A stretch of DNA of 64,000 nucleotides, taken from the IMG/VR virus record IMGVR_UViG_3300005471_000012, positions 27,149-91,148 of that record; one strand, written 5' to 3'. The notes beneath the pieces are model-generated. The model saw nothing but the letters and a program-made list of their open reading frames with translations, made no database searches and had not been told where the DNA came from. Shown one piece after another: positions 1 through 64,000 of this stretch. Both the position numbers and the translations under genes were made by a program. Position 1 is the stretch's first letter, and each line of letters begins with the position of its first letter. The stretch is from a virus.

Positions 1-201
1 CGGCTCCCGGGTCACGTGCCGGATGTCAAGGCCGGCGGCACCGATCGAGCCAAGGCCGATCGCCCCGCTGCCGGGGCTGGCCAGCTTGCTGCGCCGTGTC
101 ATCGTCTCGCCGCCTCCCGTCATCGCGCCGCCGCCCTCCTTGATCACGATATGCCATCGGGTTAATGGCGTCGGGGCCGACCCGGACGCGCCGCTACGCC
201 G

Positions 202-230
202 ATGATACGCGATTCTGATAACGCTGTCTA
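202..230 (-). promoter_or_regulatory. sigma70/SigA-like promoter (family member P0), reading leftwards out of the window
   Basis: Minus strand TAGACA-17nt-TATCAT; same architecture as five promoters in the leftward array. Confidence 0.6.
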
Positions 231-253
231 GTATCCTCCGAGGAGGTGCCGCC

Positions 254-787
254 ATGCCGCGCAGCCGCACCGTCGCCGATCGTGAACGCGATGCCAAAGC
301 CCTGTCCCTGCGCGCCCGCGGGTACACGCACCGGCAGATTTCCGCGCAGCTCGGCTGGAAATCACCCGCGTCCGCCGTCGGCGCCTGCACCCGCGCCATG
401 CAGGACATGTACCGGGAGGATATAGACAAATGGCGCCAGATTGAGCTGGACAAGCTCGATGACCTGACCCGCGAGGCCTGGGACGCGATGCAGGAAGCCC
501 ACTACCTCGTCTCCCAGGGCAAGGTGGTCAAGGACGACGACGGCACGATGCTCGTCAACGCCGTCGACAAAGTCAGCCAGCTCGGCACGCTTCTGCTGAA
601 GATCAGCGAGTCCCGCCGAAAGCTGCTCGGCATCGACGCCCCGCCGCAGAAGGCGCCGACGCCCGATAATCTTGATGCCGAGATCGAGACGCTGGTCAAG
701 CAGCTTTCGGGTCTGGGCGACGTGCCGAAGCAGGTGGCGGACGGCACGGTGGCCGCTATCGAGAGCGCGGCCCCGCCGGGGGCCTGA
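254..787 (+). CDS. terS: terminase small subunit (N-terminal HTH)
   Basis: GAGGAGG RBS; HTH-like start (RDAKALSLRARGYTHRQISAQLGW); RRKLLGIDAP motif typical of phage TerS; directly upstream of TerL. Confidence 0.8.
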   Translation: MPRSRTVADRERDAKALSLRARGYTHRQISAQLGWKSPASAVGACTRAMQDMYREDIDKWRQIELDKLDDLTREAWDAMQEAHYLVSQGKVVKDDDGTMLVNAVDKVSQLGTLLLKISESRRKLLGIDAPPQKAPTPDNLDAEIETLVKQLSGLGDVPKQVADGTVAAIESAAPPGA

Positions 788-794
788 GGCCGCA

Positions 795-3302
795 GTGCCG
801 CAGCCATCGTGGGATCAGCTTCCGCCTCATGCGAAGCAGCAGCTCCGCGACCGGCTCGCGGCTGAGCTGGCGGTGCGGCGCAGTACCACCCCCCGGCCGT
901 GGCGGAAGCTGGCGCGGCCGAAGCAGCTGCCGCCGGACGACCCGCGGCACTGCCTGCCGGATGCGAACGGCTACAAATGCGGGTGCGACAAGCCCGATAT
1001 GACCTTCAATGTCTGGCTCGTGATGGCCGGGCGCGGGCTGGGCAAAACGTGGCAAGGCGCCCAGTGGCTAACGGAACAGGCAATTCGGTATCCAGGGACA
1101 GAGTGGGCCGTGGTGGCCCCAACCTTCAGGGACGTGCGCAAAACGGCTATAGAGGGCACAACGGGCATTCTGGCAGCACTCCAGCCGGGCGAGCTGGCCA
1201 GCTATCACCGCAACGAGCTGATGATCACCCTCGCGGGAGGGTCCCACCTGTTCGGCTACTCGGCCGATAATCCGGAGCGCCTGCGGGGCGCCAACCTGTC
1301 CGGTGCATGGTGCGTCGCCCGGGGGGAACCCGTACTCACATCTCGCGGGCCCGTGCCGATTGAGGACGTGCGACCCGGCATGAGGGTGTGGACGCGGCAG
1401 GGATGGCGCCGGGTGCTCGCGCAGCGGCTGATGGCCCGCGCCGCGCCCGTTGTGCGCGTCGTTACAGACGGAGGGGCGAGCGTCCGGGTCACGGCAGGCC
1501 ACCGGATTTGGACGCAACACGCCGGGTGGATGGAAGCACGAACGCTGGCCCCTGGCGATATTCTTAATGTATGGAATTCGCCTACGGGCCACCGGCCTGG
1601 ATCGAATGGGAGGGCGTCCGCTTCTATCGCCGCAGCAAGAGCGGCCATTACGCGGATCGCACCGGCTGCCTGCTTCACGTCGCCGTCTGGGAGCGCGCCC
1701 ATAAGCGACGGATACCTGACGGCCACGCTGTGCATCACAAGGACGAAGATAAGGTCAACAACGGCGCCGGCAACCTCGAACTGCTCACCAAGGCCGAGCA
1801 CACCAGGCACCATAACCTCACCGAGCCCCGCGGCATTGCCGTCCTCGCCACAGCCGAGCGGTCCGGCATATCGCGCAACTCATGGGCCAACCGGCCGGAG
1901 CGCGATTTCGCCTGTAACGTCTGCGGCACCTCGTTCAAATCCAAGGGCCAGCGGGCCATGTACTGCTCGCCCAACTGCCGCGCCGCCGCCTTCCGCGCTG
2001 ATCACCGCAAACGCGGACAGGACGCGCTGGCCGACCGGCAATGCGAATGGTGCGGCGACAGCTTCACCCCGCCAGACCGGCGCACCGTCTATTGCGGCCC
2101 CGCCTGCCGCCAGAGGGCAGGAGACGGCGCGAAGCGCGCCCGCAACCGCGCACGGCTGGGAATTCCGGCCTGCGCAGCCTGCGGCAACCTGTTCACCCCC
2201 AAGGACGGTCGCCAGCGATTCTGCTCCGGTCTCTGCCGTCAGCGGCATGCGCGTCGCGAGGCTCGAGCCCGCTGGGCGGGCTGACGTATACGACCTCCAG
2301 GTCGAGGGCGTTCACGAGTTCGTCGTCGGCCGCATCCTGGTCCATAACTGCGATGAGCTAGGTTCGTGGCGGTACCCGCAGACCTGGTACGAGGGCCTCA
2401 TGCCCGCCTTGCGGGTAGGCGAGTTCCCCCGGGTGGTCGTCACGACGACCCCCCGACTCGTCCCGCTGATCAGGGACCTGGTCGGCCGCGATGACGGCTC
2501 TGTGCACATTACCCGCGGGTCGACGTGGGAGAACGCCGACAACCTGTCTGCGGCGGCGCTCGCGGAACTCCGGCACCGCTACGGCGGCACGAGGCTGGGC
2601 CGGCAAGAGCTCGAAGGCGAGCTCCTCGAGGACGTTGATGGCGCACTGTGGGCCCGCGATGACATTGACGCGGCCCGCGTGAAGCTCGGCGAGGTGCCGC
2701 AGCTGCACCGCGTCGTCGTCGCGATCGACCCGGCCACCACGTCGGGCGAGGATTCCGACCAGACGGGCATCGTGGTCGTCGGGGAGGGCCCGGGCGGGCA
2801 CGGCTACGTGCTGGCCGACCTGACGTTCCGGGGCACCCCGGATGCGACGATGCGCAAGGCGGTCGGCGCCTACCATCAGTACCAGGCCGACTCGGTCGTG
2901 GCAGAGGTCAACAACGGCGGGGATTACATCCGGTCCCTGCTGCGGACCGTTGACCCGCAGATCCCGTACCGGTCGGTGCGGGCGACCCGCGGCAAGCGGA
3001 CCCGGGCCGAGCCGGTGTCTGCGCTGTACGAACAGCGCAGAATGCACCATGTCGGGGTGTTCCCGGAGCTAGAGGACGAGATGTGCTCGTGGACTCCGGA
3101 TAGCCTCCTGGGCAGCCCGGACCGCATGGACGCACTTGTCTGGGGGTGTACCGAGCTGCGCGGCCTGTCGGTCGGCTCGTGGCGTGAAGCATACGGCGTG
3201 ATCATTTGCGCTACCTGCCAGGAGCCATACATGCCGGAAGGCAAGACGGCCTGCCCGTGGTGCGGCGCCGACGTTCCGGGTGAGGCCGAGGTGCCAGCGT
3301 GA
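795..3302 (+). CDS. terL: terminase large subunit containing an intein
   Basis: Walker A AGRGLGKT; RLRGANLSGAW..CDE Walker B split by the intein; VVVTTTP motif III; nuclease motifs VVAIDPA, AEVNNGGD, SPDRMDAL; likely GTG start at 795 after GAGG. Confidence 0.95.
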   Translation: MPQPSWDQLPPHAKQQLRDRLAAELAVRRSTTPRPWRKLARPKQLPPDDPRHCLPDANGYKCGCDKPDMTFNVWLVMAGRGLGKTWQGAQWLTEQAIRYPGTEWAVVAPTFRDVRKTAIEGTTGILAALQPGELASYHRNELMITLAGGSHLFGYSADNPERLRGANLSGAWCVARGEPVLTSRGPVPIEDVRPGMRVWTRQGWRRVLAQRLMARAAPVVRVVTDGGASVRVTAGHRIWTQHAGWMEARTLAPGDILNVWNSPTGHRPGSNGRASASIAAARAAITRIAPAACFTSPSGSAPISDGYLTATLCITRTKIRSTTAPATSNCSPRPSTPGTITSPSPAALPSSPQPSGPAYRATHGPTGRSAISPVTSAAPRSNPRASGPCTARPTAAPPPSALITANADRTRWPTGNANGAATASPRQTGAPSIAAPPAARGQETARSAPATAHGWEFRPAQPAATCSPPRTVASDSAPVSAVSGMRVARLEPAGRADVYDLQVEGVHEFVVGRILVHNCDELGSWRYPQTWYEGLMPALRVGEFPRVVVTTTPRLVPLIRDLVGRDDGSVHITRGSTWENADNLSAAALAELRHRYGGTRLGRQELEGELLEDVDGALWARDDIDAARVKLGEVPQLHRVVVAIDPATTSGEDSDQTGIVVVGEGPGGHGYVLADLTFRGTPDATMRKAVGAYHQYQADSVVAEVNNGGDYIRSLLRTVDPQIPYRSVRATRGKRTRAEPVSALYEQRRMHHVGVFPELEDEMCSWTPDSLLGSPDRMDALVWGCTELRGLSVGSWREAYGVIICATCQEPYMPEGKTACPWCGADVPGEAEVPA
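1311..2348 (+). mobile_element. intein (346 aa) in TerL
   Basis: Block A CVARGEPVLT; block B VRVTAGHRIW; block F DVYDLQVEGVHEF; terminal VHN followed by extein Cys; excision restores AW-CDE. Confidence 0.92.
1571..2284 (+). CDS. HNH homing endonuclease with three CxxC..(Y/F)CxxxC Zn-finger repeats, in an alternative frame inside the intein
   Basis: HVAVWE...VHHKDEDKVNN..NLELL...EH HNH motif; GC3-rich codons in this frame; offset +2 relative to the TerL frame. Confidence 0.88.
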   Translation: MEFAYGPPAWIEWEGVRFYRRSKSGHYADRTGCLLHVAVWERAHKRRIPDGHAVHHKDEDKVNNGAGNLELLTKAEHTRHHNLTEPRGIAVLATAERSGISRNSWANRPERDFACNVCGTSFKSKGQRAMYCSPNCRAAAFRADHRKRGQDALADRQCEWCGDSFTPPDRRTVYCGPACRQRAGDGAKRARNRARLGIPACAACGNLFTPKDGRQRFCSGLCRQRHARREARARWAG

Positions 3303-3598
3303 CGCGAACCCCGGGCACCGGCACCTGGACCGAGGCGTACACGCCCCCTGCGCGGACCTACACGGGCGTCTGCAAGGGCGGCCCGGCGGACGGGCAGCGT
3401 CATACCCTCCCGGCCCGGCTGCCCCCGCAGGTGCGGTTCTACGCCCTCCCGGAGGCCCGCCGCGGCCGGTCCGTGGTCCTGTCCAGGTACGTGCTGATTG
3501 GCATGTTCACGGCCGGGGAACTGACGTACAACTACCAGGGGACTTACGAAAAGCCCGGCCCGGTACTCGGCGACAAGGCCAACCCCGCATGGTCGTGA
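3299..3598 (+). CDS. hypothetical protein
   Basis: GTGA overlap with terL stop and with the next gene. Confidence 0.6.
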   Translation: MTRTPGTGTWTEAYTPPARTYTGVCKGGPADGQRHTLPARLPPQVRFYALPEARRGRSVVLSRYVLIGMFTAGELTYNYQGTYEKPGPVLGDKANPAWS

Positions 3599-4263
3599 CC
3601 GCCGTGACGGCGAAGACGTGCCCACGGTGCGGCCTCGACAAGCCGCTTAGCTACTTCCACCGCGACGACAGTCGGCGCGATGGCCTGCAGCCCTACTGCA
3701 GGAAGTGCAAGCGGGAACTCGGCAGGGCGCTAGCAGCCGGCCGCGCCGCCCGGCCGGCGGAAGTCGACCTGACCACTACCAAGCGATGCTGTCGCTGCGG
3801 CGAGACGAAGGCGCTAGCCGAGTTCCACCGGAACCGCCGGACTGCGCACGGCGTCCAGACTTACTGCAAGCCCTGCATGAAAACGGTCAACAAGGCATGG
3901 TCCGAAGCTCACCCTCGCCGACGGCAGGAGATCAGTCGGCAGGCTGCCGAGCGGCGCTGGGAGAAACGGCTGCTAGCAGCAGCCGGCCGCCGCGCCGCCC
4001 GCGACGGGATCGCGTTCACGATCACCGAGGCCGACGTCACCATCCCGGAGACCTGCCCCGTCCTGGGCATGCCGCTTGTGATGGGTCACGGCCGGCACGG
4101 ACCTGATAGCGCCAGCCTCGACAAGATCGACCCAATGCTCGGCTACATCCCCGGAAACGTGCACGTCATCAGCTTGCGGGCAAACATGCTCAAGTCGAAC
4201 GCAACCCCCGGCGAACTGCTGAAACTCGCCGAATGGGTCTTGCAAGGAGAATCCCCCAGATAA
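3595..4263 (+). CDS. free-standing HNH (His-Me finger) endonuclease with two N-terminal CxxC..CxxC domains
   Basis: KTCPRCG..YCRKC repeated twice; CPVLG..SLDKIDP..GY..GNV.VIS..AN..K motif. Confidence 0.8.
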   Translation: MTAVTAKTCPRCGLDKPLSYFHRDDSRRDGLQPYCRKCKRELGRALAAGRAARPAEVDLTTTKRCCRCGETKALAEFHRNRRTAHGVQTYCKPCMKTVNKAWSEAHPRRRQEISRQAAERRWEKRLLAAAGRRAARDGIAFTITEADVTIPETCPVLGMPLVMGHGRHGPDSASLDKIDPMLGYIPGNVHVISLRANMLKSNATPGELLKLAEWVLQGESPR

Positions 4264-4441
4264 GGGGGGGCGCTCAGGGATGGGTGTCCGGCCTGGCAAA
4301 CGCTGCGGCGGCAAGGCCGGCGGGCGGCCACAGCCCGGAAGTGGCTCCCTGCCCTCCCGTCGTCACGGTAAAAGCCGGCGGGGCGCCAGCCGCCTGCGCG
4401 GCTGGCGTCCCGTCAGCCACGGCAACTGAAAGGCTGGCCAG

Positions 4442-4636
4442 ATGGCAGACGCAACCGCCGCGAAGGTGATCGCAGCGCTCCGCACCCGGTCCGACGCCCT
4501 CCTGGCCGGCGCGCAGCATCTTTACGACAGCGAGATCACCGCCGGTGACCTGGCGATGGTGCCGGTCATGCGGGAGCTAGCCGGCGAATTCTCCGCCCTG
4601 GCGCGCGAGATCGAAGGCCTCGCGGACGGGAAGTAA
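4442..4636 (+). CDS. hypothetical protein
   Basis: GAAAGG RBS; GC3-rich codons. Confidence 0.55.
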   Translation: MADATAAKVIAALRTRSDALLAGAQHLYDSEITAGDLAMVPVMRELAGEFSALAREIEGLADGK

Positions 4637-4665
4637 GCAATGGCCGGCGCCGTGACGGGGGCAAC

Positions 4666-5046
4666 GTGACCTGGGACGGTGACCTGGACGCCACGCCGCT
4701 CAGCGAGGACATGGCCCCGGCTGAGATCAACCGGGTGATGATCGCGACCCGGCGGATCGCGTGGGCCAAAGTCAGCGAGCTGCGGGACCTGGCGGCCCGG
4801 AAAGCTGAGGCGAAACGCGCGGCGAAAGTCGCTTACGCGAAAGCGCTGCTTTCCGCGGACGGCCCGGTGGAGATCCGCAAAGCACATGCGGTGATCGCCG
4901 CGGCGGACGCGCAGTTTGACTACGACGTGGCCGAGGAACTGGTGACGGCGTGCCGGGAGGCGCTGGACGCCGTGCACGACGACTTCGAGGCGGTCCGCTC
5001 GATTAACGCCGACTACCGGGCCGAGCGGTCAGGCCGGGCTTCCTGA
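4666..5046 (+). CDS. hypothetical helical/coiled-coil protein
   Basis: GGGGG RBS; GC3-rich codons. Confidence 0.6.
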   Translation: MTWDGDLDATPLSEDMAPAEINRVMIATRRIAWAKVSELRDLAARKAEAKRAAKVAYAKALLSADGPVEIRKAHAVIAAADAQFDYDVAEELVTACREALDAVHDDFEAVRSINADYRAERSGRAS

Positions 5047-5096
5047 GCGCGACCTGCATCCGGCTGGTGGCCGGCCTGACCGCAGCGCGTGCGGAT

Positions 5097-5723
5097 TCAG
5101 CGGTACAGGTTGCCCGGGTTGCGGTCGGTGACCATGCCCAGGATGTCGACCGGCACCAGCGCGGTAAGGTCCGGCGTGTCATCAGCAGCGGCGATGATCT
5201 CGCCGGACGGCCAGCCGCCCATGGGCAGGCTGAACAGGATGTTCCAGCCGGATCGGTCCAGCGGGCTGATCATCTCCACGAACCGCCGGGCCGGGCCCGA
5301 CATCTTGAAGCTGGGCGTCAGCTCCACTGGCGGGCCGCCCCGGCTGACCGGCTTGCCAGCGTCCCAGATGCTGCCGGAACCGTGCGGGCGCAGTTGCATG
5401 GCAATCGCCGGGCCGACCCGGATACCGGGCAGGTGGTCGACGTAGGACCAGATGGTGGGGTCCACGCAGGCCGCCAGCGGGTCATACACGTCATCGCCGA
5501 GGACGATCCATGAATGCTGGCTGCCGACACCGGGGGCGAATCCGCGGGCGATCCGCCCGGGGCCGAAGACGCCGGTGCGGAGAAGCCGCAGGGAGATGTG
5601 GTGGCAGCCATGGGCCCACTTGGCGAACGGGGTGTCGATAAGTTCGGCGAGACGGTCAGTATCGGCCGCGATGGCATGGAGTTGCACGAGCGTCAGGGGG
5701 GTTCTCGCGGCTGGCTGGGTCAT
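5097..5723 (-). CDS. hypothetical protein
   Basis: AGGAGG RBS; GC3-rich codons. Confidence 0.7.
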   Translation of the reverse strand: MTQPAARTPLTLVQLHAIAADTDRLAELIDTPFAKWAHGCHHISLRLLRTGVFGPGRIARGFAPGVGSQHSWIVLGDDVYDPLAACVDPTIWSYVDHLPGIRVGPAIAMQLRPHGSGSIWDAGKPVSRGGPPVELTPSFKMSGPARRFVEMISPLDRSGWNILFSLPMGGWPSGEIIAAADDTPDLTALVPVDILGMVTDRNPGNLYR

Positions 5724-5807
5724 CTTTCCTCCTAGTTAGTCCGGTCCGGGTGGGTCGGGTTCCCTGATCGCAGCGCGCACGGCGGACCCGTGAACGCTGG
5801 CGGCGGG

Positions 5808-6083
5808 TCAGCCGGCTAGGCGGGCCGCCGCGCCTGGTTCGCACAGGCAGCAAAGATCGCCGGGGGCGCGATCCGGATCCCGCCCGCAGCGCCACGAGCA
5901 CGGCTGGGAGATGCAGTCGCCGTAGGTGCGGTGAACGCGCTCGGTCTTCCAGCTCTGGTAGCCAATCCCGCCGGCGGGCGGTATTTTCCACTCCTGGTAG
6001 CGCGTGCCCGGCTCGATCGGCAGCCGGCAGCGGGAGCACCTGTGCCGCTGGCGAGCTGTCCGCTCGCAGACGATGGCGCTCAT
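5808..6083 (-). CDS. small Cys-rich (Zn-binding) protein
   Basis: ARQRHRCSRC..I.PG.RY motif; ATGA coupling. Confidence 0.6.
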   Translation of the reverse strand: MSAIVCERTARQRHRCSRCRLPIEPGTRYQEWKIPPAGGIGYQSWKTERVHRTYGDCISQPCSWRCGRDPDRAPGDLCCLCEPGAAARLAG

Positions 6084-6637
6084 GGCGCGGCCAGGAGCGT
6101 GTCGATTTCCGCGATGCGGGCCGCGAGGCGCTTACGCTCGGCGGCCAGCGCGGCAATGTCAGCCTGCTCGCCGGTGATCGCGTATGTTCCCGGGTTCACG
6201 ACGCTGAGCGCGGCCCGGGGGATGTCCCGGATCTCGGCGATCACGTTGTAGTCGATAGCAAGCGCGGGGTTTTTCATGCTGCCGCCGCTGGACGGCACCC
6301 GGCCCTCGACGACAACGACGCCGTCCGCGAAGCGGACCCCTTGGTCGCGGCCTGGGCGCTCGGCGATCCGCCGCCCGGCGAACGTCGCGTGCTGATAGTC
6401 AGCGAAGTCCTTCAGCTTGATGCGAACGGTGACCAGGTCGGCCGCGTCGGCGGCGCAGCCGTCAGTGCCGAAGATTTCGCGGGCAAGGTCGCGTACCCGG
6501 TCTTCGTCACGGGCGTCGAACTGCCAGCTGGCCCCGTTCCACGACCCGCCCATGGGCTTGGCACGGTTGATGATGCCGGTGTTGTACGGGCAGGTTAGGG
6601 TGACGGTCGTGCCGTTGTTCTCAACGTTTACGTACAT
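6080..6637 (-). CDS. hypothetical protein
   Basis: AAGGGG RBS; N-terminal PYN..K.MGG.W...W.F module common in phage proteins. Confidence 0.7.
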   Translation of the reverse strand: MYVNVENNGTTVTLTCPYNTGIINRAKPMGGSWNGASWQFDARDEDRVRDLAREIFGTDGCAADAADLVTVRIKLKDFADYQHATFAGRRIAERPGRDQGVRFADGVVVVEGRVPSSGGSMKNPALAIDYNVIAEIRDIPRAALSVVNPGTYAITGEQADIAALAAERKRLAARIAEIDTLLAAP

Positions 6638-6652
6638 GGCATTCCCCTTTCT

Positions 6653-6970
6653 CTAGCTGTCGCTCCTGGCTGACTGGTGAGCCGGGCGGACCGAGGCCTG
6701 CCCGAGTGCGGTGAGTTCATAGACGGTATGCGTGCCCTCTGGCGCATGGGCCTCGCGGCAGCTGACGAGTTTCCGGCCGATCAGGTCGGCCAGGATCTTC
6801 TTGACGGCGTCTTCTTTCAGGGGGCTTTCGCCCGGCCGCCAGGCCATCCTGGTAATCTTGCGGGCGCTCGCGGGACGGCGGCGGGAGATGCTGTCAATGG
6901 CATTCATCACCCTCTCCGCCCGTGCGCGGACCACGACCTTGCTGGCATCGTGGTCATCGTTTGCGTACAT
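6653..6970 (-). CDS. putative winged-helix DNA-binding protein
   Basis: VKKILADLIGRKLV....VYELTALG wing-like pattern; GAGGGG RBS. Confidence 0.5.
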   Translation of the reverse strand: MYANDDHDASKVVVRARAERVMNAIDSISRRRPASARKITRMAWRPGESPLKEDAVKKILADLIGRKLVSCREAHAPEGTHTVYELTALGQASVRPAHQSARSDS

Positions 6971-6979
6971 GTCCCCTCG

Positions 6980-7579
6980 CTAGCTGCCGGCCAGGTCGCT
7001 GGCACGTACGGTGATCCCCTCTTCGTCCCCGGCCGGGTCGTAGTCCCAGGCGAGCCATCCGGAGCCTTCCCGGAACACGCCGGGCTCGACTTCGCCGCCG
7101 GTCGTCACCTCGTGCTCCCGGTCTTCCGCGGTCTCGCCGTTCTCAAGCGGCTCGGCGAGACGGGCGAGCGCTTCCCGCAGGTTCCTCTCAAGCCGCCGGC
7201 GGATCTTCTGCCGCCCGTCGCGGATCTCTTCGGCGTGCGCGACGGCGAGCGCCTCGGCGCACAGGCTGATCGCCGCGCCGCTCGTGTCCGCCGCGGTGAA
7301 CCAGTCGACGGACAGCCACTCGCCGCAGCCATGTTGCTTGGACCACTCTTCGATCGCGCCGCCTTGCCCGGCGCCGGTGTCGAGCAGCACCGGGCAGCGG
7401 TCGATGACCCGGGCGACCGGCTGACCGCACTGCGGGCAGGTGTCACCGACCCGGTCGGCCCAGACGATCGCGTAGGCGAGATGCCCGCCGGTGACGATGT
7501 CGCGGCCGGCGAGGATCTCGGCGTGGATGCCCGGCGGCAGCTTCACGGTCACCTGATAGTCGTCATCGTTCATGATCAT
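6980..7579 (-). CDS. hypothetical protein with CxxC motif
   Basis: GGAGGG RBS; GC3-rich codons. Confidence 0.65.
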   Translation of the reverse strand: MIMNDDDYQVTVKLPPGIHAEILAGRDIVTGGHLAYAIVWADRVGDTCPQCGQPVARVIDRCPVLLDTGAGQGGAIEEWSKQHGCGEWLSVDWFTAADTSGAAISLCAEALAVAHAEEIRDGRQKIRRRLERNLREALARLAEPLENGETAEDREHEVTTGGEVEPGVFREGSGWLAWDYDPAGDEEGITVRASDLAGS

Positions 7580-7591
7580 CCCCTCCGTTCG

Positions 7592-7810
7592 TTAGGCCGC
7601 GAGCTGGGAGGCGGGATACGGCCACCGCGCACCCTTCCTGCTGTTACAGGGCCAGCAGGCTGGCCGCTGATTCGCGGGCCACGCCGATCCACCGCGGGCA
7701 AGTGGCTTGACGTGATCCATTAGCGTGGCTGGTGCCTGGCACATCCAGCATCGGCCACCGTAGTAAGCCCAGCGAGCCGCCAGTTGCTCTGGCGTTGCGC
7801 TCCCTGCAGC
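7592..7810 (-). pseudogene. 5'-truncated HNH endonuclease remnant (absent from the ORF track)
   Basis: Translates as AAGSATPEQLAARWAYYGGRCWMCQAPATLMDHVKPLARGGSAWPANQRPACWPCNSRKG..; preceded in frame by TGA. Confidence 0.75.
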
Positions 7811-8069
7811 TCAGCCGGGAACCGTGCTCGTACCGGACGCAAGTCCACGGGTCACCATCCGGGCCGCCGTCAGAGCAGTGATCGAGCCGGTAGCCGATCT
7901 CGTAATAGTCCCTGTCGCTCCTGGGCGCCTGGACCGCGTACGTGACCGTGAGCAGCGAGCCGGGCAGGTCCGGGCGGATGAACCGGACGCTGAAGGACTC
8001 CCCGGCCTGGATGTCGCCGTCGGGCTGCACGCCCGTGCAGTCAGTGCGCCACTGGCCATCGGGCGCCAT
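7644..8069 (-). CDS. hypothetical protein, probably truncated by the junction with the HNH remnant
   Basis: GGAGG RBS; the last ~55 aa read across the HNH remnant out of frame. Confidence 0.5.
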   Translation of the reverse strand: MAPDGQWRTDCTGVQPDGDIQAGESFSVRFIRPDLPGSLLTVTYAVQAPRSDRDYYEIGYRLDHCSDGGPDGDPWTCVRYEHGSRLSCRERNARATGGSLGLLRWPMLDVPGTSHANGSRQATCPRWIGVARESAASLLAL

Positions 8070-8070
8070 A

Positions 8071-8307
8071 TCAGATCACCTCCAGGAATCTGACCGCATC
8101 CATGCCGTACTGGTCCAGCAGGTCCATAACCTGCGCCGCCTTAAGCCCTCTGCGCTGCGCACCTTCCCAGACCGGCTTGGGCGGAAATCCCCAGTCCGCA
8201 GCCAGTAGCTCAATGGTTACCGCCATAACCGCAGCATTCGCGGTGGCACCATTACGTCCGGCCCGAAGGGCTCTTTCGTAGGTCACGATCCGGCCGTAAA
8301 CGCCCAT
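8071..8307 (-). CDS. hypothetical protein
   Basis: TGATG coupling; GGAGG RBS. Confidence 0.6.
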   Translation of the reverse strand: MGVYGRIVTYERALRAGRNGATANAAVMAVTIELLAADWGFPPKPVWEGAQRRGLKAAQVMDLLDQYGMDAVRFLEVI

Positions 8308-8687
8308 CACATTGCCTCCCTTAGTCCGGCTTCCTCCAGCAGTTGCTCGGTGCGTTCCCAGCGCTCCTGAGCGGCCCCCTCGTCGTCGCCGTAGTACTGG
8401 CACTGGTGCTCAAGGCAGAACAGGTCCGGGTCGTCACCCCCGGTATCGGTGATCTCCCGCCCGCAGTAGATGGCGCTGCCGTCCCAGCCATTGGGCCGGA
8501 TCTGCCACGGGCAGCGGCCCTGCTTGCGCAGGCGCCGCTCAACCTTGCTCGGGCGCCCGTTGTCGATTACCTCGCAGGCAGCGTTGTCGGCCCTGACCAC
8601 GCGCTCGCAGACGGCATGGGCCCAGCCATCGTGGTCACCGGAAAGGGGGTGACCGCAGTACATGCAGTCGTTCTCCGCGGCGGCCAT
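8307..8687 (-). CDS. Cys-rich hypothetical protein
   Basis: TGATG coupling; CxxC and CxxH motifs. Confidence 0.6.
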   Translation of the reverse strand: MAAAENDCMYCGHPLSGDHDGWAHAVCERVVRADNAACEVIDNGRPSKVERRLRKQGRCPWQIRPNGWDGSAIYCGREITDTGGDDPDLFCLEHQCQYYGDDEGAAQERWERTEQLLEEAGLREAM

Positions 8688-9019
8688 CACATCGCCTCTC
8701 GTAGTGCGGCTACCGCCGCGTCCTTGTCGTCTGGCCTCACCAGCACCTCGCGGGGACCGGCCCCGTTGTCGTAGACGATCTTGCTCAGCCATTGCGTTGT
8801 GGCCAGGTGCCGGTCGCCGTGCTCGGTGAACTCGACGAAGTGGCGGCCGATGCGGGCGAGGACCGTGCCGTAAAGGCTGAACATCACGTGCTCGTCATCC
8901 CGCCACACGTGCACCGTGGTGCCGATGTCGAGCGTGTCGTGACCCTCAATCCAGGCGGTCAGTCCTTCGTGCGTTAGCTCCGGCGTGTTCTCCGGCATCT
9001 TGAAAATGTACGGTGGCAT
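8687..9019 (-). CDS. hypothetical protein
   Basis: AGGAGG RBS before MPPYIF. Confidence 0.65.
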   Translation of the reverse strand: MPPYIFKMPENTPELTHEGLTAWIEGHDTLDIGTTVHVWRDDEHVMFSLYGTVLARIGRHFVEFTEHGDRHLATTQWLSKIVYDNGAGPREVLVRPDDKDAAVAALREAM

Positions 9020-9059
9020 CTGATTCCCTCCTGGCTGGTAGTGCGTTAAAGGGGCCGGG

Positions 9060-9302
9060 CTAGCCGCCCGTGATGAGTTCCGCGGCCTGGCCGAAGACCC
9101 TGAGTGCCTCGGCGTGACTGGTCCACGGGGTAAGCGCCCACTTGGCGCTGGCTTCGCGCTGACTGTCCCAGGCGACGACCTGGAACTCGCGCTCGCCTGT
9201 CGCGCTGCGCGGCTTCTCCTGGTCCTCAATGCGGATGTAGGCCACGTGGCGCGGGTTCAGTACCACACGGCCGTTGTCTGCGCTGAGCATGTTCCTGGCC
9301 AT
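9060..9302 (-). CDS. hypothetical protein
   Basis: AGGAGG RBS; TGATG coupling. Confidence 0.6.
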   Translation of the reverse strand: MARNMLSADNGRVVLNPRHVAYIRIEDQEKPRSATGEREFQVVAWDSQREASAKWALTPWTSHAEALRVFGQAAELITGG

Positions 9303-9544
9303 CAGCCCTCCTGGCTGCCGTCGGCGAAGGTGCGGGCCGCCTCTGCGAGGTGGGGAGCGCAGGCGTACTCGTCAAAGCCGCGCTCGCCCTGATGGCCGTG
9401 CGTGGCCGGGGAATCGCAGGTGGAGTTCCAGCCTGCCCCCGTGCGATCGGCGCGCCCGCAGAGCGGGAGGACCGGCGGGGCCAGGCCGGGGATCACGTAC
9501 CCGGCGGGCAGCGGCTGCCAGCCTTCCGGCATCTCGGTGGTCAT
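9302..9544 (-). CDS. hypothetical protein
   Basis: RBS and stop-start coupling. Confidence 0.55.
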   Translation of the reverse strand: MTTEMPEGWQPLPAGYVIPGLAPPVLPLCGRADRTGAGWNSTCDSPATHGHQGERGFDEYACAPHLAEAARTFADGSQEG

Positions 9545-9567
9545 GGGGGATCAGCCTTCCTGGCCGT

Positions 9568-10149
9568 TCAGGCCCGGGGTGCTTTCGCGGCGATCTCGAT
9601 GATGCGCAGCGCCACGTCGGGGGGCAGCCAGCGCAGTTCGAGGTTGACCGAGTCGGCCCTGTAGCCGATCCGCGCGTTCTTGCCCTGGCCAAAGTCCGCA
9701 TAGCTGGCGGACTGGTCATGGGTCGCCGTTGCGCCTGGCGCGATGCGCAGGATCTTCGCGGCGAAGGCGTCGCGCCGGCGGCGCATCTCCTCTTCCTCGC
9801 CCAGCTCGGCGTGGTACCCGGCAAGGATCTTCCGGTACTCGGGGAGCACCCGGCGTTCGATCTCGCGCGCGATCGCGTCGGGGCCGCGGGAGGCGGCGAC
9901 GGTGATCTCGACCCGCTTAAGCCGGGTTCCTGCGTGCCGGCCGGGAATGTACGGGTAGGTGCCGTGGATGGCGAGCCGCCCGGCTTTGCGGCCGGGCTCG
10001 ATGCAGATCCGCATGCCCTCGGGGCCGTCGGCCATGATGTTGTGCCGGTACTCTTTCGCCCACTCGTGGTCGACAGTCCACGTGCCCAGTGCGACCACGA
10101 TCTCGGTGCCGATAAAGTCCAGTTCGGCGCCTGTCACCCTGTCCCGCAT
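9568..10149 (-). CDS. hypothetical protein
   Basis: AAGGGAG RBS before MRDRVT; downstream of promoter P1. Confidence 0.65.
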   Translation of the reverse strand: MRDRVTGAELDFIGTEIVVALGTWTVDHEWAKEYRHNIMADGPEGMRICIEPGRKAGRLAIHGTYPYIPGRHAGTRLKRVEITVAASRGPDAIAREIERRVLPEYRKILAGYHAELGEEEEMRRRRDAFAAKILRIAPGATATHDQSASYADFGQGKNARIGYRADSVNLELRWLPPDVALRIIEIAAKAPRA

Positions 10150-10193
10150 GCTGCGTGCTCCCTTGGCTAGGTTAGGCTGTGCCCGATACTTCG

Positions 10194-10222
10194 ATGATAC
10201 GTCATCATCCGAATCTTGTCTA
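10194..10222 (-). promoter_or_regulatory. promoter P1
   Basis: TAGACA-agattcggatgatgacg-TATCAT. Confidence 0.7.
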
Positions 10223-10618
10223 GCCCAGCCTGGCGTAGACGTATTCGGCGATGACATCGAGCGCCGCCTCGTCCAGGGAATCCCGGCCCGGCCCGCGGAC
10301 GGGCTCCCCGCCGCACGCGAGCGCCTCGCCCTGCCAGCGGTCCCCGATCGGCACGACGTCGCCGATACGCGACGACTGGCCGTCCGGGACCACGCCATGC
10401 ACCGTCACGGGAATGCTGCCCCGGCCGGGCACGAAACGGCGGTCCGCGTAGGCGGGCAGGGCATAGCCGGGCGGGTCAGCTGCTACGGCCTCGCGGATGG
10501 CCGCCTTGCGGGCCTTCTGCGCATCAACCATGCGGCTGATCGCGTCCTGTTCTTCGGCGGTGTAGGGCCGGTCTTTGAATAGCAGGCCCATGAGCTGTTC
10601 CGTGCTGTTGATTTCCAT
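10220..10618 (-). CDS. hypothetical protein
   Basis: AGGAGG RBS before MEINST. Confidence 0.65.
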   Translation of the reverse strand: MEINSTEQLMGLLFKDRPYTAEEQDAISRMVDAQKARKAAIREAVAADPPGYALPAYADRRFVPGRGSIPVTVHGVVPDGQSSRIGDVVPIGDRWQGEALACGGEPVRGPGRDSLDEAALDVIAEYVYARLG

Positions 10619-10632
10619 GAGACGAGTTCCTC

Positions 10633-10860
10633 CTAGCTGCCCGGCCGGCTGGCCGTGGTCGGCGTGTCGCAGTAGCACGGTGCTAGCCGGCGCTTGCCTG
10701 GCTTGCCGTCCGAGCGGTGGTAGTGCGCTTCCGCCGGGTCCGGCTCATCGTCGTTGACCAGCTGGCCGCTCGTGTAGCCTTGCGCGGCCAGCTCGGCGAC
10801 CCGAGCCCAGTCAGCTTCGGTCGGCTCGCCGAAGTAGGTGATCTCAAACCCTGTGGCCAT
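10633..10860 (-). CDS. hypothetical protein
   Basis: AAGGGAG RBS; ARVAELAAQGYTSGQL motif. Confidence 0.6.
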   Translation of the reverse strand: MATGFEITYFGEPTEADWARVAELAAQGYTSGQLVNDDEPDPAEAHYHRSDGKPGKRRLAPCYCDTPTTASRPGS

Positions 10861-11079
10861 CGTCTTGCGCTCCCTTCGTGTCGTCTTCGCGGGCCAGGGC
10901 TAGCGCGGGCCCCGGGGTTGCCGCCGCCCGCTTTCGCTTCAGCACGTACCGCTTCCTGTGCCCCATCTTCTTCGTCAGCCGCTTCCGCTGCGGACCCGTC
11001 AGCCCGCCTTCCGAGCCGAGGGAATGGGTACGCACGCCGCCGGGCTGCGACAGGTAGTTGCGCCTGCGCTCGGCGTGGT

Positions 11080-11271
11080 TCAATCTGTTGCCGCCTTCCG
11101 CGCGCTGCTCGATGCGGATTCGCTGGCCAGCAGGGCTAGCGCTTTCCGCTCCCACTCGCCGCATGCGGCCGTGCCAGGCCTGAGCGACCGGGCGTAACGC
11201 GCCACCCCGGCCGCGGCCTCCTGGCGGCTAACCTCTATGACTTCGCCGCTGTCGGCGTCGTAGACCAGCAT
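11080..11271 (-). CDS. hypothetical protein
   Basis: GGAGGAG RBS; TGATG coupling. Confidence 0.5.
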   Translation of the reverse strand: MLVYDADSGEVIEVSRQEAAAGVARYARSLRPGTAACGEWERKALALLASESASSSARKAATD

Positions 11272-11416
11272 CACAGGACGTCTCCTCCGGCCCCGGGCAT
11301 GTGCTTGACGCACGCGATCACCCGGGCCCAGCTCAGGACGTTCGCCGTCCACATGCCGTACTGACTCACGCACCCGCACCGGAGGCGGCGCGTGGTGCCG
11401 ATCAGCAGGCGGGCCA

Positions 11417-11983
11417 TCACGCGCCGTCCTTGCTCTGCCCGGACGTCAGGCCGCACGGGCAGTGCGGCTCTACGTGCTGCCAGGGCTTGTCGCTCCGGGT
11501 CCGCTTCACCTTGCCGTTGTCCCAGAGGATGTCTTCGTCGCTGATCCCGGCACGCCAGGCGGCAAAGGACTCATCGTCGTGCACGTGGTGCTGCCCGGTC
11601 ATCCCGGCCAGGATGTTGGTGACGTGGATCAGCCCGTCGCCGTTGCGGGTACAGCAGAACGTCATCCGCGGGGCGAACGGGTCGTAGCGCGGCGTGATGT
11701 CTTTCGCCTGCCATGACTGCATGACCTGCCGTGAGGCTTCCCAGCGCGGATCGAGTTGCAGCCGCCCCGGGTTGCCGTGCTCGTCACCGCGGCCATACGG
11801 CCGGGTGAAGTCGCATCCGGTGGCCAGGAGCTCGGCGCGGAACTGCCGCGCTTCCTTCTGGTATTTCAGCGTCACCCCGGCGCTCAGGCCGGAGCCGTCG
11901 TGCACGACGCGCCACCCGGGCGCGGTACCGGGCGAGCGCCGGACGCTCAGCCCCCGGTCGGTGTCCTCTGGCATTCTGCTCAT
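11417..11983 (-). CDS. hypothetical protein
   Basis: GGAAGG RBS; downstream of promoter P2. Confidence 0.6.
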   Translation of the reverse strand: MSRMPEDTDRGLSVRRSPGTAPGWRVVHDGSGLSAGVTLKYQKEARQFRAELLATGCDFTRPYGRGDEHGNPGRLQLDPRWEASRQVMQSWQAKDITPRYDPFAPRMTFCCTRNGDGLIHVTNILAGMTGQHHVHDDESFAAWRAGISDEDILWDNGKVKRTRSDKPWQHVEPHCPCGLTSGQSKDGA

Positions 11984-12012
11984 CTGCCTTCCGTGGTCCA
12001 GGTCGCATCTTG

Positions 12013-12041
12013 ACGATACGCCATCATGCGAATTGTGTCTA
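12013..12041 (-). promoter_or_regulatory. promoter P2
   Basis: TAGACA-caattcgcatgatggcg-TATCGT. Confidence 0.7.
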
Positions 12042-12079
12042 CTGCGATCCGCGTTCCGTGTAGGTCGTGCAGGTTGTGT

Positions 12080-13324
12080 TTACGCAGGTAGCGCGAGCGG
12101 GCCGCGCGGCGAGGTTGTGTAGCTTGTGCGGGCCGGGATCTCCTCGACCTCGTCCGGGTCGGACATGTCCACGTCTGCGAGATCGGTGACAGTCCCCGCG
12201 GGGGCGCGGCGTTCCCATTCGGCCCGCAGCAGGGCGACGACGTATCCGCGTCCGCGTCGCTGGCCGACGATCCCGGTCCGCTGGCCGTGCTCCGGGGCGA
12301 CCTCGGCCATCATCATGGACAGGGCCCGGTCGGGCAGTGCTTCATACATCGGCTCGCCGAACCGGCGCATTTCGTCACGCAAGTCGGCGCCGAGCGCGAA
12401 CCCGTCGCTGACCAGCCCGGCCGGGATCATGATGTCGCTCGCCCGGCACATGTCCCTGAGAACGGTCTGCCGCGGGGTGAGCACAGGCTCGCTCGCCGCG
12501 TCCAGGGCGAGGTCCAGGAACGCGGCGAGGATGCGCCTCGGCCACATGCCGCCGGCGGCGCCGGCGATCGCGAACAGCGGCTCCCAGATTTCCCGCTTGC
12601 GGCCTTTCAGCTTCGGGTGCAGTCCGCGAGCGCGGAACGCCCGGATCAGCCCGGCGTTCTCTTTTGCCCATTGCCCGAGTGACGCCCGGTACTTGAGTGC
12701 CTGCGGGTCGTGCTCGCGGACAAGGTAATCCTCGGCCGGCTCGCCGGGGGCCATGGTGATCACGACACTCCGGGACCGGACGTCGTTGGGCACCGCGGCG
12801 CCGCGGCCGGCCATCGCCGCGGCGGCGAACACGTTGACGTCCTCCGCGACCAGGCTGGACGCGAAACTATCGGTCGCGCCGTACTTGTAGCCTTCGCGCA
12901 GCAGCGTGCCGAGCGGGTGAGTGGTGCCGGATCTGCCGGACCGGCCGAACACGTCGGACACCTCGTCCACGATGAACGTGGGGCGCTCGGGCTCGTCCAG
13001 TTTCGCGCGGACCGCATACCGGGTGCCCTTCCCGCCGGCCCAGGAGTTGCGTGACAGGTCACGCACCCTGGCCAGGGTCTCGGACTTGCCGGCTTCGGGG
13101 TCCTGGGACGTGATCAGCAGCCGCGGCGTCACCACGAAGCACGCCTCTAGCACGTGCGTGTGAGCGCACCATGCGGCGATCGCGTCGAGCTGCGCGGGAC
13201 TGGCGTCGATGAACCTGGCCAGGAATTCGCGGGTGTCGTCCAGGACTGAGGGGCCCGGCGCTACCGGGCCGGGCATGCTGGCGGGCGGGGCTGCCGCCGG
13301 CTCCCATGCGTGCCGTGTGTCCAC
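12080..13324 (-). CDS. P-loop NTPase-like protein, DUF3631-type
   Basis: AWCAHTH...TPRLLITS..PEAGKSET Walker A variant; TFIVDEV Walker B; R.RE.WEPL.AIA.AAGG.WP motif. Confidence 0.7.
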   Translation of the reverse strand: MDTRHAWEPAAAPPASMPGPVAPGPSVLDDTREFLARFIDASPAQLDAIAAWCAHTHVLEACFVVTPRLLITSQDPEAGKSETLARVRDLSRNSWAGGKGTRYAVRAKLDEPERPTFIVDEVSDVFGRSGRSGTTHPLGTLLREGYKYGATDSFASSLVAEDVNVFAAAAMAGRGAAVPNDVRSRSVVITMAPGEPAEDYLVREHDPQALKYRASLGQWAKENAGLIRAFRARGLHPKLKGRKREIWEPLFAIAGAAGGMWPRRILAAFLDLALDAASEPVLTPRQTVLRDMCRASDIMIPAGLVSDGFALGADLRDEMRRFGEPMYEALPDRALSMMMAEVAPEHGQRTGIVGQRRGRGYVVALLRAEWERRAPAGTVTDLADVDMSDPDEVEEIPARTSYTTSPRGPLALPA

Positions 13325-13438
13325 TGTTACTGCCTCCCTAGGGGTTGCTGAGGCAGGGCCGTCGCCCTGTCGCGCGCGCCCGGGGCTCGCACCCGGGATG
13401 CCGCTAAGTTCACGCTGGCCGCCCTGCGGCCCGTTCAG

Positions 13439-13750
13439 TCAGCCGTCGTCGCTGCGGAGTGCAGCCGCCCTGGCTCCGGCGGCGTCCTTCGGGGTGCGAA
13501 GGCGCACGGTCAGCCGGTAGGAGTACGGCGCGCTTTCCAGTTCGCGCCTGAGCGCTGCGTACTCACCCGGCACCGCGGGCCGCGTCCGGGACATTACGCC
13601 TGCTAGGTCCGCGGCGCCGTGCTGGCCGAAGTGGATGAATGACTCGCACATCGCCGGGTCGGGTGACGCGGGGAGGTATGGGAACAGGGCGATGACGTCG
13701 CCATCGGCAAACTTGCGGAAGATCACGACGGTGGCGCCCGGCTCGCTCAC
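13439..13750 (-). CDS. conserved phage hypothetical protein
   Basis: VIFRKF..GDVIALFP...SF.H.GQH.AA...EY..L.RELE pattern. Confidence 0.7.
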   Translation of the reverse strand: MSEPGATVVIFRKFADGDVIALFPYLPASPDPAMCESFIHFGQHGAADLAGVMSRTRPAVPGEYAALRRELESAPYSYRLTVRLRTPKDAAGARAAALRSDDG

Positions 13751-14037
13751 GACCGCACCGGCCCGTCAATGTCGTAGCCGAGCGCGGGGAACCACTCCGT
13801 CAGGATGTCCACCACGTCACCGCCCGGCCACCCGCCGTCGTTGCGCGCCTCCATGCTGCGAATGCGCGCCAGGAGATCGGTGACCTCGGGCGCCCGCTCC
13901 TGCACGGGCGCCCTGGCGGCCTCCTCGGCGAGCATGACCGCGATCTCCCGCACGCTCATGTCGTCACGGGACAGCGCCTCACCGAGCAGCCCCTTGAAGC
14001 GGTCAGCCAGGTTCTTCGGCCCTTTTTGTCGTGGCAT
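13747..14037 (-). CDS. hypothetical protein
   Basis: RBS; GTGA coupling. Confidence 0.6.
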   Translation of the reverse strand: MPRQKGPKNLADRFKGLLGEALSRDDMSVREIAVMLAEEAARAPVQERAPEVTDLLARIRSMEARNDGGWPGGDVVDILTEWFPALGYDIDGPVRS

Positions 14038-14085
14038 CGTCCTGATTCCCTTCTCTCGCTTGCCGTCAGCCCGAGCGTGGCGCGC

Positions 14086-14475
14086 TCAGCCGCGGGCCCA
14101 GTAGGTAACCCCGCCGAAATCGACGCTCGCGTAGTCCTGCTTGAGCGCATCGGCGTACGCCTGCCAGTCGACATAGGCGGACACGGAGCCTTCGTCCCGG
14201 CAGTCCCCGGTGTCGTCGGCCAGGTCCCGGGCGTAGTCCCCGAAATGCGAGTCGCGGATCAGGGTGACGCTGCCCGGCCAGGACAGCAGGCCGCTGCCTG
14301 CCAGGCCCCGGGCGTCGTCGCGCAACTCGCGCAGCGCGGCTAGTTCTTCCGCGTCCCAGTCCTCAAGGTCGTTGCCATGCCGCCGGAGTCCTTTCTGCGT
14401 GGTCTCCAGGTCGGCGATCCGTGCGTCAACGTCGGTGGCGTTAATGAAGTCCTCGCCGTTGTCGATCGCATCCAC
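14086..14475 (-). CDS. acidic ArdA-like antirestriction candidate
   Basis: Very Asp/Glu-rich; F.DYARDLADD...YVDWQAYADAL..DY resembles the ArdA C-terminal motif. Confidence 0.5.
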   Translation of the reverse strand: MDAIDNGEDFINATDVDARIADLETTQKGLRRHGNDLEDWDAEELAALRELRDDARGLAGSGLLSWPGSVTLIRDSHFGDYARDLADDTGDCRDEGSVSAYVDWQAYADALKQDYASVDFGGVTYWARG

Positions 14476-14561
14476 GTCCTTGCTCCCTTCCTTCGGTGGT
14501 CCTAGCGTGCATCCCAGCCCTGACGTGACCTGCTGACAGCGCCTCGCCGGCTGGGGGCGCG

Positions 14562-15008
14562 CTAGCGCCTTGACGCGATATGCCCGTCCAGGTCGGCGAG
14601 CAGCTGATTGCCGGCGCTGACCGCCTCGCGGAGCACGGCGAGAGCGGCGTCCGCGCCCCGCCCGGGCTCCTGGCCGCCGAGGTGCCGGATCTTGGAGTAG
14701 TAGGTGAACAGCTTGAGGCTCCCCGGCCCGTCCAGGTAAACCAGCCACGTGTAGCCGATCTCGCCTTCGCTGTCGTCGTCGTAGTCGAAAGCGATCTCGC
14801 CCGGCCCGGTGATCAGCCCGCTCGCCTTGGCCCCGGCGACGATGTCGTACGTCGTCGCCCCGCCGTCGTCCTCGTGCGGGTCATAGCTCGCGCTCAGTTC
14901 CAGCTCGGGTGCCTGGCTGGTCTCACCCGCGGACCGCGGCTCGAACTGCGCTACGGCACGGGCAAGCCATGCGGCGGCGCGCTTCTCGTCTAGCGTGAAT
15001 TCCTGCAT
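14562..15008 (-). CDS. hypothetical acidic protein
   Basis: GGAGGA RBS. Confidence 0.65.
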   Translation of the reverse strand: MQEFTLDEKRAAAWLARAVAQFEPRSAGETSQAPELELSASYDPHEDDGGATTYDIVAGAKASGLITGPGEIAFDYDDDSEGEIGYTWLVYLDGPGSLKLFTYYSKIRHLGGQEPGRGADAALAVLREAVSAGNQLLADLDGHIASRR

Positions 15009-15022
15009 TGCGGTGATCCTCC

Positions 15023-15487
15023 CTAGCGCTTGCGCTCAGCGCGCTTGATTGCCTGCCCGGCCGCCTTGAGGTCCGCGGCGAGCGCGGGCAGTTTCGCCGC
15101 CATGTCCGCCCGCGCTTCGGCGATCATCTCTGGCACCGGGTAGCCGGGGTCATCGTCAGGCATCCCGGCGATCATGTAATCCAGGTCGATCATGCGGATG
15201 CCGGTAACGTTGTCGTCCTCATCGGTCAGGGTGACCCGGCCGTGCTCCACCCCGCCGAGCACCTGACGGAAGCGGTCAAGGTCCAGCCCGGCCAGCCGCG
15301 GCGTCACGACAACGATCACGTACTCCCAGTCGCCGGCCCTGAACGCGGCCACCTGGGCCGGGGTGTAGCCGTCGCCTTCGGGCTCGCCCATCGCGTTCAG
15401 CGACTCGTCGGGCTCAAGCTGGACATGCCAGGTCAGTCCGGGCACGTCCTTGTCAGGTATGACCTTGCTCTTGATCACGTACGTCAC
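15023..15487 (-). CDS. hypothetical protein
   Basis: AF.AGDW.YV.VVV motif; GGAAGG RBS. Confidence 0.65.
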   Translation of the reverse strand: MTYVIKSKVIPDKDVPGLTWHVQLEPDESLNAMGEPEGDGYTPAQVAAFRAGDWEYVIVVVTPRLAGLDLDRFRQVLGGVEHGRVTLTDEDDNVTGIRMIDLDYMIAGMPDDDPGYPVPEMIAEARADMAAKLPALAADLKAAGQAIKRAERKR

Positions 15488-15490
15488 GGG

Positions 15491-16096
15491 TCAGCCTTCC
15501 TCGCGTAGCTCGCCGGTCACGTGCAGCGCCCGGCTCCTGGTAACGAATGCGTCGTCGTCACTTTCCGGCCAGCCGAGATAAGTGCCGTCCGTGTCGTGAT
15601 CGCACTCGTGCCACTGGTAGCGGTCCGGGTGTACGGCGACGCGGCGCAACATGAATGTCCAGTCAGCCCGCCATCCGGCTGTACCGAAGTCCGCTTGCCC
15701 GCGGTGCGGGGCATCCAGCCACGCGGGGTCAACCTCAATTACGGTGTAGACCAGCACGCCATCCTCGCGCCGGGCGAAGATCAGCCAGTCGTCGGCGCCG
15801 AGCACCCGGAGGATCGCGGGCGGCATCAGGCCAGCGGGGATCGTGTCGGCCCGCACGTCGTAGAAGCTGTCACCGTAGAACGGCAGGCAGCCGTCAGGCT
15901 CGCCCGCTGAGCTGCTCACAGCCGCCCGGCGGCCATGACGCTCGCCGGGCTTGTCCAGCCACCGCGTGATCGCGTAGCACCGGCCGCCCGTCTTCACGAC
16001 CATGCCCGGGGCGAGCTGTAGCGCGTCAACCGAGCGGTAGCGGATGCGGTCGACCTTGACGCCGAGCGCATCGTACTGGGCGGGCTTCCTGGTCAT
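15491..16096 (-). CDS. hypothetical protein
   Basis: ATGA coupling at MTRKPA. Confidence 0.6.
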   Translation of the reverse strand: MTRKPAQYDALGVKVDRIRYRSVDALQLAPGMVVKTGGRCYAITRWLDKPGERHGRRAAVSSSAGEPDGCLPFYGDSFYDVRADTIPAGLMPPAILRVLGADDWLIFARREDGVLVYTVIEVDPAWLDAPHRGQADFGTAGWRADWTFMLRRVAVHPDRYQWHECDHDTDGTYLGWPESDDDAFVTRSRALHVTGELREEG

Positions 16097-16551
16097 GACT
16101 GCCCCGCCTTCGCCGGCTCGTCGTTGTCGTGCGCGTTCGCCCACTTGCGGGCGGCGCTCTTGCTCGCGGTGTACTCGCTGACCCACGGGCACCGGGTGCA
16201 CCGGGCGTAGAACCCGGCGCGGTTAAGTACGATCTCGCAGTTGACCGTGGTGGCCACGACCGCGGAGCCAGGCCACGCCTGGCCCGCGGCATCCGCCGGC
16301 TCTTGCTCGTGCACGGTCAGCTTCACGGCGGCGATGTTCGCCCGGTAGCTTCCCCGGCGCGGCCGGTCATTGATCACGGGCATCCCCTCCAGCGTGATCC
16401 GCTGGCCCTTGACGGGTGCCTCCGTGAAAGACTTGAGGTAGGTCATGGTGACCGGCCCGGCGTCCCCGCGGTCGATCGTGACCGACAGGAACACGGAGCC
16501 GTGCGCAGTCGTGCGGCGCACCACCCGGGTAACCGTCCCGGTGATCGTCAT
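16093..16551 (-). CDS. putative OB-fold protein with a C-terminal CxxC..H Zn finger
   Basis: TITGTV...ITLEG beta pattern; CTRCPW...AH. Confidence 0.5.
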   Translation of the reverse strand: MTITGTVTRVVRRTTAHGSVFLSVTIDRGDAGPVTMTYLKSFTEAPVKGQRITLEGMPVINDRPRRGSYRANIAAVKLTVHEQEPADAAGQAWPGSAVVATTVNCEIVLNRAGFYARCTRCPWVSEYTASKSAARKWANAHDNDEPAKAGQS

Positions 16552-16778
16552 GTCTGCCGCCTCGCCCCGGCCTGCTTCTCGTAGAGCAGGCTGGCGACTT
16601 CATCAGCGCTGTCCATCGTCAGGCCAGCCGCATCGGTGATCAGTTCGATCAGCGCCCGGCTGTACTCGGGGTTGTCTTCGGCCGTACCGGGCCGCGCCAG
16701 CCCCGCGCTGTCAGGTCCCAGCTTGCGTGCCAGCCTGATCAGCTCACCGATGGTGACCCTGCGCGTAGTGTCGATCAT
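16548..16778 (-). CDS. hypothetical protein
   Basis: NPEY.RAL.ELI motif; downstream of promoter P3. Confidence 0.65.
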   Translation of the reverse strand: MIDTTRRVTIGELIRLARKLGPDSAGLARPGTAEDNPEYSRALIELITDAAGLTMDSADEVASLLYEKQAGARRQT

Positions 16779-16823
16779 GACCGTGTCCCATCCCTCTGGC
16801 TAGACTTCCGATCCCTACACGAC

Positions 16824-16852
16824 ACGATACGCCATTAGGCGAAACGTGTCTA
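16824..16852 (-). promoter_or_regulatory. promoter P3
   Basis: TAGACA-cgtttcgcctaatggcg-TATCGT. Confidence 0.7.
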
Positions 16853-16949
16853 CCTTTTAGCGTGCCGGATGCCTGCCGTGTTCACCGAACACACGCATGC
16901 TGAACGGCGGCGGCCTCGCGCGAGTGGGCTGGCGCCCGCGCGGGCAGCG

Positions 16950-16984
16950 GAAAGCCCCGCCCGGGGGCTGTCCGGGCGGGGCTC
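16950..16984 (-). terminator. putative terminator after the resolvase
   Basis: AGCCCCGCC stem pair followed by TTTC on the minus strand. Confidence 0.5.
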
Positions 16985-16999
16985 CTGGTGGCGTGGTGC

Positions 17000-17584
17000 C
17001 TAGCTGGCCGCCCTAGCCCGCGCTATCGTGCGGTACACGGTCGGCCGCGAGACGTCGAACAGCTCGGCCAGCTCGGTAATGTTGTGGCCGCCGGCCCGGT
17101 GCAGGGTGAGCAGGTGCGCTTGCCTGGTAGCGGACAGCTTGGGCGGCTTGCCCCTGAGGTGCCCTTTGGCCCGTGCGATGGCCATGCCCTCGCGGGTGCG
17201 CATGCGGAGCAGGTCGACCTCGAATTCGGCGAAGATCGCGAGTATGGCGAAGAACATCTTGCCCATCGGGTCGGCCGGGTCGTAGATGGTGCCGCCGAGT
17301 GAGAGTTTCACCCCGCGGGCCGTCAGGTCGTCGGCGATGTCCTGGAAATCGCGCACCGATCGCGCGAGCCGGTCCAGCTTGGGCGTCACGAGCGTGTCCC
17401 CGCTTCGCACGGCGGCTAGCGCTTTGCCTAGTTCCGGCCGGTCGCGGTTGGTGCCGGTTAGCCCGTGGTCCAGGTAGATGCGCCCGGGAGTCACCCCCAG
17501 GTCGCGGAGGGCCGCTTTCTGGGCGGCAAGATCCTGCTTTACGGTACTGCACCGGGCGTAGCCCGTAAGCGTGTCGTTTCCCAT
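17000..17584 (-). CDS. small serine recombinase (resolvase/invertase family) with C-terminal HTH
   Basis: GYARCST..Q catalytic Ser; RPEL; GDTLV..KLDRLARS; ELAELFDVSRPTVYR HTH. Confidence 0.95.
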   Translation of the reverse strand: MGNDTLTGYARCSTVKQDLAAQKAALRDLGVTPGRIYLDHGLTGTNRDRPELGKALAAVRSGDTLVTPKLDRLARSVRDFQDIADDLTARGVKLSLGGTIYDPADPMGKMFFAILAIFAEFEVDLLRMRTREGMAIARAKGHLRGKPPKLSATRQAHLLTLHRAGGHNITELAELFDVSRPTVYRTIARARAAS

Positions 17585-17589
17585 GCGGG

Positions 17590-17735
17590 GAGTGTACGGT
17601 AAGCGGGGCTGAGCGGTCAAATCCACCGTACACCCTATCTGAGACGGTCTTTCGGCAGGTCGGCACCTGACGGCAAGTGCATTTGGCGGCGTCCGCTGAA
17701 GGTTCCCCTACCGGACGCTTCGTAAACGGACATAC
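17590..17735. promoter_or_regulatory. putative res site
   Basis: Inverted repeat GTGTACGGT (17592-17600)/ACCGTACAC (17625-17633) plus further GTCCG/CGGAC half-sites immediately upstream of the resolvase. Confidence 0.55.
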
Positions 17736-17976
17736 CGGGCGCCCGTGCGCGGGGCTGAGCGGGCCGGTGCCGAGCCGGCGCCGGCAGGTACCCGGGCATA
17801 CGGAAAGCCCGCCGATCGACCGCGTACGGCCAGATCAGCGGGCTAGTTCCGGGCGGATGATCAGTTTCTGCCCGCGGTGCGCCGCATCTCGCGCGGCAGG
17901 GTGAGCGACACGAGCCACACGACAGGCCACATGGCCGCGCAGAATGCGGCCAGCAGCCGGCCCGGCTTGTCCGGGC

Positions 17977-18279
17977 TCACGCTTCGGCGCTCTTGGCGAA
18001 CCGCGCGGCCAGCCATGCCGTGTCCGCCTGGGCGAGCTGCGACCAGGCTAGGTAATCGGCGGGGTCGCCGGTAGCCTGCCAGCGGAGAAACATGGCGTGC
18101 TCGGCGTGGCGGGCCCTGATCGAGTCGGCCAGCAGGTTACGGGCCTGCTTTCGCGAGATGCGCCGGCGTCCGATGTACGGCCGTGCGGTCGCCTCCCGGG
18201 CGGCGTCGCCGGCAGGCGCGTATGCTTGGGCGTGGCGCCCGCGGCGGCCTGCGATCACCGGGCTTGGGCTGGTGGTCAT
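17977..18279 (-). CDS. hypothetical protein
   Basis: GAAAGGA RBS before MTTSP. Confidence 0.5.
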   Translation of the reverse strand: MTTSPSPVIAGRRGRHAQAYAPAGDAAREATARPYIGRRRISRKQARNLLADSIRARHAEHAMFLRWQATGDPADYLAWSQLAQADTAWLAARFAKSAEA

Positions 18280-18377
18280 GGGTCTGGTCCTTTCATCCTT
18301 GGCTAGGATTCCGATCGGCCGGCCTGGCCGTCGCGGCGCCGTCCCGGCAGGACCGGGGCGGCACCGTGACAGCCCGC

Positions 18378-18629
18378 CTAGCGGCTGAGCCGCTTGTCGC
18401 GCTGCTCGTTGTTCTCGCACCGCCAGATGTGGCCGTCCGGGGTTGGCACCCGGACTAGCCGTTTCCCGACGTCGCCGGCCTGGACGTAGCCGATCACGTC
18501 GCCAACGGGGATCAGGCCCTCGGTCGTGCGGATGCGGAGCTTGCCGACGTCATCCGCCGTGATCGTGTAGAACACCCGCTCGGCAGGCCGGGGCTCGGCC
18601 TCGGGCTCGGGCTTGAATATTTCCCGCAT
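18378..18629 (-). CDS. hypothetical protein with an internal repeat (DDVGK/GDVGK)
   Basis: GGAAGGA RBS. Confidence 0.65.
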   Translation of the reverse strand: MREIFKPEPEAEPRPAERVFYTITADDVGKLRIRTTEGLIPVGDVIGYVQAGDVGKRLVRVPTPDGHIWRCENNEQRDKRLSR

Positions 18630-18676
18630 GGTCTCTCTGTCCTTCCGTGCCGTGGTGCGGTCGGGATGCCGGGCGG

Positions 18677-18862
18677 TTACCGGCTGTACTTGAGATAGTG
18701 GGCGGGCTTCTCGCCCGTGGTGACCTTGCGGATTGCCGCGTCAATCTCGGCGCGGTTCTCCTGAATGAACTTGCGCATCGACAGGCCCGACGACTGCCAC
18801 CAGTCGTAAAGCCCTTCATCGTTGTTAATCCAGCCCTCCCGGCTGTCGCCACCTCGCGGCAT
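18677..18862 (-). CDS. conserved small phage protein
   Basis: WI.NDEGLY.WW..S..SMR.FI.ENR.EID motif; GAAAGGA RBS. Confidence 0.7.
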   Translation of the reverse strand: MPRGGDSREGWINNDEGLYDWWQSSGLSMRKFIQENRAEIDAAIRKVTTGEKPAHYLKYSR

Positions 18863-18885
18863 CGCTGGCCGTCCTTTCACGCTGG

Positions 18886-18953
18886 CACCCTGCCAGTCAT
18901 CAGCGCGGGTAGGGTGAGGTTCCCGCGGACGCCGGGCGGGCCGGCGTTTCGGC
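18886..18953 (-). ncRNA. type II hammerhead ribozyme HH1
   Basis: GCC-GAAA-CGCCGG-loop-CCGGCG-UC/-CGCGGG-AACCUCACCCUA-CCCGCG-CUGAUGA-CU-GGC-AGGGUG; loop I CACCCU can pair with tail AGGGUG. Confidence 0.85.
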
Positions 18954-19484
18954 TTAGCGCCCGGGCAGGTAGCGCCTGACCATGTCAAGGAATCCGGCGG
19001 GCAGCTCCCGGACCAGCCACGCCGAGCCGTAGCGGTAGCCGGTGACCGGGCACGGCGGCGTTAGGTCCAGGCTCGGCACCGTGCGGCCGTAGCCGTCCGT
19101 TTCCATGACTGGCGCCACGTGATCGCAGCCGGCCGTCATGCCGTTCAGGTGCCATCCGGCCAGCTTGACTAGCGCGGTTGCCTTGCCGGCGTCGAATCCG
19201 GGCGCGTACCCGGTTAGCTCGGCCAGCGGTTCCACAGTCGCGCCGCCTGACACAATGTCGCGCCAGTCCGGGTGCCAGACTGCGGTTGTGATGGAGAAAT
19301 CCAGCGGCCGCCGCACTTTGCGATGGTCGGTCGTCTCGTATTCGTCGCGCCGGTCCAGGCGTTCCATCGTGACCGTCACGGTAACGCGGAGATTCCGCTT
19401 GTATCCGTAGCCGGTGCCGGGCACCGTGCCCACGTAGACATCCTCACGGCTGAGCGCAATCTCGCCGTTTAGCCCTCTGGTCAT
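18954..19484 (-). CDS. hypothetical protein
   Basis: WHLNGM.AGC.H...CPVTGY.YG.AWL motif; GAAAGGA RBS. Confidence 0.7.
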   Translation of the reverse strand: MTRGLNGEIALSREDVYVGTVPGTGYGYKRNLRVTVTVTMERLDRRDEYETTDHRKVRRPLDFSITTAVWHPDWRDIVSGGATVEPLAELTGYAPGFDAGKATALVKLAGWHLNGMTAGCDHVAPVMETDGYGRTVPSLDLTPPCPVTGYRYGSAWLVRELPAGFLDMVRRYLPGR

Positions 19485-19530
19485 TTCGTGATCCTTTCCC
19501 GTGCCTGTCTGGGCTGGCTGCCGCTAGCTG

Positions 19531-19713
19531 TTACCCGGCGCTCTCGGTGATGCCGTATTCGCCGATCGTGTTCCCGTTGCCGTCAAGGATCTTGCCTGAG
19601 CCGTGGCCGGCCCGGATGCGCCGCGAGACGTTAGCGACGTAATCCGCCACGGCATCGGGCCCCGATTCGGCCGCCTCGGCATTGTCCAGGTTCATCGTCA
19701 GAGTGAAGATCAT
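19531..19713 (-). CDS. conserved small phage protein
   Basis: F.L.M..DNA.....G.I.D.NGNTIG.Y motif; GGAGG RBS. Confidence 0.7.
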   Translation of the reverse strand: MIFTLTMNLDNAEAAESGPDAVADYVANVSRRIRAGHGSGKILDGNGNTIGEYGITESAG

Positions 19714-19735
19714 TTTCGTCCGGCCTCCGGTCGTT

Positions 19736-19800
19736 TGCCCTGCCTTCGTCAGTGCCAGGCGGGCAGTCCTGGCAGACACCCGCGCGGCGGGTGTTTCGGC
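19736..19800 (-). ncRNA. type II hammerhead ribozyme HH2
   Basis: GCC-GAAA-CACCCG-loop-CGGGUG-UC/-UGCCAGG-ACUGCCCG-CCUGGCA-CUGACGA-A-GGC-A-GGGCA; loop I UGCCC can pair with tail GGGCA. Confidence 0.88.
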
Positions 19801-20100
19801 TCAGCCCTCGGCCGGGAAGCAGTCCGCATAGGTGAATTCGGAAGCCTCGGACTTCCACGGAATGTCTATCGTGTCGTCGCCGGACTCGATTGAGGCTTCG
19901 AAGTCGGTCACGTTTGAGAAGTCGCCGGCGTGCGTGTCAAGCCACGCCTGCACCGATTCGCGCGTGATCTTGCCATCGCCGTGCTGGCGCACGTTGTCAA
20001 CGTCATGCCCGCTTAGCTCGTACGTCTGGGCAGCGGTAACGCTCGCCATCCATATGGTCCCGATCACCCGGATAACCGACTTGCGGACCGTGTAGCGCAT
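19801..20100 (-). CDS. hypothetical protein
   Basis: GGAAGG RBS before MRYTV. Confidence 0.65.
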   Translation of the reverse strand: MRYTVRKSVIRVIGTIWMASVTAAQTYELSGHDVDNVRQHGDGKITRESVQAWLDTHAGDFSNVTDFEASIESGDDTIDIPWKSEASEFTYADCFPAEG

Positions 20101-20169
20101 CGTCTTGCCTTCCGTTCGGTTGCCGCTAGAAACTCCGCACCGCGCGCCGTGGCGCGCGATACGCAACCG

Positions 20170-20592
20170 CTAGGGCGTGCTGTCCTCTGCGGCGAACATT
20201 CCAAGCCGCTCATACTCGGCGGCCAGCCATTCCGCCTCGGCCGCGCTGTACTCCGCCTCGCGGGAAGAGTCGCCTGCATACTCGGAAGCCTCGCCGCGCA
20301 ATGCGAACGACTCGCCAGCGGCGGACAGGAACGATGCGAGCGCCCGTGCCATCTCGGCGTGACCGGCGGGCCGGCCCTGGGGTGACCTGAGGTCGGACCC
20401 TTCGAGCACTGTCCGCCCGTCGGCCACGACCAGGTAATCCCATCCGTTGCCGGCGTACGCCTTGCCTACGGTGCCGCCACCGTGCGCCGACAGGTAGAGC
20501 GAGATCTCGCCGGCGCCGGCCATGATCGGCGGTACCTCTACCGCGTACTCATGCTCGCTAGCGTCGTATCCGTAGATTTGCTGTCCGGTCAT
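20170..20592 (-). CDS. hypothetical protein
   Basis: GCAACGGAGG leader; GGGTVG.AY.G.W.Y motif. Confidence 0.65.
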   Translation of the reverse strand: MTGQQIYGYDASEHEYAVEVPPIMAGAGEISLYLSAHGGGTVGKAYAGNGWDYLVVADGRTVLEGSDLRSPQGRPAGHAEMARALASFLSAAGESFALRGEASEYAGDSSREAEYSAAEAEWLAAEYERLGMFAAEDSTP

Positions 20593-20622
20593 GACATCCT
20601 CCGTTGCTCTGCCTATATCGCC

Positions 20623-20651
20623 ATGATACACGGTTAGGCGAATGGCGTCTA
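20623..20651 (-). promoter_or_regulatory. promoter P4
   Basis: TAGACG-ccattcgcctaaccgtg-TATCAT. Confidence 0.7.
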
Positions 20652-20843
20652 GTTGTTAGGCGTGGTGACCAGCCATCGCGCGGCATCGTCGCGCGTGACC
20701 TCATGTAGCCGGCTGTTGCCGTCCGTCACTGTGAGGCGCCGGCCGTGCGCATGCACCGCGGCAACAGTGACAGGCCCGTGAGCTGCCGTCTCGACAGTCG
20801 CGCCTATCGCCGGCTGCCGGACGCGGCGGGTACGTGCTGCCAT
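20649..20843 (-). CDS. hypothetical small beta protein
   Basis: CGGAG RBS. Confidence 0.55.
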   Translation of the reverse strand: MAARTRRVRQPAIGATVETAAHGPVTVAAVHAHGRRLTVTDGNSRLHEVTRDDAARWLVTTPNN

Positions 20844-20902
20844 GCTGATCACTCCGTTTCGCTGGTCTCGAACGGGCCGGACTGTCCGGCCGGCCCGGTA
20901 GC

Positions 20903-21208
20903 TCAGCCGCGCGGCTGGATCGCGGCGTGATTCTTCCGGTAGGTGAACGCGCGGAAACGCACGATCGGCGGATCATCATCTGTCGCGACAGATGAGCCGG
21001 ACACGGTCTCAACTGACACGTACCCGGTAACAGTCTTGCCGTGCACCTCCACTGCGGCGGGAACACTAAAATACGTGTCCGCCGTTGCCGCTATGCGCTT
21101 GAGCGCGCGAACCTTACCGTCAGCGCATTCCGCCCGCCCGCCCGTGAAAACATCCCACATGCCGCCGGTAGTGAGACTTGTACCGTTCGCATACTGCCTG
21201 ATTCCCAT
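20903..21208 (-). CDS. conserved phage hypothetical protein
   Basis: C.DGK.R.....ADT.FSVPA.V...GKTV.GY motif; GGAGG RBS. Confidence 0.7.
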   Translation of the reverse strand: MGIRQYANGTSLTTGGMWDVFTGGRAECADGKVRALKRIAATADTYFSVPAAVEVHGKTVTGYVSVETVSGSSVATDDDPPIVRFRAFTYRKNHAAIQPRG

Positions 21209-21283
21209 TGCCCTAACCTCCGGTTGCGTTGCCCGTAATGATCAGTCCGGCCACGTGCCAGCGTTCAGAACGCGGCCGGGAGC

Positions 21284-21550
21284 TCACGGCGAGACGGATG
21301 CGCTATCCGGCAGGTACTGACGTACGCGATTGATGAAAACGCGGTGCGCTTCGGCCTGGTCGGCGAAGATCTTTGCCGGCCACCTCGGGTCGGTTTCGTC
21401 GCCGTGTGCCGTGACGTTGCGAGAGCTGATCTGCACTAGCGCGCGGCCATCGGGATGCACCGCGTAAAAGATCCGCGCGGAACCTCCGCCAGTGTGATCC
21501 TCGAACACGCCAAGGATCTTGAATCCTTGTATCCGCTGGTATTGCTCCAC
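21284..21550 (-). CDS. hypothetical protein
   Basis: GCAACGGAGG leader. Confidence 0.65.
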   Translation of the reverse strand: MEQYQRIQGFKILGVFEDHTGGGSARIFYAVHPDGRALVQISSRNVTAHGDETDPRWPAKIFADQAEAHRVFINRVRQYLPDSASVSP

Positions 21551-21646
21551 TGCTCTGACCTCCGTTGCCCTGTACCTCGCACCGTACGGTCGGACGGTGC
21601 GCCATGGCCGGCGCCAGACTGGGGAGGCTGGCGCCCGCCATGATCA
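21551..21646 (-). repeat. two-hairpin leader element A, copy 1
   Basis: ~48 nt shared with 21977-22070 with 3 differences, plus a CATG-closed variable hairpin. Confidence 0.8.
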
Positions 21647-21976
21647 GCTTGTGATTTTCCAGAACGATACGGCGTGACGTTCGCCGCCGAGATTGCTGCC
21701 GCACACATCGCAGGCGGACCAGCTGAACGACTCTGTCTCGCAGTCGCACTCGCTGCCAGCCTCGCCGGCCGTCTGGCCGTCAAAGTCGTCCGTGCATGAG
21801 TGCTCGCTGCGGAGTAGCCCTAGCGTGATCCTGTAGCCGGCGTTGCGCGTGTCAATCTCTGCCTGCCAGGCGGTAACGTGCGCCGCGCTCCAATCGGCCG
21901 GCGTCTCGCCGTTTGCCAGCAAAAACAGGCAGTCCGTGCACGCCCAACCGCTGCACGTGTACTCATCTGTTGCCAT
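21644..21976 (-). CDS. Cys-rich protein (CxDC...FSW..CD.CG..L.G.RH)
   Basis: GCAACGGAGG leader; Zn-binding motifs. Confidence 0.7.
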   Translation of the reverse strand: MATDEYTCSGWACTDCLFLLANGETPADWSAAHVTAWQAEIDTRNAGYRITLGLLRSEHSCTDDFDGQTAGEAGSECDCETESFSWSACDVCGSNLGGERHAVSFWKITS

Positions 21977-22070
21977 TGCCTTACCTCCGTTGCCCTGCAC
22001 TCGCACCGTACGGTCGCACGGTGCGCCATGAAGCGCGGCAGGCCTGCCGGACTGTCACGCAACATGATCA
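21977..22070 (-). repeat. two-hairpin leader element A, copy 2
   Basis: Matches copy 1 at 21551-21646. Confidence 0.8.
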
Positions 22071-22073
22071 GCG

Positions 22074-22358
22074 TTAGGCGTTCGGGTTGGGGCCCGTCCG
22101 CCATGCGTAGGCCGGCGAGATACGGCCAATGCCGGCCCGGTAGTGATGCTTGGAACGCGGCACGATGCGAGCGGCATAGTTGCCGGCGATGACCTCGCCG
22201 CGCCGGTAGGCACCGCGCGTTGCCGTGACCTTAACGGTGATACTGCCGGACAGTTCGTGTCCGGCAGCTCCGGCAACTACCTCGGTAACCTTTACCGGCA
22301 CCATGCCGTTACGCATCGTGTCGATATACGCCAACTCGCCTGCATAGTGGTCAGTCAT
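22074..22358 (-). CDS. hypothetical protein
   Basis: GCAACGGAGG leader; VTATRGAY.RGE motif. Confidence 0.7.
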   Translation of the reverse strand: MTDHYAGELAYIDTMRNGMVPVKVTEVVAGAAGHELSGSITVKVTATRGAYRRGEVIAGNYAARIVPRSKHHYRAGIGRISPAYAWRTGPNPNA

Positions 22359-22425
22359 TGCCCTACCTCCGTTGCGTTGCCGTATCGATCACGGCCGGCA
22401 CGTGCGAGACGTGCCGGCGAGTCCG

Positions 22426-22725
22426 CTACGCCGACTCTGAGCAGTCATCCTCAGCGCACGACGTAACCCACCAGGCGGTAGGTATGTCATGCGCCGAGTC
22501 GGGGTTCGTCGCCGTGTAGACCAGGAAGTCCTGACCTGCCGTTGCGCCGTGAATCGCAGTGTGCGCTTCGAGGTACTGTTCGTCCGTGCCGTCATCCCAT
22601 GCGCGCTCAAGATCCTCACGCAGAGCTGACAGCGCATCGGACCAATCCGCGTACGGGTAGCCCGCATCATCCGACTCGGGCAGGTAGCCTGCCACGTTGT
22701 GGCCAGCGTGCCAGTGCATCGCCAT
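22426..22725 (-). CDS. hypothetical acidic protein, first gene of the leftward array
   Basis: W.AG.N..GYLPE motif; GCAACGGAGG leader. Confidence 0.7.
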   Translation of the reverse strand: MAMHWHAGHNVAGYLPESDDAGYPYADWSDALSALREDLERAWDDGTDEQYLEAHTAIHGATAGQDFLVYTATNPDSAHDIPTAWWVTSCAEDDCSESA

Positions 22726-22757
22726 TGCCTTACCTCCGTTGCTTGCCGATACTCGGC

Positions 22758-22786
22758 ACGATACAGCATCATGCGAACGCTGTCTA
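22758..22786 (-). promoter_or_regulatory. promoter P5 at the head of the leftward array
   Basis: TAGACA-gcgttcgcatgatgctg-TATCGT. Confidence 0.75.
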
Positions 22787-23068
22787 GCTATCTGGCGAGG
22801 CAACGTGCGGACGCTGCCGGCCTGGCAGGCAGGTACGGATGCGCAGGGCACAAGGCTTGACCCCCCCCTCGGGGGGTCCCCAATCGCCCGAAGTCGCATA
22901 GGCGAATGCAGAAACCCCGGCTAGCCCGGTCCCTGACGAGCCTCGCGCGCGCGTGCGAGTGGCATTTCGTCCCGGTTTGATTCCCCCTGATTTTTTTGGT
23001 GGCAGTCAGCTGCCGCGCGAGTGGCGGCTGACTGCCGCTGAACGCCGACCTACCGGGGCGGGGGTTGC

Positions 23069-26000
23069 ATGCCGGCCGCCGAGATGACCGCCCGTACCCG
23101 CGAGATCATGCGCGCGCTGAAGTCAACGGCGCAGCCGGGCTCGCAGAGCGGCGGGTTCGGCGCCGTGACGGGCCCGTCTATCTCGCCCGGGCCGAGCCCG
23201 CTGGTCATGTCGTACGGCGAATGGACGTCCGGGCGGGCATCAGGCACCAGGTATTCCCTGCCCCGTGACCCTGAGACGTTCCTGTCGGGCATGTTCGGGC
23301 CGCTCGCGCCTATTCAGACCATCCCGATCGACGTGCCCCGCGAGGGCGAGGAACGGCCCGAGCCGCGGCGGTGGCAGTACCCGGTCGGCTGGAACATGCC
23401 GATGGGCATGCCCGGCACCGAGGGGATCGGGAAACTCGCCGATTTCCAGACGCTGCGCACGATCGCCGACCTCTACTCGGTGGCCAGGGCCTGCATCGAA
23501 CTGCGGAAAGCCGAGCTACGGGGGGTCGGCTGGGACATCGTGCTGACGAAGCAGGCGGCTAAGGCGCTGCGCGGCGACCACAAGGGGATGGCCGACTTCG
23601 CGAAGAGGCGCGCCGAGGCGGTGCGGTGGTGGCGGCGTCCCGACCACGATTACGCCGATTTCAGCACTTGGTTCGATGCGCTGCTGGAAGAGGTGTTCGT
23701 CACCGACGCGCTGGCGCTGTACGCGCAGCCGTCGCTCGGCACCCGCAAGGGACTGCTGGGCAGCAGCCTGGCCGCCCTCGACCTCATCGACGGGACGCTG
23801 ATCAAGCCGCTCGTTGACATCCGGGGCAGCAGGCCGCAGCCGCCGAATCCTAGCTACCAGCAGTTCTCCTACGGGGTTCCGCGCGTCGACCTGATGACGC
23901 TGCTCACCCACCATGAGACCCCCGATGAGCGGGAACTGGTCGCCGAGTACCGCGGCGACCAGCTGTTCTACCTGCCCTACAGCCAGCGGACGTGGACGCC
24001 GTACGGGATGGCGCCGATCGAGCGGGCGATCATCCCGATCATGGCGGGGCTGAACAAGCAGGCCTACCAGCTGAATTTCTTCCAGGAAGGCAGCATTCCG
24101 GGCCTGTTCGTGTCACCGGGCGACATGAACATGACCCCCAGCCAGATCCGCGAGCTGCAGGACGCCCTGAACGCGCTGGCGGGGGACCAGTCGTGGAAAC
24201 ACAAGATCATCGTGCTGCCGGGCGGCAGCAAGGTTGACCCGCAGAAGCCCGCGGCGCTCGCCGACCAGTTCGACGACGTGATCATGGCGCAGACCTGCAT
24301 GGCCTTCGGGGTCATGCCGATGGAGCTGGGCATTTCGCCGCAGGTCAGTTCAAGTCAGTCATCTGCGGCAGCTAACCAGATGGCCAAAGCCAGCCAGGAC
24401 ATCCAGGAACGCAAGTCAACCGTCCCGCTGCTGCTGTGGCTCAAGACCGCGATCTTCGACCGGATCCTGCAGGGCGTCTGCGGCCAGGCAGACATGGAAT
24501 GGCAGTTCGAGGGCCTCGAAGAGGACGAGGACGCCGAGACGGTCACCAGCCTGCTGGTGCAGCAGGTCGGCACCGGCATGCGGTCGATCGACGAGGCCCG
24601 GCAGGAACTTGGCCTGGACCCGTGGAACCTGCCGGTCACCTCCGATCCGGGCTGGTCGACCGAGCGGACCGGGTTCGTGTCTTTCACGGCGACCGGGGCG
24701 TTCCCGACCGCGGGCGGCGCTTCGCAGGGCGACACGCAAACCGACAGCCAGTCTGGCTCGGTGGCGCTGCCTGCCGCCGATCCGCGGCAGGCGATCACCG
24801 CGCCGAAACCACCCGATGACGGCAAGCCGTCCACGCCGGCGCATTCCGCGGCGCATGCCACCCCCGACGCGACCCGGAGCAAGCCGGCATCCGGCAACGG
24901 CCGCGCCGGGAAAGCCGCGAGCCTCGGCCAGTGGCGAGCCCGCGACATCCCCGCGCATGTCATGGCGATCATGGCCGAGGACCTGGGCAAGGGGCTGACC
25001 GCCGATGAGGTGTGCGCCAGCGTCCGGCCGCTGCTCGCCGGCAGCAAGCCGGCGCTCCGCGAACTGGGCCTGATCCGCTCATGGCTGCGCAAGTCGCACA
25101 CGAATGTGACAACCCGGCACGGGCACGGCGACCAGACCCACGAGGTGTACGCCTACCTCGGGCGGCACTACCCGGCGTCGGTACTCGAATGGGTCAAGGA
25201 AGCCCGCTGGGACGAGCCGAGAAAAGTGGCACTGTCGAAAATCGACATGGCACGCCGTCCGGGTGGCGCCCGCGACGAGCAGAAAGTTGCCCTGATCGCC
25301 GCCGCGATCAGGGCAGGCGTGCACCTGCCCCCGGTCGTCCTGGTGAACGTGCCCGGCAAGAACCTGTACGAGATCGCCGACGGATGGCATCGCACCCTGG
25401 CCATCAAGCACGCAGGCGGCAAGACGGCACTGGCATGGGTCGGCAAAGCCGGCGCGAAAACCGGGCCCTGGGACGGCGAGATGAACCGGGCCAAGCTGAA
25501 CAAGGCCGCCGGGGGTGGTGCCGGCCCAAAAGCGGGTAACCCGGCCTGGGACCACGACCAGGTCCTGGCCGCCGAGTTCGCCCGTCAGCTGGCGCGTGGC
25601 CTGCAAGCCTCGGTGCACGCCGGGCCGTTCGCGCACGCGTGGCTGCAAGCCCGCCGGCAAGGCGCAAGCGCGCCGCAGGCCAGCCCAGCGGTCCGGGCGG
25701 CCGTCAGGCACGCTCTGGCGAGCGTGCTGTACGCCCTGTGGGCACGGGCCTGGGGCCTGGGCTGGCGGGCCGCGCTGACCCTGCTTGCCGCGCAGCTGCG
25801 TCGTTTGCTGACCGGTGACCCCGGCGTATCTGCCCGGGGGCTGCGGCAGTTGCTCTTGCAAGCCGAACAGCGCATCGGCGCGATGACGCAAACCCGCATC
25901 GGCCGCCTGGAAAGGCTGCTCGGCGAAACCCCGGAAAACATCAGCGCCGCTGAGCTGGCCTCGCTGATCGACGCCGAGCTCGGCTCGTTTGACGCGGCGC

Positions 26001-26239
26001 TGCTGGTTACCCAGACCGAGACGACATGGGCGGTCAGCGAAGCGATGGTCACCGCCTACCTTGACGCCGGGATCACGGAAGCGCGGTGGCAGACAGCCGA
26101 CGACGACGTCACCTGCCTCAGGTGCCTGGCCAACGAAGCGCAGGGCGCTCTGCCCGTCGGCGATCAGTACGCCAGCGGCGACACCAGCCCGCCGGCGCAC
26201 CCGAGGTGCAGGTGCGGACTACTGCCCGCTGGCAACTGA
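23069..26239 (+). CDS. portal protein fused to a ParB/Srx-like domain and a MuF-type head morphogenesis domain
   Basis: Portal motifs YGMAPIE, FFQEGSIP, CMAFGVMP.ELG, SIDEARQELGLDP; PPVVLV..YEIADGWHRTLA; RWQT..D..TC..C...PPAHPRCRC. Confidence 0.85.
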   Translation: MPAAEMTARTREIMRALKSTAQPGSQSGGFGAVTGPSISPGPSPLVMSYGEWTSGRASGTRYSLPRDPETFLSGMFGPLAPIQTIPIDVPREGEERPEPRRWQYPVGWNMPMGMPGTEGIGKLADFQTLRTIADLYSVARACIELRKAELRGVGWDIVLTKQAAKALRGDHKGMADFAKRRAEAVRWWRRPDHDYADFSTWFDALLEEVFVTDALALYAQPSLGTRKGLLGSSLAALDLIDGTLIKPLVDIRGSRPQPPNPSYQQFSYGVPRVDLMTLLTHHETPDERELVAEYRGDQLFYLPYSQRTWTPYGMAPIERAIIPIMAGLNKQAYQLNFFQEGSIPGLFVSPGDMNMTPSQIRELQDALNALAGDQSWKHKIIVLPGGSKVDPQKPAALADQFDDVIMAQTCMAFGVMPMELGISPQVSSSQSSAAANQMAKASQDIQERKSTVPLLLWLKTAIFDRILQGVCGQADMEWQFEGLEEDEDAETVTSLLVQQVGTGMRSIDEARQELGLDPWNLPVTSDPGWSTERTGFVSFTATGAFPTAGGASQGDTQTDSQSGSVALPAADPRQAITAPKPPDDGKPSTPAHSAAHATPDATRSKPASGNGRAGKAASLGQWRARDIPAHVMAIMAEDLGKGLTADEVCASVRPLLAGSKPALRELGLIRSWLRKSHTNVTTRHGHGDQTHEVYAYLGRHYPASVLEWVKEARWDEPRKVALSKIDMARRPGGARDEQKVALIAAAIRAGVHLPPVVLVNVPGKNLYEIADGWHRTLAIKHAGGKTALAWVGKAGAKTGPWDGEMNRAKLNKAAGGGAGPKAGNPAWDHDQVLAAEFARQLARGLQASVHAGPFAHAWLQARRQGASAPQASPAVRAAVRHALASVLYALWARAWGLGWRAALTLLAAQLRRLLTGDPGVSARGLRQLLLQAEQRIGAMTQTRIGRLERLLGETPENISAAELASLIDAELGSFDAALLVTQTETTWAVSEAMVTAYLDAGITEARWQTADDDVTCLRCLANEAQGALPVGDQYASGDTSPPAHPRCRCGLLPAGN

Positions 26240-26263
26240 CACGTCATACGCCGTAATACAGCA

Positions 26264-26458
26264 ATGGGGGTCCGGGTGGACGCATCACAGGAATACGGCC
26301 TGGTTAACACGGCGTGCATAGCGCAGCACGAATGGTACGCGGCGCTCCGCTCAGCCGGGTTCACCCGCTCGGAAGGCCTGTACATCATCACCCGGCCGTC
26401 CGTGGAGTCGTCGCGGCTGGAATGGCTGGCCATGCACCCTGACAGCCAGGCCACATGA
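26264..26458 (+). CDS. small hypothetical protein
   Basis: HE.Y.AL..AGF...E motif; ATGA coupling. Confidence 0.5.
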   Translation: MGVRVDASQEYGLVNTACIAQHEWYAALRSAGFTRSEGLYIITRPSVESSRLEWLAMHPDSQAT

Positions 26459-26712
26459 AACGGGTCGTCGGCTTCGCGTACTGGCTGACCCGTGACAGCC
26501 GCAAAGTGTCCCCGCTGGACGAATACCTGTGGATGTTCCTGATCTGGTGGCTGGCCACCGCGCATTACGGCTTCGTGGTCAAGATTCAGGTAGCCGTGCT
26601 GGGTTCCGTGGCCGCCGTATTCGGCTCAGAGTTCGCCGCCAGTTTCGTCGCCGAGGCCAGGAAGGACCTGGCTGGCCGGGACCGGAACGGTCGCGGCGTT
26701 GAGGACCTGTGA
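26455..26712 (+). CDS. small membrane protein
   Basis: Two hydrophobic segments. Confidence 0.5.
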   Translation: MKRVVGFAYWLTRDSRKVSPLDEYLWMFLIWWLATAHYGFVVKIQVAVLGSVAAVFGSEFAASFVAEARKDLAGRDRNGRGVEDL

Positions 26713-26718
26713 CGACCT

Positions 26719-27504
26719 GTGTGCCTGAACTGCGGCTGCCTCATGCCCAATGCGGACCACGGTCATCCCGGCAATTTCCTGCTGGCCGAACTGGAGAAGG
26801 CCGCCGCGGCAGGCGGCACCAGCGCCGCTGAGGCAGCCTGGAACATTCCCCGCACCCTCACGGTGGCCACGTCGCCCGCGTGGCCACCTGAGCCGTATCA
26901 CGCGGCCTCGCGGCCCACCCTGGCATGGGACGTGGACGGCATCCTCGCGTTCACCGCCGAAGCGATCGTCGCCGCGCTGAACGCCCGGTTCGACACCGGC
27001 TACGACGCCATGTCGCAAGGATTCTTCCCCGGCACGTTCGTCTCCTCGGCGCTCCCGGCCGAGGAGGCCGCCTGGCTCGGCCAGCAACTCAGCTCAGGCG
27101 AGTTCGGCATCTACGGGGCGTGCGCACCAGACTGGCACGCGATCGACACGATGCTTGACGCGTCTGCGGCGGGCTACCCGACGGTGATCATCACAGAACG
27201 GCCCGCCGTGGTGGCCGACCAGACACGTTCGTGGCTGCGGTCGTGGACCGGGCAGCAACCGCCGCAAGTCGTAGCCGTCGGCCGCGGCAACAAGCCCGCC
27301 TACATGGGAGCCCGGTTCGGGCCCGGCAACCCCGCCATCCTGGTCGACGACAACCCGGCCGTCAGGATGACCATCGCCCGTGAGGGCATCGAGGTGTGGA
27401 CCCCGCAGCGGCCGTACACGCCGGCGCCCGGCCGGCCGCATGCGCGGACATTCGGCAACTGGCCGGCAGCACGGTACTGGCTCGGGATCAGCCCCGCCAG
27501 CTAA
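26719..27504 (+). CDS. HAD-superfamily phosphatase/nucleotidase-like protein with an N-terminal CxxCxC domain
   Basis: LAWDVDGILA (DxD motif I); IITER; K; ILVDDNP. Confidence 0.65.
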   Translation: MCLNCGCLMPNADHGHPGNFLLAELEKAAAAGGTSAAEAAWNIPRTLTVATSPAWPPEPYHAASRPTLAWDVDGILAFTAEAIVAALNARFDTGYDAMSQGFFPGTFVSSALPAEEAAWLGQQLSSGEFGIYGACAPDWHAIDTMLDASAAGYPTVIITERPAVVADQTRSWLRSWTGQQPPQVVAVGRGNKPAYMGARFGPGNPAILVDDNPAVRMTIAREGIEVWTPQRPYTPAPGRPHARTFGNWPAARYWLGISPAS

Positions 27505-27827
27505 CGCGTCCGGTTCCGCCTGTTTCTCGCCGTGGCGGCTACCGTTTCCGCCCAGACCGGCCGGTTCGGAGAGATCACCATGACGCCCCGCCGGCGGTCT
27601 ACCGGCCGGCCGCCGCACCTGGGACACGGCCTGGTGGCCCACGGGATGAACGGGTGCCTTACTTCGCCGGAACCATGACACCGGCGGCAGCCGGGAGAGT
27701 GCGGGTGCGTCCGCAGTGACAGCAGGTAGACCACCAGGGCGGCGAGCGCCAAGACGACCGTGGCGCCGGCCAGCCCGACCTGGCCGCCCAGCCAGCCATA
27801 TCCGAGCAAGACCAGCAGCCACCGCAT
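27501..27827 (-). CDS. membrane-anchored CxxCxGxG Zn-finger protein
   Basis: N-terminal hydrophobic segment; CRRCHGSG, CPRCGG. Confidence 0.55.
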   Translation of the reverse strand: MRWLLVLLGYGWLGGQVGLAGATVVLALAALVVYLLSLRTHPHSPGCRRCHGSGEVRHPFIPWATRPCPRCGGRPVDRRRGVMVISPNRPVWAETVAATARNRRNRTR

Positions 27828-27921
27828 GCCACCGATGATGACATTTCGTGGCCGTCGCGGCTAGTCCCGCAGGAAAAGGTTCCTGACCACCGCTTTACCC
27901 CCAACCGCCTACTGGAGGCAT

Positions 27922-30900
27922 GTGGCGACAGCCATTGATGAGCTGACCTACGTCAGTTTCCCCATCGTCAAGTTCGAGAAGACGGACGACGGCGACCTGA
28001 TCGTGGTCGGCAAGGCCACCGATGGCTCCGTCGACTCAGATGAGCAGATCGTAGACCCGACCTGGTCGGCGAAAGCGCTGGGCGACTGGCTGGACACGGG
28101 CGGCAACGTCCGGGTGCAGCACCAGGCGATGCGCGACCCGGCCGGCAAGGGCCTCCAGGTCGAGATCGACAAGGACGGCGACGGGGGGCACTGGGTCCGT
28201 TCGCTCGTCGTCGAGCCCGTCGCCAAGCGGCTCGTGGAAAAGGGCGTCCTCACCGCCTACAGCGTGGGGATCGCACGGCCCGTGATCACCCGTGACCCGA
28301 CCGGGAAGGCACGCGGCGGGATCGTCACCGGCGGCCACCTGGCGGAACTCTCCCTCGTCGACCGGCCGGCGAACAAGAACTGCGGCCTGATGATCGCCAA
28401 GGCCGAGAACGGCGCGAAGGGCGGCATGGAACTGGTGGGCGAAGTGTTCGGCGACCCCGAGTTCCTGGCCAAGGCCGCCGAGGATGACCTGCTGGCCAAG
28501 GCCGACAGCAACGACGACACCGTGTCCGGCAACGACGGTGACGCAGACGATGTCCCGGAAAGCGAGGAGCAGGCTGGCGGCGACGACGTCAACCCGACCG
28601 GCACCGACGAGAAGGCGGAGAAGGCCAGCGAGACGATCGCCCAGTCGGTGGACGCCGAAACCGCGGCACTGTACAAGTCGCAGCGCGCCATGTGGCTGGC
28701 CGCAGAGCCGTCGGTGAAGGGCATCGCCGGAGGCACTGAGTACCTGGCCAGGCGCGCCGACTGGATGCGGTGGCATTCCGAGGGCGAAGCCGCGGGCCTC
28801 GACGGTACCAAGGACGGCGCCGAGCGGTGGCTGGCCAAGCGTGACTTCAGCGCCTCCGAGCGCCGGTCTGCGGCCAGCAGCGGCGCGGCTATGTCCGACG
28901 GGTCTTTCCCGATCAAGAACGGATCGGACCTGGCCAACGCGATCCACCTGGCGGGCCACGCCAAGGACCCGGCGAAGGCACGCGCGCACATCAAGCGCCG
29001 CGCCGCCGCGCTCGGCCTGTCCGACAAGATTCCCGACAGCTGGAAGGCGGTCAGTACCGAAGAACTGGCCAAGATGATCGCTGACGGCGTGATGGCGGTC
29101 CAGGCCGCACAGGCCATGCTCGGCCCGGCCTGGCCTGGCCTGGACCTGGCCAAGGCCGGCTCCGACGGCGACGGCGGTAAGGACTGCCCGACGTGCAAGG
29201 GCACCGGGAAGATCAAGGGCGGCAACGTTAAGTGCCCGGCGTGCGGCGGCAGCGGCAAAATGTCGTCCAAGGCCGATAGCGACGGGGACGGCGACAGCGC
29301 GGCGGTGGAAGACGCCGACGTTGAGAAGACGGCTGCCCGGACCTGCGGCGGCTGCGGCAAGGGCTTCGGCGAGGAGTCGCTGGCCAAGTTCTGCGACGGC
29401 TGCGGAACCAAACTGGCCTCGGCGGACGATACGGCAAGGAAAGCCGCCGCCGAGGCCGTGGCCCTGCTCGCCGAGACGGTCAGCAAGTCCGTCGGCGCCG
29501 GCCTGATCTCCCAGGAGGCAGCCGACGCGATCATCGCGCGGGCCGCGCTCGCTGCGGCCAAGGCCAACGACCCGCCGCCCCCGGACACTAAGCCAGTTGG
29601 CGCGCACCGGGAACCAGACGGCAGCTTCGTTGAGGCATTCGAGCAGGACGCCGGGCTGCCCTCCGACGGTGACGGGACCTCGGACAAGATCCCCGAATCC
29701 ACGGTGGTCAGCGACATGGGCGGCAAGACGGGCAAGCCGGGCAAGACGGGCAAGCCGACGCCGTACGCGGTCGGCCGGCTGCACGACGTCACTTGCGCCG
29801 CATACGACCCCGCCGCCGCCCTGGCCCTGTACCCGACGCTGAAGTCGGCGGCCGACGCCGTGGACGAGGACTGGTTCGCTGCCCGCGCCGCCAAGGCGGT
29901 CGCCGCCGGGAAAACCAAGAAGGCCGCCAGGCTGACCAGGCTGGTCGAAGCCGCGCAGGCGGTCAAGGCAGCCGACCCGGCCGCCGTCGCCGACGGCCAG
30001 GCGCAACTGCGCAAGGCCTTCACCGACCTGTACCCCAACTTGCGCATCTCCCCGTCGGACCCGCCGAAGCCAGGCAGCTACCAGCGGCCGTACCTGACCG
30101 CCGGCCACGCCGCCGAGAACGCCTCAGTGAACGGCGGATCCAACATCCCGCGGTCCAGCCACACCCCAGACGCGGAAGATTTCCGCCGGCCGCTGATCAC
30201 CGCCGGGCACCAGTCCGACTCCCCGGCCAACAAGAACGACATCCGCGGCGGCGCGCCAACCGCAACCGGCGCGGCCCGCACCTACTACAGCAACGCGCAG
30301 CGTGAAGCGGCCAGGGTCGCGCTCGCCTCAATGCACGACCACATCGCGGCCGTCTACCCGCACCTGTGCCCGATGGCCGCCTCGAAGTCAGTGCTGCCAC
30401 CCGACATGGGCACCACGAATGTCCCTGCCGCCGTGCGGCCAGCGGACACCGGCGGCGTCCCCGGCGTTGGCAAGACCACCGTGGCCCCCGCGGTCACCGG
30501 CGGCCAGGACCTGCAGGCCCTCATCGCCGGCGCGGTGGAGCGGTACACCGCCCGCAGCGCCCCGCAGATGACCGCCGAGCAGCTGCAGAAGGCCGCCGCA
30601 GGGCTCGGACTGGCGGTCACGCCGGCGCCCGTCCCGCAGCCAGCCCAGATCGGGCTGTCCCCGGCCGAGATGAAGGCCCTGCTCGCCGAGCAGATCACCC
30701 CGCTCGCAGAGCGGTACGAAACCCAGTTCACAGACCTGCGTAAGCAGATTGACGACATCGGCTCACAGCCCGACCCTGCGATGGCCCCCGTCCGGGGCGC
30801 GCTGGCCCGGGCACCGCTGACAGACACCGTTCCCGTGGAACGCCGGTCACTGGTCGATGAGGCAGCTGAGAACGCACGCAAGATGGCCGCAGACGACGAC

Positions 30901-31011
30901 ACCCGCTACCGCGAGTACGTCCAGCTGCTGGCCAAGTCCCCGGACCCAGGCGTACGCGAGTCCGCCATGGCCGTCCTCGACAAGATGGCCGCGCCCGCGG
31001 CCGCCAGCTGA
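27922..31011 (+). CDS. prohead protease fused to accessory domains and a scaffolding region
   Basis: GKATD..VDSDEQIVD, VRVQH, AYSVG, ELSLVDRPAN protease motifs; SDGSFPIKN..DL.NAI..AG.AK domain; two Zn fingers; coiled-coil C-terminus. Confidence 0.8.
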   Translation: MATAIDELTYVSFPIVKFEKTDDGDLIVVGKATDGSVDSDEQIVDPTWSAKALGDWLDTGGNVRVQHQAMRDPAGKGLQVEIDKDGDGGHWVRSLVVEPVAKRLVEKGVLTAYSVGIARPVITRDPTGKARGGIVTGGHLAELSLVDRPANKNCGLMIAKAENGAKGGMELVGEVFGDPEFLAKAAEDDLLAKADSNDDTVSGNDGDADDVPESEEQAGGDDVNPTGTDEKAEKASETIAQSVDAETAALYKSQRAMWLAAEPSVKGIAGGTEYLARRADWMRWHSEGEAAGLDGTKDGAERWLAKRDFSASERRSAASSGAAMSDGSFPIKNGSDLANAIHLAGHAKDPAKARAHIKRRAAALGLSDKIPDSWKAVSTEELAKMIADGVMAVQAAQAMLGPAWPGLDLAKAGSDGDGGKDCPTCKGTGKIKGGNVKCPACGGSGKMSSKADSDGDGDSAAVEDADVEKTAARTCGGCGKGFGEESLAKFCDGCGTKLASADDTARKAAAEAVALLAETVSKSVGAGLISQEAADAIIARAALAAAKANDPPPPDTKPVGAHREPDGSFVEAFEQDAGLPSDGDGTSDKIPESTVVSDMGGKTGKPGKTGKPTPYAVGRLHDVTCAAYDPAAALALYPTLKSAADAVDEDWFAARAAKAVAAGKTKKAARLTRLVEAAQAVKAADPAAVADGQAQLRKAFTDLYPNLRISPSDPPKPGSYQRPYLTAGHAAENASVNGGSNIPRSSHTPDAEDFRRPLITAGHQSDSPANKNDIRGGAPTATGAARTYYSNAQREAARVALASMHDHIAAVYPHLCPMAASKSVLPPDMGTTNVPAAVRPADTGGVPGVGKTTVAPAVTGGQDLQALIAGAVERYTARSAPQMTAEQLQKAAAGLGLAVTPAPVPQPAQIGLSPAEMKALLAEQITPLAERYETQFTDLRKQIDDIGSQPDPAMAPVRGALARAPLTDTVPVERRSLVDEAAENARKMAADDDTRYREYVQLLAKSPDPGVRESAMAVLDKMAAPAAAS

Positions 31012-31051
31012 ATCCTCGAACGATTCTCCTAGCACGCAAATTTGGAGGCGT

Positions 31052-32917
31052 GTGACAGGCACTGAAGTCCTGCCTTTCGGCACTGCCGCAAGGCCAGCGC
31101 TCGAGCGCGCGGACGCGAACCCGTCGTGGTACGCCGACGCTGACGCAGGCGCATACCGGGCACCCGACGCGATGCTGTCGGACAAAATGCCCACCCTGGT
31201 CAAAGGCGCCGGCTACTGCCGGCCGGGAGGCAACCGCCCCCTGGACGACGACGACCAGGTTTTCCGCCGCTCGATGAAAGCCGAAGTGGCTTTCCGGTCG
31301 GCGATCAAGCAGGGCATCGAGAACCCCGGCCAGGTCCTCAAGGGCATGTCCCCGGAGTTCGCCGGCCAGTTCGGCGCCTTCATGGCCGCCGCCCCGGCCA
31401 ACCAGGCGATGAACCAGCTGGTCACCCAGCTCAACTCGCAGCTGTCCGACCAGCTCGGCAAGTCGATCACCCTGACATCGCCGCTCTCGACGGGCTTCGT
31501 GCCTTTCGACCTCGTGGCGCCGAGTTCGCTTATCTACCCGGTCTATTCCCCGATCCGCAACAAGCTCCCTCGTAGCCCCGGTCAGGGCACCAGCCGGATC
31601 CGCAAGGTGATCACTGGCGTTTCCGGTTCGCAGACCGGCCCGTCGGGCGGCAAGTTCGTCCGGCTCGCCATCCCTGAACTGGTGCAGTCCGGCGGCGCCA
31701 TTTCCGGTGCAAGCACGGCGGTTAACTGGCCGCTGAACTTGCCAGGAACCGGCACGCAGGACGCCGTCGACCTGACCATCCCTTACCGTTTCTGGGGACT
31801 GTCCGAGAACCTGTCGTGGCTTGCCCAGTTCTCCGGGCAGGGATTCGAGGACATTTCTGCGCTCGCGAATCTCCTGCTGCTCCAGGAGTTCATGCTGAAT
31901 GAAGAGGCAGCCCATCTGGGTGCCACTTCCACGGCACTTACCGCGCCTGCCGCGCCGACGCTTACGGCGCGTGCGGCGAATAGCGGCGAGTCTCCGCTGA
32001 CCGGTATTACCACGAACGTGTTCGTAAAGGTCAGCGCGAATACGTTCTTCGGGGAAACGGCAGTCGTCGCCTCGGGCGCGTCCGTGGCCTGGTCGACCGG
32101 CCAGGTCGTCGACGTGCAGATCGCCCCGGTCGCCGGGGCCCAGTGGTACACGATCTACGCCACTACAGGGTCTTCTGCGGGTACGTATCACCTGTTCGCG
32201 GCCAATGTCGGCGGGCAGATGTACACCCTGCAGGGCGCGCTGCCGACCACGTCGGCGCAGCCGCAGGCCTCGGACAGCGGTACGTCGTCCGCCAACGACC
32301 AGGAGGGCCTGACCTCGGTCCTGTCCGGCCACTCGGCGGGCGGCATCTACCCTTCGAACTGGCAGGCCGGGTACTTCTCCCAGACAACAGGTGACACGCT
32401 TAAGACAAGCGTTCTCAACAACGCATTCCAGCAGCTCTGGGATGGCACCGGGAACGTTTACGGAGCATTCAGGGCGGACCCGGCCGAGATCATCGCCGAG
32501 GGCGGCGACGTCATGCGCCTGTCGAACGACATCGTTCAGCAGGGCGCCGCCACGAACTACCGCCTGTTCGTCGAGCAGTCGGAAGTGCCCGGCGTCCGCG
32601 TCGGCGCGGCCGTGTCCGAGTTCCAGAACCCGATCACACGGTCCGTGGTGCGCATTGTCGTGCACCCCTGGACCCCCCAGGGCTCGGCTTACCTCATGTC
32701 CTACACCATGCCATTCGCATGGTCGAACGTGAGCAACGTTGTCGAATTCGTGGCCGTGCAAGATTACCTCAGCATTAGCTGGCCGGTAATTGACGCGAGC
32801 TTCCGCTACAGCATGTTCCTGTTCGGCAGCCTAGTAGTCAATGCGCCTTTTTATTGCGGGTTGATCCAAGGTATCCAGAAGTCCGACCGCTCCGGGTCTA
32901 TCGGGACCTGGTCGTAA
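31052..32917 (+). CDS. major capsid protein with an inserted beta-sandwich domain
   Basis: Position after the protease; FDLVAPS.LIYPV.SP.RNKLPR..GQG motif; GGAGG RBS; strong hairpin downstream. Confidence 0.75.
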   Translation: MTGTEVLPFGTAARPALERADANPSWYADADAGAYRAPDAMLSDKMPTLVKGAGYCRPGGNRPLDDDDQVFRRSMKAEVAFRSAIKQGIENPGQVLKGMSPEFAGQFGAFMAAAPANQAMNQLVTQLNSQLSDQLGKSITLTSPLSTGFVPFDLVAPSSLIYPVYSPIRNKLPRSPGQGTSRIRKVITGVSGSQTGPSGGKFVRLAIPELVQSGGAISGASTAVNWPLNLPGTGTQDAVDLTIPYRFWGLSENLSWLAQFSGQGFEDISALANLLLLQEFMLNEEAAHLGATSTALTAPAAPTLTARAANSGESPLTGITTNVFVKVSANTFFGETAVVASGASVAWSTGQVVDVQIAPVAGAQWYTIYATTGSSAGTYHLFAANVGGQMYTLQGALPTTSAQPQASDSGTSSANDQEGLTSVLSGHSAGGIYPSNWQAGYFSQTTGDTLKTSVLNNAFQQLWDGTGNVYGAFRADPAEIIAEGGDVMRLSNDIVQQGAATNYRLFVEQSEVPGVRVGAAVSEFQNPITRSVVRIVVHPWTPQGSAYLMSYTMPFAWSNVSNVVEFVAVQDYLSISWPVIDASFRYSMFLFGSLVVNAPFYCGLIQGIQKSDRSGSIGTWS

Positions 32918-32918
32918 C

Positions 32919-32970
32919 ACCATTCTGCGGAATGGCCGTGCAAGTATTGGCGGCCATTCCGCAGAATGGT
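32919..32970 (+). terminator. perfect 20-bp inverted repeat after the capsid gene
   Basis: ACCATTCTGCGGAATGGCCG / CGGCCATTCCGCAGAATGGT. Confidence 0.7.
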
Positions 32971-33009
32971 TTCACCGCATTATTCCGACGCGACTTAGGA
33001 GCGTTTGTC

Positions 33010-33345
33010 ATGCCCTTGAACCCGCCTGCGGGCACCGCAATCCAGGCCGGGCCGATCATCTACACCAACCCGCCGCAGATGCCGGGCATCACGACAGCCC
33101 CGCCAACGGTGACAACGCCAGCATTCCCGAACACGACTGTCGCGGTCGCCAACACAACGGGCGTGGACGTGATGGTTTACGCCCTCGCGGGCGCGGCCGG
33201 GTTCACCGTGATCGCGGTCAACGGGGTCACGACTGGCCTGGTGACCGCTGCCACCGCGAGCGCGAGCATCTACCTGCCTGCCGGGCAGACGATCGCGTTC
33301 ACCTACGCGTCGGGCACGCCTTCCTGGGTGTGGCAGGCGGTCTGA
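33010..33345 (+). CDS. virion structural (decoration-like) protein
   Basis: AGGAG RBS; T/V/A-rich beta protein after the capsid gene. Confidence 0.6.
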   Translation: MPLNPPAGTAIQAGPIIYTNPPQMPGITTAPPTVTTPAFPNTTVAVANTTGVDVMVYALAGAAGFTVIAVNGVTTGLVTAATASASIYLPAGQTIAFTYASGTPSWVWQAV

Positions 33346-33348
33346 GCA

Positions 33349-33621
33349 GTGGCCGGCGCGCAGCAGTACACCGTTGCCACCACGCCGGTGCTGATCGCCT
33401 CGGCGCCGGCCACCGTCACCAACGGCCCGTCCGGGTGGTTTTACCTGTCGAACACCGGCGCGACCGTCTACCTCGCCGGCAGTTCCGCGAACGCCACCGC
33501 CACCACGGGGGCGGCCGTGGTCACAACTGGCACGTTCACCGGGTTCCTGTTCCCCGGCGACCAGATATGGGCGTTCTGCGCCACCAGCACCGTGGTCACA
33601 GTCCTGCAGACGGGGGCGTGA
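33349..33621 (+). CDS. virion structural protein
   Basis: L.NTG..VYL.G motif; beta-rich. Confidence 0.6.
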   Translation: MAGAQQYTVATTPVLIASAPATVTNGPSGWFYLSNTGATVYLAGSSANATATTGAAVVTTGTFTGFLFPGDQIWAFCATSTVVTVLQTGA

Positions 33622-33625
33622 GCCT

Positions 33626-33922
33626 GTGACCACGGTTCAGTTGCCAGACGGCTGCTACGGCCTCGACATGGCCAACGGCCGGCAGTACACCGCAGACAAG
33701 CCCGGCGGCAAAGTCGAAGTCTCCGGCCGGGACGCCCGGTTCATCGACACCTCGTATTACGGCCAGGGCCAGGCCGGGATCATGCGCGGCGGCCCGCAGT
33801 TCACCATCGGCACCCGCAAGGGCCGCTGGTGCGAGCCGTGCCGCCGCCTGTGGAACGCCTGGTCTCATCTCTGCCCGCGCTGCGGCGCGGCCACAACCGA
33901 GCACAACCCAGGAGGCATGTGA
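33626..33922 (+). CDS. hypothetical protein with a C-terminal Zn ribbon
   Basis: CEPC..CPRCG. Confidence 0.6.
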   Translation: MTTVQLPDGCYGLDMANGRQYTADKPGGKVEVSGRDARFIDTSYYGQGQAGIMRGGPQFTIGTRKGRWCEPCRRLWNAWSHLCPRCGAATTEHNPGGM

Positions 33923-34488
33923 CCACAGTCGCATACGCAATGACAGACCTCGGGCCGTCCAGTGACGGCCAGGTCGACGCCGGGACGGTCAGCGTCTCGG
34001 AAGCCAACGGCGGCTGCGGGAAGCAGCACAAGGCGTTCCTCAACGAGGACGGCAGGCCGTGCATCGAGTGCGCCGTGTGCGCGCCGGTCCTGATCGGCGG
34101 CCATTACGGCTGGTCGGCGACCCCTAACGGGGTGCCGCTGACTCCAGACGAGATCGCCGAGCGGGAGCTCGCCGAGCGGGACGGCATCGCCATGCAGCGC
34201 GTGATGATGAAGTCTGTCACCGACCATTTCATCGAGTCGATGGCCGCGAAGGGTGCCGCCGGGCCGGCGCTGAGCGCGTCGACGCTGGCCGCGCAACTGG
34301 CCGCGCTGCCAGCCGCCGAGCGGGCCGAGATCGCCAAACTGCTCGCGCCAGGCGGCGTGCCGCCAGCGTCGCACCCGGCCACCTTGGCTGAGGGCAAGCC
34401 GGCCGAGCAGCCCGCGAAGGATCCATCAGTTCCGGCGGGGGCCGCGATGAAACGGCCGCCGGGCCGGCCCCGCAAGACGGCTAACTGA
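33919..34488 (+). CDS. hypothetical protein
   Basis: AGGAGG RBS; C-terminal PGRPRK (AT-hook-like). Confidence 0.6.
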   Translation: MTTVAYAMTDLGPSSDGQVDAGTVSVSEANGGCGKQHKAFLNEDGRPCIECAVCAPVLIGGHYGWSATPNGVPLTPDEIAERELAERDGIAMQRVMMKSVTDHFIESMAAKGAAGPALSASTLAAQLAALPAAERAEIAKLLAPGGVPPASHPATLAEGKPAEQPAKDPSVPAGAAMKRPPGRPRKTAN

Positions 34489-34492
34489 CCCG

Positions 34493-34675
34493 GTGCGGGC
34501 CCGCCGGCGGTCCCGGCCGCACTGCTCCAGGTGCGGCGGCCCGAAACGCCGTCCCTCGGACGCGTCGATCACCTGCCGGGCCTGCGGCGACCTGATCTGC
34601 CTCAAGCATGCCGTGGAGAACCCCGACTACGGCGGGTGGATCTGCACTCGCTGCGCGCGGTCAGCCGGGGGGTGA
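34493..34675 (+). CDS. small Zn-finger protein
   Basis: CxxC, CxxC, CxxH, CxxC. Confidence 0.45.
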   Translation: MRARRRSRPHCSRCGGPKRRPSDASITCRACGDLICLKHAVENPDYGGWICTRCARSAGG

Positions 34676-34678
34676 CGT

Positions 34679-35635
34679 ATGCCCGAACTCAACCCGGGCG
34701 CCATCTCGGCGAGCCCCGGGACGCCGTACGTCACCCCATCGCTGCTGCTCTCGGCGCCTACAGGGATCGTGTGGTCGACGCTCGGACCCGGCGCGCGGCC
34801 GAACGAGCAGCAGCAGTTCGACGAGCAGCTGAACCTGTGCCGCCGCGCCACCAGCATGATCGACGGGTACTGCAACCAGCCGCTGCGGGCCACCCTGGAC
34901 AGCGAGACGCTGTACGGGCCCGGTGAACTGCGTTTTCAGATGCAGCCCAACGGTAATGCGCGGCTGCTGCTGTCCCGTTCCCCGGTCACCGCGGTGCTCG
35001 GCGGCCAGGTGTCGATGGCCGCGTCGTTCCCGGCGCAGAACACCCCGATCCCCGCAGCCAGCTTCAAGATCGCAAATCCGCTGATCGGGGTGTACGGCGC
35101 GACCGTCCCCGGCGGGTCCGACAACTCCGGGCAGGCGGTGTTCCTCGCACCCGGAGTGGTCTCGTGGCTGGCCGGCCGGTTCGGGTACCAGGTGCAGGTC
35201 TCCTACATCAACGGCTGGCCGCACGGCTCCACGCAGGCGGCCGCCGCGGCAGGCGACGCGACGATCGAGATAGACGACTGCACCGGCTGGGGCGTTCCGC
35301 CCGGCGGCACTACCGGCGCGACAGGTACCTTGTATGACCCTGGCGCGCAGGAAACCATCACCGTGCTGGCCGCGTCTGCGACGTCCGGCCCGGGGGTCCT
35401 TGCGCTGTCAGCGCCACTGGCCTACAGCCATGCGGTCGGCGTCATGGCCAGCACGTTGCCGAACACGGTCATCCAGGCCGCGATCTTGTATTGCGTCAGC
35501 CAGGCGCTGGTCCGGGGCACGACGTCGACGAGCATCCAGTCCCTTCCCGGCGGCGCCGCCGGCGGGGGGAAGTCGGGCGAGGAATACGCCACCGAAGCCG
35601 ACCTGATGATCCACCCGTACAAGCGGGTCATATGA
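34679..35635 (+). CDS. head-tail adaptor
   Basis: PYVT...RAT..IDGYCNQ..; LP..V.QAA..; C-terminal PYKR; position in the module. Confidence 0.7.
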   Translation: MPELNPGAISASPGTPYVTPSLLLSAPTGIVWSTLGPGARPNEQQQFDEQLNLCRRATSMIDGYCNQPLRATLDSETLYGPGELRFQMQPNGNARLLLSRSPVTAVLGGQVSMAASFPAQNTPIPAASFKIANPLIGVYGATVPGGSDNSGQAVFLAPGVVSWLAGRFGYQVQVSYINGWPHGSTQAAAAAGDATIEIDDCTGWGVPPGGTTGATGTLYDPGAQETITVLAASATSGPGVLALSAPLAYSHAVGVMASTLPNTVIQAAILYCVSQALVRGTTSTSIQSLPGGAAGGGKSGEEYATEADLMIHPYKRVI

Positions 35636-35655
35636 CGTATAAGCGGGTCATATGA
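35616..35655 (+). repeat. 20-bp tandem duplication at a gene junction
   Basis: CGTACAAGCGGGTCATATGA CGTATAAGCGGGTCATATGA. Confidence 0.9.
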
Positions 35656-36353
35656 AGCCGCCGGGCGTCAACGTCCCGGCGCCGCTGCCAGGGGCAAGGC
35701 GGGGCCACCGGCGGCATCCGAGGATCACCAACCAGCTCGTGCCGGTCCCGCACCATCATGCGCATAAACGCCGTCATCATGCGAAGAAACGCCGTCACCA
35801 GGCTCACGGCCGGCACCACGGCCTGACGTTGCCCGGCCCGCCGGCCGGGTCGTGGATTCTGGGCGGCAACGACCGTTACGGCAACTGCGCGGCGGTGGCC
35901 GCCGCGAACAGCCTGCTGGCCGTGACCGGCCGGCGGGCCTCCGGTCAGGACATCCTGGCGCTGCACCAGGCCGCCTGCCGTGGCCACGACGCCGGCGCGG
36001 CGATAGCCGACGTGCTGCATGCCCTGGTCGCGACCGGGCTGGCCGGCGCGTGGCCCGGCGGCTTCGAAGAACTCGAGGACGGGGAACCGCTGGCCGGGAC
36101 CGGGCTGATCGTCGGCCTGGCACTGGAAGAAGCGCAGAAACAGCAGGCCGTCTGGGATGACGTGCCATCCCCGCCGTGGGGGCCGCACGCGGCCGTGCTG
36201 GCCGGCGGCGCGGTGATCAGCTGGGGCCGGGAGATACCGGTCACCGGCGTGTTTCTCGCCGGGCAGGTCACGTCGGCGTGGCGGGTGCGGTGGCAGGGGG
36301 TGCCCGCCCGGTGCCGCTTAACTCTGTCAGTGAATACGTCCTCGGCTTGCTGA
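35652..36353 (+). CDS. putative papain-like cysteine peptidase with a His/Arg-rich N-terminus
   Basis: GND.YGNC..AA (Cys); GPHAA (His); ISWG. Confidence 0.5.
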   Translation: MKPPGVNVPAPLPGARRGHRRHPRITNQLVPVPHHHAHKRRHHAKKRRHQAHGRHHGLTLPGPPAGSWILGGNDRYGNCAAVAAANSLLAVTGRRASGQDILALHQAACRGHDAGAAIADVLHALVATGLAGAWPGGFEELEDGEPLAGTGLIVGLALEEAQKQQAVWDDVPSPPWGPHAAVLAGGAVISWGREIPVTGVFLAGQVTSAWRVRWQGVPARCRLTLSVNTSSAC

Positions 36354-36823
36354 ACGGGCTGCCGTTGCCCGGCCCGGCCGGGGAAGGCGGTGCCCTGCAG
36401 TGCTTCATCACGCCTCCGGATCCGGGCACGCTGACCGTTCCGACCGCCTACCTGTGGCCAGGGACAGGCGCCGAGACACGGCTGACCCCGCCTAGGGCCG
36501 GGGGCCCGAACGTCGTCAAGCCAGGCTGGAAGAAGATCGCCCACCAGTTGCAACTGTGGATCTCGTGGGTCGGCTCGGGCGACGACCCTTCGGCTGACAC
36601 GAATTTCCCCGCCGTAGTCGACGCGATCATGGCGGCTTTGCGTCCGTCTGCCGACGAAGTCACGGTCACCGACCCGATCACGGGGGTGATCACTTCAGTG
36701 ATCCTCGGGGTCGGCGAGCAGATGACCTACGACGTCGCGGTCGTGCACGCCCTCGAAGACCAGCGGTACCTACGGTACGACGCGCGGCTCACCCTTCCCG
36801 TTTCCGAGTATTTCCAGTCCTGA
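36311..36823 (+). CDS. tail terminator/completion protein
   Basis: Position before the major tail protein; D.IM.ALR motif. Confidence 0.55.
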   Translation: MPLNSVSEYVLGLLNGLPLPGPAGEGGALQCFITPPDPGTLTVPTAYLWPGTGAETRLTPPRAGGPNVVKPGWKKIAHQLQLWISWVGSGDDPSADTNFPAVVDAIMAALRPSADEVTVTDPITGVITSVILGVGEQMTYDVAVVHALEDQRYLRYDARLTLPVSEYFQS

Positions 36824-36841
36824 CCCCCACCACGGAGGCAT

Positions 36842-37141
36842 GTGGCGCAAGCCCGTTACCCCTACCTGGGCCCCGACGCCCGGCTGTACACGCAGTACCT
36901 CGACGTGACTGACGCGCCGCGTCCCCTGGAAGCCGAACTCGGCCGCTCGTACGCAATGACGCCGGTACCGGGCTGGGACGACGGCAAGGGCGGCAGCCTC
37001 CTTCCGGTTCCGCCCGGTGATGGCCGCTGGGGTGACGCGCTCGCCGCAGGCCATCTCCCGGACGTCGGCCAGGCCGAGGCACCGCCGGTGCCTGACCGGG
37101 CAGCCGAGGCCACTCCCGCCAGCAAGCGGAAGGAGGCCTAG
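36842..37141 (+). CDS. hypothetical protein
   Basis: GGAGG RBS. Confidence 0.55.
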   Translation: MAQARYPYLGPDARLYTQYLDVTDAPRPLEAELGRSYAMTPVPGWDDGKGGSLLPVPPGDGRWGDALAAGHLPDVGQAEAPPVPDRAAEATPASKRKEA

Positions 37142-37144
37142 GCC

Positions 37145-38410
37145 ATGGCCGGACCAACGGCAATCTTCCCGGTCACCAGGCGGTTCATCGGCATCGCCAA
37201 GGAAGTCACCCCCGGCACCGCCGTAATGCCGACAGCGACACTGCCGATGACCACCTTCGACCCCGAAGACAAAGTTATCTACCTGCCCGATGAGTCGTGG
37301 CGCAACTCCATGGCCGGCGAATACGCCCTGATCCAGGGCGTCGAGTCCGCTGACATTTCGATGGGCGGCCCGTTCTTCGGCGACGGCATCGGCTACCACC
37401 TGCTGAACATCTTCGGCGACTACTGGCAGACCGTCACCGGTAGCGCAGGCACCGCCACCACCGTCGGTGCCACCCCTTACGTGGCGGGCGCGGCGACGCT
37501 GAACGTCACGTCTGGCACCAACCTGACCACCAGCACGACGTTCGCGGTCGGCGCGCTCGGTACCTCGGCGGAAGAGGTCCGCACGGTCGCCTCGGGTGGC
37601 GGCACGACCACGATCACCATGAATGCGCCGTTCTACCAGAACCACGCCTCGGGTGTCGCGGTCACCCCGTACACGTCGGTCACCACCGTCAACCACCTGT
37701 TCAGTCTGCTGAACTCGGGGACCGGCGCCGGCGGCAGCCTGCAAGCACAGCCGCCCGCGTACACGCTGACCGACTACACCGGGCTCACCACCACCGTCGG
37801 CGCCCGCGCCTACCCGTACAGCTGCCTTTCCGAGCTCACCTTCACCGGCGCCGCCGAGGCGCTGCTGATGTGGGAAGCGAAAGCCACGTCGTTCGTGTCG
37901 CAGGCCGCGGCCAGCACCCCGACCGCCTCGGTGTCCACGGTGATCCCGCAAGCCGACTGGCGCAGCCTCGTCGGCATCGGCGGTACGACCGTCGGCTCGC
38001 CGATCAACGACGTCAAAGAGTGGAAGGTCACGCTCAGCCGGAAAGTCGCGCCGTACTGGACGAACGACGGGCAGCAGAACCCGTACACCATCGCCCGTGG
38101 CGCTTTCACCGTTTCCGGCAGCCTGTCCTTCGACCCGTCCTACGACGAGTCACAGCTGCTGAACTTCCTCAACAACACGCAGCCGCAGTTGCAGATCGTG
38201 GCCGCCAACGGCCTGGCCGGCTCGGCTGTGATCTCGCTGACGATCAACATCCAGGCCGCCGCCTACGAGACCGCGAAGATCACCTCCTCGGGTGACCTGT
38301 TCGGCCACGACATCACCTTCAAAGGAATCGCCAACACCACCAACGTCGGCCCGTCCGGGTCGTATTCGCCGTGCCAGATCCAGGTGTCCAACTCGGTCAC
38401 CAACTACTGA
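37145..38410 (+). CDS. major tail tube protein
   Basis: IGIAKE.T.GT.V.P start motif; T/S-rich; followed by a terminator and the chaperones. Confidence 0.8.
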   Translation: MAGPTAIFPVTRRFIGIAKEVTPGTAVMPTATLPMTTFDPEDKVIYLPDESWRNSMAGEYALIQGVESADISMGGPFFGDGIGYHLLNIFGDYWQTVTGSAGTATTVGATPYVAGAATLNVTSGTNLTTSTTFAVGALGTSAEEVRTVASGGGTTTITMNAPFYQNHASGVAVTPYTSVTTVNHLFSLLNSGTGAGGSLQAQPPAYTLTDYTGLTTTVGARAYPYSCLSELTFTGAAEALLMWEAKATSFVSQAAASTPTASVSTVIPQADWRSLVGIGGTTVGSPINDVKEWKVTLSRKVAPYWTNDGQQNPYTIARGAFTVSGSLSFDPSYDESQLLNFLNNTQPQLQIVAANGLAGSAVISLTINIQAAAYETAKITSSGDLFGHDITFKGIANTTNVGPSGSYSPCQIQVSNSVTNY

Positions 38411-38421
38411 CCCCCCGCCCG

Positions 38422-38450
38422 CCCGCCACCCGGTCCGGGTGGCGGGTTTC
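38422..38450 (+). terminator. terminator-like hairpin
   Basis: CCCGCCACCCG / CGGGTGGCGGG followed by TTTC. Confidence 0.6.
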
Positions 38451-38470
38451 CGCGTGAAAGGGAACACAGG

Positions 38471-38806
38471 ATGAAAGTTGATCTTCCGTCGGGTGGCTGG
38501 GCGGAACTAAGGGACAAGCTGAAAGGCGGCGACCGGGTCGCCGCCATGGAAGCCGTCCGGGTGGAAGTCGCCGACGGCAAGACCACCGTCGACGGGTCCG
38601 TGGAAACACGGGTGTGCAACGCGCTGCTGGCCCGGCTGATCACCGCCTGGTCGTTTGAGGGCGTCCCCGCGCCAGCCACGCACATCAACCCGTCCGCGAT
38701 TCTCGAAGACCTTGACCTGGACGACTACAACGCCCTCTGCGAGGCGATCGAGCCGTACGTGGAAAAGGTGACGCCCCGCCCAAACCGTCCGGCGCGGCGA
38801 AACTGA
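38471..38806 (+). CDS. tail assembly chaperone (G)
   Basis: LITAWSF..P motif; position in the tail module. Confidence 0.8.
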   Translation: MKVDLPSGGWAELRDKLKGGDRVAAMEAVRVEVADGKTTVDGSVETRVCNALLARLITAWSFEGVPAPATHINPSAILEDLDLDDYNALCEAIEPYVEKVTPRPNRPARRN

Positions 38807-39051
38807 CCGCCTGGTTCCTCGGCCAGAACGTGGACCTCCCCGCGGACATGCCGCCCGGGATGCTCGGCTACCGGTGGTTCGCCGCCGCCTACCAGTGGAC
38901 TCCGGCCCAGGTAGACGACCTCGACCTAGAGCACGCCGACTGGCTGGTGCTCATCGAGAACGCCGAACGGCACGCCCAGGAGATCAGGAACAAGCGGTCA
39001 GCGCCGCCGGAGTTCCCGGCCGGGCCGGGCGGGTTCGGCGGCAGCCGGTAA
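38779..39051 (+). CDS. tail assembly chaperone -1 frameshift extension (GT)
   Basis: In-frame slippery C CCA AAC at 38779-38785; the -1 frame is open to 39051 and contains WTPAQVDDL. Confidence 0.75.
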   Translation, partial: PKPSGAAKLTAWFLGQNVDLPADMPPGMLGYRWFAAAYQWTPAQVDDLDLEHADWLVLIENAERHAQEIRNKRSAPPEFPAGPGGFGGSR

Positions 39052-39071
39052 AAGCACAGGGGGGAACGGCG

Positions 39072-39557
39072 ATGGCCGGTTTCGGTGACGCCGAAGCAGC
39101 ACTCGAGCGCTTTGCCGCAAGCGCCCGCGCCGGCGGCGCGGCCGCCGCCGCTAATGCGATGGCCGGCCGTTTCGTTGACCACGAGCAGAAAGTCACCCTG
39201 AACCGCAGCACGCATGCCCGCGGGTCGCGTGGCGCCGCGCCGCGCGGTTCGCCGCCTGCCCGCGTGTCGGGGTGGCTGGCCGCGTCGTTTCAGATCGACC
39301 GGGCCGCGCCCGGTGGCGACTCAGCGTCCGCGCTCGCCGGCCCGACCGCCATCTACTCACGGTTGCAGGAACTCGGCGGCGGGATCACCAAAGACCCGGG
39401 GTTTATGCACTGGGTTGACTACGGCGGCCCGCAATACCGGCATTTCGTCTATGTCGGCCCGCACCCCTACATGCGGCCCGGGGTCGAGGCAGTGATCGCC
39501 GACGGGTCCTTGCGCGCTGCCGCCGCCGAGGCGTTCGCCGCGGCCACCGGCCAGTAG
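39072..39557 (+). CDS. HK97 gp10-like tail completion/neck protein
   Basis: PPA.VSG.L..S; YSRLQELG; P.PYMRP motifs. Confidence 0.65.
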   Translation: MAGFGDAEAALERFAASARAGGAAAAANAMAGRFVDHEQKVTLNRSTHARGSRGAAPRGSPPARVSGWLAASFQIDRAAPGGDSASALAGPTAIYSRLQELGGGITKDPGFMHWVDYGGPQYRHFVYVGPHPYMRPGVEAVIADGSLRAAAAEAFAAATGQ

Positions 39558-39578
39558 GCACGACGGCGGGGAGGTCCG

Positions 39579-42575
39579 GTGGCCGATTACCTTCCCCCCG
39601 TCATTCAGGAATTCATCGCCCGGGTCGCCGAATACGTCACCCCGGTACTAGAAGCCACGCGGGCGGTCTCCGACTTCGCCGACGAGAACCGGACCGCGGC
39701 GCTCGCCGTCGAGGCGATGGGCCTGGCAGCCGGAGGCGTAGCACAAGGCCTTGACGAAGAGGCCAGGGCCGCCGGGGACGCGCGCACCAGCCTTGAAGAA
39801 GCCGGGATCGCGGCGTCCAGCCTGTCCAGGCGGTTCACCGGCCTGATCGGCAAAAGCGCAGCGCTGGTCACGGCACTGAAAGCCCTGGACCTTGAGCTAG
39901 ACGCAAAAAAGGCGGCGCTCGCTGACGTGGGGGGCAGCGCCGCCGTCCTGGCAGCCGCAATGCGGGTGCTCGGCGACCGGACAGGCGCCGCCGACCGGGC
40001 TGCGGCCAGCGCCGGCAACAGGTGGCGGCTGTGGGGCACCGGGATCCGGCTGACCGGCGCGGCGATCCACTGGCTGATCGCCGGGTTCGCCGAACTGATG
40101 GCCGTCGTCATTCCTGCCACCGTCGCGGCGGGGGCGTGGGCAGCGGCGTGGCTGCAAGGCACCATGAACGTCGCCCGGCATCTCAACGCCGTGTACATAG
40201 CCACCGAGGCCATGGCCAACATGGGGGCCAAGACCGCCGGCCAGGTGCTCGGCCTGGGGAACGCGCTGCAAAAGGCGCAGGATGCCGCGAACCCGAACGT
40301 CTACCAGGCGCTCGGCGGCGCGATCAACATCGTCCGGGAGCATTTCAGCGGCCTCGCCGAAACCGGCCGCCAGGTCGGCCTGGTCTTCGACCGGTTCGTG
40401 GCAAGGCTCGTCTACGACATGTCCGCCGCCGGCGGCGCCGGCGGCAAACTCGACCACGTCCTGTCAGCGATGATCCCCGACCTTGTCGGGCTCGGGCGAG
40501 TTTTCGGGAACCTCGGCCACGCTCTGCTGAACTTCGCGTCCGCGATGCCCGGCCTCGCCGAAGTGCTGCTCGGGATCGTCGCCGGCATCACGAAGCTGAT
40601 CGAGGTCGCTTCCAACCTGCCGGCGCCGCTGATCACCGCGATCTTCGCGTTCGAGGAGTTCAACCGCTGGGGCGGGCTGCTGGTCAACATCCTCGGCCGG
40701 ATGGGCATCGGCATGGACGCCCTGCAAGGCCGGATGTTCAGCCTCGCACGGGGCCGCAGCGTCTTCATGAACCTGTTCAACGCCATTCCGCGGCTGGTCG
40801 GCGCGGCCGGGGTAGCCATCGGCACGCTGGTCGGCAGGCTTGCCGGCATTGTCCCCGCCGCCGGAAATGCCGGCGCGGCAATCGTCAGGTTCGGTGCGCA
40901 GGCCGAAGAGTCTGCGGCAGGCCTGGGATTCCTGCAGGCTGCGGCGGTCACGTTCGGCGCCATAGCGCTCGGGTTCCTGATCTACAAACTCGCCACCGCG
41001 AGGACAGCCGCGCAGCGGCTCGGCGACGCGATGCAGCAGACCGTGGAAAAGGCAAGCAATTTTTCGATCCTCCGCGACGTCGGCGCCAACCTGAGCATCC
41101 TGGCGCAGAAAACCGCGCAGGCGACCGCCGAAATGCGCAAGAACGCCGCAGGCGCCGTTTACGCGGGCGGGGTGGAAGGCCGGCTTACGAACACGGTCAC
41201 CCAGTCGCAGTTCGCCTACCAGTACGCCGCCAAGGCGGTCGCCGATTACAGCGCAGCGCAGGTTCAGCAGATCGGCGACGCCGCGCAGACCGTCAAGGGC
41301 GCGCAGCAGATCGCGTCGGCCTATCACATTTCCATTCCCGCGGCGATGGCGCTCGCCCAGACCGCCGGGGTGAACCTGACCCATGCGCTGAAAACCCAGT
41401 CCGGGGCGTGGAACGCCCTCGGGCTGCAGGTCAAGGACCAGGTCGCCGGTTTCCAGGCGATGGGCCAGTCCGGGGGCGTCGTCGGCCGCGACATGCTCGC
41501 CGTCGCCATCCAGTCAGGGCTGGCCGCGTCGAAGGTCGCGCAGCTGAACCAGGCGTGGGACGAGTTCATGGCCAACATTACCGGGGGCACCAACGCCCTC
41601 GGCGGCCTCGAAACCAGCCTGCAGAACATCGGGCAGGTCGCGGCCAGGCAGTCGAACAACCTGGACCGCTCCACCAAGACGATGAGCCTGTCCACGAAGC
41701 AGTTCGCGAACTCGCTGACCCATTACACCGGCACCGGCGCGCAGGCATGGCAGAACTTCGACCAGGTCATCGGCTCCACCATGCCGCAGCTGGCTGACTG
41801 GCTGCGGACCGCCGGCGCCGAAGGCGCCATCACGTCGAAAAAATTCAACCAGGCCATTCTCGACATGTCGTCGCAGCTGATCCCGTTCGCGAAGAAAAGC
41901 AGGACCGCCCAGGCCGAGCTGGTGGCGTTCGCGCAAAGCCAGGGCCTGAACATCAAGACATTCCCTGAACTGGAGAAAGCGGTTAAGGCCGCCCACGGGA
42001 ACGTCGCAGACCTAGGGAAGATCGTCGGCGCGACGACGGTCAAGATGGGCAACATGGGCCAGGTTGCCCAGAACCTCGGGAACGTGATGAATTCGGCCTT
42101 GTCGTCAGCTATTTCCACGGCGTCGCTGAAAGCAGCCGGGTTTTACAAGGCCACGAACAACCTGACGACGGCGCTGCAGGATTACGGTGCGCATTCGCCG
42201 CAGGCCGAAGCCGCAGCCCGGGCGGTCACCGCCGCGTGGAACCGGGCCCAGGCCATGGCAGCCACGGTTGCCCGGAAAGCCCGCGACGCGCAGGCCGCGA
42301 TTGACGCCATGCACGGCAAGAACATCGACATCACCACCTACTACAGGCAAGTCGGACGGGGCACCGGGATCGGCGCGCCCGGCGGCGGGCCCGGCAGCCA
42401 CAGCCTCGGCGTCAGCGGCACGATGCAGGCAGCCGCCGGCGGCAACGTGACCGTGCACGTGCACGGCTCGGTGGTCGCTACCCAGGACATCGCACGGGCC
42501 GTCCAAAGCGGGCTGAACCGCAAGACGATCCGCAACGGGTCCACCCAGGCGTTCATCCCCGGGCGCCTGCACTAG
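39579..42575 (+). CDS. tape measure protein
   Basis: 998 aa, Ala/Gly/Gln-rich helical protein with hydrophobic segments; downstream of the chaperones. Confidence 0.85.
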   Translation: MADYLPPVIQEFIARVAEYVTPVLEATRAVSDFADENRTAALAVEAMGLAAGGVAQGLDEEARAAGDARTSLEEAGIAASSLSRRFTGLIGKSAALVTALKALDLELDAKKAALADVGGSAAVLAAAMRVLGDRTGAADRAAASAGNRWRLWGTGIRLTGAAIHWLIAGFAELMAVVIPATVAAGAWAAAWLQGTMNVARHLNAVYIATEAMANMGAKTAGQVLGLGNALQKAQDAANPNVYQALGGAINIVREHFSGLAETGRQVGLVFDRFVARLVYDMSAAGGAGGKLDHVLSAMIPDLVGLGRVFGNLGHALLNFASAMPGLAEVLLGIVAGITKLIEVASNLPAPLITAIFAFEEFNRWGGLLVNILGRMGIGMDALQGRMFSLARGRSVFMNLFNAIPRLVGAAGVAIGTLVGRLAGIVPAAGNAGAAIVRFGAQAEESAAGLGFLQAAAVTFGAIALGFLIYKLATARTAAQRLGDAMQQTVEKASNFSILRDVGANLSILAQKTAQATAEMRKNAAGAVYAGGVEGRLTNTVTQSQFAYQYAAKAVADYSAAQVQQIGDAAQTVKGAQQIASAYHISIPAAMALAQTAGVNLTHALKTQSGAWNALGLQVKDQVAGFQAMGQSGGVVGRDMLAVAIQSGLAASKVAQLNQAWDEFMANITGGTNALGGLETSLQNIGQVAARQSNNLDRSTKTMSLSTKQFANSLTHYTGTGAQAWQNFDQVIGSTMPQLADWLRTAGAEGAITSKKFNQAILDMSSQLIPFAKKSRTAQAELVAFAQSQGLNIKTFPELEKAVKAAHGNVADLGKIVGATTVKMGNMGQVAQNLGNVMNSALSSAISTASLKAAGFYKATNNLTTALQDYGAHSPQAEAAARAVTAAWNRAQAMAATVARKARDAQAAIDAMHGKNIDITTYYRQVGRGTGIGAPGGGPGSHSLGVSGTMQAAAGGNVTVHVHGSVVATQDIARAVQSGLNRKTIRNGSTQAFIPGRLH

Positions 42576-42866
42576 GAGGGATTGGCGTTACGAGCGGCGA
42601 AACTCTGCCGTGCGTGACTCTTGATCACGACGTCTAGCCTCTCTACCTGCGGATTCGCCCCGGAAGTCAGATTTATATAGTTCTCTCTTTTTGGTAACGA
42701 ACTATTTGACGCTTCCGAGCCGGGAGGATGAGCCACTTGCCTGAATTCGCTTTTGCCGTCAGGCATGTATGCCACGTAGGCAAGTAGACGCTGGTAGATG
42801 ACATGGTTACGATGTCACCCCGGCACTGCGGAGGAGGGAGCAGCCCAGATGGACGCCAACACCGGC

Positions 42867-43346
42867 CTAGCGCTGGAATACCAGGGCAACTATGGGACTG
42901 CCAGGGGGGATCTGGACGTCCTTGATCTCGTGAACGATCCCAGCGCTAACGGCGTTTGCCGCGTCCTTCGTCCGCTGCTCCCGGAACAGGGCGACGACCT
43001 CGGCATGGTCGAGCTTCGTGCGCTGCTCGATGATGGAGCCGATACGTAGCTCGTCGGCGTCGAGGCCGTCCAAGCGCTCCCGGAGCTGCTTCGCATCGAG
43101 CTGGATCTGAGCGGCGGCCGGCTGGAATACGGCAGCGACGCCGTGGAACATGAACGTCGAGTGCTCGCAGGCGTAGCGCTTCTCCCCGGCCAGGAAGATC
43201 GCGTTGCCGATGGAGTCGACGTTGCCGACGTTGTGCGTCATCGCGGCGATCAGGGATTCCGTGGTGTGCGCGTTGATCTCCGCCGAGAATGAGACATAGG
43301 CCGTCTTCTGCGGATTCCGGGCGCTGGACGCCTGGGTAACTGCCAC
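42867..43346 (-). CDS. ClpP/crotonase-like serine protease with an apparent internal deletion
   Basis: THNVGNVDSIG.AIFLAG..RYA...STFMFH carries catalytic Ser and His; the SPGG segment is missing; AAGGAG RBS. Confidence 0.7.
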   Translation of the reverse strand: MAVTQASSARNPQKTAYVSFSAEINAHTTESLIAAMTHNVGNVDSIGNAIFLAGEKRYACEHSTFMFHGVAAVFQPAAAQIQLDAKQLRERLDGLDADELRIGSIIEQRTKLDHAEVVALFREQRTKDAANAVSAGIVHEIKDVQIPPGSPIVALVFQR

Positions 43347-43428
43347 GGTGATAACTCCTTCTGGACGTCACTCGCTTCCGGGCTGTACCGTGACGGTGCT
43401 GTCCTTGTAAGCACGCTGGTCACGGTCG

Positions 43429-43500
43429 CGCCCTCGGCGGGGATCGGACCCGCGACGCGCCGGTTAACAGCCGGCTGCTCTGCCGTTGGGCTACGAGGGC
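43429..43500 (-). tRNA. tRNA-Asn(GTT), partly non-canonical
   Basis: Acceptor GCCCTCG/CGAGGGC; anticodon arm GCCGG-CTGTTAA-CCGGC; T arm GCGGG-TCCGATC-CCCGC; D stem mismatch; no encoded CCA. Confidence 0.75.
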
Positions 43501-43697
43501 AATGCCGGAAGGAGCGGGTGACCGCCCGCTCATTCCTTACGGTTGATCCTGCGGGTCCCGGCGCCTTGGTCGGCACTGGGACCCGCAGGTGCCGGTGATC
43601 ACGTTATCCCCCTGTCGTTTCGCTGGACCCTCCTAGCCAGCGACCGCAACCACCGTGACCTCAGCACCGCCATGCCATCTGGCCGACGAACAGGGGG

Positions 43698-44717
43698 GTG
43701 GCGGGCCTGAGTAACACGATACCGCCGGACAACGTCGCCTCCGGGGACACCGGGCACATCGCAGCCCACAACAACATGTCCGACCTGTTCACCAACGCCG
43801 TGACCCGCTACAACATCCTGAATACGGCCTGGTCCGGGGGCGCGGACCCGACCGGGGCAGCGGATTCCACGGCGGCGATCAACGCAGCGCTGGCCGCCGC
43901 GCCTGCGGGGACCGTGGTGACCGGCCCGGCCGGGACATATAAGACGACCGCGCCGATAGTCGTGCCGAATTTCGTCGGGTTTCAGCTCAGGCCGATGCGG
44001 GCGATGGGCATCCCGATCGGGAACTACGGCATCGGCGGCCTGGCGCTGAACGGCGGCATCCTCAAGCCCTCATCGTCGTTTTCCGGCGCGGCCGTTGTCT
44101 CGATGATCGGCTCGGCGTCGCAGGGCGGCGGGCAGGACATCCGCGGCGTCACCATCGACGGCACTTCCCTGCCTGCCGGATCGGTGCACGGCATTTACGG
44201 GCATGGCGGCATCGGCGGGGTGACGCTCCGCGACAACCTCGTCTACCACGTCACAGGTAACGGGCTGCACTGCGACAGCGACGGCACCAGCCAGCCGGAT
44301 TTCTGGCATGTGATGGCATGCAAATTCTCCGGGAGTGGCGGCAAGGGCGTCAGCATCAGCGGCCTGGCTGACACGTGGTTCACCGACTGCGAGGCCACCG
44401 GAAATACCGGCGACGGCTGGAATATCACCAACGGGAACAACTGCCGGTATACGGCCTGCAAAGGCGAGGGCAGCACCGCGGGGTTCGGCTGGAACCTGAC
44501 CGGCGCGTCCGGGTACACGGGATTCATCGAATTCAGTAACTGCACCTCGGAACTGAACTCGTCGGGTGGATGGCAGCTGACCGGCACCGGCACCGGCACC
44601 TATTACCTGAATTTCTGTCACGCGAAAGAAACCCCGGCGTGGACGTACACAGGCACGAACAATGTCCGGTCCCCGGCCGCCTACGTCACGTCGACGTCGG
44701 CGCCGACGCTCAGCTGA
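43698..44717 (+). CDS. right-handed beta-helix (pectate-lyase-like) tailspike/depolymerase
   Basis: GADPTG..DST.AINAA...GTY motif; repeated G/N/C-rich beta rungs. Confidence 0.75.
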   Translation: MAGLSNTIPPDNVASGDTGHIAAHNNMSDLFTNAVTRYNILNTAWSGGADPTGAADSTAAINAALAAAPAGTVVTGPAGTYKTTAPIVVPNFVGFQLRPMRAMGIPIGNYGIGGLALNGGILKPSSSFSGAAVVSMIGSASQGGGQDIRGVTIDGTSLPAGSVHGIYGHGGIGGVTLRDNLVYHVTGNGLHCDSDGTSQPDFWHVMACKFSGSGGKGVSISGLADTWFTDCEATGNTGDGWNITNGNNCRYTACKGEGSTAGFGWNLTGASGYTGFIEFSNCTSELNSSGGWQLTGTGTGTYYLNFCHAKETPAWTYTGTNNVRSPAAYVTSTSAPTLS

Positions 44718-44748
44718 GCGGGCGGCGAGCCGCAGTGCGGGGTGAGGC

Positions 44749-47700
44749 GTGACCAGCGGCTACACCGACACCTACAGCGACATCTACGCCGGCGGCACTC
44801 CTGCCATCACGGTTGCCGGCTCGGCGTCGTTCGCGGTGCCCGCCACCACCGCGCAGCCGCCGCCCGCCACCCTGTCACTGCCCGTCGCCGTCACTAACAC
44901 GGCAGGCAACTGGATGGTCGCGGTCATCGCCTGGCGGGACCTGACCACCGGGCAGGCGGCCTCGCCGACGTTCACCGTCGCCGACGACGCGCACAACTGG
45001 TGGGAACCGCTGGTACCCGGGTCGTCGACGAGCAGCGCCACGGGCGGCACTCGCTGCTCGATCTGGGTCGCGCCCGCGGCGAAAGCCGCCAAAAGCGTCT
45101 ATGTTGCGCCGACCGGGTTCAGCATGGCGTACGCGGCCACGATCTACGACGTCGGCGGCATGCAGCCCTGGGTGTCAACGTCTGCGGTGACCGCAGTCGC
45201 CAACGCGGGCACCACCATCACGGGAACTCTCGCCCCCGGCGCATCGGCGGTCATTTTCACAGTGTCCGGGTCCGACAACCTGTCCGACACGGTAAGCCTC
45301 ACCGGCAGTGGCTGGTCACCGGTGACCTCGGTCACGGCGAGCAACGGCACCGACCACACCGCTGACATCAACTGCGCGTCGGCCTGGCAGGTCGCCAGCA
45401 GTTCGGTGACCGCGACATGGAACTCGACCGGGGCCCTCAACTTCTCCGAAGCGGTCGGCGCCGCGCTGGTAGCCGCGAACCCGCTCACGCCCGCGTCGCC
45501 GCACTGGCCGGTCACGATCCTCGAATGCGCGCCCGGCGGCGGGGTGCAGACCCCGCCCGATCAGTTGTCATGGACGCCGATGACCGCCCAGTACATGCGG
45601 TTCGACTTCACCCAGGGCCGGCAATACGAAACCGCGCAACTGTCAACAGGCGAGGGCACGCTGCTGCTGGACAACCCGGCCGGCGCGCTGATCCCGCCCG
45701 GCACCGGGGCGTTCTCCGGGATCACCGTCGGCACCCCGGTCCGGTTGCGGACCGCGTGGCAGGGCGGCTCGTGGCAGGTGTCTTTCCACGGCGACGGGAC
45801 GACAGCCGGCCCGCAGATCGACACCGGGCAGATTTTCGCCGTCAGCCCCGGCGCGACGTACAGCGTGTCAGCGTGGCTGGCCTGCTCGCCCGCCTACGCG
45901 TCCGGGGTGACGCTGCAACTCAAATGGCACACCAGCGGCGGCACCCTCATCTCGACCGTGACCTCAGCGGCCGTGACCACGCAGACCGCGGCGCTGGCCA
46001 CCGCAGCCGGTGTGGCACCGGGCACCGCGGCACTGGCCAACGTCATCATCGGCGCGGCCGGGACCCCGCCGGCCGCCACCACGTTCTACGCGGCCGCCGC
46101 CCAGGGTACCCCGGCGGTGAGCGGCTACCTGACGATCCCGGCCGGCGTCTCGTGGGCAGCCGAAAACGGGGCCACCCGGGCCGCGCTCGGCTCCTGGCAG
46201 CCCGACCCGAACGGGCCACCCGACGTGACGCCCTGGTACCTGCCGTTCTCCGGGTTCATCGAGCGGCTGCCGCAAGGCTGGGACGACCAGTACCGCGGTG
46301 TCACCGAGGCGTCGGTCACCGACGCATGGTTCGGCGCCAACTACGTACCGCAGCCCATCCTGATCACCGAGATCCTCAACGATCAGCCGTACGCGTACTG
46401 GCCGTGCACGGACCAGGCCGGGGCCTCGGTGGCGTCGAACCTCGCACCGGGAAACAGCAGCACGCTGAACGTCACCCAATCCAAATACGGCGCGGGCGGC
46501 GCGACGGAAACCTTCGGGCAGAACGGCAGCGCGCTGCTCGGCGCCCAGTCCACCACCCTGATCACCACCGGATTCCGGATCACGCACGAAGGCGGCATGT
46601 GGGGGCAGGCACTCGCCGGAGGAACCCCGACTGGCACCCAGCTTGACCAGGGGTACGCGCTCACCTGCACCGACACCAGCTTCCCGGCGGTCAGCGCCGG
46701 GGTCACCATCGAAGGCTGGTGGCAGGTCGACGTCATCAACAACAACACGAACAACTCGGCGCTGCTGTGGGCGGTCAACTACGCCCAGACCGTGCCGAGC
46801 CTTGCCACGCCCGGCTTCCTGTACCTGCAGGCCAATGGCAGCGGCGGCGGCCCGGCCGCCAGCCTTGAACTCGACTACGTTGACGCCGCCGGGACATTTC
46901 ACGGCGCCAACATCGTTGCCAGCAGCCTGGCAACCGGGGTCCACCACGTAGCGGTCGCTTTCACGCAGGCTGCCTACACCGTCTACGTTAACGGCGTTTC
47001 CTCCGCATCCGGGTCGTTCGCCGGCGGCGGCCTGAAATCAGGCCGGTTCACCACCCTTGTCGTCTCCGGGGCGAACGTCCTGAACACCACCGTCACCATC
47101 CCCGGATTCGGCGGATCCACCGGCCACATCGCCGTTCATTCCCGCCTGCTGCCGCAGCCCCGGATCCTCACCCACTACCAGGCCGGGATCACCGCGCTGG
47201 CCGGCGAGCCGGCGCACTACCGGATCGAGCGGATCCTCGACGCAGGCAACGCCACCGGCCGCCGTCTCATCATGGCCGAAACCGGGAACTCGGTCACCGC
47301 GGTCACGTCCTGCCAGGACATCCCCGGCCAGCCCGCCTCCGCGTCGGTCAACAACATCGTCGGGGACCTGCTGCCCGGCATCTTCGCGATCACCCCGAAC
47401 GGCGACATGTTCCTGCTCGCCCGCCAGCAGGCCTGGGACCAGCCGGTCCCGTGGACACTCGGCGACAGCGTCGCGGCGGGCGAGATCCCGTACGAGAACG
47501 GCATCGCGTTCGACTACGACCCGTCCCGGGTGCAGAACCAGATCCAGCTCACCCAGCTCGACAACCAGGACACCATCGGCCCGTCCGACATCGCCGCCGA
47601 GAACGCCTCCCAGGCGCAGATCGGCACCATCTCCAACCTGGCCACCGGGTACCTCGAAGGCGACGCCCTGTCAGCGCTCACCGCCGGGCCCGGTTTGTAT

Positions 47701-48036
47701 GACCTGGCGAACTGGCTGGCCACCACCTACGGCCAGCCGGCGCTGCGGCTCACCCAGGTCACCGTCAACGCCGCCTCCCAGCCGGCGGCGTGGCCGTTCG
47801 TGCTCGGCGCCTCCGCAACCGACATGGCCACCGTGAACCGCCGTCAGTTCGGCGGCAGCCCGCTGATTTCCGTCACCGGCCGGATCACCCAGGTGCAGCG
47901 CAGCTTCCAGTTCTCCGAAGCCGGGTTCACCGGGACACTGCAATGCATCGTCGACTCGGCACCCGAGGAGAACGCGCTGACCGCCGACGACCCGGCTCGC
48001 GGGCAACTGACCGGAAGCAACGTCCTGGCGTGGTAG
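44749..48036 (+). CDS. large tail tip/hub protein with carbohydrate-binding and LamG-like insertions
   Basis: GRQYE..Q...G...L.LDN hub motif; VSPG.TY.VSAW (CBM-like); P.AYWP, TIEGW, HHVAV..VYVNG (LamG). Confidence 0.7.
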   Translation: MTSGYTDTYSDIYAGGTPAITVAGSASFAVPATTAQPPPATLSLPVAVTNTAGNWMVAVIAWRDLTTGQAASPTFTVADDAHNWWEPLVPGSSTSSATGGTRCSIWVAPAAKAAKSVYVAPTGFSMAYAATIYDVGGMQPWVSTSAVTAVANAGTTITGTLAPGASAVIFTVSGSDNLSDTVSLTGSGWSPVTSVTASNGTDHTADINCASAWQVASSSVTATWNSTGALNFSEAVGAALVAANPLTPASPHWPVTILECAPGGGVQTPPDQLSWTPMTAQYMRFDFTQGRQYETAQLSTGEGTLLLDNPAGALIPPGTGAFSGITVGTPVRLRTAWQGGSWQVSFHGDGTTAGPQIDTGQIFAVSPGATYSVSAWLACSPAYASGVTLQLKWHTSGGTLISTVTSAAVTTQTAALATAAGVAPGTAALANVIIGAAGTPPAATTFYAAAAQGTPAVSGYLTIPAGVSWAAENGATRAALGSWQPDPNGPPDVTPWYLPFSGFIERLPQGWDDQYRGVTEASVTDAWFGANYVPQPILITEILNDQPYAYWPCTDQAGASVASNLAPGNSSTLNVTQSKYGAGGATETFGQNGSALLGAQSTTLITTGFRITHEGGMWGQALAGGTPTGTQLDQGYALTCTDTSFPAVSAGVTIEGWWQVDVINNNTNNSALLWAVNYAQTVPSLATPGFLYLQANGSGGGPAASLELDYVDAAGTFHGANIVASSLATGVHHVAVAFTQAAYTVYVNGVSSASGSFAGGGLKSGRFTTLVVSGANVLNTTVTIPGFGGSTGHIAVHSRLLPQPRILTHYQAGITALAGEPAHYRIERILDAGNATGRRLIMAETGNSVTAVTSCQDIPGQPASASVNNIVGDLLPGIFAITPNGDMFLLARQQAWDQPVPWTLGDSVAAGEIPYENGIAFDYDPSRVQNQIQLTQLDNQDTIGPSDIAAENASQAQIGTISNLATGYLEGDALSALTAGPGLYDLANWLATTYGQPALRLTQVTVNAASQPAAWPFVLGASATDMATVNRRQFGGSPLISVTGRITQVQRSFQFSEAGFTGTLQCIVDSAPEENALTADDPARGQLTGSNVLAW

Positions 48037-48060
48037 GAACCGGCAGGGGGCTGGCCTGAC

Positions 48061-49209
48061 ATGCCCCTGCCGGTCCTGCCCGCCCCGGTCACCTGGTCAG
48101 CGGGCGTCATCCCCGCGCCGCAGCTGCGCGCCGACGTGTCCGACTGCGTGGCGCTGCTCAGGTCACGGCCCATGTTCGTCGGCCAGCAGACCACCGGCCA
48201 GTCCATTGCCACGTCGGCGGAGACCGCGGTCACCCTGGACGCCGAGCTTTTCGACAACTGGAACGGCCACCAGGTCAGCACCGCCTCCTCCAAGTATTTC
48301 GGCATGTTCGCAGGCTGGTACCTCGCCGAAGGGTCCGTGCCGCTGAGTTTCACCGGCGGCACCAACACGATGAGCGCCCTGATAGGCGGCGTGCAGAATG
48401 CCGGCACGGCAACGAACTTCGGCGGTCAGCGGCTCGCCAACGACTCCGGCCGGCAGACCGTGGCCACCGCCGCGAAACTGATGAAAATGCAGCAGGTCGG
48501 CACCTTCAACGGCGCCGGCAACGACTACGTGCAGCTGATCGCATACCAGGGGACCGGGTCTAGCCAGACCCTGTCCAGCGACGCCACCAAATTCCCGTAC
48601 CTGCACGTCCGGTGGGTGTCGGCCCTGTCGGGCACGCAACCCCTCGCAGTGCCCGCCAACCCCGCCTGGCCGCCGCCGCCGTCCTATATCACCAGCAGTT
48701 TCCTGAACGCGAACATCCGGGACACGATCAGGTTCCTGGTCTACCCGCCGGTTTTCGAATGCGCGCAGAACTCGGCGCAGAGCCTTGCCTCGGCCACCAG
48801 CGTCCCCGCGACCGGCACGACGATCACCATGGGCTCCGGGGTCGTCGTCGACAACTACGGCGCCTACAGCACCAGCACCAGCACCTGGACCGCGCCGGTG
48901 GCCGGCGTCTACTACTGCTACGGCGTCGTCGGGCTCACCGTCGGCGCCAACACCGTGTCGATGGGCGCCGGCCTGACGGTCAGCAGCGCGAACTACAACA
49001 ACGGGACGGCGTTCACGATCTGGGGCGGCACGATGAACACCCTCGCGTCCGCGGTCCAGGCCAATAACGTGCGCCGGCGGCTGCGGCTCAACGCCGGGGA
49101 CACTATCAAACTCGCCGGTTTCCAGCGTGACAGCACGTCGGCGGCCGCGACAGTCAACAACTCCGGTGACTGGCAGCCGAGGCTGATCATCGTCTGGGAA
49201 GCCGCCTGA
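48061..49209 (+). CDS. minor tail protein with two C1q/TNF-like domains
   Basis: FD.E.FDN; WTAPVAGVY; RLNAGDTI motifs. Confidence 0.65.
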   Translation: MPLPVLPAPVTWSAGVIPAPQLRADVSDCVALLRSRPMFVGQQTTGQSIATSAETAVTLDAELFDNWNGHQVSTASSKYFGMFAGWYLAEGSVPLSFTGGTNTMSALIGGVQNAGTATNFGGQRLANDSGRQTVATAAKLMKMQQVGTFNGAGNDYVQLIAYQGTGSSQTLSSDATKFPYLHVRWVSALSGTQPLAVPANPAWPPPPSYITSSFLNANIRDTIRFLVYPPVFECAQNSAQSLASATSVPATGTTITMGSGVVVDNYGAYSTSTSTWTAPVAGVYYCYGVVGLTVGANTVSMGAGLTVSSANYNNGTAFTIWGGTMNTLASAVQANNVRRRLRLNAGDTIKLAGFQRDSTSAAATVNNSGDWQPRLIIVWEAA

Positions 49210-49210
49210 C

Positions 49211-50353
49211 ATGCCGTTCGGCACCCCTTACCTGCTCGGCTCCGGCACCCCGGCCGCCACTGCGGCCATCATCGTCACAGTCACCACGGCGTCGCTGGCC
49301 GGGGACATCATCAGCGTCCACATCGGCCAGTCATCCGGGTCCGGGGAAACCGTAGCCTCGGTCACCGACAGCGCCGGGAACAGTTACGGCCCGATCACCA
49401 GCCAGTCCACGCCGCAGCCGGCGGCGTTCTGGCAGGCATCCACCGGGACCGCGCTGCCCGCCGGCGGCACGGTCACGGTCACGTTCACCGGGGCGGCGTC
49501 CACGAAGCTGATTGCCGTCACCGGCGTGCCCGGCGGGGCGCTGCTCGACCAGGTCAACCCGGCTGGCGGCACTTCGGCCACGCCGTCCGTGTCCACCCCG
49601 GCGGCGATGGCAGCCGTTCCCGAAATCGCGCTGGCAACGTTCTGCAGCGCGAACGGGGGCGGTTCGCCGGCGCTGGCCGCCGGCTGGACGTCGCTGGCCC
49701 TGGTGCACACCGGGACCACGCCGTACCTGCAAGTGGCGTGGAAGAAGACTGTCAGCCAGGCCGTGATCACCGCATCGGAGACGATCACCAGCGCGGCCTG
49801 GGGCGCGCTGATCACCACTATTGTCCCGGCGACCCTGCCGCCGCCGCAGATCCCCGTCTTCCCGGCCGGGTTCGGGCCGCTGCCCGCCGACTTCAACAAC
49901 TGGGTCCAGGCGACCCTCGGGTTCTGCACCGCGGGACTGCTCCTGCGCGCCGAACAGCAAGCAGGCGGCGGGCAGGCCATCACCGCCAGCACCTTTACGT
50001 CGATCACGTATGACACGGTCCTCGAAGACCCCTACCAGGGCTGGGACCCGGTCAACCACAAGTACGTGGTGCCGTACACCGGCTGGTACGAGATCACCAT
50101 GGGCTACAGCATCGTCTCAGCTAGCGCGACCATCGAGGCCGTGCCGATCATAAGCGGCACCACCCGGTATGAGTTGTCCGAACTGACCTGCGTGTCGAAC
50201 ACTCTGGGCGGGGCCGGCGCGTCCCTGGTCGTGCCGCTGATCGGCGGCATTGATTCCGTCCGGGGGCAGGCGTGGTCCTCGGCGAACGTGACAACAGACA
50301 CCACCGCCGCCGGCCGGTTCCCGTGGCTGGAAGTCACTTACATCTCCCAGTAG
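49211..50353 (+). CDS. minor tail protein
   Basis: SVTDS.GN.Y beta domain plus a C1q-like C-terminus (Y.VP.TGWY). Confidence 0.65.
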   Translation: MPFGTPYLLGSGTPAATAAIIVTVTTASLAGDIISVHIGQSSGSGETVASVTDSAGNSYGPITSQSTPQPAAFWQASTGTALPAGGTVTVTFTGAASTKLIAVTGVPGGALLDQVNPAGGTSATPSVSTPAAMAAVPEIALATFCSANGGGSPALAAGWTSLALVHTGTTPYLQVAWKKTVSQAVITASETITSAAWGALITTIVPATLPPPQIPVFPAGFGPLPADFNNWVQATLGFCTAGLLLRAEQQAGGGQAITASTFTSITYDTVLEDPYQGWDPVNHKYVVPYTGWYEITMGYSIVSASATIEAVPIISGTTRYELSELTCVSNTLGGAGASLVVPLIGGIDSVRGQAWSSANVTTDTTAAGRFPWLEVTYISQ

Positions 50354-50381
50354 CCGCAGCCCGGCAGGAGGCGAACTCCGG

Positions 50382-50861
50382 TTGAAATGGCTGACGCGTG
50401 CCTCCTACCCGATGGTGGCAGGGAAACTCAACCTGTCCGTCATGTCGGCCGCGTTCACCATCTTCGGCCTGTCCCTCATCTTCCAGGCGCACCGCTGGGG
50501 TTCCACCCCGGCATACCATGTCCTGCTGCTCATCTTCCGGGCGCAGGCATGGGGTGCGCTGTTCCTGCTGTCCGGGCTCGCCATGGGCCTGGCCGTATGG
50601 CAGTTCGAGCGGCGCCCGGTGGTCGTCGCATCGCTGACGCTGGCGTTCTGCCTGACCACCGGCTGGATGCTGGCCTTCATCGTCCGCTACCTGACCAGCC
50701 CTAACACCACCCCGGAAACCTGGGTCTCGTGGGCAGTGTTCGAATTCCTCCTGCTAAAAGTGTCGATAAGCATTGACCGGATCCCGGACGCTGTTCCCCC
50801 GGCAGAGGAGGCTTACGCGCGGCCGGCAGGCCAGCCCGCGCAACCCCCGGACGGGCAGTGA
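50382..50861 (+). CDS. four-TM membrane protein (holin-region candidate)
   Basis: Four hydrophobic segments; AGGAGG RBS. Confidence 0.6.
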   Translation: MKWLTRASYPMVAGKLNLSVMSAAFTIFGLSLIFQAHRWGSTPAYHVLLLIFRAQAWGALFLLSGLAMGLAVWQFERRPVVVASLTLAFCLTTGWMLAFIVRYLTSPNTTPETWVSWAVFEFLLLKVSISIDRIPDAVPPAEEAYARPAGQPAQPPDGQ

Positions 50862-51196
50862 CCGTCATGGCGGCCGGCGGCGGCCCGGACGCCGTCACCC
50901 TGGTCACGGGCATCGTCCTGGCGCTCGCCGCGATCGTCTCGTCGCTGACACCGCTGGTCCTGGCCCGCCGCCGCGCCCGCAAGGAGGCCATCGCCGCGTC
51001 CGCAGCGGCCGCGGTGAACAGCAGCGACCTCACCCTGGCCAGCTGGACGGCGCTGAACGCGGCCCTGCAGAAGGAAATCTCGCGGCTGCAGAGCGTCATC
51101 GACCGGATGCAGTCGCGTATCGACCTGCTCGAATCGGAGATCAAGGAACTGCAGAAACTGGCCATGGGGGCCCGTAAGGATTCCCGCGGTGCCTGA
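50858..51196 (+). CDS. single-TM coiled-coil protein
   Basis: N-terminal TM segment plus heptad repeats. Confidence 0.65.
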   Translation: MTVMAAGGGPDAVTLVTGIVLALAAIVSSLTPLVLARRRARKEAIAASAAAAVNSSDLTLASWTALNAALQKEISRLQSVIDRMQSRIDLLESEIKELQKLAMGARKDSRGA

Positions 51197-51515
51197 TCTT
51201 GCGTTCGTTTTCCTGCTCGTGTCCTGCCTGTCCCTGGTTTTCCAGTTGCTGGCGTTCATCCGCCTGGCCGCCCGGCGGGCGCGGACGCCGGCAGAGGAAC
51301 TTGTCGGCGGCGGGTACCTGCGCACCGTTGCCTGCCGTGTCCTCGCGGCAACGATTTACGTGGTCGTGGCCGCGATCCAGTTCGCCGGAGCCGGGACGCT
51401 GTCCGCCGAGGCCCTGATCGTCTTCACGTCGGTGCAGGTCATCTGGCAGGTGAATTCAGTGCTTGACATACGGATCCGCCGCAGCCTGAGCCAGGGGCCG
51501 CCAGATGGCCGCTGA
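51189..51515 (+). CDS. three-TM membrane protein
   Basis: Hydrophobic segments; overlaps neighbouring genes. Confidence 0.6.
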   Translation: MPDLAFVFLLVSCLSLVFQLLAFIRLAARRARTPAEELVGGGYLRTVACRVLAATIYVVVAAIQFAGAGTLSAEALIVFTSVQVIWQVNSVLDIRIRRSLSQGPPDGR

Positions 51516-51657
51516 CGAAACCCGGCAGCTGGCCAGCATTGCCGCAGTCGCCGAGGACCTGGACAAACTGCTGGACAGGCTGTTCGAGAACGTCGCCGAG
51601 CTGAAAACCATTCTCGCTCGCGCTGGGTCCGGGAAGGAACAGGAGGGCGGTAAGTGA
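51505..51657 (+). CDS. small coiled-coil protein (50 aa)
   Basis: MAADETRQL..; fills the gap and is GTGA-coupled to the next gene. Confidence 0.5.
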   Translation: MAADETRQLASIAAVAEDLDKLLDRLFENVAELKTILARAGSGKEQEGGK

Positions 51658-52163
51658 GCGAGAGCGAGCCACGCCCCTGGCCGCAACTCGGCGAGACAGG
51701 CGAGTCGCTGGCACCCGCCGGGGATGCCGTCTCTGCCGCCGAGGGCCTCACCGGCGCGCTGGGGCAGATGCGGGACGAGTTCCAGAGCATGCGCGGTGAG
51801 CTGACGGCCACCCGCCAGGCCAGCGAGGAACGCGACGCGAACCTGCGCAAGGGTGCTCGCCGCACCCGGAAAATGATCATCGGGCTGGTGCTGTCGCTGA
51901 TCCTCGACGTGACGCTGACCGTCGTGGTCAGCGTGATCGTCGCCCAGCAGCACAGCGCCCAGGTCGCGGCATGCCGGATAGGCAACCAGGCCCGGACGCA
52001 GCAGATCCAGCTGTGGACCCACCTGGTCGCCATTTCGAAGGCGCCCCCGGGCGAGACCGCGGCGCAGCGCCGGGCCCGGGAGGAAACCATCACCGGGTTC
52101 CTTGACTACGTGAAGCGCTCGTTCGCGCCGCGTAACTGCAGCCGTATCTACCGGCTGCCGTAG
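51654..52163 (+). CDS. single-TM membrane protein
   Basis: AGGAGG RBS; one TM segment; extracytoplasmic Cys pair. Confidence 0.65.
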   Translation: MSESEPRPWPQLGETGESLAPAGDAVSAAEGLTGALGQMRDEFQSMRGELTATRQASEERDANLRKGARRTRKMIIGLVLSLILDVTLTVVVSVIVAQQHSAQVAACRIGNQARTQQIQLWTHLVAISKAPPGETAAQRRAREETITGFLDYVKRSFAPRNCSRIYRLP

Positions 52164-52186
52164 GCGGCTCACCGGCCCGCCCGCCC

Positions 52187-52212
52187 GGCCCCGCCACCCG
52201 GCGGGGCCTTTC
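52187..52212 (+). terminator. terminator-like hairpin
   Basis: GGCCCCGCC / GGCGGGGCC followed by TTT. Confidence 0.55.
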
Positions 52213-52239
52213 GCTTGCCAGATTCGGGAGGTCGTCTCC

Positions 52240-52407
52240 TTGTTCGCAGTTCTCGCAGTGGTCGCATTCGCGATCGCATTTATTTTGCGCGTCGTCGCGC
52301 ACAACGACGCCCGCATCGTCACCGACGCCCTGATCCTCGGCTTCCTGCTCATCGCCGCGCACCTGGCCTGGGGCGTCTCGGTGCCGTGGCGACGGCCGCC
52401 GGCCTGA
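52240..52407 (+). CDS. small two-TM membrane protein (55 aa)
   Basis: GGGAGG RBS; TTG start; LFAVLAVVAFAIAFIL.. Confidence 0.55.
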   Translation: MFAVLAVVAFAIAFILRVVAHNDARIVTDALILGFLLIAAHLAWGVSVPWRRPPA

Positions 52408-52441
52408 CATCCCTGTCCGCACCCCCCCGGAAGGGGCAGCT

Positions 52442-52990
52442 TTGGCAACCCCGGAAATTACCAGGCCCGAGGCGCTGCGGCTGGCCGTCCAGCTGCACGC
52501 ATCGCAGGACCACGGTTTCCCGTTCGACCGCCGCTCGATCACCGAGCGGGTCATCGAGACCGCCGGCCAGTTCTCTGCCTGGCTGCTCGCCGCCCCGGCC
52601 CGGCTCGTGCTCCGGGCCGCTCCTTTCACCTTCGAGCAGGGGCCGCCCGGTCCCGGCACGCCCACCAGGCATCACCAAACAGGAGGAACAGTGTCCGTAA
52701 CGATGACCGACAGCCAGCAGGTCACTTACACCGTCGAGCCGGAAGACAGCAAGGGCTTCGCTGTCTCCGACACCATCACATGGTCATCCGACGACGCCGG
52801 CGCCGTGCTGACCGTCACGGTGTCCGACGACGGCCTGTCGGCGACGTTCGCGGCCGTGGCACCGGGCACGGCCACCATCTCGGCGACCGACGGCACCCTG
52901 TCCGCGTCGGACCTGATCACGGTCACGGCCGGCGGCGTCGCGTCGCTGGTGCTCACGCCAGGCACCCCGGCAGACGAGCCCGCTGCCTGA
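52442..52990 (+). CDS. Ig-like (Big_2-type) domain protein; possible internal start at 52691
   Basis: ITWSSDD..V.TV......A..PGTATI.AT motif. Confidence 0.65.
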   Translation: MATPEITRPEALRLAVQLHASQDHGFPFDRRSITERVIETAGQFSAWLLAAPARLVLRAAPFTFEQGPPGPGTPTRHHQTGGTVSVTMTDSQQVTYTVEPEDSKGFAVSDTITWSSDDAGAVLTVTVSDDGLSATFAAVAPGTATISATDGTLSASDLITVTAGGVASLVLTPGTPADEPAA

Positions 52991-53004
52991 CCCAGGCGTG
53001 AAAC

Positions 53005-53301
53005 GTGGTGTCCCGGCCCGCGGCAGCCTCCCTTGTCGCGGGCCGGGACACCCGCCCGGGGGAGGGCTACTTGACCGTAATGGGCGGCCCGTACATCAGC
53101 GCCGGAGCCCGGCACGCGTTCATCCGCGACACCTGCCTGGCCGAATGCCTGGACACCGGCTGCGGCTGGCATGCCAGGGGCACCCCGGGCGCGCTCGCCG
53201 GGCAGGCCGGGAGGCACGCCGACCAGGCCGGGCATCTGGTGCAGATCACCCGCACCCATGTCACCGAAGTCCGGCCGCGCCGCTGGGCGGGTGAATGGTG
53301 A
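53005..53301 (+). CDS. hypothetical Zn-finger-like protein
   Basis: C...CGW...H...GH. Confidence 0.4.
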   Translation: MVSRPAAASLVAGRDTRPGEGYLTVMGGPYISAGARHAFIRDTCLAECLDTGCGWHARGTPGALAGQAGRHADQAGHLVQITRTHVTEVRPRRWAGEW

Positions 53302-53948
53302 TGCCTTCTGTCGGAGTGGACTTCGACGGCGTGATTCACTGCTACGGCAAAGGCTGGCAGGACGGCAGCATTTACGACGTGCCCGTGGAAGGCGCGTTCG
53401 ACGCCCTGCGCGAGCTCATGGCCGCATATTCGGTGTTCATTTTCACCACCCGCACCCCGGTCGCGGCGGTAGCCGGGTGGATCACCGCCCAGTCGGGGAT
53501 CCCGTGCACCACTGAAGGCGGCGAGACCGGGTTCTGGAATACGCGCGGCACGGTCCTGGTCACCGGCCGGAAACTCGCCGCGGTCGCCTACATCGATGAC
53601 CGGGGGATCCGGTTCCGGTCCTGGCCGCAGGCACTCGGCGACCTTAGCGCTTACGAAGCCGAATACTGGACACGGCCCGCGGCCGAGGCTGAAGCCGCGC
53701 CTGGTCACATGAAACGGTTCGTCTGCTACCGGCCGCGGCCGCCGCAGGAATACACCGCGAAAGGGCTGGCCAACCCGCCCGGCGAACCGCAGTTCGAAGG
53801 GGTCGTGTTCTCCGACGGGACCTGCAGCGTGCGGTGGCTCACCGCGCAGGCCTCCCATTCGGTATGGGGATCGTGGGCCGACCTCGACCGCGTGCACGGC
53901 CACCCCGAATACGGCACCGTCATCAAATGGCTGGACGGTGAACCGTGA
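53295..53948 (+). CDS. HAD-family phosphatase-like domain fused to a second phage domain
   Basis: VGVDFDGVIH; IFTTR; K.AA.AYIDDR; C-terminal EGV.FSDG...RW....S....HGH domain. Confidence 0.7.
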   Translation: MVMPSVGVDFDGVIHCYGKGWQDGSIYDVPVEGAFDALRELMAAYSVFIFTTRTPVAAVAGWITAQSGIPCTTEGGETGFWNTRGTVLVTGRKLAAVAYIDDRGIRFRSWPQALGDLSAYEAEYWTRPAAEAEAAPGHMKRFVCYRPRPPQEYTAKGLANPPGEPQFEGVVFSDGTCSVRWLTAQASHSVWGSWADLDRVHGHPEYGTVIKWLDGEP

Positions 53949-54445
53949 CCCTGTTCCGGCACAGGCCGCATCCGCGGATCGCGGAGAGACACGCCGAAGG
54001 CGCGGTGAAGATCAGCGCGCACCTGCCCCGGCACACCTCGTTTGCCCGGTTCAACACCACGGTCGGCCTGCGGATCACCGCGGCGGTCGGCACCATGATA
54101 TGCGCCTACATATTCACCGGGATCGCGCTCGTGTCGCTGCCCTCGGCGCTGTCGTCGGGGAACCTGACGGTTATCATTGCGTGGCTGTCATCGAACTTTC
54201 TGCAGCTAGTGCTACTGGCCGTCATCGGGTTCGGGCAGAACGCGCAGGCCACCGCCGCCGATGCCCGCGCCGAGGCCACCTACAAGGACGCCGAAGCAGT
54301 CCTGCACGAGTGCATGGAACTACAGCGGCACCTCGCCGCCCAGGACGAGATCATCCAGCAGATATATGACCGGGCGGCAGGCACCAGCCTGGCCAGCGAG
54401 ATCCGCGCAGCTGAAAGGCAAGCGAAACCGCATGGCAGCATCTGA
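53945..54445 (+). CDS. DUF1003-like membrane protein
   Basis: IT..VGTM.CAY.F; W.S..FLQLVLL..I..GQN. Confidence 0.65.
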   Translation: MTLFRHRPHPRIAERHAEGAVKISAHLPRHTSFARFNTTVGLRITAAVGTMICAYIFTGIALVSLPSALSSGNLTVIIAWLSSNFLQLVLLAVIGFGQNAQATAADARAEATYKDAEAVLHECMELQRHLAAQDEIIQQIYDRAAGTSLASEIRAAERQAKPHGSI

Positions 54446-54890
54446 CCGGGTCGGCGCCGCCGACCGTGACTACGAGGCCGGGGAAGCGGCACTGGCCGTC
54501 GCCGCGTACGCCCGGTCAGCGGACGACGCCCTGCGGCTCCTCGACATTCTCGGCCTGCAGCGCGCCGGGCACCGCTGGGACCTGGCCAGGGTCATGCTGG
54601 TGATCCTGGAACGGTTCCGGCACGGCCGCGAATTCAGCGCCAACACGCTACGCGGCTACCTGCCCCGCCGCGCACTGCATCTCATCGCCCCGGCGCTGAC
54701 CTGGATGCAGCATGATCACCTGATCTGCCCGACGGGCCGGTCCGTGGTGTCCGCGTCACCCGGGGCCCGGCACCGGCGGGTCCGCTGCTATGCCCTGACC
54801 CTCGCAGGGGAAAGGGCCAGCCGGGAACTCGCGCCGCTGCCCGGGCAGGATGCCCGGCCGCTGGATAACCTGAACAGGATGTCCGCCTGA
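54432..54890 (+). CDS. hypothetical protein (possible winged helix)
   Basis: GAAAGG RBS; FSANTLR..; Y.LT..G. Confidence 0.5.
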   Translation: MAASDRVGAADRDYEAGEAALAVAAYARSADDALRLLDILGLQRAGHRWDLARVMLVILERFRHGREFSANTLRGYLPRRALHLIAPALTWMQHDHLICPTGRSVVSASPGARHRRVRCYALTLAGERASRELAPLPGQDARPLDNLNRMSA

Positions 54891-55867
54891 TGCTCCGCGG
54901 CGTCGACGTTTCCAGTTTCCAGGGCCCGCCAGGCGCGTGGAAAGCCGAGGCGGGGCGAATCGACTTCGCCGCGGTCAAGTTCACCGAGCTCAGCGCCAGC
55001 GGCAGGTATGTCAACCCTGACGCGGACACCGACTGGGCCTACCTGAAGTCGGCGGGGCTGGGCCGGGTCGCTTACCTGTTCGGCCACCCCGGTGTCTCCT
55101 CCGCCGCGTCTGCGGCGTTCTTCGCCGGTGCCGTCGAGGCGGCGGGCCTCGAGGACGGCGACGGCGTCGCGCTGGACCTGGAAGCCGACGACGGGCACCG
55201 GCCGCCGGCAGTGGCCGCATGGGGCCTCGAAGTGCTCACCGGCCTGCATTCCCGGCTGCACCGGACCCCGTTGCTGTACACGTTCCTGTCGTTCGCGTGG
55301 GCCGGGTGCTGCCAGGGCATGGGCCGCTACCCGCTGTGGATCGCCGACCCGTCCAGCCCGGCCGGGCATCCGCGGGTGCCCGCGCCGTGGAAGACGTGGA
55401 CCGTGCACCAGTACCAGATCAGCGGCGGGATCGACCGCGACGTCGCCGCGTACCCGGACCTGGCGGCGATGCGGGCCGCGCTCGGCGCCACCGGTCATGC
55501 GGCGCCGAGGCCACCGGAACAGCCCCGGCGAGGAGAGGACGACATGGCAGACCTTTACATACCGCTGACCGCTGCCGCCGGGCGGGCCGTGTTCTGCCCG
55601 TGGCCGCACGCGGGCCAGGTGAAAGCCAAGCCGCCCTACACCCATGTGACGATGGTTCTCGCCGGTGACGGCGGCGCGCAGGTCACGGTCACGTTCAGCC
55701 GCGGCGGCGCCACCGGGCATGAGGTCCGCACGGTCATGCTCGCCTCCGGCACGGCGGTCCCGGTCAACCCGGCCAGCGGGTGGGCCGGGGTTGAGACCGT
55801 CACGCTGGCCCGCACGGACGCGGCTGCCAGCGGGGCAGTGGCGAGCGCCGTGGTAACCCGCTGGTAA
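54890..55867 (+). CDS. endolysin, glycoside hydrolase family 25 muramidase
   Basis: GVDVSSFQG; FA.VK.TE; AY.F; LDLE; PLLYT; LWIA; W..HQY...DRD. Confidence 0.9.
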   Translation: MLRGVDVSSFQGPPGAWKAEAGRIDFAAVKFTELSASGRYVNPDADTDWAYLKSAGLGRVAYLFGHPGVSSAASAAFFAGAVEAAGLEDGDGVALDLEADDGHRPPAVAAWGLEVLTGLHSRLHRTPLLYTFLSFAWAGCCQGMGRYPLWIADPSSPAGHPRVPAPWKTWTVHQYQISGGIDRDVAAYPDLAAMRAALGATGHAAPRPPEQPRRGEDDMADLYIPLTAAAGRAVFCPWPHAGQVKAKPPYTHVTMVLAGDGGAQVTVTFSRGGATGHEVRTVMLASGTAVPVNPASGWAGVETVTLARTDAAASGAVASAVVTRW

Positions 55868-55919
55868 CGGCGGGCTCCTGACGATCAGGGCACCCAGAAG
55901 GACACGGTTGCTGCATCAG

Positions 55920-55969
55920 CGGCGCCCCCGGGTACTTAGCGTTCCGGCGCTAAGTACCCGGGGGCGCCG
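55920..55969. terminator. perfect 22-bp inverted repeat between convergent genes
   Basis: CGGCGCCCCCGGGTACTTAGCG / CGCTAAGTACCCGGGGGCGCCG. Confidence 0.75.
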
Positions 55970-55980
55970 TTCTTTTGCGT

Positions 55981-57042
55981 TCAGCCACCGCTGAACGCCG
56001 GCACTGGCACGTCCCGCGGCTCTTTCCCGTTCGGGATTGCCACGAGACCGCTGGCCGCGACAATTTCCGGGAACTCGCCCTTGTAACCGCCTTTCGGCCG
56101 CATCAGCCGCTCGACTTCCTCGCCAGCCTGGAACGCCCTCCAGGTCCTGGCCAGGAACCACAGCTGCGTCGGCTGGTTCAGCAGTTCGCCGCCCGTGTCG
56201 GCCTGCCGGGACAGCCGTGCCCGGAACGCGAGGATCTGGCTGCCGGGGCTGCCGCCGCCGATGCCCTCGCCGTCGACAACCCGTTCCATGAACCATCTGC
56301 CCGTTTCGGCGTCACGCATGGTGAACAGCCAGTACGCCGCAGCGAACGCGACCCTGTTCATCTTCACGGGCCGCCGCGGATCCTTGGCGGCATCGCAGGC
56401 GAACGCGGCCGCCTCGATCAGCTCCGGATGCGTTTTGATGGTCGCCAGGATCTCCGATGTGGTGGCCTGGGTCTTGGACGAGCCCGCCTTGCCCCGCTCG
56501 CCGGGTGATGTTATCTGGACATGCATGAGCTTGGCCACCGCTGCAGTCGTGCCGGGGTTGGCCACGCCCTCCCGCGCGAGCTCGTCGGCGGCCCTGCGGA
56601 CCGCGTTGGAGTCGATGGTGTACCACGCCAGCGGGTCAGTGCCCCGCACGATCGTGACCCACAAAGGGATACCCGTCTCGGCGATGACCCAGGCGCGGTG
56701 CTGCCCGTCATCCATCTCCCCGAGCCAGTTGAATACCCACGTCGAGCCGTTGTACAGGAAGTCGTCGTGCTCGACGTCACGCCGGAGCGCCGCCTCAACC
56801 CGGCTTTTCTCCGGCCGGTTGTTGACATTGCAGGCCAGTGCCTGGTTGGCCAGGTCCCGGTCTGCCAGCACCAGTTCGACGGTGACGCCGGGCAGGCCCG
56901 GGTGCTCCGCGACGGTGCCGCCGCCGCAGGGAACTGTTGCGATGGAGTCCGGTATTTCCGGGCCGGGCGGCTTATTGCGGGGACGGCCCGCTGAATGCTT
57001 CTGCTTCTGATCTGGTGGCTGTTCTTTCGTTTTCGTGGTCAT
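55981..57042 (-). CDS. ParB/Srx-superfamily (DGQHR) protein
   Basis: N.NNRP...NG....F...G...DGQHR..; TID....R.AAD; AGGAGG RBS. Confidence 0.7.
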   Translation of the reverse strand: MTTKTKEQPPDQKQKHSAGRPRNKPPGPEIPDSIATVPCGGGTVAEHPGLPGVTVELVLADRDLANQALACNVNNRPEKSRVEAALRRDVEHDDFLYNGSTWVFNWLGEMDDGQHRAWVIAETGIPLWVTIVRGTDPLAWYTIDSNAVRRAADELAREGVANPGTTAAVAKLMHVQITSPGERGKAGSSKTQATTSEILATIKTHPELIEAAAFACDAAKDPRRPVKMNRVAFAAAYWLFTMRDAETGRWFMERVVDGEGIGGGSPGSQILAFRARLSRQADTGGELLNQPTQLWFLARTWRAFQAGEEVERLMRPKGGYKGEFPEIVAASGLVAIPNGKEPRDVPVPAFSGG

Positions 57043-57453
57043 CTGCGGCTTGTCCTCCTGGCATCGGGGATAGGGCACCTTCCCGCTGCCCGGGCAGCGT
57101 GCGAACCCCCTGCATGTGGCATGTATGCCCGCATGATACAGATTCGCAGCGCACTGTCGACTGGCAGTAGCCCAGCAGGCAGGCCGGCGACACGGTCAGC
57201 AGGGTGCCGGACGGCGCCCGGGCAGAGGTTTCGGCGTGCCCCGCGAGCAGGTCTATGAGGACCACCGCGGCGGGCAGCAGCCGGGATGCGGCGATCGTGC
57301 CGGGCACCCCGGCGAGCATCTGCCGGGCGTAGCCTGCGTCGTATTGCAGGACTGCGGCGAACGCTGTCACGGCCGCCGATTCGGCTTCCGGGCAGGCAGC
57401 ATGCGTACCTGCCCGGTGACGGCGGCGCCTGCGGGGTCTCACCGCCGCGCCTG

Positions 57454-57630
57454 TCATGCCGTGCCTTTAAGCAGCGCGCCGAACTTGTCGGCGAGGCGCA
57501 TCTGGTCGGCCCTGGGCAGGGTCCGCTCGACGGCAGCCAGGTGCTGGCGTACCTCTTCGAGGTCACGTTGCAGGTCACCTGACAGCAGGTACCGCATGGC
57601 CGCTTCGGCGACCGGGTCCGGCGCGGTCAT
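57454..57630 (-). CDS. small hypothetical protein
   Basis: AGGAGG RBS; ATGA coupling at both ends. Confidence 0.5.
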   Translation of the reverse strand: MTAPDPVAEAAMRYLLSGDLQRDLEEVRQHLAAVERTLPRADQMRLADKFGALLKGTA

Positions 57631-58286
57631 GCCACGGCCTCCTGCGGTGCCCCGTCCCCGGCAGGCTCGTATAGTTCGCGGTAGTTCCTGGTGATCACCG
57701 CGACCACGGGATTGGCGGCCGGTTCATGCTTAGTCTTGCGCCGGGCGCAGTTCGGTTTCCCGTCGGCGCTGACCCATGTCATGCCGGGCGGCCGTTTCGT
57801 GTGGATCCGCGCCTGGCAGCGGGAGCATGATGGCTGCGGGAACACCTCGGCGGGCACTTCGTGCGCGGCCAGGGCCCGGGTGAGTGCTTCCATGTCCATG
57901 CCCGACGTCGACCTGTAGAACGACTGCGGCAGGTGCACGGCGGCTGGCAGGTCCGCGTACGGCAGGCCCGCGGCGATTGGCGCAGCTGCGAATTCTGCCC
58001 GGTGCGGGGTGCATCCGGCCTGTGCCAGGTATTCCAGGTACCCGTCCTCGGGGGCGGCCTGGATGACGGTGCCGGTGGCGGCCAGGCCGCAGCCTGCGGC
58101 GGCGCATGACGGGATGCACAGCACCTGCGGGGCGCCGATTTTCAGTTCGTCGCGGATGAGCGCGTTCAGGGCTTCCGGGCCGTCGACGCGGAACGAGTCA
58201 TCGTGTCCTTCAATCCAGGCGTCCAGGCCTTTGGCGGCCGGGTCGTGCCCGGTGCCTGCCTCGTGGACGATTACTCGCACTGGCAT
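57627..58286 (-). CDS. hypothetical protein
   Basis: RBS; Cys motifs. Confidence 0.55.
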   Translation of the reverse strand: MPVRVIVHEAGTGHDPAAKGLDAWIEGHDDSFRVDGPEALNALIRDELKIGAPQVLCIPSCAAAGCGLAATGTVIQAAPEDGYLEYLAQAGCTPHRAEFAAAPIAAGLPYADLPAAVHLPQSFYRSTSGMDMEALTRALAAHEVPAEVFPQPSCSRCQARIHTKRPPGMTWVSADGKPNCARRKTKHEPAANPVVAVITRNYRELYEPAGDGAPQEAVA

Positions 58287-58302
58287 GCTGTTTCCCCCCG
58301 GT

Positions 58303-58578
58303 TTAATCATCGCCGGCTAGCACCCCCGTGTAGCCGTATGCTTCGAGCAGCCGCCCGATGCGCCCGGTGAACTGCGGGCCGGCGCCGATTAGCCTCGCGA
58401 CTTTCAATGATGCTTCCTGTAGCCGCGCCGTGGCAAGGTCTTCTGTGCTGCCGGGTTGCTCGGATGCGGCACATTCCTGCAGAATTGCCGCAAGTGCCTC
58501 GTCGTCGGCGGCCAGTATGTGTGCTATGTCGCCGACGTTGCCGTCGACCCACTGCGACAAGCGCGTACTCGTGTCCAT
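58303..58578 (-). CDS. hypothetical protein
   Basis: G-rich RBS before MDTST. Confidence 0.5.
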   Translation of the reverse strand: MDTSTRLSQWVDGNVGDIAHILAADDEALAAILQECAASEQPGSTEDLATARLQEASLKVARLIGAGPQFTGRIGRLLEAYGYTGVLAGDD

Positions 58579-58877
58579 TGGCCCCCCCCGGGGCGTTCCG
58601 GTGACTTTCACGGTCGCTCATGGGCCACCGTAATGACATCAAAGGTAGCGCGGAACGGGCAGAGGCGGCCGGGTTTCCTGACCTGGCCGCCTCGGTTCGC
58701 CGTCGCGGTTGTCCGCGCCCCCGAGGCGGGCACAGTCGCTTCGGTGTCCTCGGTGGCGTCCGGGTGCGGACGGGGCTGGCCGCCCCCACGGCCAGCCCCG
58801 AACCTGCCCCCCCGGATCATTGGTCTCAGCCGGATTATCTCGTTTCCCCCACCCCGGCCGAGACCAGATTCCTCAGA

Positions 58878-59570
58878 TCAGCCCAGCAGGCTCACCGGGC
58901 TGTCCTCAGCGTCCCAGGACTGGCGGTTGATGGTCTGCGGGTCATGGATGGTCACCCGCGCGTCCTCGCCGTTGCCCTGAAGGGCGTCGTGCCCCGCGGG
59001 ACTCGTCACGTCCGGCACCAGGCTCAGTCCCCAGACGCCATCACTATCGGGATTCGGCTGGGTGTTGACCACGGAAGCCGCGATGAAATTCTGGTTGGCG
59101 TTCAGGGCGCAGTGCCGCAGCCGGACGCCCTTCAGCGCCGTATTGCTCAGGCAGACATCCGTGCTGGTGGACCCGAACGGCGTCTTCCGGAGCTGGAAAA
59201 CTTCATCATTGCCGTAAGTGGCAACGTCCTGCGAGGTGATCCCGTACGGGTTCACGCCCTCATTGAACAGGGCCCCGACCGTGCCGTGGAAGATGAATTC
59301 CCAGTCCTGCCGGGGCGACGTGCCATCCTTCACCCTGGTCCAGACCCTGGCATTCCGGAACGTGCCAGCGTCCAGTGCCAGCTCGTCATTGGCGACGTTG
59401 TCGGTGCTGTTGAGCACGTCCGGGGTGACGCAGTTCAGCGCGGCGCGGCACTGCGCGGTCGTGTTCTTGGTGGTCTGCGGGGGCGTCGACGCGCCTGCGG
59501 CGCCTGCGCCGAGCGCGACGATCGACGCTACGGCGGCTGCGCCGGCGAGCGTGCGGATGATATTCCTCAT
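58878..59570 (-). CDS. secreted protein, possible ricin-B/beta-trefoil lectin fold
   Basis: Sec signal peptide (MRNIIRT-hydrophobic-AGA); CL......V.L..C....NQ.F, Q.W motifs. Confidence 0.6.
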   Translation of the reverse strand: MRNIIRTLAGAAAVASIVALGAGAAGASTPPQTTKNTTAQCRAALNCVTPDVLNSTDNVANDELALDAGTFRNARVWTRVKDGTSPRQDWEFIFHGTVGALFNEGVNPYGITSQDVATYGNDEVFQLRKTPFGSTSTDVCLSNTALKGVRLRHCALNANQNFIAASVVNTQPNPDSDGVWGLSLVPDVTSPAGHDALQGNGEDARVTIHDPQTINRQSWDAEDSPVSLLG

Positions 59571-59574
59571 TCTG

Positions 59575-59808
59575 TTACTTCTCCTCCTGGTGCGGGGGGT
59601 GGCTTCCGGGGACCGTTTCCCCGGTCTGCCAGTCGAAAAATTGACGTACCTCGGATTCCTTGTACCGCCGGTGCCCGCCAGGCGTGCGGATCGACGACAG
59701 CTTTCCCGCCTTCGCCCACCGGGTCACCGTTTTCGGGTCGACGCGAAGCATCGCGGCAACCTCAGACGGCGTAAGGAGCGCTTCTTCGATGTGCGGGCGT
59801 GTCGCCAT
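59575..59808 (-). CDS. bldC: BldC-family MerR-like transcriptional regulator
   Basis: LLTPSEVAAMLRVDPKTVTRWAKAGKLSSIRTPGGHRRY is close to actinobacterial BldC as I recall it (LLTPAEVATMFRVDPKTVTRWAKAGKLTSIRTLGGHRRY). Confidence 0.85.
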   Translation of the reverse strand: MATRPHIEEALLTPSEVAAMLRVDPKTVTRWAKAGKLSSIRTPGGHRRYKESEVRQFFDWQTGETVPGSHPPHQEEK

Positions 59809-60228
59809 CCCCCCGGTCCTCCCTGGTCGTGCCCGCACAATCCACGGCTACGTTCTGTAACCGGCTACGTGCGGAGTCTAGCCTTTCACGTTCGGTAACG
59901 CCCGTGCTGCTGGCATCCCGGTTTCCGCTGGCAGGTGCCCCTGACAGCCACCGGGTACTCTCCGCATGATTCCTTAGACGCGACCGGGTTGCTGCCGGTT
60001 TACGCAGCCTGGCGGATATGTTCTGCCACCATGCCGCGCTTACGTCACAATCACCATATACGCAGAGTAATTACCCGTCCGGGCCGGTGCCGGTCGTCTC
60101 GCCTGTAACGGCTTAATCAGCGGGGAAGCTGCACCACACCCGAACGTGCGTCACCATAGTGCGAAGGAACGCGAAGGGTCAAGAGCTTCGCGCAGGTCAT
60201 CTAAGATCACCAAAACAGGGGGGGGCAC

Positions 60229-60552
60229 ATGGACACCGTCGAGGCGCCATTCACCGCCGACCAGGCCGCCAGCATCCGCGGCTACCAGCAATCAGGAGTC
60301 CTGCGCCCGTTCGCCTGCGCCCGGGACGACTGCCCGGCGCACACCTGGCGTGGGCGCTCCTGGCTGCTGTGCGACGAAGACGGCCTGTTCTGCCCGGCCC
60401 CCGGCTGCGGCTACCGCCAAGCGTGGGCACTGGCTTTCATGGCCGACTGGGCCTGGCAGGGCATGCGGCGCGCCGGACGCGACCGGCGGCGTGTCCGGCG
60501 GCTCATGCGCGGTGCCTGGGGCAAGGCACGCCGCGTCCAGGCCCCGTACTAG
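60229..60552 (+). CDS. hypothetical Zn-binding protein
   Basis: PFT.DQ...YQ..G...PF.C..C..CGY.Q.W motif. Confidence 0.6.
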   Translation: MDTVEAPFTADQAASIRGYQQSGVLRPFACARDDCPAHTWRGRSWLLCDEDGLFCPAPGCGYRQAWALAFMADWAWQGMRRAGRDRRRVRRLMRGAWGKARRVQAPY

Positions 60553-60563
60553 CCTCGGCTCGC

Positions 60564-60860
60564 ATGAACGCCTGCAACGGCGGGCGGGCAGGCACGCGCT
60601 GGACTACCAGGAACCGCATTGAAGCCTGTGGCAACTTTGCGCTCTACGACGTGCACGCCGGCCGCGAGCACGAGCACGTCGAAACGTGCCATCTGTGCGC
60701 CGGGTGCATGGACAAGGCGCTAGCCACCCTCGCCGTCGGCTTCCTGCGGTGTAGCTGGTGTGATCACTTCTGCCGGCTGCTCGTCCGGCACCAGCCCATC
60801 GAGGAACGCGGCAACGGCGGCGGCCTGGACTTCCCACAGTTTCACCGTTCCGGGCAGTAG
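60564..60860 (+). CDS. hypothetical Cys/His-rich protein
   Basis: HEH....LC..C, CxxC; overlaps the convergent gene by ~140 bp. Confidence 0.4.
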   Translation: MNACNGGRAGTRWTTRNRIEACGNFALYDVHAGREHEHVETCHLCAGCMDKALATLAVGFLRCSWCDHFCRLLVRHQPIEERGNGGGLDFPQFHRSGQ

Positions 60861-61457
60861 CCGCAGCCCGGCGCCGAGCCGGTCCATGGCCGCCCGGACG
60901 TCCTGGTGTGCCCGGTAACCAGACCCCGCGGTGGCGTGGCCGTCGCCGCGATGCGCCCGCCGCCACGCCATGCCGAGCCCGGCAGCCCGTCCCGGCGCGG
61001 CCGGGACCGTGGCCAGTGCCGCGCTAACGTAATGGCCGACGGCCAGGCCCTTGCCGCCTGGCCGCTGCCGGTCGGCGGCCCACCTGGCTTTCAGTGCCAT
61101 GGCCAGCGCGGCGGGCAGCCGGACCCCCAGTTGCCCCCACTCTTCCGGTGAGTCCTGGGCCGAGTTCCGGGCAGCCATGACCTGCTCCCATGCGTCCCCG
61201 GCAGGCGCAACGTCAGCGGATGTTACGCGGCGGCTTTTACGGGCCGGCGCCTTGCGCGCGATGGCCCGGTCGTCGGCACGGTCGCCGCGGGCTTCGTCGG
61301 CGGCCCGCCGGTTCTGCCGGAATTTGTCAGCGACGCGGGCAGCGGCCGCGGCTGGAGTCGCTTCGGGAACGGCGGTCAGCAGCGCCGGGCTGTCGGCGGC
61401 GTCTTCTGGCTTGGCGGCGGCGACGTAGGCCTCCAGCCCGCGCCGGGCCGGGCTCAT
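60720..61457 (-). CDS. putative centromere-binding partner of ParA
   Basis: ATGA-coupled downstream of parA; disordered N-terminus with Arg, then QLGVRLP..L...LK (RHH-like). Confidence 0.55.
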   Translation of the reverse strand: MSPARRGLEAYVAAAKPEDAADSPALLTAVPEATPAAAAARVADKFRQNRRAADEARGDRADDRAIARKAPARKSRRVTSADVAPAGDAWEQVMAARNSAQDSPEEWGQLGVRLPAALAMALKARWAADRQRPGGKGLAVGHYVSAALATVPAAPGRAAGLGMAWRRAHRGDGHATAGSGYRAHQDVRAAMDRLGAGLRLLPGTVKLWEVQAAAVAAFLDGLVPDEQPAEVITPATPQEADGEGG

Positions 61458-62206
61458 CCTGCCGCCATCGGCGTCGCGAGGGCACCCGTTTCGGCGTCTC
61501 CGAACAGGCCGGGCCGCAGCTGCCCGATTTCCGTCAGGACTGCGCGGAGTTCCTGGCGTGCTAGGTCCGCGACATCGCCCGGGTACTCGGAGATGGGGAT
61601 GCCGTCACGGATGGCGTGCTGGTGCACCGCCCGGCGGGTAATCATCGGCTCGAAGACCTGGATTGCCTTTCGGGCCAGGAACAGCCGCGCTTCCAGTTCC
61701 ACCCGGGACGCCCCGGCCGGGAGCCCGTTCAGCAACACTCGCGGACGGCAGCCATGCCCGGTGACGTAGTCGACGGTCTCCACGGTTTCCGTTGCCGACA
61801 GCACCGTCATGTCGGATGGGATCACTGCCATGTCGGAGTATTCCAGCACCTTGGCAAGAACCTCGTTGGTTGTGATGTTACCGGGAGTGTCCACGATGAT
61901 GAGCCCGAACCCTTCAACGTCGCCGATCCGGGCGAGTACGCCCGGGTCAAGTTCGGCGACGAACTCGTAGCCGGGGTTCCGCAGCGCGGTGCTGGCCTTG
62001 ACGGCGCTTGATTGCGGGTCGGTGTCTACGACCAGGGTCCGGATGCCGTGCTTGCCGGCCGTGGCGGCGAGCCCGAGTACGTCTGTCGTCTTGCCTACGC
62101 CGCCCTTCCCGTTGCCGACTGCCACAATGAGCGGGCGAGGCGGCCAGTCGGGGTCTGTCAGCGGGTCCCCTCGCCTGCCTGGCCGCCTGTGCATGTCGGT
62201 TGTCAT
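61454..62206 (-). CDS. parA: ParA partition ATPase
   Basis: VGNGKGGVGKTT deviant Walker A; LVVDTDPQ; IIVDTPG. Confidence 0.92.
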   Translation of the reverse strand: MTTDMHRRPGRRGDPLTDPDWPPRPLIVAVGNGKGGVGKTTDVLGLAATAGKHGIRTLVVDTDPQSSAVKASTALRNPGYEFVAELDPGVLARIGDVEGFGLIIVDTPGNITTNEVLAKVLEYSDMAVIPSDMTVLSATETVETVDYVTGHGCRPRVLLNGLPAGASRVELEARLFLARKAIQVFEPMITRRAVHQHAIRDGIPISEYPGDVADLARQELRAVLTEIGQLRPGLFGDAETGALATPMAAG

Positions 62207-62430
62207 GGCGCCGGATGCTATACCAGGCAGTCTGCCGGGCGGAAGCCCTCCCGGTGCTATGGGCGTGTCACTTTCCGTTCTGCTCGTCTGCCTGCCGCGC
62301 GGGCGCACGAGCGCTTCCGCCGTTTGCCTGCTACCTGCCTTGCCCTGCTGTCGGCCGACTCGGCGGACCATCGTACGGCCCGTCCGGGGCCGGTGCGGGC
62401 ACATGCTCGCAGGGCTGCGCGCGTGTACAG

Positions 62431-62466
62431 CTGTTCGACTGTTCGACTGGCTGTTCGACTGTTCGA
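62431..62466. repeat. CTGTTCGA x4, candidate parS/centromere
   Basis: Copies at 62431, 62439, 62451 and 62459, upstream of parA. Confidence 0.6.
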
Positions 62467-62492
62467 GCGGACAAGTTCCGCGGCGGGCGTCT

Positions 62493-62990
62493 TCAGTCCC
62501 ACAAGTGCCCGAACCATGCGGCCATCAGCCGCAGCGCGTCCCGCTGGGCAGCATACTCGGCTTCCACCCGCACCTTGTACTCTTCGCGTGTTTCTCCGTC
62601 AATGTCCCGGTCCAGATCCACGGCCAGCGGCCCGGCGATGTCGGTCAGGATGGCATGCCATGCCTCGACGGTCAGTTCGCCACCGGGCCAGGTGTGCCCG
62701 TGGTCACGCAAGTGGATGGCCATGCCCGCGATGAGCGGCGCCAGGTAGCCGTGCATGTTCCACACGTCCCGCTCAGACCAGCCCCGCCGGGAGCGCTGCC
62801 ATCGCCACCGCAGCCGCGCCCACGGCGGCACGGAACGCAGGTCCCGCAAGGTACGCCGCAGCTGCCACCAGCCGTCTATCCCGCGACGCAGCGGCCAGGG
62901 CCGCGCGGCGTGCCGCCGCGCCCGCTCGGCGATGCGTTCCTCGACTTCTTCCAGCGTCGCGAAACCGGCGGCACGTGATCTTCTGCTCAC
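62493..62990 (-). CDS. conserved phage hypothetical protein
   Basis: WQR..RGWS..DVW....YLA..I...W..IL...F..LWD motif; GGAGGG RBS. Confidence 0.65.
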   Translation of the reverse strand: MSRRSRAAGFATLEEVEERIAERARRHAARPWPLRRGIDGWWQLRRTLRDLRSVPPWARLRWRWQRSRRGWSERDVWNMHGYLAPLIAGMAIHLRDHGHTWPGGELTVEAWHAILTDIAGPLAVDLDRDIDGETREEYKVRVEAEYAAQRDALRLMAAWFGHLWD

Positions 62991-63068
62991 TTCCCCTCCC
63001 AAGTTACTACCTGTGACCGGCCGGGTGCGCTACGGTATCCGCATTCACCGGGGGAGCGGAAGGAAACC

Positions 63069-63809
63069 ATGCGCATGTCCGAGACCGAATTTGAACTGCG
63101 GCCATTCGCGGCGTCGATGTCCCGGATCACCGAACTGGTAACTTGCCTCGCCCGCGCGATCACGCAGCTGGCCCCGCGCAAGCCGCAACCGCAGCCGCTG
63201 GTCAAGAACGCTGCCCTGTATCAGCAGATCCTGGACTGGGCTGCGGGCCAGGTCCCGGGCACGGGGGCGCTCGCCGGCGTGGCATGGGACAACTCGGGCT
63301 GGTATTACCACGACATGGTTCACGGCCTGCGCACGTACTGCTGCGCGGGAGGGGCCGCGATCATCCTGTCGGGCGGCACTTTCAGTGACCCTAGGCCGGT
63401 ACCCGGCGCTGTCGTGTACCGGCGTGTGCGCACGCCAGACGGCCAGGTCGCCGATGCACCGTCCCCGGTTGCCGCCGCCCTGCTCGGGCTCACCGCAGAC
63501 GAGGCCCAGATCGTGTTCGACCCGGATAGGACGCTCGGCGACCTCAAGGCGATGCTGCCGTGCTTCACCGGCAACACGCCGATCACGAACGCGGTCACCG
63601 CAGCCGCCGTGCTGGCCGCCGAGATGGCCGACCGCGACCATGAGGTCCTTGCCTGGCATGACGAGATCCTCGCCGAGCGGGCCGAGTCGCCGGGCGTGCC
63701 CTGGGAACCAGGGGCGCTGCCCTTCGGCCTGTACCTTGACGACGGCGGCCTGCTCGGCGGCGTGCCCGTGCCCGCACCGCGGGTTAGCGCGGAAGCGGTA
63801 TCCCGGTGA
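63069..63809 (+). CDS. hypothetical protein
   Basis: AAGGA RBS; T.CC.AG...ILSG..A..LLGLT.DEA..VF motif. Confidence 0.6.
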   Translation: MRMSETEFELRPFAASMSRITELVTCLARAITQLAPRKPQPQPLVKNAALYQQILDWAAGQVPGTGALAGVAWDNSGWYYHDMVHGLRTYCCAGGAAIILSGGTFSDPRPVPGAVVYRRVRTPDGQVADAPSPVAAALLGLTADEAQIVFDPDRTLGDLKAMLPCFTGNTPITNAVTAAAVLAAEMADRDHEVLAWHDEILAERAESPGVPWEPGALPFGLYLDDGGLLGGVPVPAPRVSAEAVSR

Positions 63810-64000
63810 CCGCATCCTGGGGGCCACCGCCTGCCCCCGCGCAGGAAACCGATCCGGCCGCCGACGCGGCCGCAGCGCTGGCCCTGCTGCGCGAAACCAG
63901 GTGGATCAAGTACGCGCTGCACAGGCTGACACCGGAAAGCTACTGCCTGGTAGGCGCACTGTACAAGGTGCAGGGGCACCCGATGGTTACTCCGTGGGCG

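Follow-up and report, generated by a model that had tools for sequence, protein, structure and literature searches.

Two spacers within an array of small genes in an uncultured, high-GC tailed phage are, judged by sequence and predicted folding, genuine type II hammerhead ribozymes. As to the ribozymes, the arrangement is one already known from phages; the proposal that elements A and B are new ribozymes is unsupported, and nothing shows the other spacers to be such. The array lies on the minus strand, from 22,790 to 17,977 of the window (i.e., of the whole 64,000-nt stretch of DNA analysed here), and is composed of 13 small unrelated ORFs. On balance we favour an operon driven from the promoters P4 and P5, in which the two hammerheads would cut the transcript and the remaining spacers would be lineage-specific modules, each of hairpin and leader, spread by recombination.

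Organization of the array

The host of the phage is probably an actinobacterium, and the array is probably a non-structural segment of an operon that is read leftward and, we infer, early (Table 1). All 13 ORFs showed GC3>GC1>GC2 and a Shine-Dalgarno-like motif upstream. The spacers were 46-98 nt long, and a recognisable module was present in 10 of the 13 gaps upstream of or between the ORFs, in agreement with the sequence-only reading, which had described the spacers as mostly defined modules. The same reading had these modules beginning at or just after the upstream stop codon, which holds for the hammerheads, element A and P5. A hairpin was located directly 3' of the stop codon in seven of the 12 spacers. 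Since no U tract follows any of the array hairpins, a terminator function for them is doubtful.

Table 1 Positions in the window of the array genes, their spacer modules and the neighbouring recombinase gene
Feature	Position	Strand	Description
Promoter P4	22758..22786	-	-35 TAGACA, 17-nt spacer, -10 TATCGT; drives g1 onward
g1	22426..22725	-	99 aa ORFan; shared leader motif at 22733-22742
Element B copy 1	22359..22425	-	10-bp GC hairpin (~22394-22418), TGATC segment, shared leader ending in GCAACGGAGG
g2	22074..22358	-	94 aa ORFan
Element A copy 1	21977..22073	-	hairpin 1 22026-22067, hairpin 2 22002-22025, leader; 109 bits to model R1
g3	21644..21976	-	110 aa cysteine-rich protein; phrog_3034
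Element A copy 2	21551..21643	-	hairpin 1 21602-21643, hairpin 2 21578-21601, leader; 112 bits to model R1
g4	21284..21550	-	88 aa ORFan, GTG start
Element B copy 2	21209..21283	-	10-bp hairpin (~21247-21279), TGATCA segment, leader with GCAACCGGAGG
g5	20903..21208	-	101 aa ORFan
Spacer s5	20844..20902	-	12-bp hairpin (~20869-20897), reduced A-like 3' part, extended SD before g6
g6	20649..20843	-	64 aa ORFan
Promoter P5	20623..20651	-	TAGACG, 17-nt spacer, TATCAT; leader motif at 20598-20607
g7	20170..20592	-	140 aa ORFan
Spacer s7	20101..20169	-	11-bp GC hairpin and diverged B-type leader
g8	19801..20100	-	99 aa ORFan
Type II hammerhead HH1 (HH2 of the sequence-only reading)	19734-19801	-	predicted cleavage 19775|19774; Rfam RF02276
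g9	19531..19713	-	60 aa
g10	18954..19484	-	176 aa ORFan
Type II hammerhead HH2 (HH1 of the sequence-only reading)	18884-18954	-	predicted cleavage 18928|18927; RF02276
g11	18677..18862	-	61 aa ORFan
g12	18378..18629	-	83 aa ORFan
Spacer s12	18280..18377	-	long hairpin of ~22 bp, no U tract
g13	17977..18279	-	100 aa ORFan
Small serine recombinase gene	17000-17626	-	DNA-invertase-type; ~350 nt past the g13 end (17977)

Type II hammerheads

Both hammerheads proposed earlier matched the Rfam model Hammerhead_II (RF02276), whose curated gathering threshold is 37 bits. HH1 scored 51 bits, above that threshold, and HH2 scored 32.8 bits (E = 8e-4), below it, with an E value of 2.9e-6 when searched against its own genome. 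Checking by hand revealed a complete catalytic core in both, CUGA(C/U)GA, GAAA and, as the NUH cleavage triplet, GUC, as well as the type II topology, with loops closing stems I and III and an open-ended stem II. Stem III has 8 and 7 bp and stem I has 7 and 6 bp in HH1 and HH2, respectively, and stem II has only 3 bp (GCC/GGC) in both and is separated from A9 by 1-2 unpaired bases. Loop I pairs with the 3' tail in a pseudoknot of 5 bp in HH1 and 6 bp in HH2. Each ribozyme starts on the final base of the upstream stop codon (of g8 and g10). Two distant phage contigs, G023 and L014, also presented type II hammerheads flush with a stop codon, together with a g3 homologue.

Placed in this way, the hammerheads should cut the transcript in vivo at the junctions g8|g9 and g10|g11. 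After the cut, stem III would form the last hairpin of the upstream mRNA, which would bear a 2',3'-cyclic phosphate, and stem I the first hairpin of the downstream mRNA, which would bear a 5'-OH and have its ribosome binding site just beyond. Each cleavage product would have a hairpin at its end or its beginning. The idea of an RNA-processed transcript is retained for these two junctions as a prediction, and its extension to A and B as processing RNA classes found no support.

In prophages, hammerheads on either side of one gene or of a short block of genes have been known since 2011, and it was proposed that clusters of them cut the long transcripts of phages to mRNAs of gene length (Perreault et al. 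2011, PMC3088659); a role in transcript processing has also been proposed elsewhere (PMC6765202). The ribozymes described here resemble those of the prophages in type II topology, in the pseudoknot of loop I with the 3' tail and in their placement between small variable phage genes. Unlike the prophage clusters, a ribozyme occupies only two of the 12 junctions, and the hammerheads differ in their high-GC, probably actinobacterial host lineage, in the 3-bp stem II and in the 1-2 extra bases after A9. If they cut as predicted, they would offer a compact high-GC phage case for asking why phages split operon transcripts.

Promoters and shared start leader

A promoter scan of the array found sigma-70-like sites exactly at P4 and P5, and both belong to a six-copy promoter family present on the minus strand only, so that the promoters claimed within the spacers were borne out. 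The two sites align with each other without gaps. P5 and the stop codon of g6 overlap at the -35 box. From P4 and P5 the 13 ORFs would be transcribed leftward.

The motif GCAAC(C)GGAGG, which the sequence-only reading took for a common initiation motif, had six matches against 0.53 expected, all of them at 20598-22742 on the minus strand and all 5-8 nt upstream of ATG or GTG start codons, confirming the claim. Elsewhere in the 91-kb record the motif had no match. Contig L014 has a repeated start leader of its own, so that the sharing of a leader is seen more than once among arrays of this kind.

Start-associated sequences (SAS) and extended SAS (ESAS) have been described in the mycobacteriophages of Cluster K (Pope et al. 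2011, PMC3203893). In common with SAS, the leader is an asymmetric motif that embeds a Shine-Dalgarno sequence and lies a few nt ahead of start codons, always in the same orientation and only at non-structural, unrelated genes, and inverted repeats with a variable spacer precede about half of the copies. Unlike SAS, it reads GCAAC(C)GGAGG and not GGGATAGGAGCCC, its six copies lie within 2.1 kb, and the inverted repeats form clean predicted RNA hairpins. Given this other sequence, and that no phage in IMG/VR carries the shared leader, membership in SAS/ESAS was rejected and the leader was considered an analogue; as such, it would be a second actinophage example of start-associated sequences, and may provide uniform, strong initiation.

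Hairpin spacers

The two copies of element A have 73 nt in common at 75% identity according to the repeat finder, and a mean column identity of 89% in a MAFFT alignment. The conserved 5' end starts just past the stop codon in copy 1 and includes the g3 stop codon (to 21648) in copy 2. Conservation was uneven: hairpin 2, a 24-bp dyad including a perfect 10-bp palindrome, was almost invariant (1 difference in 24 nt), and the interior of hairpin 1 was only ~47% identical. When the 20 pairs of the element were compared between the copies, 18 were invariant, one showed a compensatory change and one a one-sided change. Hairpin 1 had been described as differing while keeping its pairing; that description needs correcting, in that it comes from these two changes among 20 pairs. 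Conservation this uneven suggests that hairpin 2 has a function tied to its sequence, which a passive hairpin would not explain.

In an alignment, the two copies of element B reached 81%. Hairpins were also predicted in s5, s7 and s12; s5 matched the element A model R1 weakly (17.9 bits), and s12, with a fold of -58.4 kcal/mol (z = -4.4), was the only spacer clearly better than its shuffles. One layout is common to A, B, s5 and s7: stop codon, GC hairpin or hairpins, and leader. In the operon that we favour, these spacers (A and B twice each) would be lineage-specific copies of that one design, and their hairpins would serve the upstream cistron as passive barriers at its 3' end or as weak terminators that lack a U tract.

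A and B are placed like the hammerheads, between a stop codon and a ribosome binding site, and they had been put forward as candidates for novel RNA classes, whether self-cleaving or acting in processing. There is precedent for this way of thinking: twister-sister, pistol and hatchet were found by searching beside known ribozymes (PMC6765202), and by the same logic an unexplained structured spacer near hammerheads is a ribozyme candidate. The uneven conservation of A and the kept pairing of its hairpin 1 also agree with A and/or B doing the hammerheads' job at equivalent gene junctions. Those classes, however, had many diverse covarying copies, whereas A and B are true repeats of only two copies each, nearly identical where conserved. 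Neither element matched any Rfam family, ribozymes included, even at E<=10, and neither had relatives among the 2.9 million viral contigs of IMG/VR, in 185,579 genomes from GTDB or at 65 related loci. Their fold energies were no better than those of shuffled sequence (z -0.1 to -1.9), and a conserved junction or core is not evident in the two stacked perfect hairpins of A. We consider such a ribozyme role very unlikely, and it is likewise highly improbable that the 90-nt A (two stacked hairpins, the second almost invariant), perhaps with B, represents a new self-cleaving or nuclease-guiding class that replaces hammerheads in actinophage early operons.

The near-invariance and dyad symmetry of hairpin 2 would also fit a function as DNA, either as the operator of a DNA-binding protein of the phage or as the site at which the small serine recombinase encoded beyond g13 acts. 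However, the A copies are direct repeats 425 bp apart, between which a resolvase would excise g3; near the recombinase there was no inverted pair that matches, and there is no promoter at that place for an operator to control. We give this function hardly any credence.

The early polycistronic transcript of phage T7 is processed by RNase III. As in T7, hairpins between consecutive early genes would give monocistronic mRNAs with protective 3' hairpins, and the hairpins of A, B and the long stem might be host endonuclease sites (for RNase III in the long stems, for RNase E/J in the TGATC segments), with host-independent hammerheads at two junctions. The frequent hairpin immediately behind the stop codon is consistent with such T7-like processing, as are the longest stems, ~15 bp in hairpin 1 of A copy 2 and ~22 bp in s12, and the TGATC(A/G)(T/A)T segments, the only AU-richer single-stranded stretches. 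But most stems, unlike those of T7, are too short for RNase III (just 10-12 bp in B, s5 and s7), internal loops like those of T7 R sites were not demonstrated, and two junctions carry a predicted self-cleaving RNA. Host cleavage of these hairpins is, in our opinion, unlikely.

Spread of the modules

Repeated spacers of the array were 75-95% identical, and their similarity ended at the stop and start codons. The 13 flanking genes, compared with each other, were non-paralogous, and therefore the spread or persistence of the spacers did not depend on the genes. In the favoured operon, recombination would have carried the modules between unrelated genes.

A related explanation, compatible with an RNA role, is that the promoter, hairpin and leader modules are mainly homology patches for swapping, inserting and deleting small accessory genes, an actinophage counterpart of the PeSL of T4-like phages. 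These composite terminator/promoter cassettes have been proposed as recombination points for modular shuffling (Arbiol 2010, PMC2839356; Comeau 2014, PMC4122927) and, like the array spacers, are short repeated stem-loop regulatory cassettes between small variable ORFs. They are a precedent for the suggestion of the sequence-only reading that the repeated leaders may be recombination handles, like an integron without an integrase, which would also fit the presence of near-identical spacers beside non-paralogous genes. Besides this precedent and the identity pattern of the spacers, the explanation would account for two observations: none of the 13 genes was common to phages whose portal is 55-65% identical, and g3 homologues were widespread in actinophage-like contigs, in many differing phage contexts. 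On the other hand, the repeats are short (30-90 nt), and complete turnover of early genes is normal at such phage distance. A role mainly as homology patches is thus possible but doubtful.

The array spacers themselves were rejected as PeSL members, because promoter and hairpin are separate modules here instead of a composite of terminator and promoter: the scan detected no promoter inside A or B, P4 and P5 being the sole promoter-like sites of the array. An integron was likewise rejected, as no tyrosine recombinase is encoded within the array or next to it, the neighbouring recombinase being of the small serine invertase type, two promoters are internal, and the repeats hold the ribosome binding site of each gene and are not attC-like. 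Junctions with ribozyme, promoter and hairpin adjoin one another within 4.5 kb, so that, if the hammerheads cut as predicted, the stability and translation of neighbouring cistrons would lend themselves to direct comparison.

Genome setting and gene content of the array

The virus record is linear, 91,148 bp long and an estimated 81% complete; the window, its last 64 kb, had a GC content of about 68%. The source virus is a tailed phage. A portal domain was found in a 1056-aa ORF, and the large terminase gene contains an intein, placed between the Terminase_6N and Terminase_6C domains by Intein_splicing and Hint_2 matches that are weak and below threshold. The host is likely an actinobacterium, as inferred from the GC content, a DUF3631 protein, portal matches (weak ones) to Arthrobacter phages, and the presence of a homologue of array gene g3 in Streptomyces phage BillNye (gp2). 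No close relative was found among cultured phages, nor any nucleotide relative of the 4.5-kb block among GenBank phages, and L003-L006, four phages whose portals are related to this one at 55-65% amino-acid identity, carried neither hammerheads nor homologues of the array genes.

The array comprises 13 ORFs of 60-176 aa, g1 to g13, all in the minus strand and transcribed away from the portal gene. Every one showed the order GC3>GC1>GC2, as in real high-GC genes, and a Shine-Dalgarno-like motif upstream. None matched Pfam, PHROGs matches were obtained for g3 (phrog_3034) and, weakly, g9 only, and no paralogous pair was present among the 13. Since the spacers measure 46-98 nt, the non-coding share of the block is 19%. 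About 350 nt downstream of the array end lies a gene for a small serine recombinase of the DNA-invertase or resolvase type; a search for a segment that it might invert gave no convincing inverted-repeat pair within 12 kb. In the divergent region between promoter P4 and the portal gene start, a perfect 14-bp hairpin follows a T7 run; the Rfam miRNA-family match at this hairpin was spurious.

Positions of the features discussed in the text (window coordinates unless another locus is named)
Feature	Position	Strand	Basis or detail
Promoter family copy	202-230	-	pattern match
Promoter family copy	10194-10222	-	pattern match
Promoter family copy	12013-12041	-	pattern match
Promoter family copy	16824-16852	-	pattern match
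Promoter family copy P5	20623-20651	-	pattern match
Promoter family copy P4	22758-22786	-	pattern match
g1	22725-22426	-	
g3	21644-21976	-	phrog_3034
g13	18279-17977	-	
Element A copy	22073-21977	-	alignment, 90 columns
Element A copy	21643-21551	-	alignment, 90 columns
Element B copy	22425-22359	-	alignment and fold
Element B copy	21283-21209	-	alignment and fold
Hammerhead HH1	19734-19801	-	Hammerhead_II
Hammerhead HH2	18884-18954	-	Hammerhead_II
G023 hammerheads	L072:15814-15884, 11208-11274		type II
L014 hammerheads	5974-6042, 7141-7208		type II
L014 repeated start context	4712, 4959, 7517, 7768, 8972		ATGACAACC
Large terminase gene with intein	672-3302	+	
Complement of HH1 segment 19764-19784	13228-13248	+	inverted repeat
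Serine recombinase gene	17000-17626	-	Resolvase, HTH_7; phrog_125
Hairpin after T7 run	22985-23045	+	
ORF with portal domain	23069-26239	+	

Promoters and shared leader

Two promoters, P4 and P5, had been proposed within the array from sequence alone, and both were borne out. A consensus scan found three sigma-70-like sites in 17.5-23.2 kb, versus 0.7 expected, and two of the three were located exactly at P4 and P5, which align without gaps over 68 nt through the -35 box, a TTCGC block, the extended -10 and the leader. The pattern derived from them, TAGAC-N4-TT-N11-GTATC(A/G)T, had six matches in the window, in the minus strand only, versus zero expected; P4 and P5 therefore belong to the phage's own promoter family, which, as read from the sequence, serves the leftward non-structural genes. 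Additional bases, TTCGC and TGATG, are conserved in the spacer of the family, suggesting that it uses a factor besides the host sigma.

The initiation motif GCAAC(C)GGAGG, described as repeated in the sequence-only reading, was present in six copies between 20598 and 22742, in the minus strand only, versus 0.53 expected, and was absent from the rest of the 91-kb record. The copies are positioned 5-8 nt before the starts of g1, g2, g3, g4, g5 and g7. Around 30 nt are common to the leaders of g1, g2 and g5, of which the leader in s7 (the spacer after g7) is a diverged version. The complement of the 16S rRNA 3' tail accounts for GGAGGU only. The GCAAC part is no better explained than the flanks of the start-associated sequences of Cluster K mycobacteriophages (PMC3203893). 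Leader patterns gave no matches in the collections searched, or chance matches inside coding sequence only. The distant phage contig L014, which comes from a metagenome and carries a g3 homologue, presented a repeated start context of its own: five genes begin ATGACAACC, and similar AAGGAG-type leaders precede four of them. Shared leaders may thus be common in hammerhead arrays of this kind. An apparent repeated motif in L005 corresponded to coding sequence.

Hammerhead ribozymes

The two hammerheads noticed in the array were supported by both Rfam matches and structure. HH1, between g8 and g9, matched Hammerhead_II with 51 bits (gathering score 37), and HH2, between g10 and g11, below that score with 32.8 bits (E of 8e-4 in a 6-kb search and 2.9e-6 in its own genome). 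Both contain the core CUGA(C/U)GA, GAAA and GUC, an open 3-bp helix (GCC/GGC) as stem II, one or two unpaired bases after A9, and a pseudoknot of 5-6 bp between loop I and the 3' tail, i.e., the type II tertiary contact of Perreault et al. 2011 (PMC3088659). Stem III has 8 bp in HH1 and 7 bp in HH2, and stem I has 7 and 6 bp, respectively; perfect pairing is kept even though the stem sequences differ between the copies. The predicted cleavage sites are 19775|19774 and 18928|18927, and the first base of each hammerhead is the final base of the upstream stop codon.

A similar arrangement was found near homologues of g3, a protein of about 110 aa that is rich in cysteine and in which C79, C89 and C92, among others, are invariant. 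At least 68 homologues were found in metagenomes. Those from the metagenome and viral scans reached at most 52% identity and the genome contigs collection had no relative, while the closest homologues, in the protein collection, were 70-79% identical, so closer relatives clearly exist. The hammerhead scan took in 50 of the 61 g3-homologue loci (whole viral records or fetched metagenome loci; L007-L067) and revealed paired type II hammerheads near the g3 homologue in two of the 50, the distant phage contigs G023 (locus L072) and L014, where they are located at the stop codon or a few bases off, just upstream of the following RBS. In prophages, single genes flanked by multiple hammerheads have been reported, with a proposed role in processing long phage transcripts (PMC3088659), a role still unproven as of a 2019 review (PMC6765202). 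The hammerhead junctions of the array are a further instance of this known phage arrangement. Inside the DUF3631 gene, a stretch of 21 nt is 90% complementary to HH1 across stem III, the cleavage site and stem I; the DUF3631 mRNA could pair with this ribozyme, or the match is possibly due to chance.

Elements A and B and related spacers

Element A, a two-copy spacer repeat, consists of two adjacent hairpins with 12 and 8 counted pairs. The copies are about 95% identical outside the interior of hairpin 1 and about 47% inside it. Eighteen of the 20 pairs are invariant, one has a one-sided change and one is compensatory; a covariation shuffle control, which has no power with two sequences, gave values at least as good in 248 of 500 shuffles. 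That hairpin 2 is nearly unchanged next to a hairpin 1 that has diverged may point to a protein or RNA partner recognizing the sequence of hairpin 2. In each copy of element B, a perfectly paired GC hairpin of 10 bp is followed by a TGATC segment and then by the shared leader; the loops differ in length and the hairpins were not aligned by MAFFT. The spacers s5 (after g5) and s7 are built on the same plan, with a single hairpin each. Fold energies of A and B were not significantly better than those of dinucleotide shuffles (z of -0.08 to -1.85), and the sole spacer standing out was s12, after g12, with a hairpin of about 22 bp (z = -4.4). No U tract was found after any of the hairpins.

The sequence-only reading had also taken A and B, which occupy the same positions as the hammerheads, as candidates for new processing or self-cleaving RNA classes. 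For self-cleavage, position is the one point in favor, and we consider it very improbable that they are ribozymes. At E<=10, neither element was matched by any Rfam family, ribozyme or other. The covariance model built from A recovered, in the phage's own genome, the two A copies and, weakly, s5; among the 35 whole viral records and 30 metagenome loci searched with it, no hit was credible. An exact-pattern search for the core of hairpin 2 of A gave nothing in IMG/VR and three hits in 596 Gb of genome sequence, all in unrelated contexts and about as many as chance would give; BLASTn of each spacer against all loci returned short chance matches only. Element A was ruled out as a degenerate hammerhead, since its CUGAUCA lacks the essential G8 and its hairpin 1 is not followed by GAAA, and sigma-70 promoters were ruled out for both elements by the lack of consensus sites.

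The observation of spacer modules was confirmed, and its interpretation received partial support. The sequences of A, B, s5 and s7 are best explained as copies, specific to this lineage, of a module with the order 'stop - hairpin - start-associated leader'. The flanking genes have no relation to one another and the spacer similarity ends at stop and start codons; the modules therefore appear to have been either spread by recombination or retained by selection, independently of the genes. Such spread would agree with what has been proposed for the PeSL cassettes of T4-like phages (PMC2839356, PMC4122927).

Two short sequences were rejected as special signals: TGATCA, with 47 copies across the 91-kb genome, and TGATCATG, in G023 simply a frequent stop/start junction. 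The latter octamer is found at the starts of eight genes of the hammerhead array in G023 (L072 10859-18417), as a stop/start junction or in an extended-SD context; in element A, whose conserved 5' end it makes up, it is possibly a vestigial gene junction.

Follow-up and report, generated by a model that had tools for sequence, protein, structure and literature searches.

A 68-nt motif on the minus strand of a phage DNA, here called HH1, is probably a genuine self-cleaving type II hammerhead ribozyme. Together with a second hammerhead upstream (HH2), it would release an RNA carrying two genes. This reading is drawn from sequence comparison, and its parts differ in strength. By descent and form HH1 is almost certainly a true hammerhead. 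Cleavage at a biologically useful rate can be predicted with less assurance, and is still likely. Hammerheads of this kind have been known in phages since 2011, and apart from a rare bulge of two bases in the core HH1 is ordinary.

The window referred to below is the whole stretch of 64,000 nucleotides that was analysed, positions 27,149 to 91,148 of the IMG/VR record IMGVR_UViG_3300005471_000012. All coordinates are those of the window, and the features are collected in Table 1.

Anatomy of the HH1 Motif

HH1 has the topology of a type II hammerhead. Stems I and III are capped by loops, and the short stem II is open to the flanking sequence. An earlier note on this DNA had described a core of CUGAUGA, GAAA and GUC, perfect 6-bp stems I and III, and an open 3-bp stem II of GCC and GGC. 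Direct reading of the minus strand finds all of these in place. The conserved core bases C3 U4 G5 A6 N7 G8 A9, G12 A13 A14, A15.1-U16.1 and H17 are present as a full set, and the A15.1-U16.1 pair extends stem III beyond its hairpin. The acceptance rule of Perreault et al. concerns the three pairs next to the core, at 10.1-11.1, 1.1-2.1 and 15.1-16.1. In HH1 these are G-C, C-G and A-U, and a CU bulge parts A9 from G10.1. The insertion of CU after A9 had been reported correctly. Both covariance model alignments described below show it as an insertion.

HH1 lies within the 91-nt spacer between a gene for a 176-aa protein (ORF176) and an ORF of 61 codons. The upstream TAA (18956-18954) adjoins the motif, so that the first base of stem II is the next base after the stop codon, just as the earlier note had it. 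The cleavage site that it predicted agrees with the hammerhead numbering read from the sequence, and falls 26 nt beyond the stop codon of ORF176. Its background statement also holds: pseudoknotted type II hammerheads in phage intergenic regions were described in 2011 (PMC3088659). Anatomy and intergenic position in a phage thus support the identification as a type II hammerhead, as far as sequence features can; it is the weight given to the identification that needs correcting.

Table 1. Features of HH1 and of the surrounding minus-strand genes (window coordinates).
Feature	Position	Strand	Basis or remark
HH1, complete type II hammerhead motif including pseudoknot tail	18886..18953	(-)	68 nt; direct reading, RF02276, model R1
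Stem II 5' strand GCC (11.3-11.1)	18951-18953	(-)	pairs with GGC 18892-18894
Core G12 A13 A14 (GAA); A15.1	18950-18948; 18947	(-)	reading, RF02276 and R1
Stem III hairpin: CGCCGG, loop CCCGC, CCGGCG	18946-18941, loop, 18935-18930	(-)	direct reading; family covariation
U16.1; C17	18929; 18928	(-)	direct reading
Predicted scissile bond, 3' of C17	18928/18927	(-)	hammerhead numbering from direct reading
Stem I: CGCGGG, 12-nt loop, CCCGCG	18927-18922, 18921-18910, 18909-18904	(-)	direct reading
Core C3-A9 CUGAUGA	18903-18897	(-)	reading, RF02276 and R1
Inserted CU, between A9 and G10.1	18896-18895	(-)	insertion in RF02276 and R1 alignments
Stem II 3' strand GGC (10.1-10.3)	18894-18892	(-)	direct reading
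Pseudoknot tail AGGGUG; partner CACCCU in loop I	18891-18886; 18916-18911	(-)	direct reading
Possible competing hairpin CUGGCA-GGG-UGCCAG	18882-18896	(-)	ViennaRNA
61-aa ORF downstream of HH1	18677-18862	(-)	GC3 signal in frame
ORF176, 176-aa conserved phage protein	18954-19484	(-)	99 homologues, alignment A1, GC3 frame
60-aa ORF between HH2 and ORF176	19531-19713	(-)	tblastn homologues; weak phrog_9027 match
HH2, type II hammerhead	19736-19800	(-)	RF02276 51 bits (19734-19801), R1 64.4 bits
Translation-initiation block copies	20598-20612, 21549-21573, 21974-21998, 22356-22380, 22723-22747		

Match to the Hammerhead Family

The earlier note had proposed a search with Infernal and the Rfam type II hammerhead model, and the outcome is divided. 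The model RF02276 aligns with HH1 from end to end, but the score is 32.8 bits, about 4 bits under the gathering score of 37 bits, which is an operational Rfam rule and not a biological criterion. The corresponding E values are 8.3e-5 (601 b), 0.0013 (9.1 kb) and 2.9e-6 (per genome). HH1 visibly departs from the model in three respects: 3 bases are inserted before stem II, loop I is longer, and the tail does not resemble the consensus.

For a second model, R1, pattern scans of IMG/VR supplied 49 other type II hammerheads of phages (alignment A2), with this genome excluded. Run over the whole window with filters off, it gives HH1 a score of 43.9 bits (E 7.7e-9) and HH2 a score of 64.4 bits. The best match in the window that is not a hammerhead reaches 16.6 bits, so that HH1 stands 27 bits above background. 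HH1 and HH2 are the only hammerheads in the whole 91-kb record, and a permissive Rfam search found no other ribozyme class in 14000-23100.

Scores under the Rfam cut-off are found in five of the seven hammerheads near relatives of ORF176, HH1 being counted. Even family members that lack an inserted base and have a GCC/GGC stem II of 3 bp are aligned by RF02276 using a one-base insertion or a non-canonical pair, and the two stem II pairs annotated in that model seem to omit G10.1-C11.1 as matched columns. The stem II annotation may contribute to the lower scores of the phage GCC/GGC subgroup.

Pseudoknot, Covariation, and Folding

Covariance models do not score a pseudoknot as pairs. The 6-bp pseudoknot between loop I and the 3' tail, CACCCU with AGGGUG, had been pointed out before and is present. 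It begins at the first base past stem II, and its duplex is worth -8.4 kcal/mol. For a random 12-nt loop of the window's composition, the chance of forming at least 6 bp with the real HH1 tail is about 1%.

When 148 distinct type II hammerheads of phages are aligned by model, the columns of stems I and III and of the pseudoknot covary strongly. Paired cells make up 93.5% in that alignment, compared with 67.8% after shuffling and 24-39% after sliding of the partners, and the stem II helix is paired in 99.8% of cells. The pseudoknot of HH1 sits in the same columns as the covarying pseudoknot of the family.

Without its pseudoknot the hammerhead fold of HH1 has an energy of -25.4 kcal/mol, and the best nested fold has -28.1 kcal/mol. 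The pseudoknot is therefore needed for the hammerhead fold to overtake the nested one. The nested minimum-energy fold of HH1 is not the hammerhead, and its folding z-score of -0.87 is not significant. Minimum-energy folding was rejected as a test of HH1, because the active fold depends on a pseudoknot and nested folding ignores pseudoknots.

A hairpin that could compete with the hammerhead was found in the course of folding. Of its six Watson-Crick pairs, two are formed by the inserted C and U, and the hairpin alone is worth -7.1 kcal/mol. It takes up the inserted CU, the 3' strand of stem II and the pseudoknot tail, with the next six bases UGCCAG. A fold with this hairpin and with stems I and III intact reaches -30.3 kcal/mol, against the -25.4 kcal/mol of the hammerhead without pseudoknot, and is about equal in stability to the hammerhead with it. 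According to the folding model, the hairpin could, hypothetically, act once those next six bases are transcribed. When HH2 is folded with its flank, the minimum-energy structure retains the hammerhead; for HH1 it does not.

A Second Hammerhead and the Genes Between

Analysis of GC3 by frame, together with reading, gives the gene order as 121-aa ORF, HH2, 60-aa ORF, ORF176, HH1 and 61-aa ORF. HH2 scores above the RF02276 cut-off with 51 bits. It has the same architecture as HH1, and its stems differ in sequence from those of HH1 with full compensation. A single extra A follows A9, the pseudoknot has 5 bp (UGCCC with GGGCA), and the cut is predicted at 19775|19774. The predicted cuts of HH2, which lies upstream, and of HH1 are 847 nt apart on the same strand.

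The two hammerheads are placed alike. The TGA (19803-19801) of the 121-aa ORF is directly followed by the first base of HH2, after which come a ribosome-binding site and the 60-aa ORF. HH1 is followed by an AAAGGA ribosome-binding site (18872-18877) and, 23 nt past its end, by the ATG of the 61-aa ORF, for which no family match was found. Each hammerhead thus has a stop codon directly before it, and a ribosome-binding site with an ORF of roughly 60 codons after it.

ORF176 belongs to a family of 99 homologues that is widespread in phages and has T51, H54, C120 and C145 as invariant residues; the closest homologues are 60-70% identical. Searches of Pfam, PHROG, PDB sequences and the Atlas gave no lead to its function. 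An AlphaFold model made with 46 sequences has a pLDDT of 95.3 and a pTM of 0.84. Foldseek found no PDB match to it at E <= 0.001, and the best VIA-align Z was 4.3 (weak WGR- or PH-like rows). From the model, ORF176 may have an undescribed fold.

Homologues of the 60-aa ORF were found by tblastn just upstream of ORF176 homologues at three other loci (L145 815-973, L160 1675-1833 and L021 2175-2333). Since the 60-aa ORF precedes ORF176 homologues in distant phages too, what the hammerheads bracket is a conserved two-gene module.

Conservation among Relatives

Profile scans for ORF176 relatives gave 169 loci (80 viral, 80 metagenomic and 9 genomic). Hammerheads are near the ORF176 relative in only 3 of the 169 (L006, L035 and L145), and none of them is an orthologue of HH1. 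One of the three is in a distant phage, L145, where a type II hammerhead (1558-1619) begins 3 nt past the TAA of the ORF176 homologue. In the closest ORF176 relative with downstream sequence, the stop codon and the next start codon overlap, leaving no spacer. The ribozymes are not conserved with the two-gene module. When IMG/VR was scanned with the single protein of ORF176 or of the 121-aa ORF, no relatives came up.

The start of HH1 at a stop codon is the norm for its family. Among 199 phage type II hammerheads (loci L171-L427), the upstream stop ends between -2 and +1 nt from stem II in 124. In 48 cases stem II follows the last base of the stop without a gap, and in 32 the stop includes the first G.

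Some phage contigs (L220, IMGVR_UViG_3300033112_000310; L330; L346) have very dense arrays of type II hammerheads: ten in 8.5 kb, eight in 4 kb and five in 2.3 kb.

The Two-Base Insertion

The site between A9 and G10.1 is known to accept an extra base. For instance, the CChMVd (+) hammerhead has an extra A there, and U works better than A, whereas C or G is strongly detrimental, according to the summary of De la Pena and Flores 2001 in PMC3705267. Hammerheads of Penelope-like elements conserve a base at the same site (PMC4209133), and one extra base is compatible with activity (PMC3705267; PMC4209133). Around the pseudoknot, insertions or deletions can cut rates by orders of magnitude (Perreault et al., PMC3088659). 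A limited literature search found no published description of a two-base insertion between A9 and G10.1.

Pattern scans of IMG/VR show how phage hammerheads use this site. Scans for no insertion and for a one-base insertion gave more than 110 stretches each, and among the matches listed a single inserted U is almost as frequent as no insertion. The single inserted base is U in 99 of 105 cases among the matches listed; the other insertions are UU, UA, AA, A and G. When IMG/VR was scanned completely for two inserted bases combined with a GCC/GGC stem II, 27 stretches came up, and about eight of these hold well-formed hammerheads (seven under a stricter stem filter). By these counts the two-base form is rare but recurrent.

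Seven phage hammerheads in IMG/VR other than HH1 carry two inserted bases (UU, UA or AA), and their cores, stems and pseudoknots are otherwise intact. Three of the copies are related, two in L185 and one in L197. They keep the 2-nt insertion and have a stem I changed by compensating substitutions, which argues that two-base variants are maintained. These copies sit in the same arrays as ordinary ones.

Apart from HH1, no hammerhead in the two phage sets examined (224 and 150) has CU, or any C, at this site, as judged from the matches listed. This sole occurrence of C is the main reason to doubt full activity of HH1. Since C is unseen elsewhere at the site and harmful in the viroid hammerhead, cutting by HH1 may, by analogy, be slow. 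The CU is probably a rare form of a tolerated insertion, with its bases accommodated in a flipped-out position, and the cost of the bulge is possibly a slower rate. Taken with the seven other natural cases, it indicates that more can be accommodated at the A9/G10.1 junction than the one extra base known from earlier descriptions. HH1 also offers a natural variant in which the cost of a C at this site could be measured.

Proposed Action and Alternative Readings

In the proposed mechanism, HH1 would fold as the polycistronic RNA emerges and would cut itself after C17 during transcription. The upstream product would keep its stop codon intact and would finish in the stem III hairpin, its 3' end carrying a 2',3'-cyclic phosphate. 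On the downstream side the RNA would start at the stem I hairpin with a 5'-OH, and the next ribosome-binding site would follow. HH2 and HH1 together would release an RNA of 847 nt (19774-18928) containing the module of the 60-aa ORF and ORF176. Stability and translation could then vary from one segment of the operon to another.

It is hardly credible that HH1 is a chance look-alike, or a structure with some other role such as a terminator or a pair of protein-binding hairpins. The region is very rich in G+C, and the folding energy of HH1 is usual for such a composition, as a look-alike would have it. However, the independent model R1 puts it 27 bits over background with an E value near 1e-8, the pseudoknot adds an independent event of about 1%, and a second hammerhead stands 847 nt away in the same context. 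A terminator is also opposed by the lack of a U-run and of any terminator-like site in 17500-23200. Another alternative, which accepts descent from hammerheads, is that HH1 is a crippled or dead copy. In this case the CU beside the metal-binding region at A9/G10.1 would abolish useful cleavage and leave two stable hairpins. Such a loss is unlikely, and has several points in its favour: C is absent as an inserted base from the other phage hammerheads sampled (among the matches listed), an extra C or G is strongly detrimental in the viroid hammerhead as PMC3705267 summarises it, the score is under the Rfam cut-off, and HH1 is kept in no related genome among the ORF176-relative loci. Perreault et al. 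(PMC3088659) likewise allow that some clustered hammerheads may be non-functional. Decay should nevertheless have struck other parts of the motif too, and the core, the stems and the 6-bp pseudoknot, which is in register, are all perfect. The seven natural two-base insertions also lie in intact motifs, three of them in related copies that have come through compensatory change.

The competing hairpin leads to a different alternative, in which HH1 is an active ribozyme that is tuned or gated. Pairing with UGCCAG would limit cleavage to a short window during transcription, or would slow it relative to HH2, and processing would run at a different rate at each end of the two-gene module. What speaks for gating is that the six-pair hairpin includes the inserted CU and gives a fold about as stable as the hammerhead with its pseudoknot, and that HH2 with its flank, unlike HH1, has the hammerhead as its minimum-energy fold. 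It is nonetheless improbable, since it rests on one sequence that has no relatives, a 6-bp hairpin is not unlikely by chance in sequence of 75% G+C, and inspection by eye showed no equivalent hairpin in the other two-base-insertion hammerheads looked at. A bolder extension of this reading is comparably doubtful. In it the CU would be no defect but a setting, which with UGCCAG makes HH1 slow or kinetically gated, so that the ends of the 847-nt RNA are cut at unequal rates; or else the excised RNA, with its 5'-OH and cyclic-phosphate ends, might be made circular by an RtcB-type ligase of the host. If either were true, a phage operon would provide a concrete case of a hammerhead used in a rate-tuned or product-directed way. 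The reading preferred here is still that HH1 cleaves itself and, with HH2, frees the two-gene RNA.

Relation to Known Systems

The family to which HH1 is compared is RF02276 of Rfam (clan CL00010; Perreault et al. 2011, PMC3088659). HH1 shares its core, its capped stems I and III, its short open stem II, its pseudoknot of at least 4 bp between loop I and the sequence 3' of stem II, and its intergenic position in phage operons. A loop I pseudoknot is typical of type II hammerheads, not universal. HH1 differs from the type in the CU after A9 and in a 12-nt loop I that is somewhat longer than the consensus.

Clustered hammerheads flanking genes have been described in prophages of Agrobacterium tumefaciens, Azorhizobium caulinodans and Clostridium scindens, and the flanked genes are not constant in identity (PMC3088659). 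HH2 and HH1 are similar to these clusters in lying close together on one strand and bracketing a short block of genes. Here too the flanked genes are not fixed, as seen from the 3 of 169 ORF176-relative loci that have hammerheads. Compared with the prophage clusters, the bracketed block is a conserved one, the 60-aa ORF with ORF176, and it is found in an uncultured contig that looks virulent or is unintegrated.

With regard to the insertion, HH1 resembles the hammerheads of CChMVd (+), of Penelope-like elements and of phages with an extra U. All have the same insertion site, G10.1-C11.1 pair and core bases. In contrast to them, HH1 inserts two bases, the first of which is C. A hammerhead with a pseudoknot has been solved, and in that structure the loop-to-tail pseudoknot, which HH1 has in common with it, replaces the loop-loop contact, and a pair of A9 with G12 stacks on G10.1-C11.1 (Zhan et al. 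2024, PMC11300833). There G10.1 directly follows A9, whereas HH1 must bulge two bases at that stacking step.

HH1 changes nothing in what is known about the ribozyme class. It is one more clean example for the long-standing question of what intergenic hammerheads do in phages. Because HH2 and HH1 bracket a conserved two-gene module, they form a compact test case for whether the ribozymes set the stability or the stoichiometry of the mRNA of this module.

Phage Record and Gene Array

The source record has a length of 91,148 b and is estimated to be 81% complete. A fusion gene for portal and minor head protein (23069-26239) marks the context as that of a phage, and no cultured phage has a portal more than 33% identical to the one encoded here. 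Among genomic relatives of ORF176 the best, in a Pseudonocardia MAG, shows 44% identity over part of the protein. Neither the portal nor the Pseudonocardia match suffices to name a host. The source is an uncultured tailed phage of high G+C, virulent-looking or present as an unintegrated contig, and HH1 belongs to an array of non-structural genes.

This array consists of small minus-strand genes. Promoter-like sites within it are found on the minus strand only, and 17500-23200 contains no terminator-like site. A small serine recombinase (Resolvase and HTH_7; 17000-17626, minus strand) is encoded 1.3 kb downstream of HH1, and the same strand has a tRNA gene at 43429-43500 (54.8 bits).

A 73-nt element occurs twice, at 21576-21648 and 22000-22072 as read on the minus strand, with 75% identity between the copies. 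It matches no Rfam family at E <= 5. It consists of two hairpins, one variable and rich in G+C and the second near-invariant, and is intergenic, as the hammerheads are. Structured RNAs adjoining hammerheads, such as this element, are possible ribozyme candidates. Small genes of the array are also preceded, in four or five copies, by a translation-initiation block that reads GCAACGGAGGTAAGGCAATG, with variants, on the minus strand.

Follow-up and report, generated by a model that had tools for sequence, protein, structure and literature searches.

A type II hammerhead ribozyme and its partner copy between small genes of a phage

Early transcripts of phages such as T7 and T4 are cut between cistrons by RNase III or RNase E. 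Hammerhead ribozymes cleave to leave a 5'-OH and a 2',3'-cyclic phosphate. Type II hammerheads with a pseudoknot (RF02276) lie in clusters that flank genes in prophages, and the identities of the flanked genes vary (Perreault et al. 2011, PMC3088659). In the same study a trio of hammerheads from A. tumefaciens self-cleaved on transcription in E. coli. In Desulfovibrio vulgaris, three type II hammerheads that adjoin phage-like genes, two of them ~310 nt apart, cleave in vivo (PMC8782182). A 2017 review left open what hammerheads do in prokaryotes (PMC6155905). Hammerheads also bound the circular RNAs of viroids, satellite RNAs and retrozymes, which have motifs of type I or III and compact folds and for the most part encode no protein (PMC5680766, PMC7229834).

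Here we describe HH2, a type II hammerhead in the genome of an uncultured, high-GC tailed phage, together with a second copy, HH1. HH2 shares its topology, core bases, GUC triplet, 5-bp pseudoknot and phage context with the described type II hammerheads, and differs from them in one extra A between A9 and G10.1. As in the A. tumefaciens trio and at D. vulgaris loc 2/3, same-strand ribozymes bracket small genes of unknown function and each lies after a stop codon and ahead of the next ribosome-binding site, whereas the present locus, known here from sequence, has no more than two copies, which are separated by 847 nt and two genes, and belongs to a phage whose host is probably an actinomycete (68% GC). 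The layout itself is not new, since clustered gene-flanking hammerheads in phages have been known since 2011. Two cuts would free a unit-length RNA whose joined ends rebuild a hammerhead, as in viroids and retrozymes, but the motifs are type II, two proteins are encoded and no compact fold is predicted. The outcome that we propose, a long transcript cut into pieces with protective hairpins, resembles the processing of T7 and T4 transcripts, except that this RNA would cut itself with no host enzyme and would be left with 5'-OH and cyclic phosphate ends. HH2 adds a further clean case to a class of ribozymes with an unsettled role in phages.

Two hammerheads in a block of small genes

The source is a 91-kb linear IMG/VR virus record of ~68% G+C, estimated to be 81% complete, and the window that we analyzed is the 64-kb stretch formed by its bases 27149-91148. 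A gene map based on GC3 and ribosome-binding sites places a minus-strand block of small genes from ~22.9 kb down to 9 kb. This block diverges from a plus-strand structural module, the first gene of which is the portal gene at 23069. Reading along the minus strand, the order is a 140-aa gene, a 99-aa gene, HH2, gene A, gene B, HH1, gene C, further small genes and a resolvase gene (Table 1). A scan by consensus found a promoter-like site that could start a polycistronic transcript, and from 16500 to 23500 the minus strand showed no terminator-like site. HH2 lies on the same strand as its flanking genes and fills the space that separates the stop codon from the ribosome-binding site, with the next ORF starting 28 nt after stem II.

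Table 1. Features of the ribozyme pair and its surroundings, in window coordinates and in the order of the minus strand
Feature	Position	Strand	Details and basis
Promoter-like site TAGACG-17-TATCAT	20623..20651	(-)	Consensus scan only; could start a polycistronic transcript
99-aa gene upstream of HH2	19801..20100	(-)	Gene map
TGA stop of 99-aa gene	19801..19803	(-)	Sequence; last A (19801) is the first base of HH2, Rfam model position 1
HH2, complete type II hammerhead	19734..19801	(-)	68-base spacer; Rfam model positions 1-66
HH2 stem II, 5' strand	19798..19800	(-)	GCC (11.3-11.1); sequence, parse
HH2 core G12 A13 A14	19795..19797	(-)	Sequence, parse
HH2 stem III hairpin, A15.1 to U16.1	19776..19794	(-)	A-CACCCG(C)/(G)CGGGUG-U; 8 pairs, 3-nt loop
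HH2 predicted cleavage site, C17 (19775) / U1.1 (19774)	19774..19775	(-)	Position after GUC; model alignment and parse
HH2 stem I hairpin	19753..19774	(-)	UGCCAGG (19774-19768) / CCUGGCA (19759-19753); 7 pairs, 8-nt loop (19760-19767)
HH2 core C3-A9	19746..19752	(-)	CUGACGA (N7 = C); sequence, Rfam alignment
HH2 extra A between A9 and G10.1	19745	(-)	Insertion in Rfam alignment
HH2 stem II, 3' strand	19742..19744	(-)	GGC (10.1-10.3); sequence, parse
HH2 pseudoknot	19765-19761 with 19740-19736	(-)	Loop I UGCCC with 3'-tail GGGCA; 5 bp, direct complementarity
Ribosome-binding site of gene A	19724..19728	(-)	GGAGG, 7 nt after HH2; sequence, gene map
RNA between the two predicted cuts	18928..19774	(-)	847 nt, would carry genes A and B; putative RNA species
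Gene A	19531..19713	(-)	60 aa, function unknown; weak PHROG match phrog_9027
Gene B	18954..19484	(-)	176 aa; uncharacterised conserved family
HH1, partner type II hammerhead	18884..18954	(-)	Predicted cut C18928/C18927; CU bulge after A9
Gene C	18677..18862	(-)	61 aa, first cistron after HH1; no family found
Resolvase gene	17000-17626	(-)	Downstream in the minus-strand block

HH2 is a genuine, well-formed type II hammerhead. The Hammerhead_II model (RF02276) scored it in Rfam cmscan at 51.0 bits against a gathering cut-off of 37 bits, with an E value of 1.5e-7 for the whole window and 4.8e-8 on 20 kb. Judged by the core that is defined in the Methods of PMC3088659 (C3 U4 G5 A6 N7 G8 A9, G12 A13 A14, A15.1-U16.1 and H17), the conserved core is complete: CUGACGA, GAA, the closing A-U pair and C17 as H17. 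The pairs adjoining the core all match as well, with U-A at 1.1-2.1, G-C at 10.1-11.1 (A19745 bulged out) and A-U at 15.1-16.1. The topology is permuted, in that stems I and III are capped by loops and the short, 3-bp stem II is open, and the sequence adopts the three-way junction as its minimum-free-energy fold (z -2.8). The pseudoknot, at 5 bp, exceeds the minimum of 4 bp asked of a type II hammerhead. The first-pass annotation had read this site as a type II hammerhead that starts right after a stop codon and has a UGCCC/GGGCA pseudoknot, and had placed its cleavage between 19775 and 19774; the covariance-model score, the three stems and full set of core bases, the two complementary strands, the shared A of the TGA and the same cut site in model alignment and parse all bear this out.

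We also searched both strands of the window with a structure-aware detector that was written for this analysis and is laxer than the Rfam cut-off. It returned HH2 and HH1 and nothing else, and gave zero hits on 1 Mb of reversed control sequence. In the full 91-kb record there are likewise no hammerheads besides these two.

HH1 scored 32.8 bits against RF02276, below the cut-off, yet parsed as a complete hammerhead with the detector. Its minimum-free-energy fold is not the hammerhead fold, and its pseudoknot has 6 bp; HH1 may depend on this pseudoknot, or may be a poor cutter. Of the 16 pairs that can be compared between HH2 and HH1, five differ by a change of both bases. Single-sided changes and broken pairs are absent. 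The pseudoknots have diverged in sequence but each is complementary. Stem II (GCC/GGC) is identical in both copies. These differences, which had been put forward earlier as compensatory, fit selection on the RNA fold, although two copies alone are thin covariation evidence and the main support comes from the covariance-model score and the family-wide pattern described below. The two-gene segment of ~850 nt that had been proposed between the copies also agrees with the present measurement, since the predicted cuts lie 847 nt apart with genes A and B in between.

An insertion interrupts the same junction of the core in each copy, A19745 in HH2 and CU in HH1. In canonical hammerheads A9 runs directly into G10.1. 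Among 179 unique hammerheads in our first sample, 139 had no insertion after A9 and 37 had a U there, but an A was never seen, and the possibility that the extra A was unique to HH2 was rejected only by a dedicated IMG/VR scan for CUGAYGA-A-GGC, which found it in 46 other verified viral type II hammerheads from phages of very different G+C content. The extra A is a recurring minority variant, and it may slow the cutting of HH2. A parallel is the CChMVd (+) hammerhead, in which an A is likewise added between A9 and G10.1 while the rest of the core is canonical (De la Pena and Flores 2001, cited in PMC2632901). There the added base reportedly lowers the cleavage rate moderately. That ribozyme is a type III viroid motif whereas HH2 is a pseudoknotted type II, so its kinetics are not transferable.

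Placement and arrays of type II hammerheads in other phages

For comparison, an IMG/VR pattern scan supplied 116 other viral loci (L092-L207, ~1 Mb), in which the detector found 190 type II hammerheads; both this set and the CUGAYGA-A-GGC set were seeded by sequence patterns. Arrays reach 11 copies with a median spacing of ~450 nt, and the 847 nt between HH2 and HH1 fall within the usual range. Checked against Rfam, all 11 copies of one array (L109) were confirmed, as were seven hammerheads and two pistol ribozymes in a 95-kb provirus record (L250), while only three of 11 copies in L093, none of 10 in L184 and none in L035 passed the Rfam cut-off, which is stricter than the detector. The pistol ribozymes of L250 (3742-3810 and 4392-4460 on the plus strand, 68 and 67 bits) belong to the same gene array as its seven hammerheads. 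Loop I can pair over at least 5 bp with the hammerhead's own 3' tail in 57 of 179 cases and with a swapped tail in 6 of 179.

The position of HH2 directly at a stop codon recurs throughout this survey. A stop triplet ended 3 nt before G12 in 52 and 4 nt before G12 in 44 of the 190 hammerheads, compared with about 6 at other offsets. When only stops that close a frame of at least 40 codons were counted, 135 of 190 hammerheads (71%) had such a stop 2-8 nt before G12, 82 of them at -3 or -4, against 27% of random stop triplets that close a frame of this length. The last base or two of the stop codon mostly falls within the opening bases of the ribozyme, at or beside the 5' strand of stem II, and the next same-strand ORF starts a median of 23 nt after stem II. 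Starting at a stop codon is therefore general among the type II hammerheads of phages, and the conserved A and G at positions 1 and 2 of the Rfam model may partly reflect stop codons. We found no paper describing an overlap of hammerheads with stop codons.

A second regularity concerns stem II. The pair 10.2-11.2 is uniform within 24 of 29 arrays (L093, L109, L184, L101, L156 and 24 others), while stems I and III vary between copies. Neighboring copies have this pair in common in 84% of cases, compared with 32% for random pairs, although over the whole set three pair types occur about equally often. This uniformity within arrays could reflect ribozyme halves that are kept cross-compatible, or slow compensatory change. 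The latter is the simpler account, as a helix of 2-3 bp tolerates no intermediate and would change slowly after duplication.

Relatives of the flanked genes

Gene B belongs to a family with 99 homologs among metagenomic and phage proteins, aligned with invariant T51, H54, C120, H122 and C145 and a GYRYG.AWL motif. It matched no family in Pfam or PHROG. Its AF2 model is very confident (pLDDT 95.9), but a Foldseek search against the PDB gave no match (E > 0.1) and the best VIA-align Z was 3.7, which is not convincing. The name 'Lar' is attached to a 36%-identical tblastn hit, and we did not adopt it, as no profile backs it.

A link between the ribozyme and gene B was considered and rejected. Rfam searches found no hammerheads in 20 gene-B loci and none at E<=1 in the closest of them (L005, 55% identity), and the detector gave hits in two of 87 gene-B loci, of which L035 was the only one with flanking hammerheads. 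At L035:1600-3850 (+) there are three hammerhead-like motifs, all below the Rfam cut-off, and two of them bracket genes of 60, 151 and 286 aa; the 286-aa gene holds a distant gene-B-like domain.

The other neighbors gave the same picture. Only one viral contig (L266) has a homolog of the 99-aa gene, at 64% identity, and there the homolog abuts the next gene with no hammerhead between them. A gene A homolog that is 56% identical occurs in L266/L267 behind a plain 40-nt spacer, with no hammerhead nearby. No hammerheads were found in the 22-kb record of L266 or in the full records G001-G003. Conservation of HH2 by position was rejected on this ground, since L266 has ordinary short spacers at both places. 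Genes A and B are also not a fixed pair, as G001 has gene A without gene B, and only 3-4 of 87 loci have a weak A-like ORF ahead of the B-like gene. Since the nearest relatives that carry homologs of the 99-aa gene, gene A or gene B are free of hammerheads throughout their records, the ribozyme is dispensable for expressing these genes, and the ribozymes are accessory elements that are quickly gained or lost.

Proposed self-cleavage of a polycistronic message and its alternatives

We consider it probable that HH2 cuts a polycistronic transcript of accessory genes into hairpin-capped pieces by cleaving its own RNA. HH2 would fold as the RNA is made and cut after C19775. The upstream product would keep the 99-aa cistron with its stop, followed by 26 nt that close with the stem III hairpin and a 2',3'-cyclic phosphate, and the downstream product, with genes A and B, would start with a 5'-OH and the stem I hairpin just ahead of the ribosome-binding site. 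HH1 would cut likewise 847 nt further downstream, and the stability and translation of the pieces would no longer depend on neighboring cistrons. Ends with a 5'-OH and hairpins at the 5' end slow RNases that depend on the 5' end, and hairpins at the 3' end slow 3' exonucleases; the pieces of the present transcript would presumably be protected in the same way. The pistol ribozymes within the L250 hammerhead array point to cleavage as the selected activity, and we infer that HH2 cleaves in vivo and affects expression.

Several other readings of the pair can be weighed against this one. The insertions after A9 and the overlap with the stop codon could slow cleavage or tie it to Mg2+, temperature or ribosome traffic, so that cutting tunes the message, a reading that we regard as unlikely. 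It would account for insertions at the same core junction in both copies, it would match the moderate slowing reported for CChMVd (+), and a terminating ribosome would, from the size of its footprint, cover the 5' strand of stem II and part of stem III. Perreault et al. also suggested that slower phage variants may be regulated (PMC3088659), but the stop overlap is general in canonical copies too and may be just compact packing. It is improbable that the hammerheads are selfish or decaying passengers that came with mobile gene cassettes and bring the phage no benefit, or that they serve as DNA-level sequence for cassette shuffling. Relatives without hammerheads speak for this reading, and the flanked genes vary across phages (L035 being the single flanked case in 87 gene-B loci), as Perreault et al. 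remarked for their clusters; on the other hand, the intact core, the compensation of all five changed pairs and the kept pseudoknot speak for purifying selection on the RNA fold, and the precise placement from stop to ribosome-binding site recurs in hundreds of copies. That HH2 is a chance match and no ribozyme can be given practically no weight. Nothing except the high GC content, which favors hairpins, speaks for it, and it would have to accommodate the E value for the window, the empty reversed control and a further copy that is placed in a similar way.

The remaining reading is that the 847-nt RNA is closed, by an RtcB-type ligase of the host or by the reverse hammerhead reaction, into an exonuclease-resistant circular mRNA that encodes A and B. 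The end chemistry would be suitable, and so would the geometry: hairpin III lies wholly 5' and hairpin I with the pseudoknot wholly 3' of the cut, and stem II is common to the two copies. At the junction, a complete chimeric hammerhead would therefore be made up of HH1's 5' half and HH2's 3' half, and the joined HH1/HH2 sequence folds as a three-way junction. The uniform stem II of arrays in other phages, found although the three pair types are about equally common, would then be kept because it lets neighboring halves reassemble on the ends of the excised RNA. We regard both this account of the arrays and the circle itself as highly improbable. Perreault et al. sought spliced or circular products and detected none (PMC3088659), as the 2017 review repeats (PMC6155905), and we found no paper describing phage hammerhead circles. 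There is no RtcB or Rnl-type ligase in the 91-kb phage record and no RtcB in 10 other array-bearing phage records, and the predicted minimum-free-energy fold of the 847 nt has neither an end-to-end helix nor a rod-like shape, although predictions for RNAs this long are unreliable. The uniform stem II can also be explained by a short helix that acquires compensatory changes slowly, and the occurrence of pistol and hammerhead ribozymes in one array argues against a ligation role specific to hammerheads. The circularization that the first-pass annotation had offered as an inference thus finds no support here; if it were true, a two-gene message could be closed into an exonuclease-proof circular mRNA.

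For the splitting of the message that we favor, as for circle formation, the two-copy, two-gene system offers a small test case in which cuts can be set against message stability and protein yield. The stop codon in the first bases of the ribozyme and the uniform stem II within arrays provide concrete hypotheses to test.

Hairpins also occur in other spacers. Two spacers of ~95 nt in the same operon, on the minus strand (21551-21643 and 21977-22073), have nearly the same hairpin, GCGCACCGU...ACGGUGCGAG, with GGGCAACGGAGGU between it and the start codon, and neither had an Rfam match at E<=10. The 98-nt spacer at 18280-18377 (-) holds a long, near-perfect GC-rich hairpin of ~21 pairs (-54.7 kcal/mol, z -3.35), which may serve as a processing site of the RNase III type or as a stabilizer in the same transcript.
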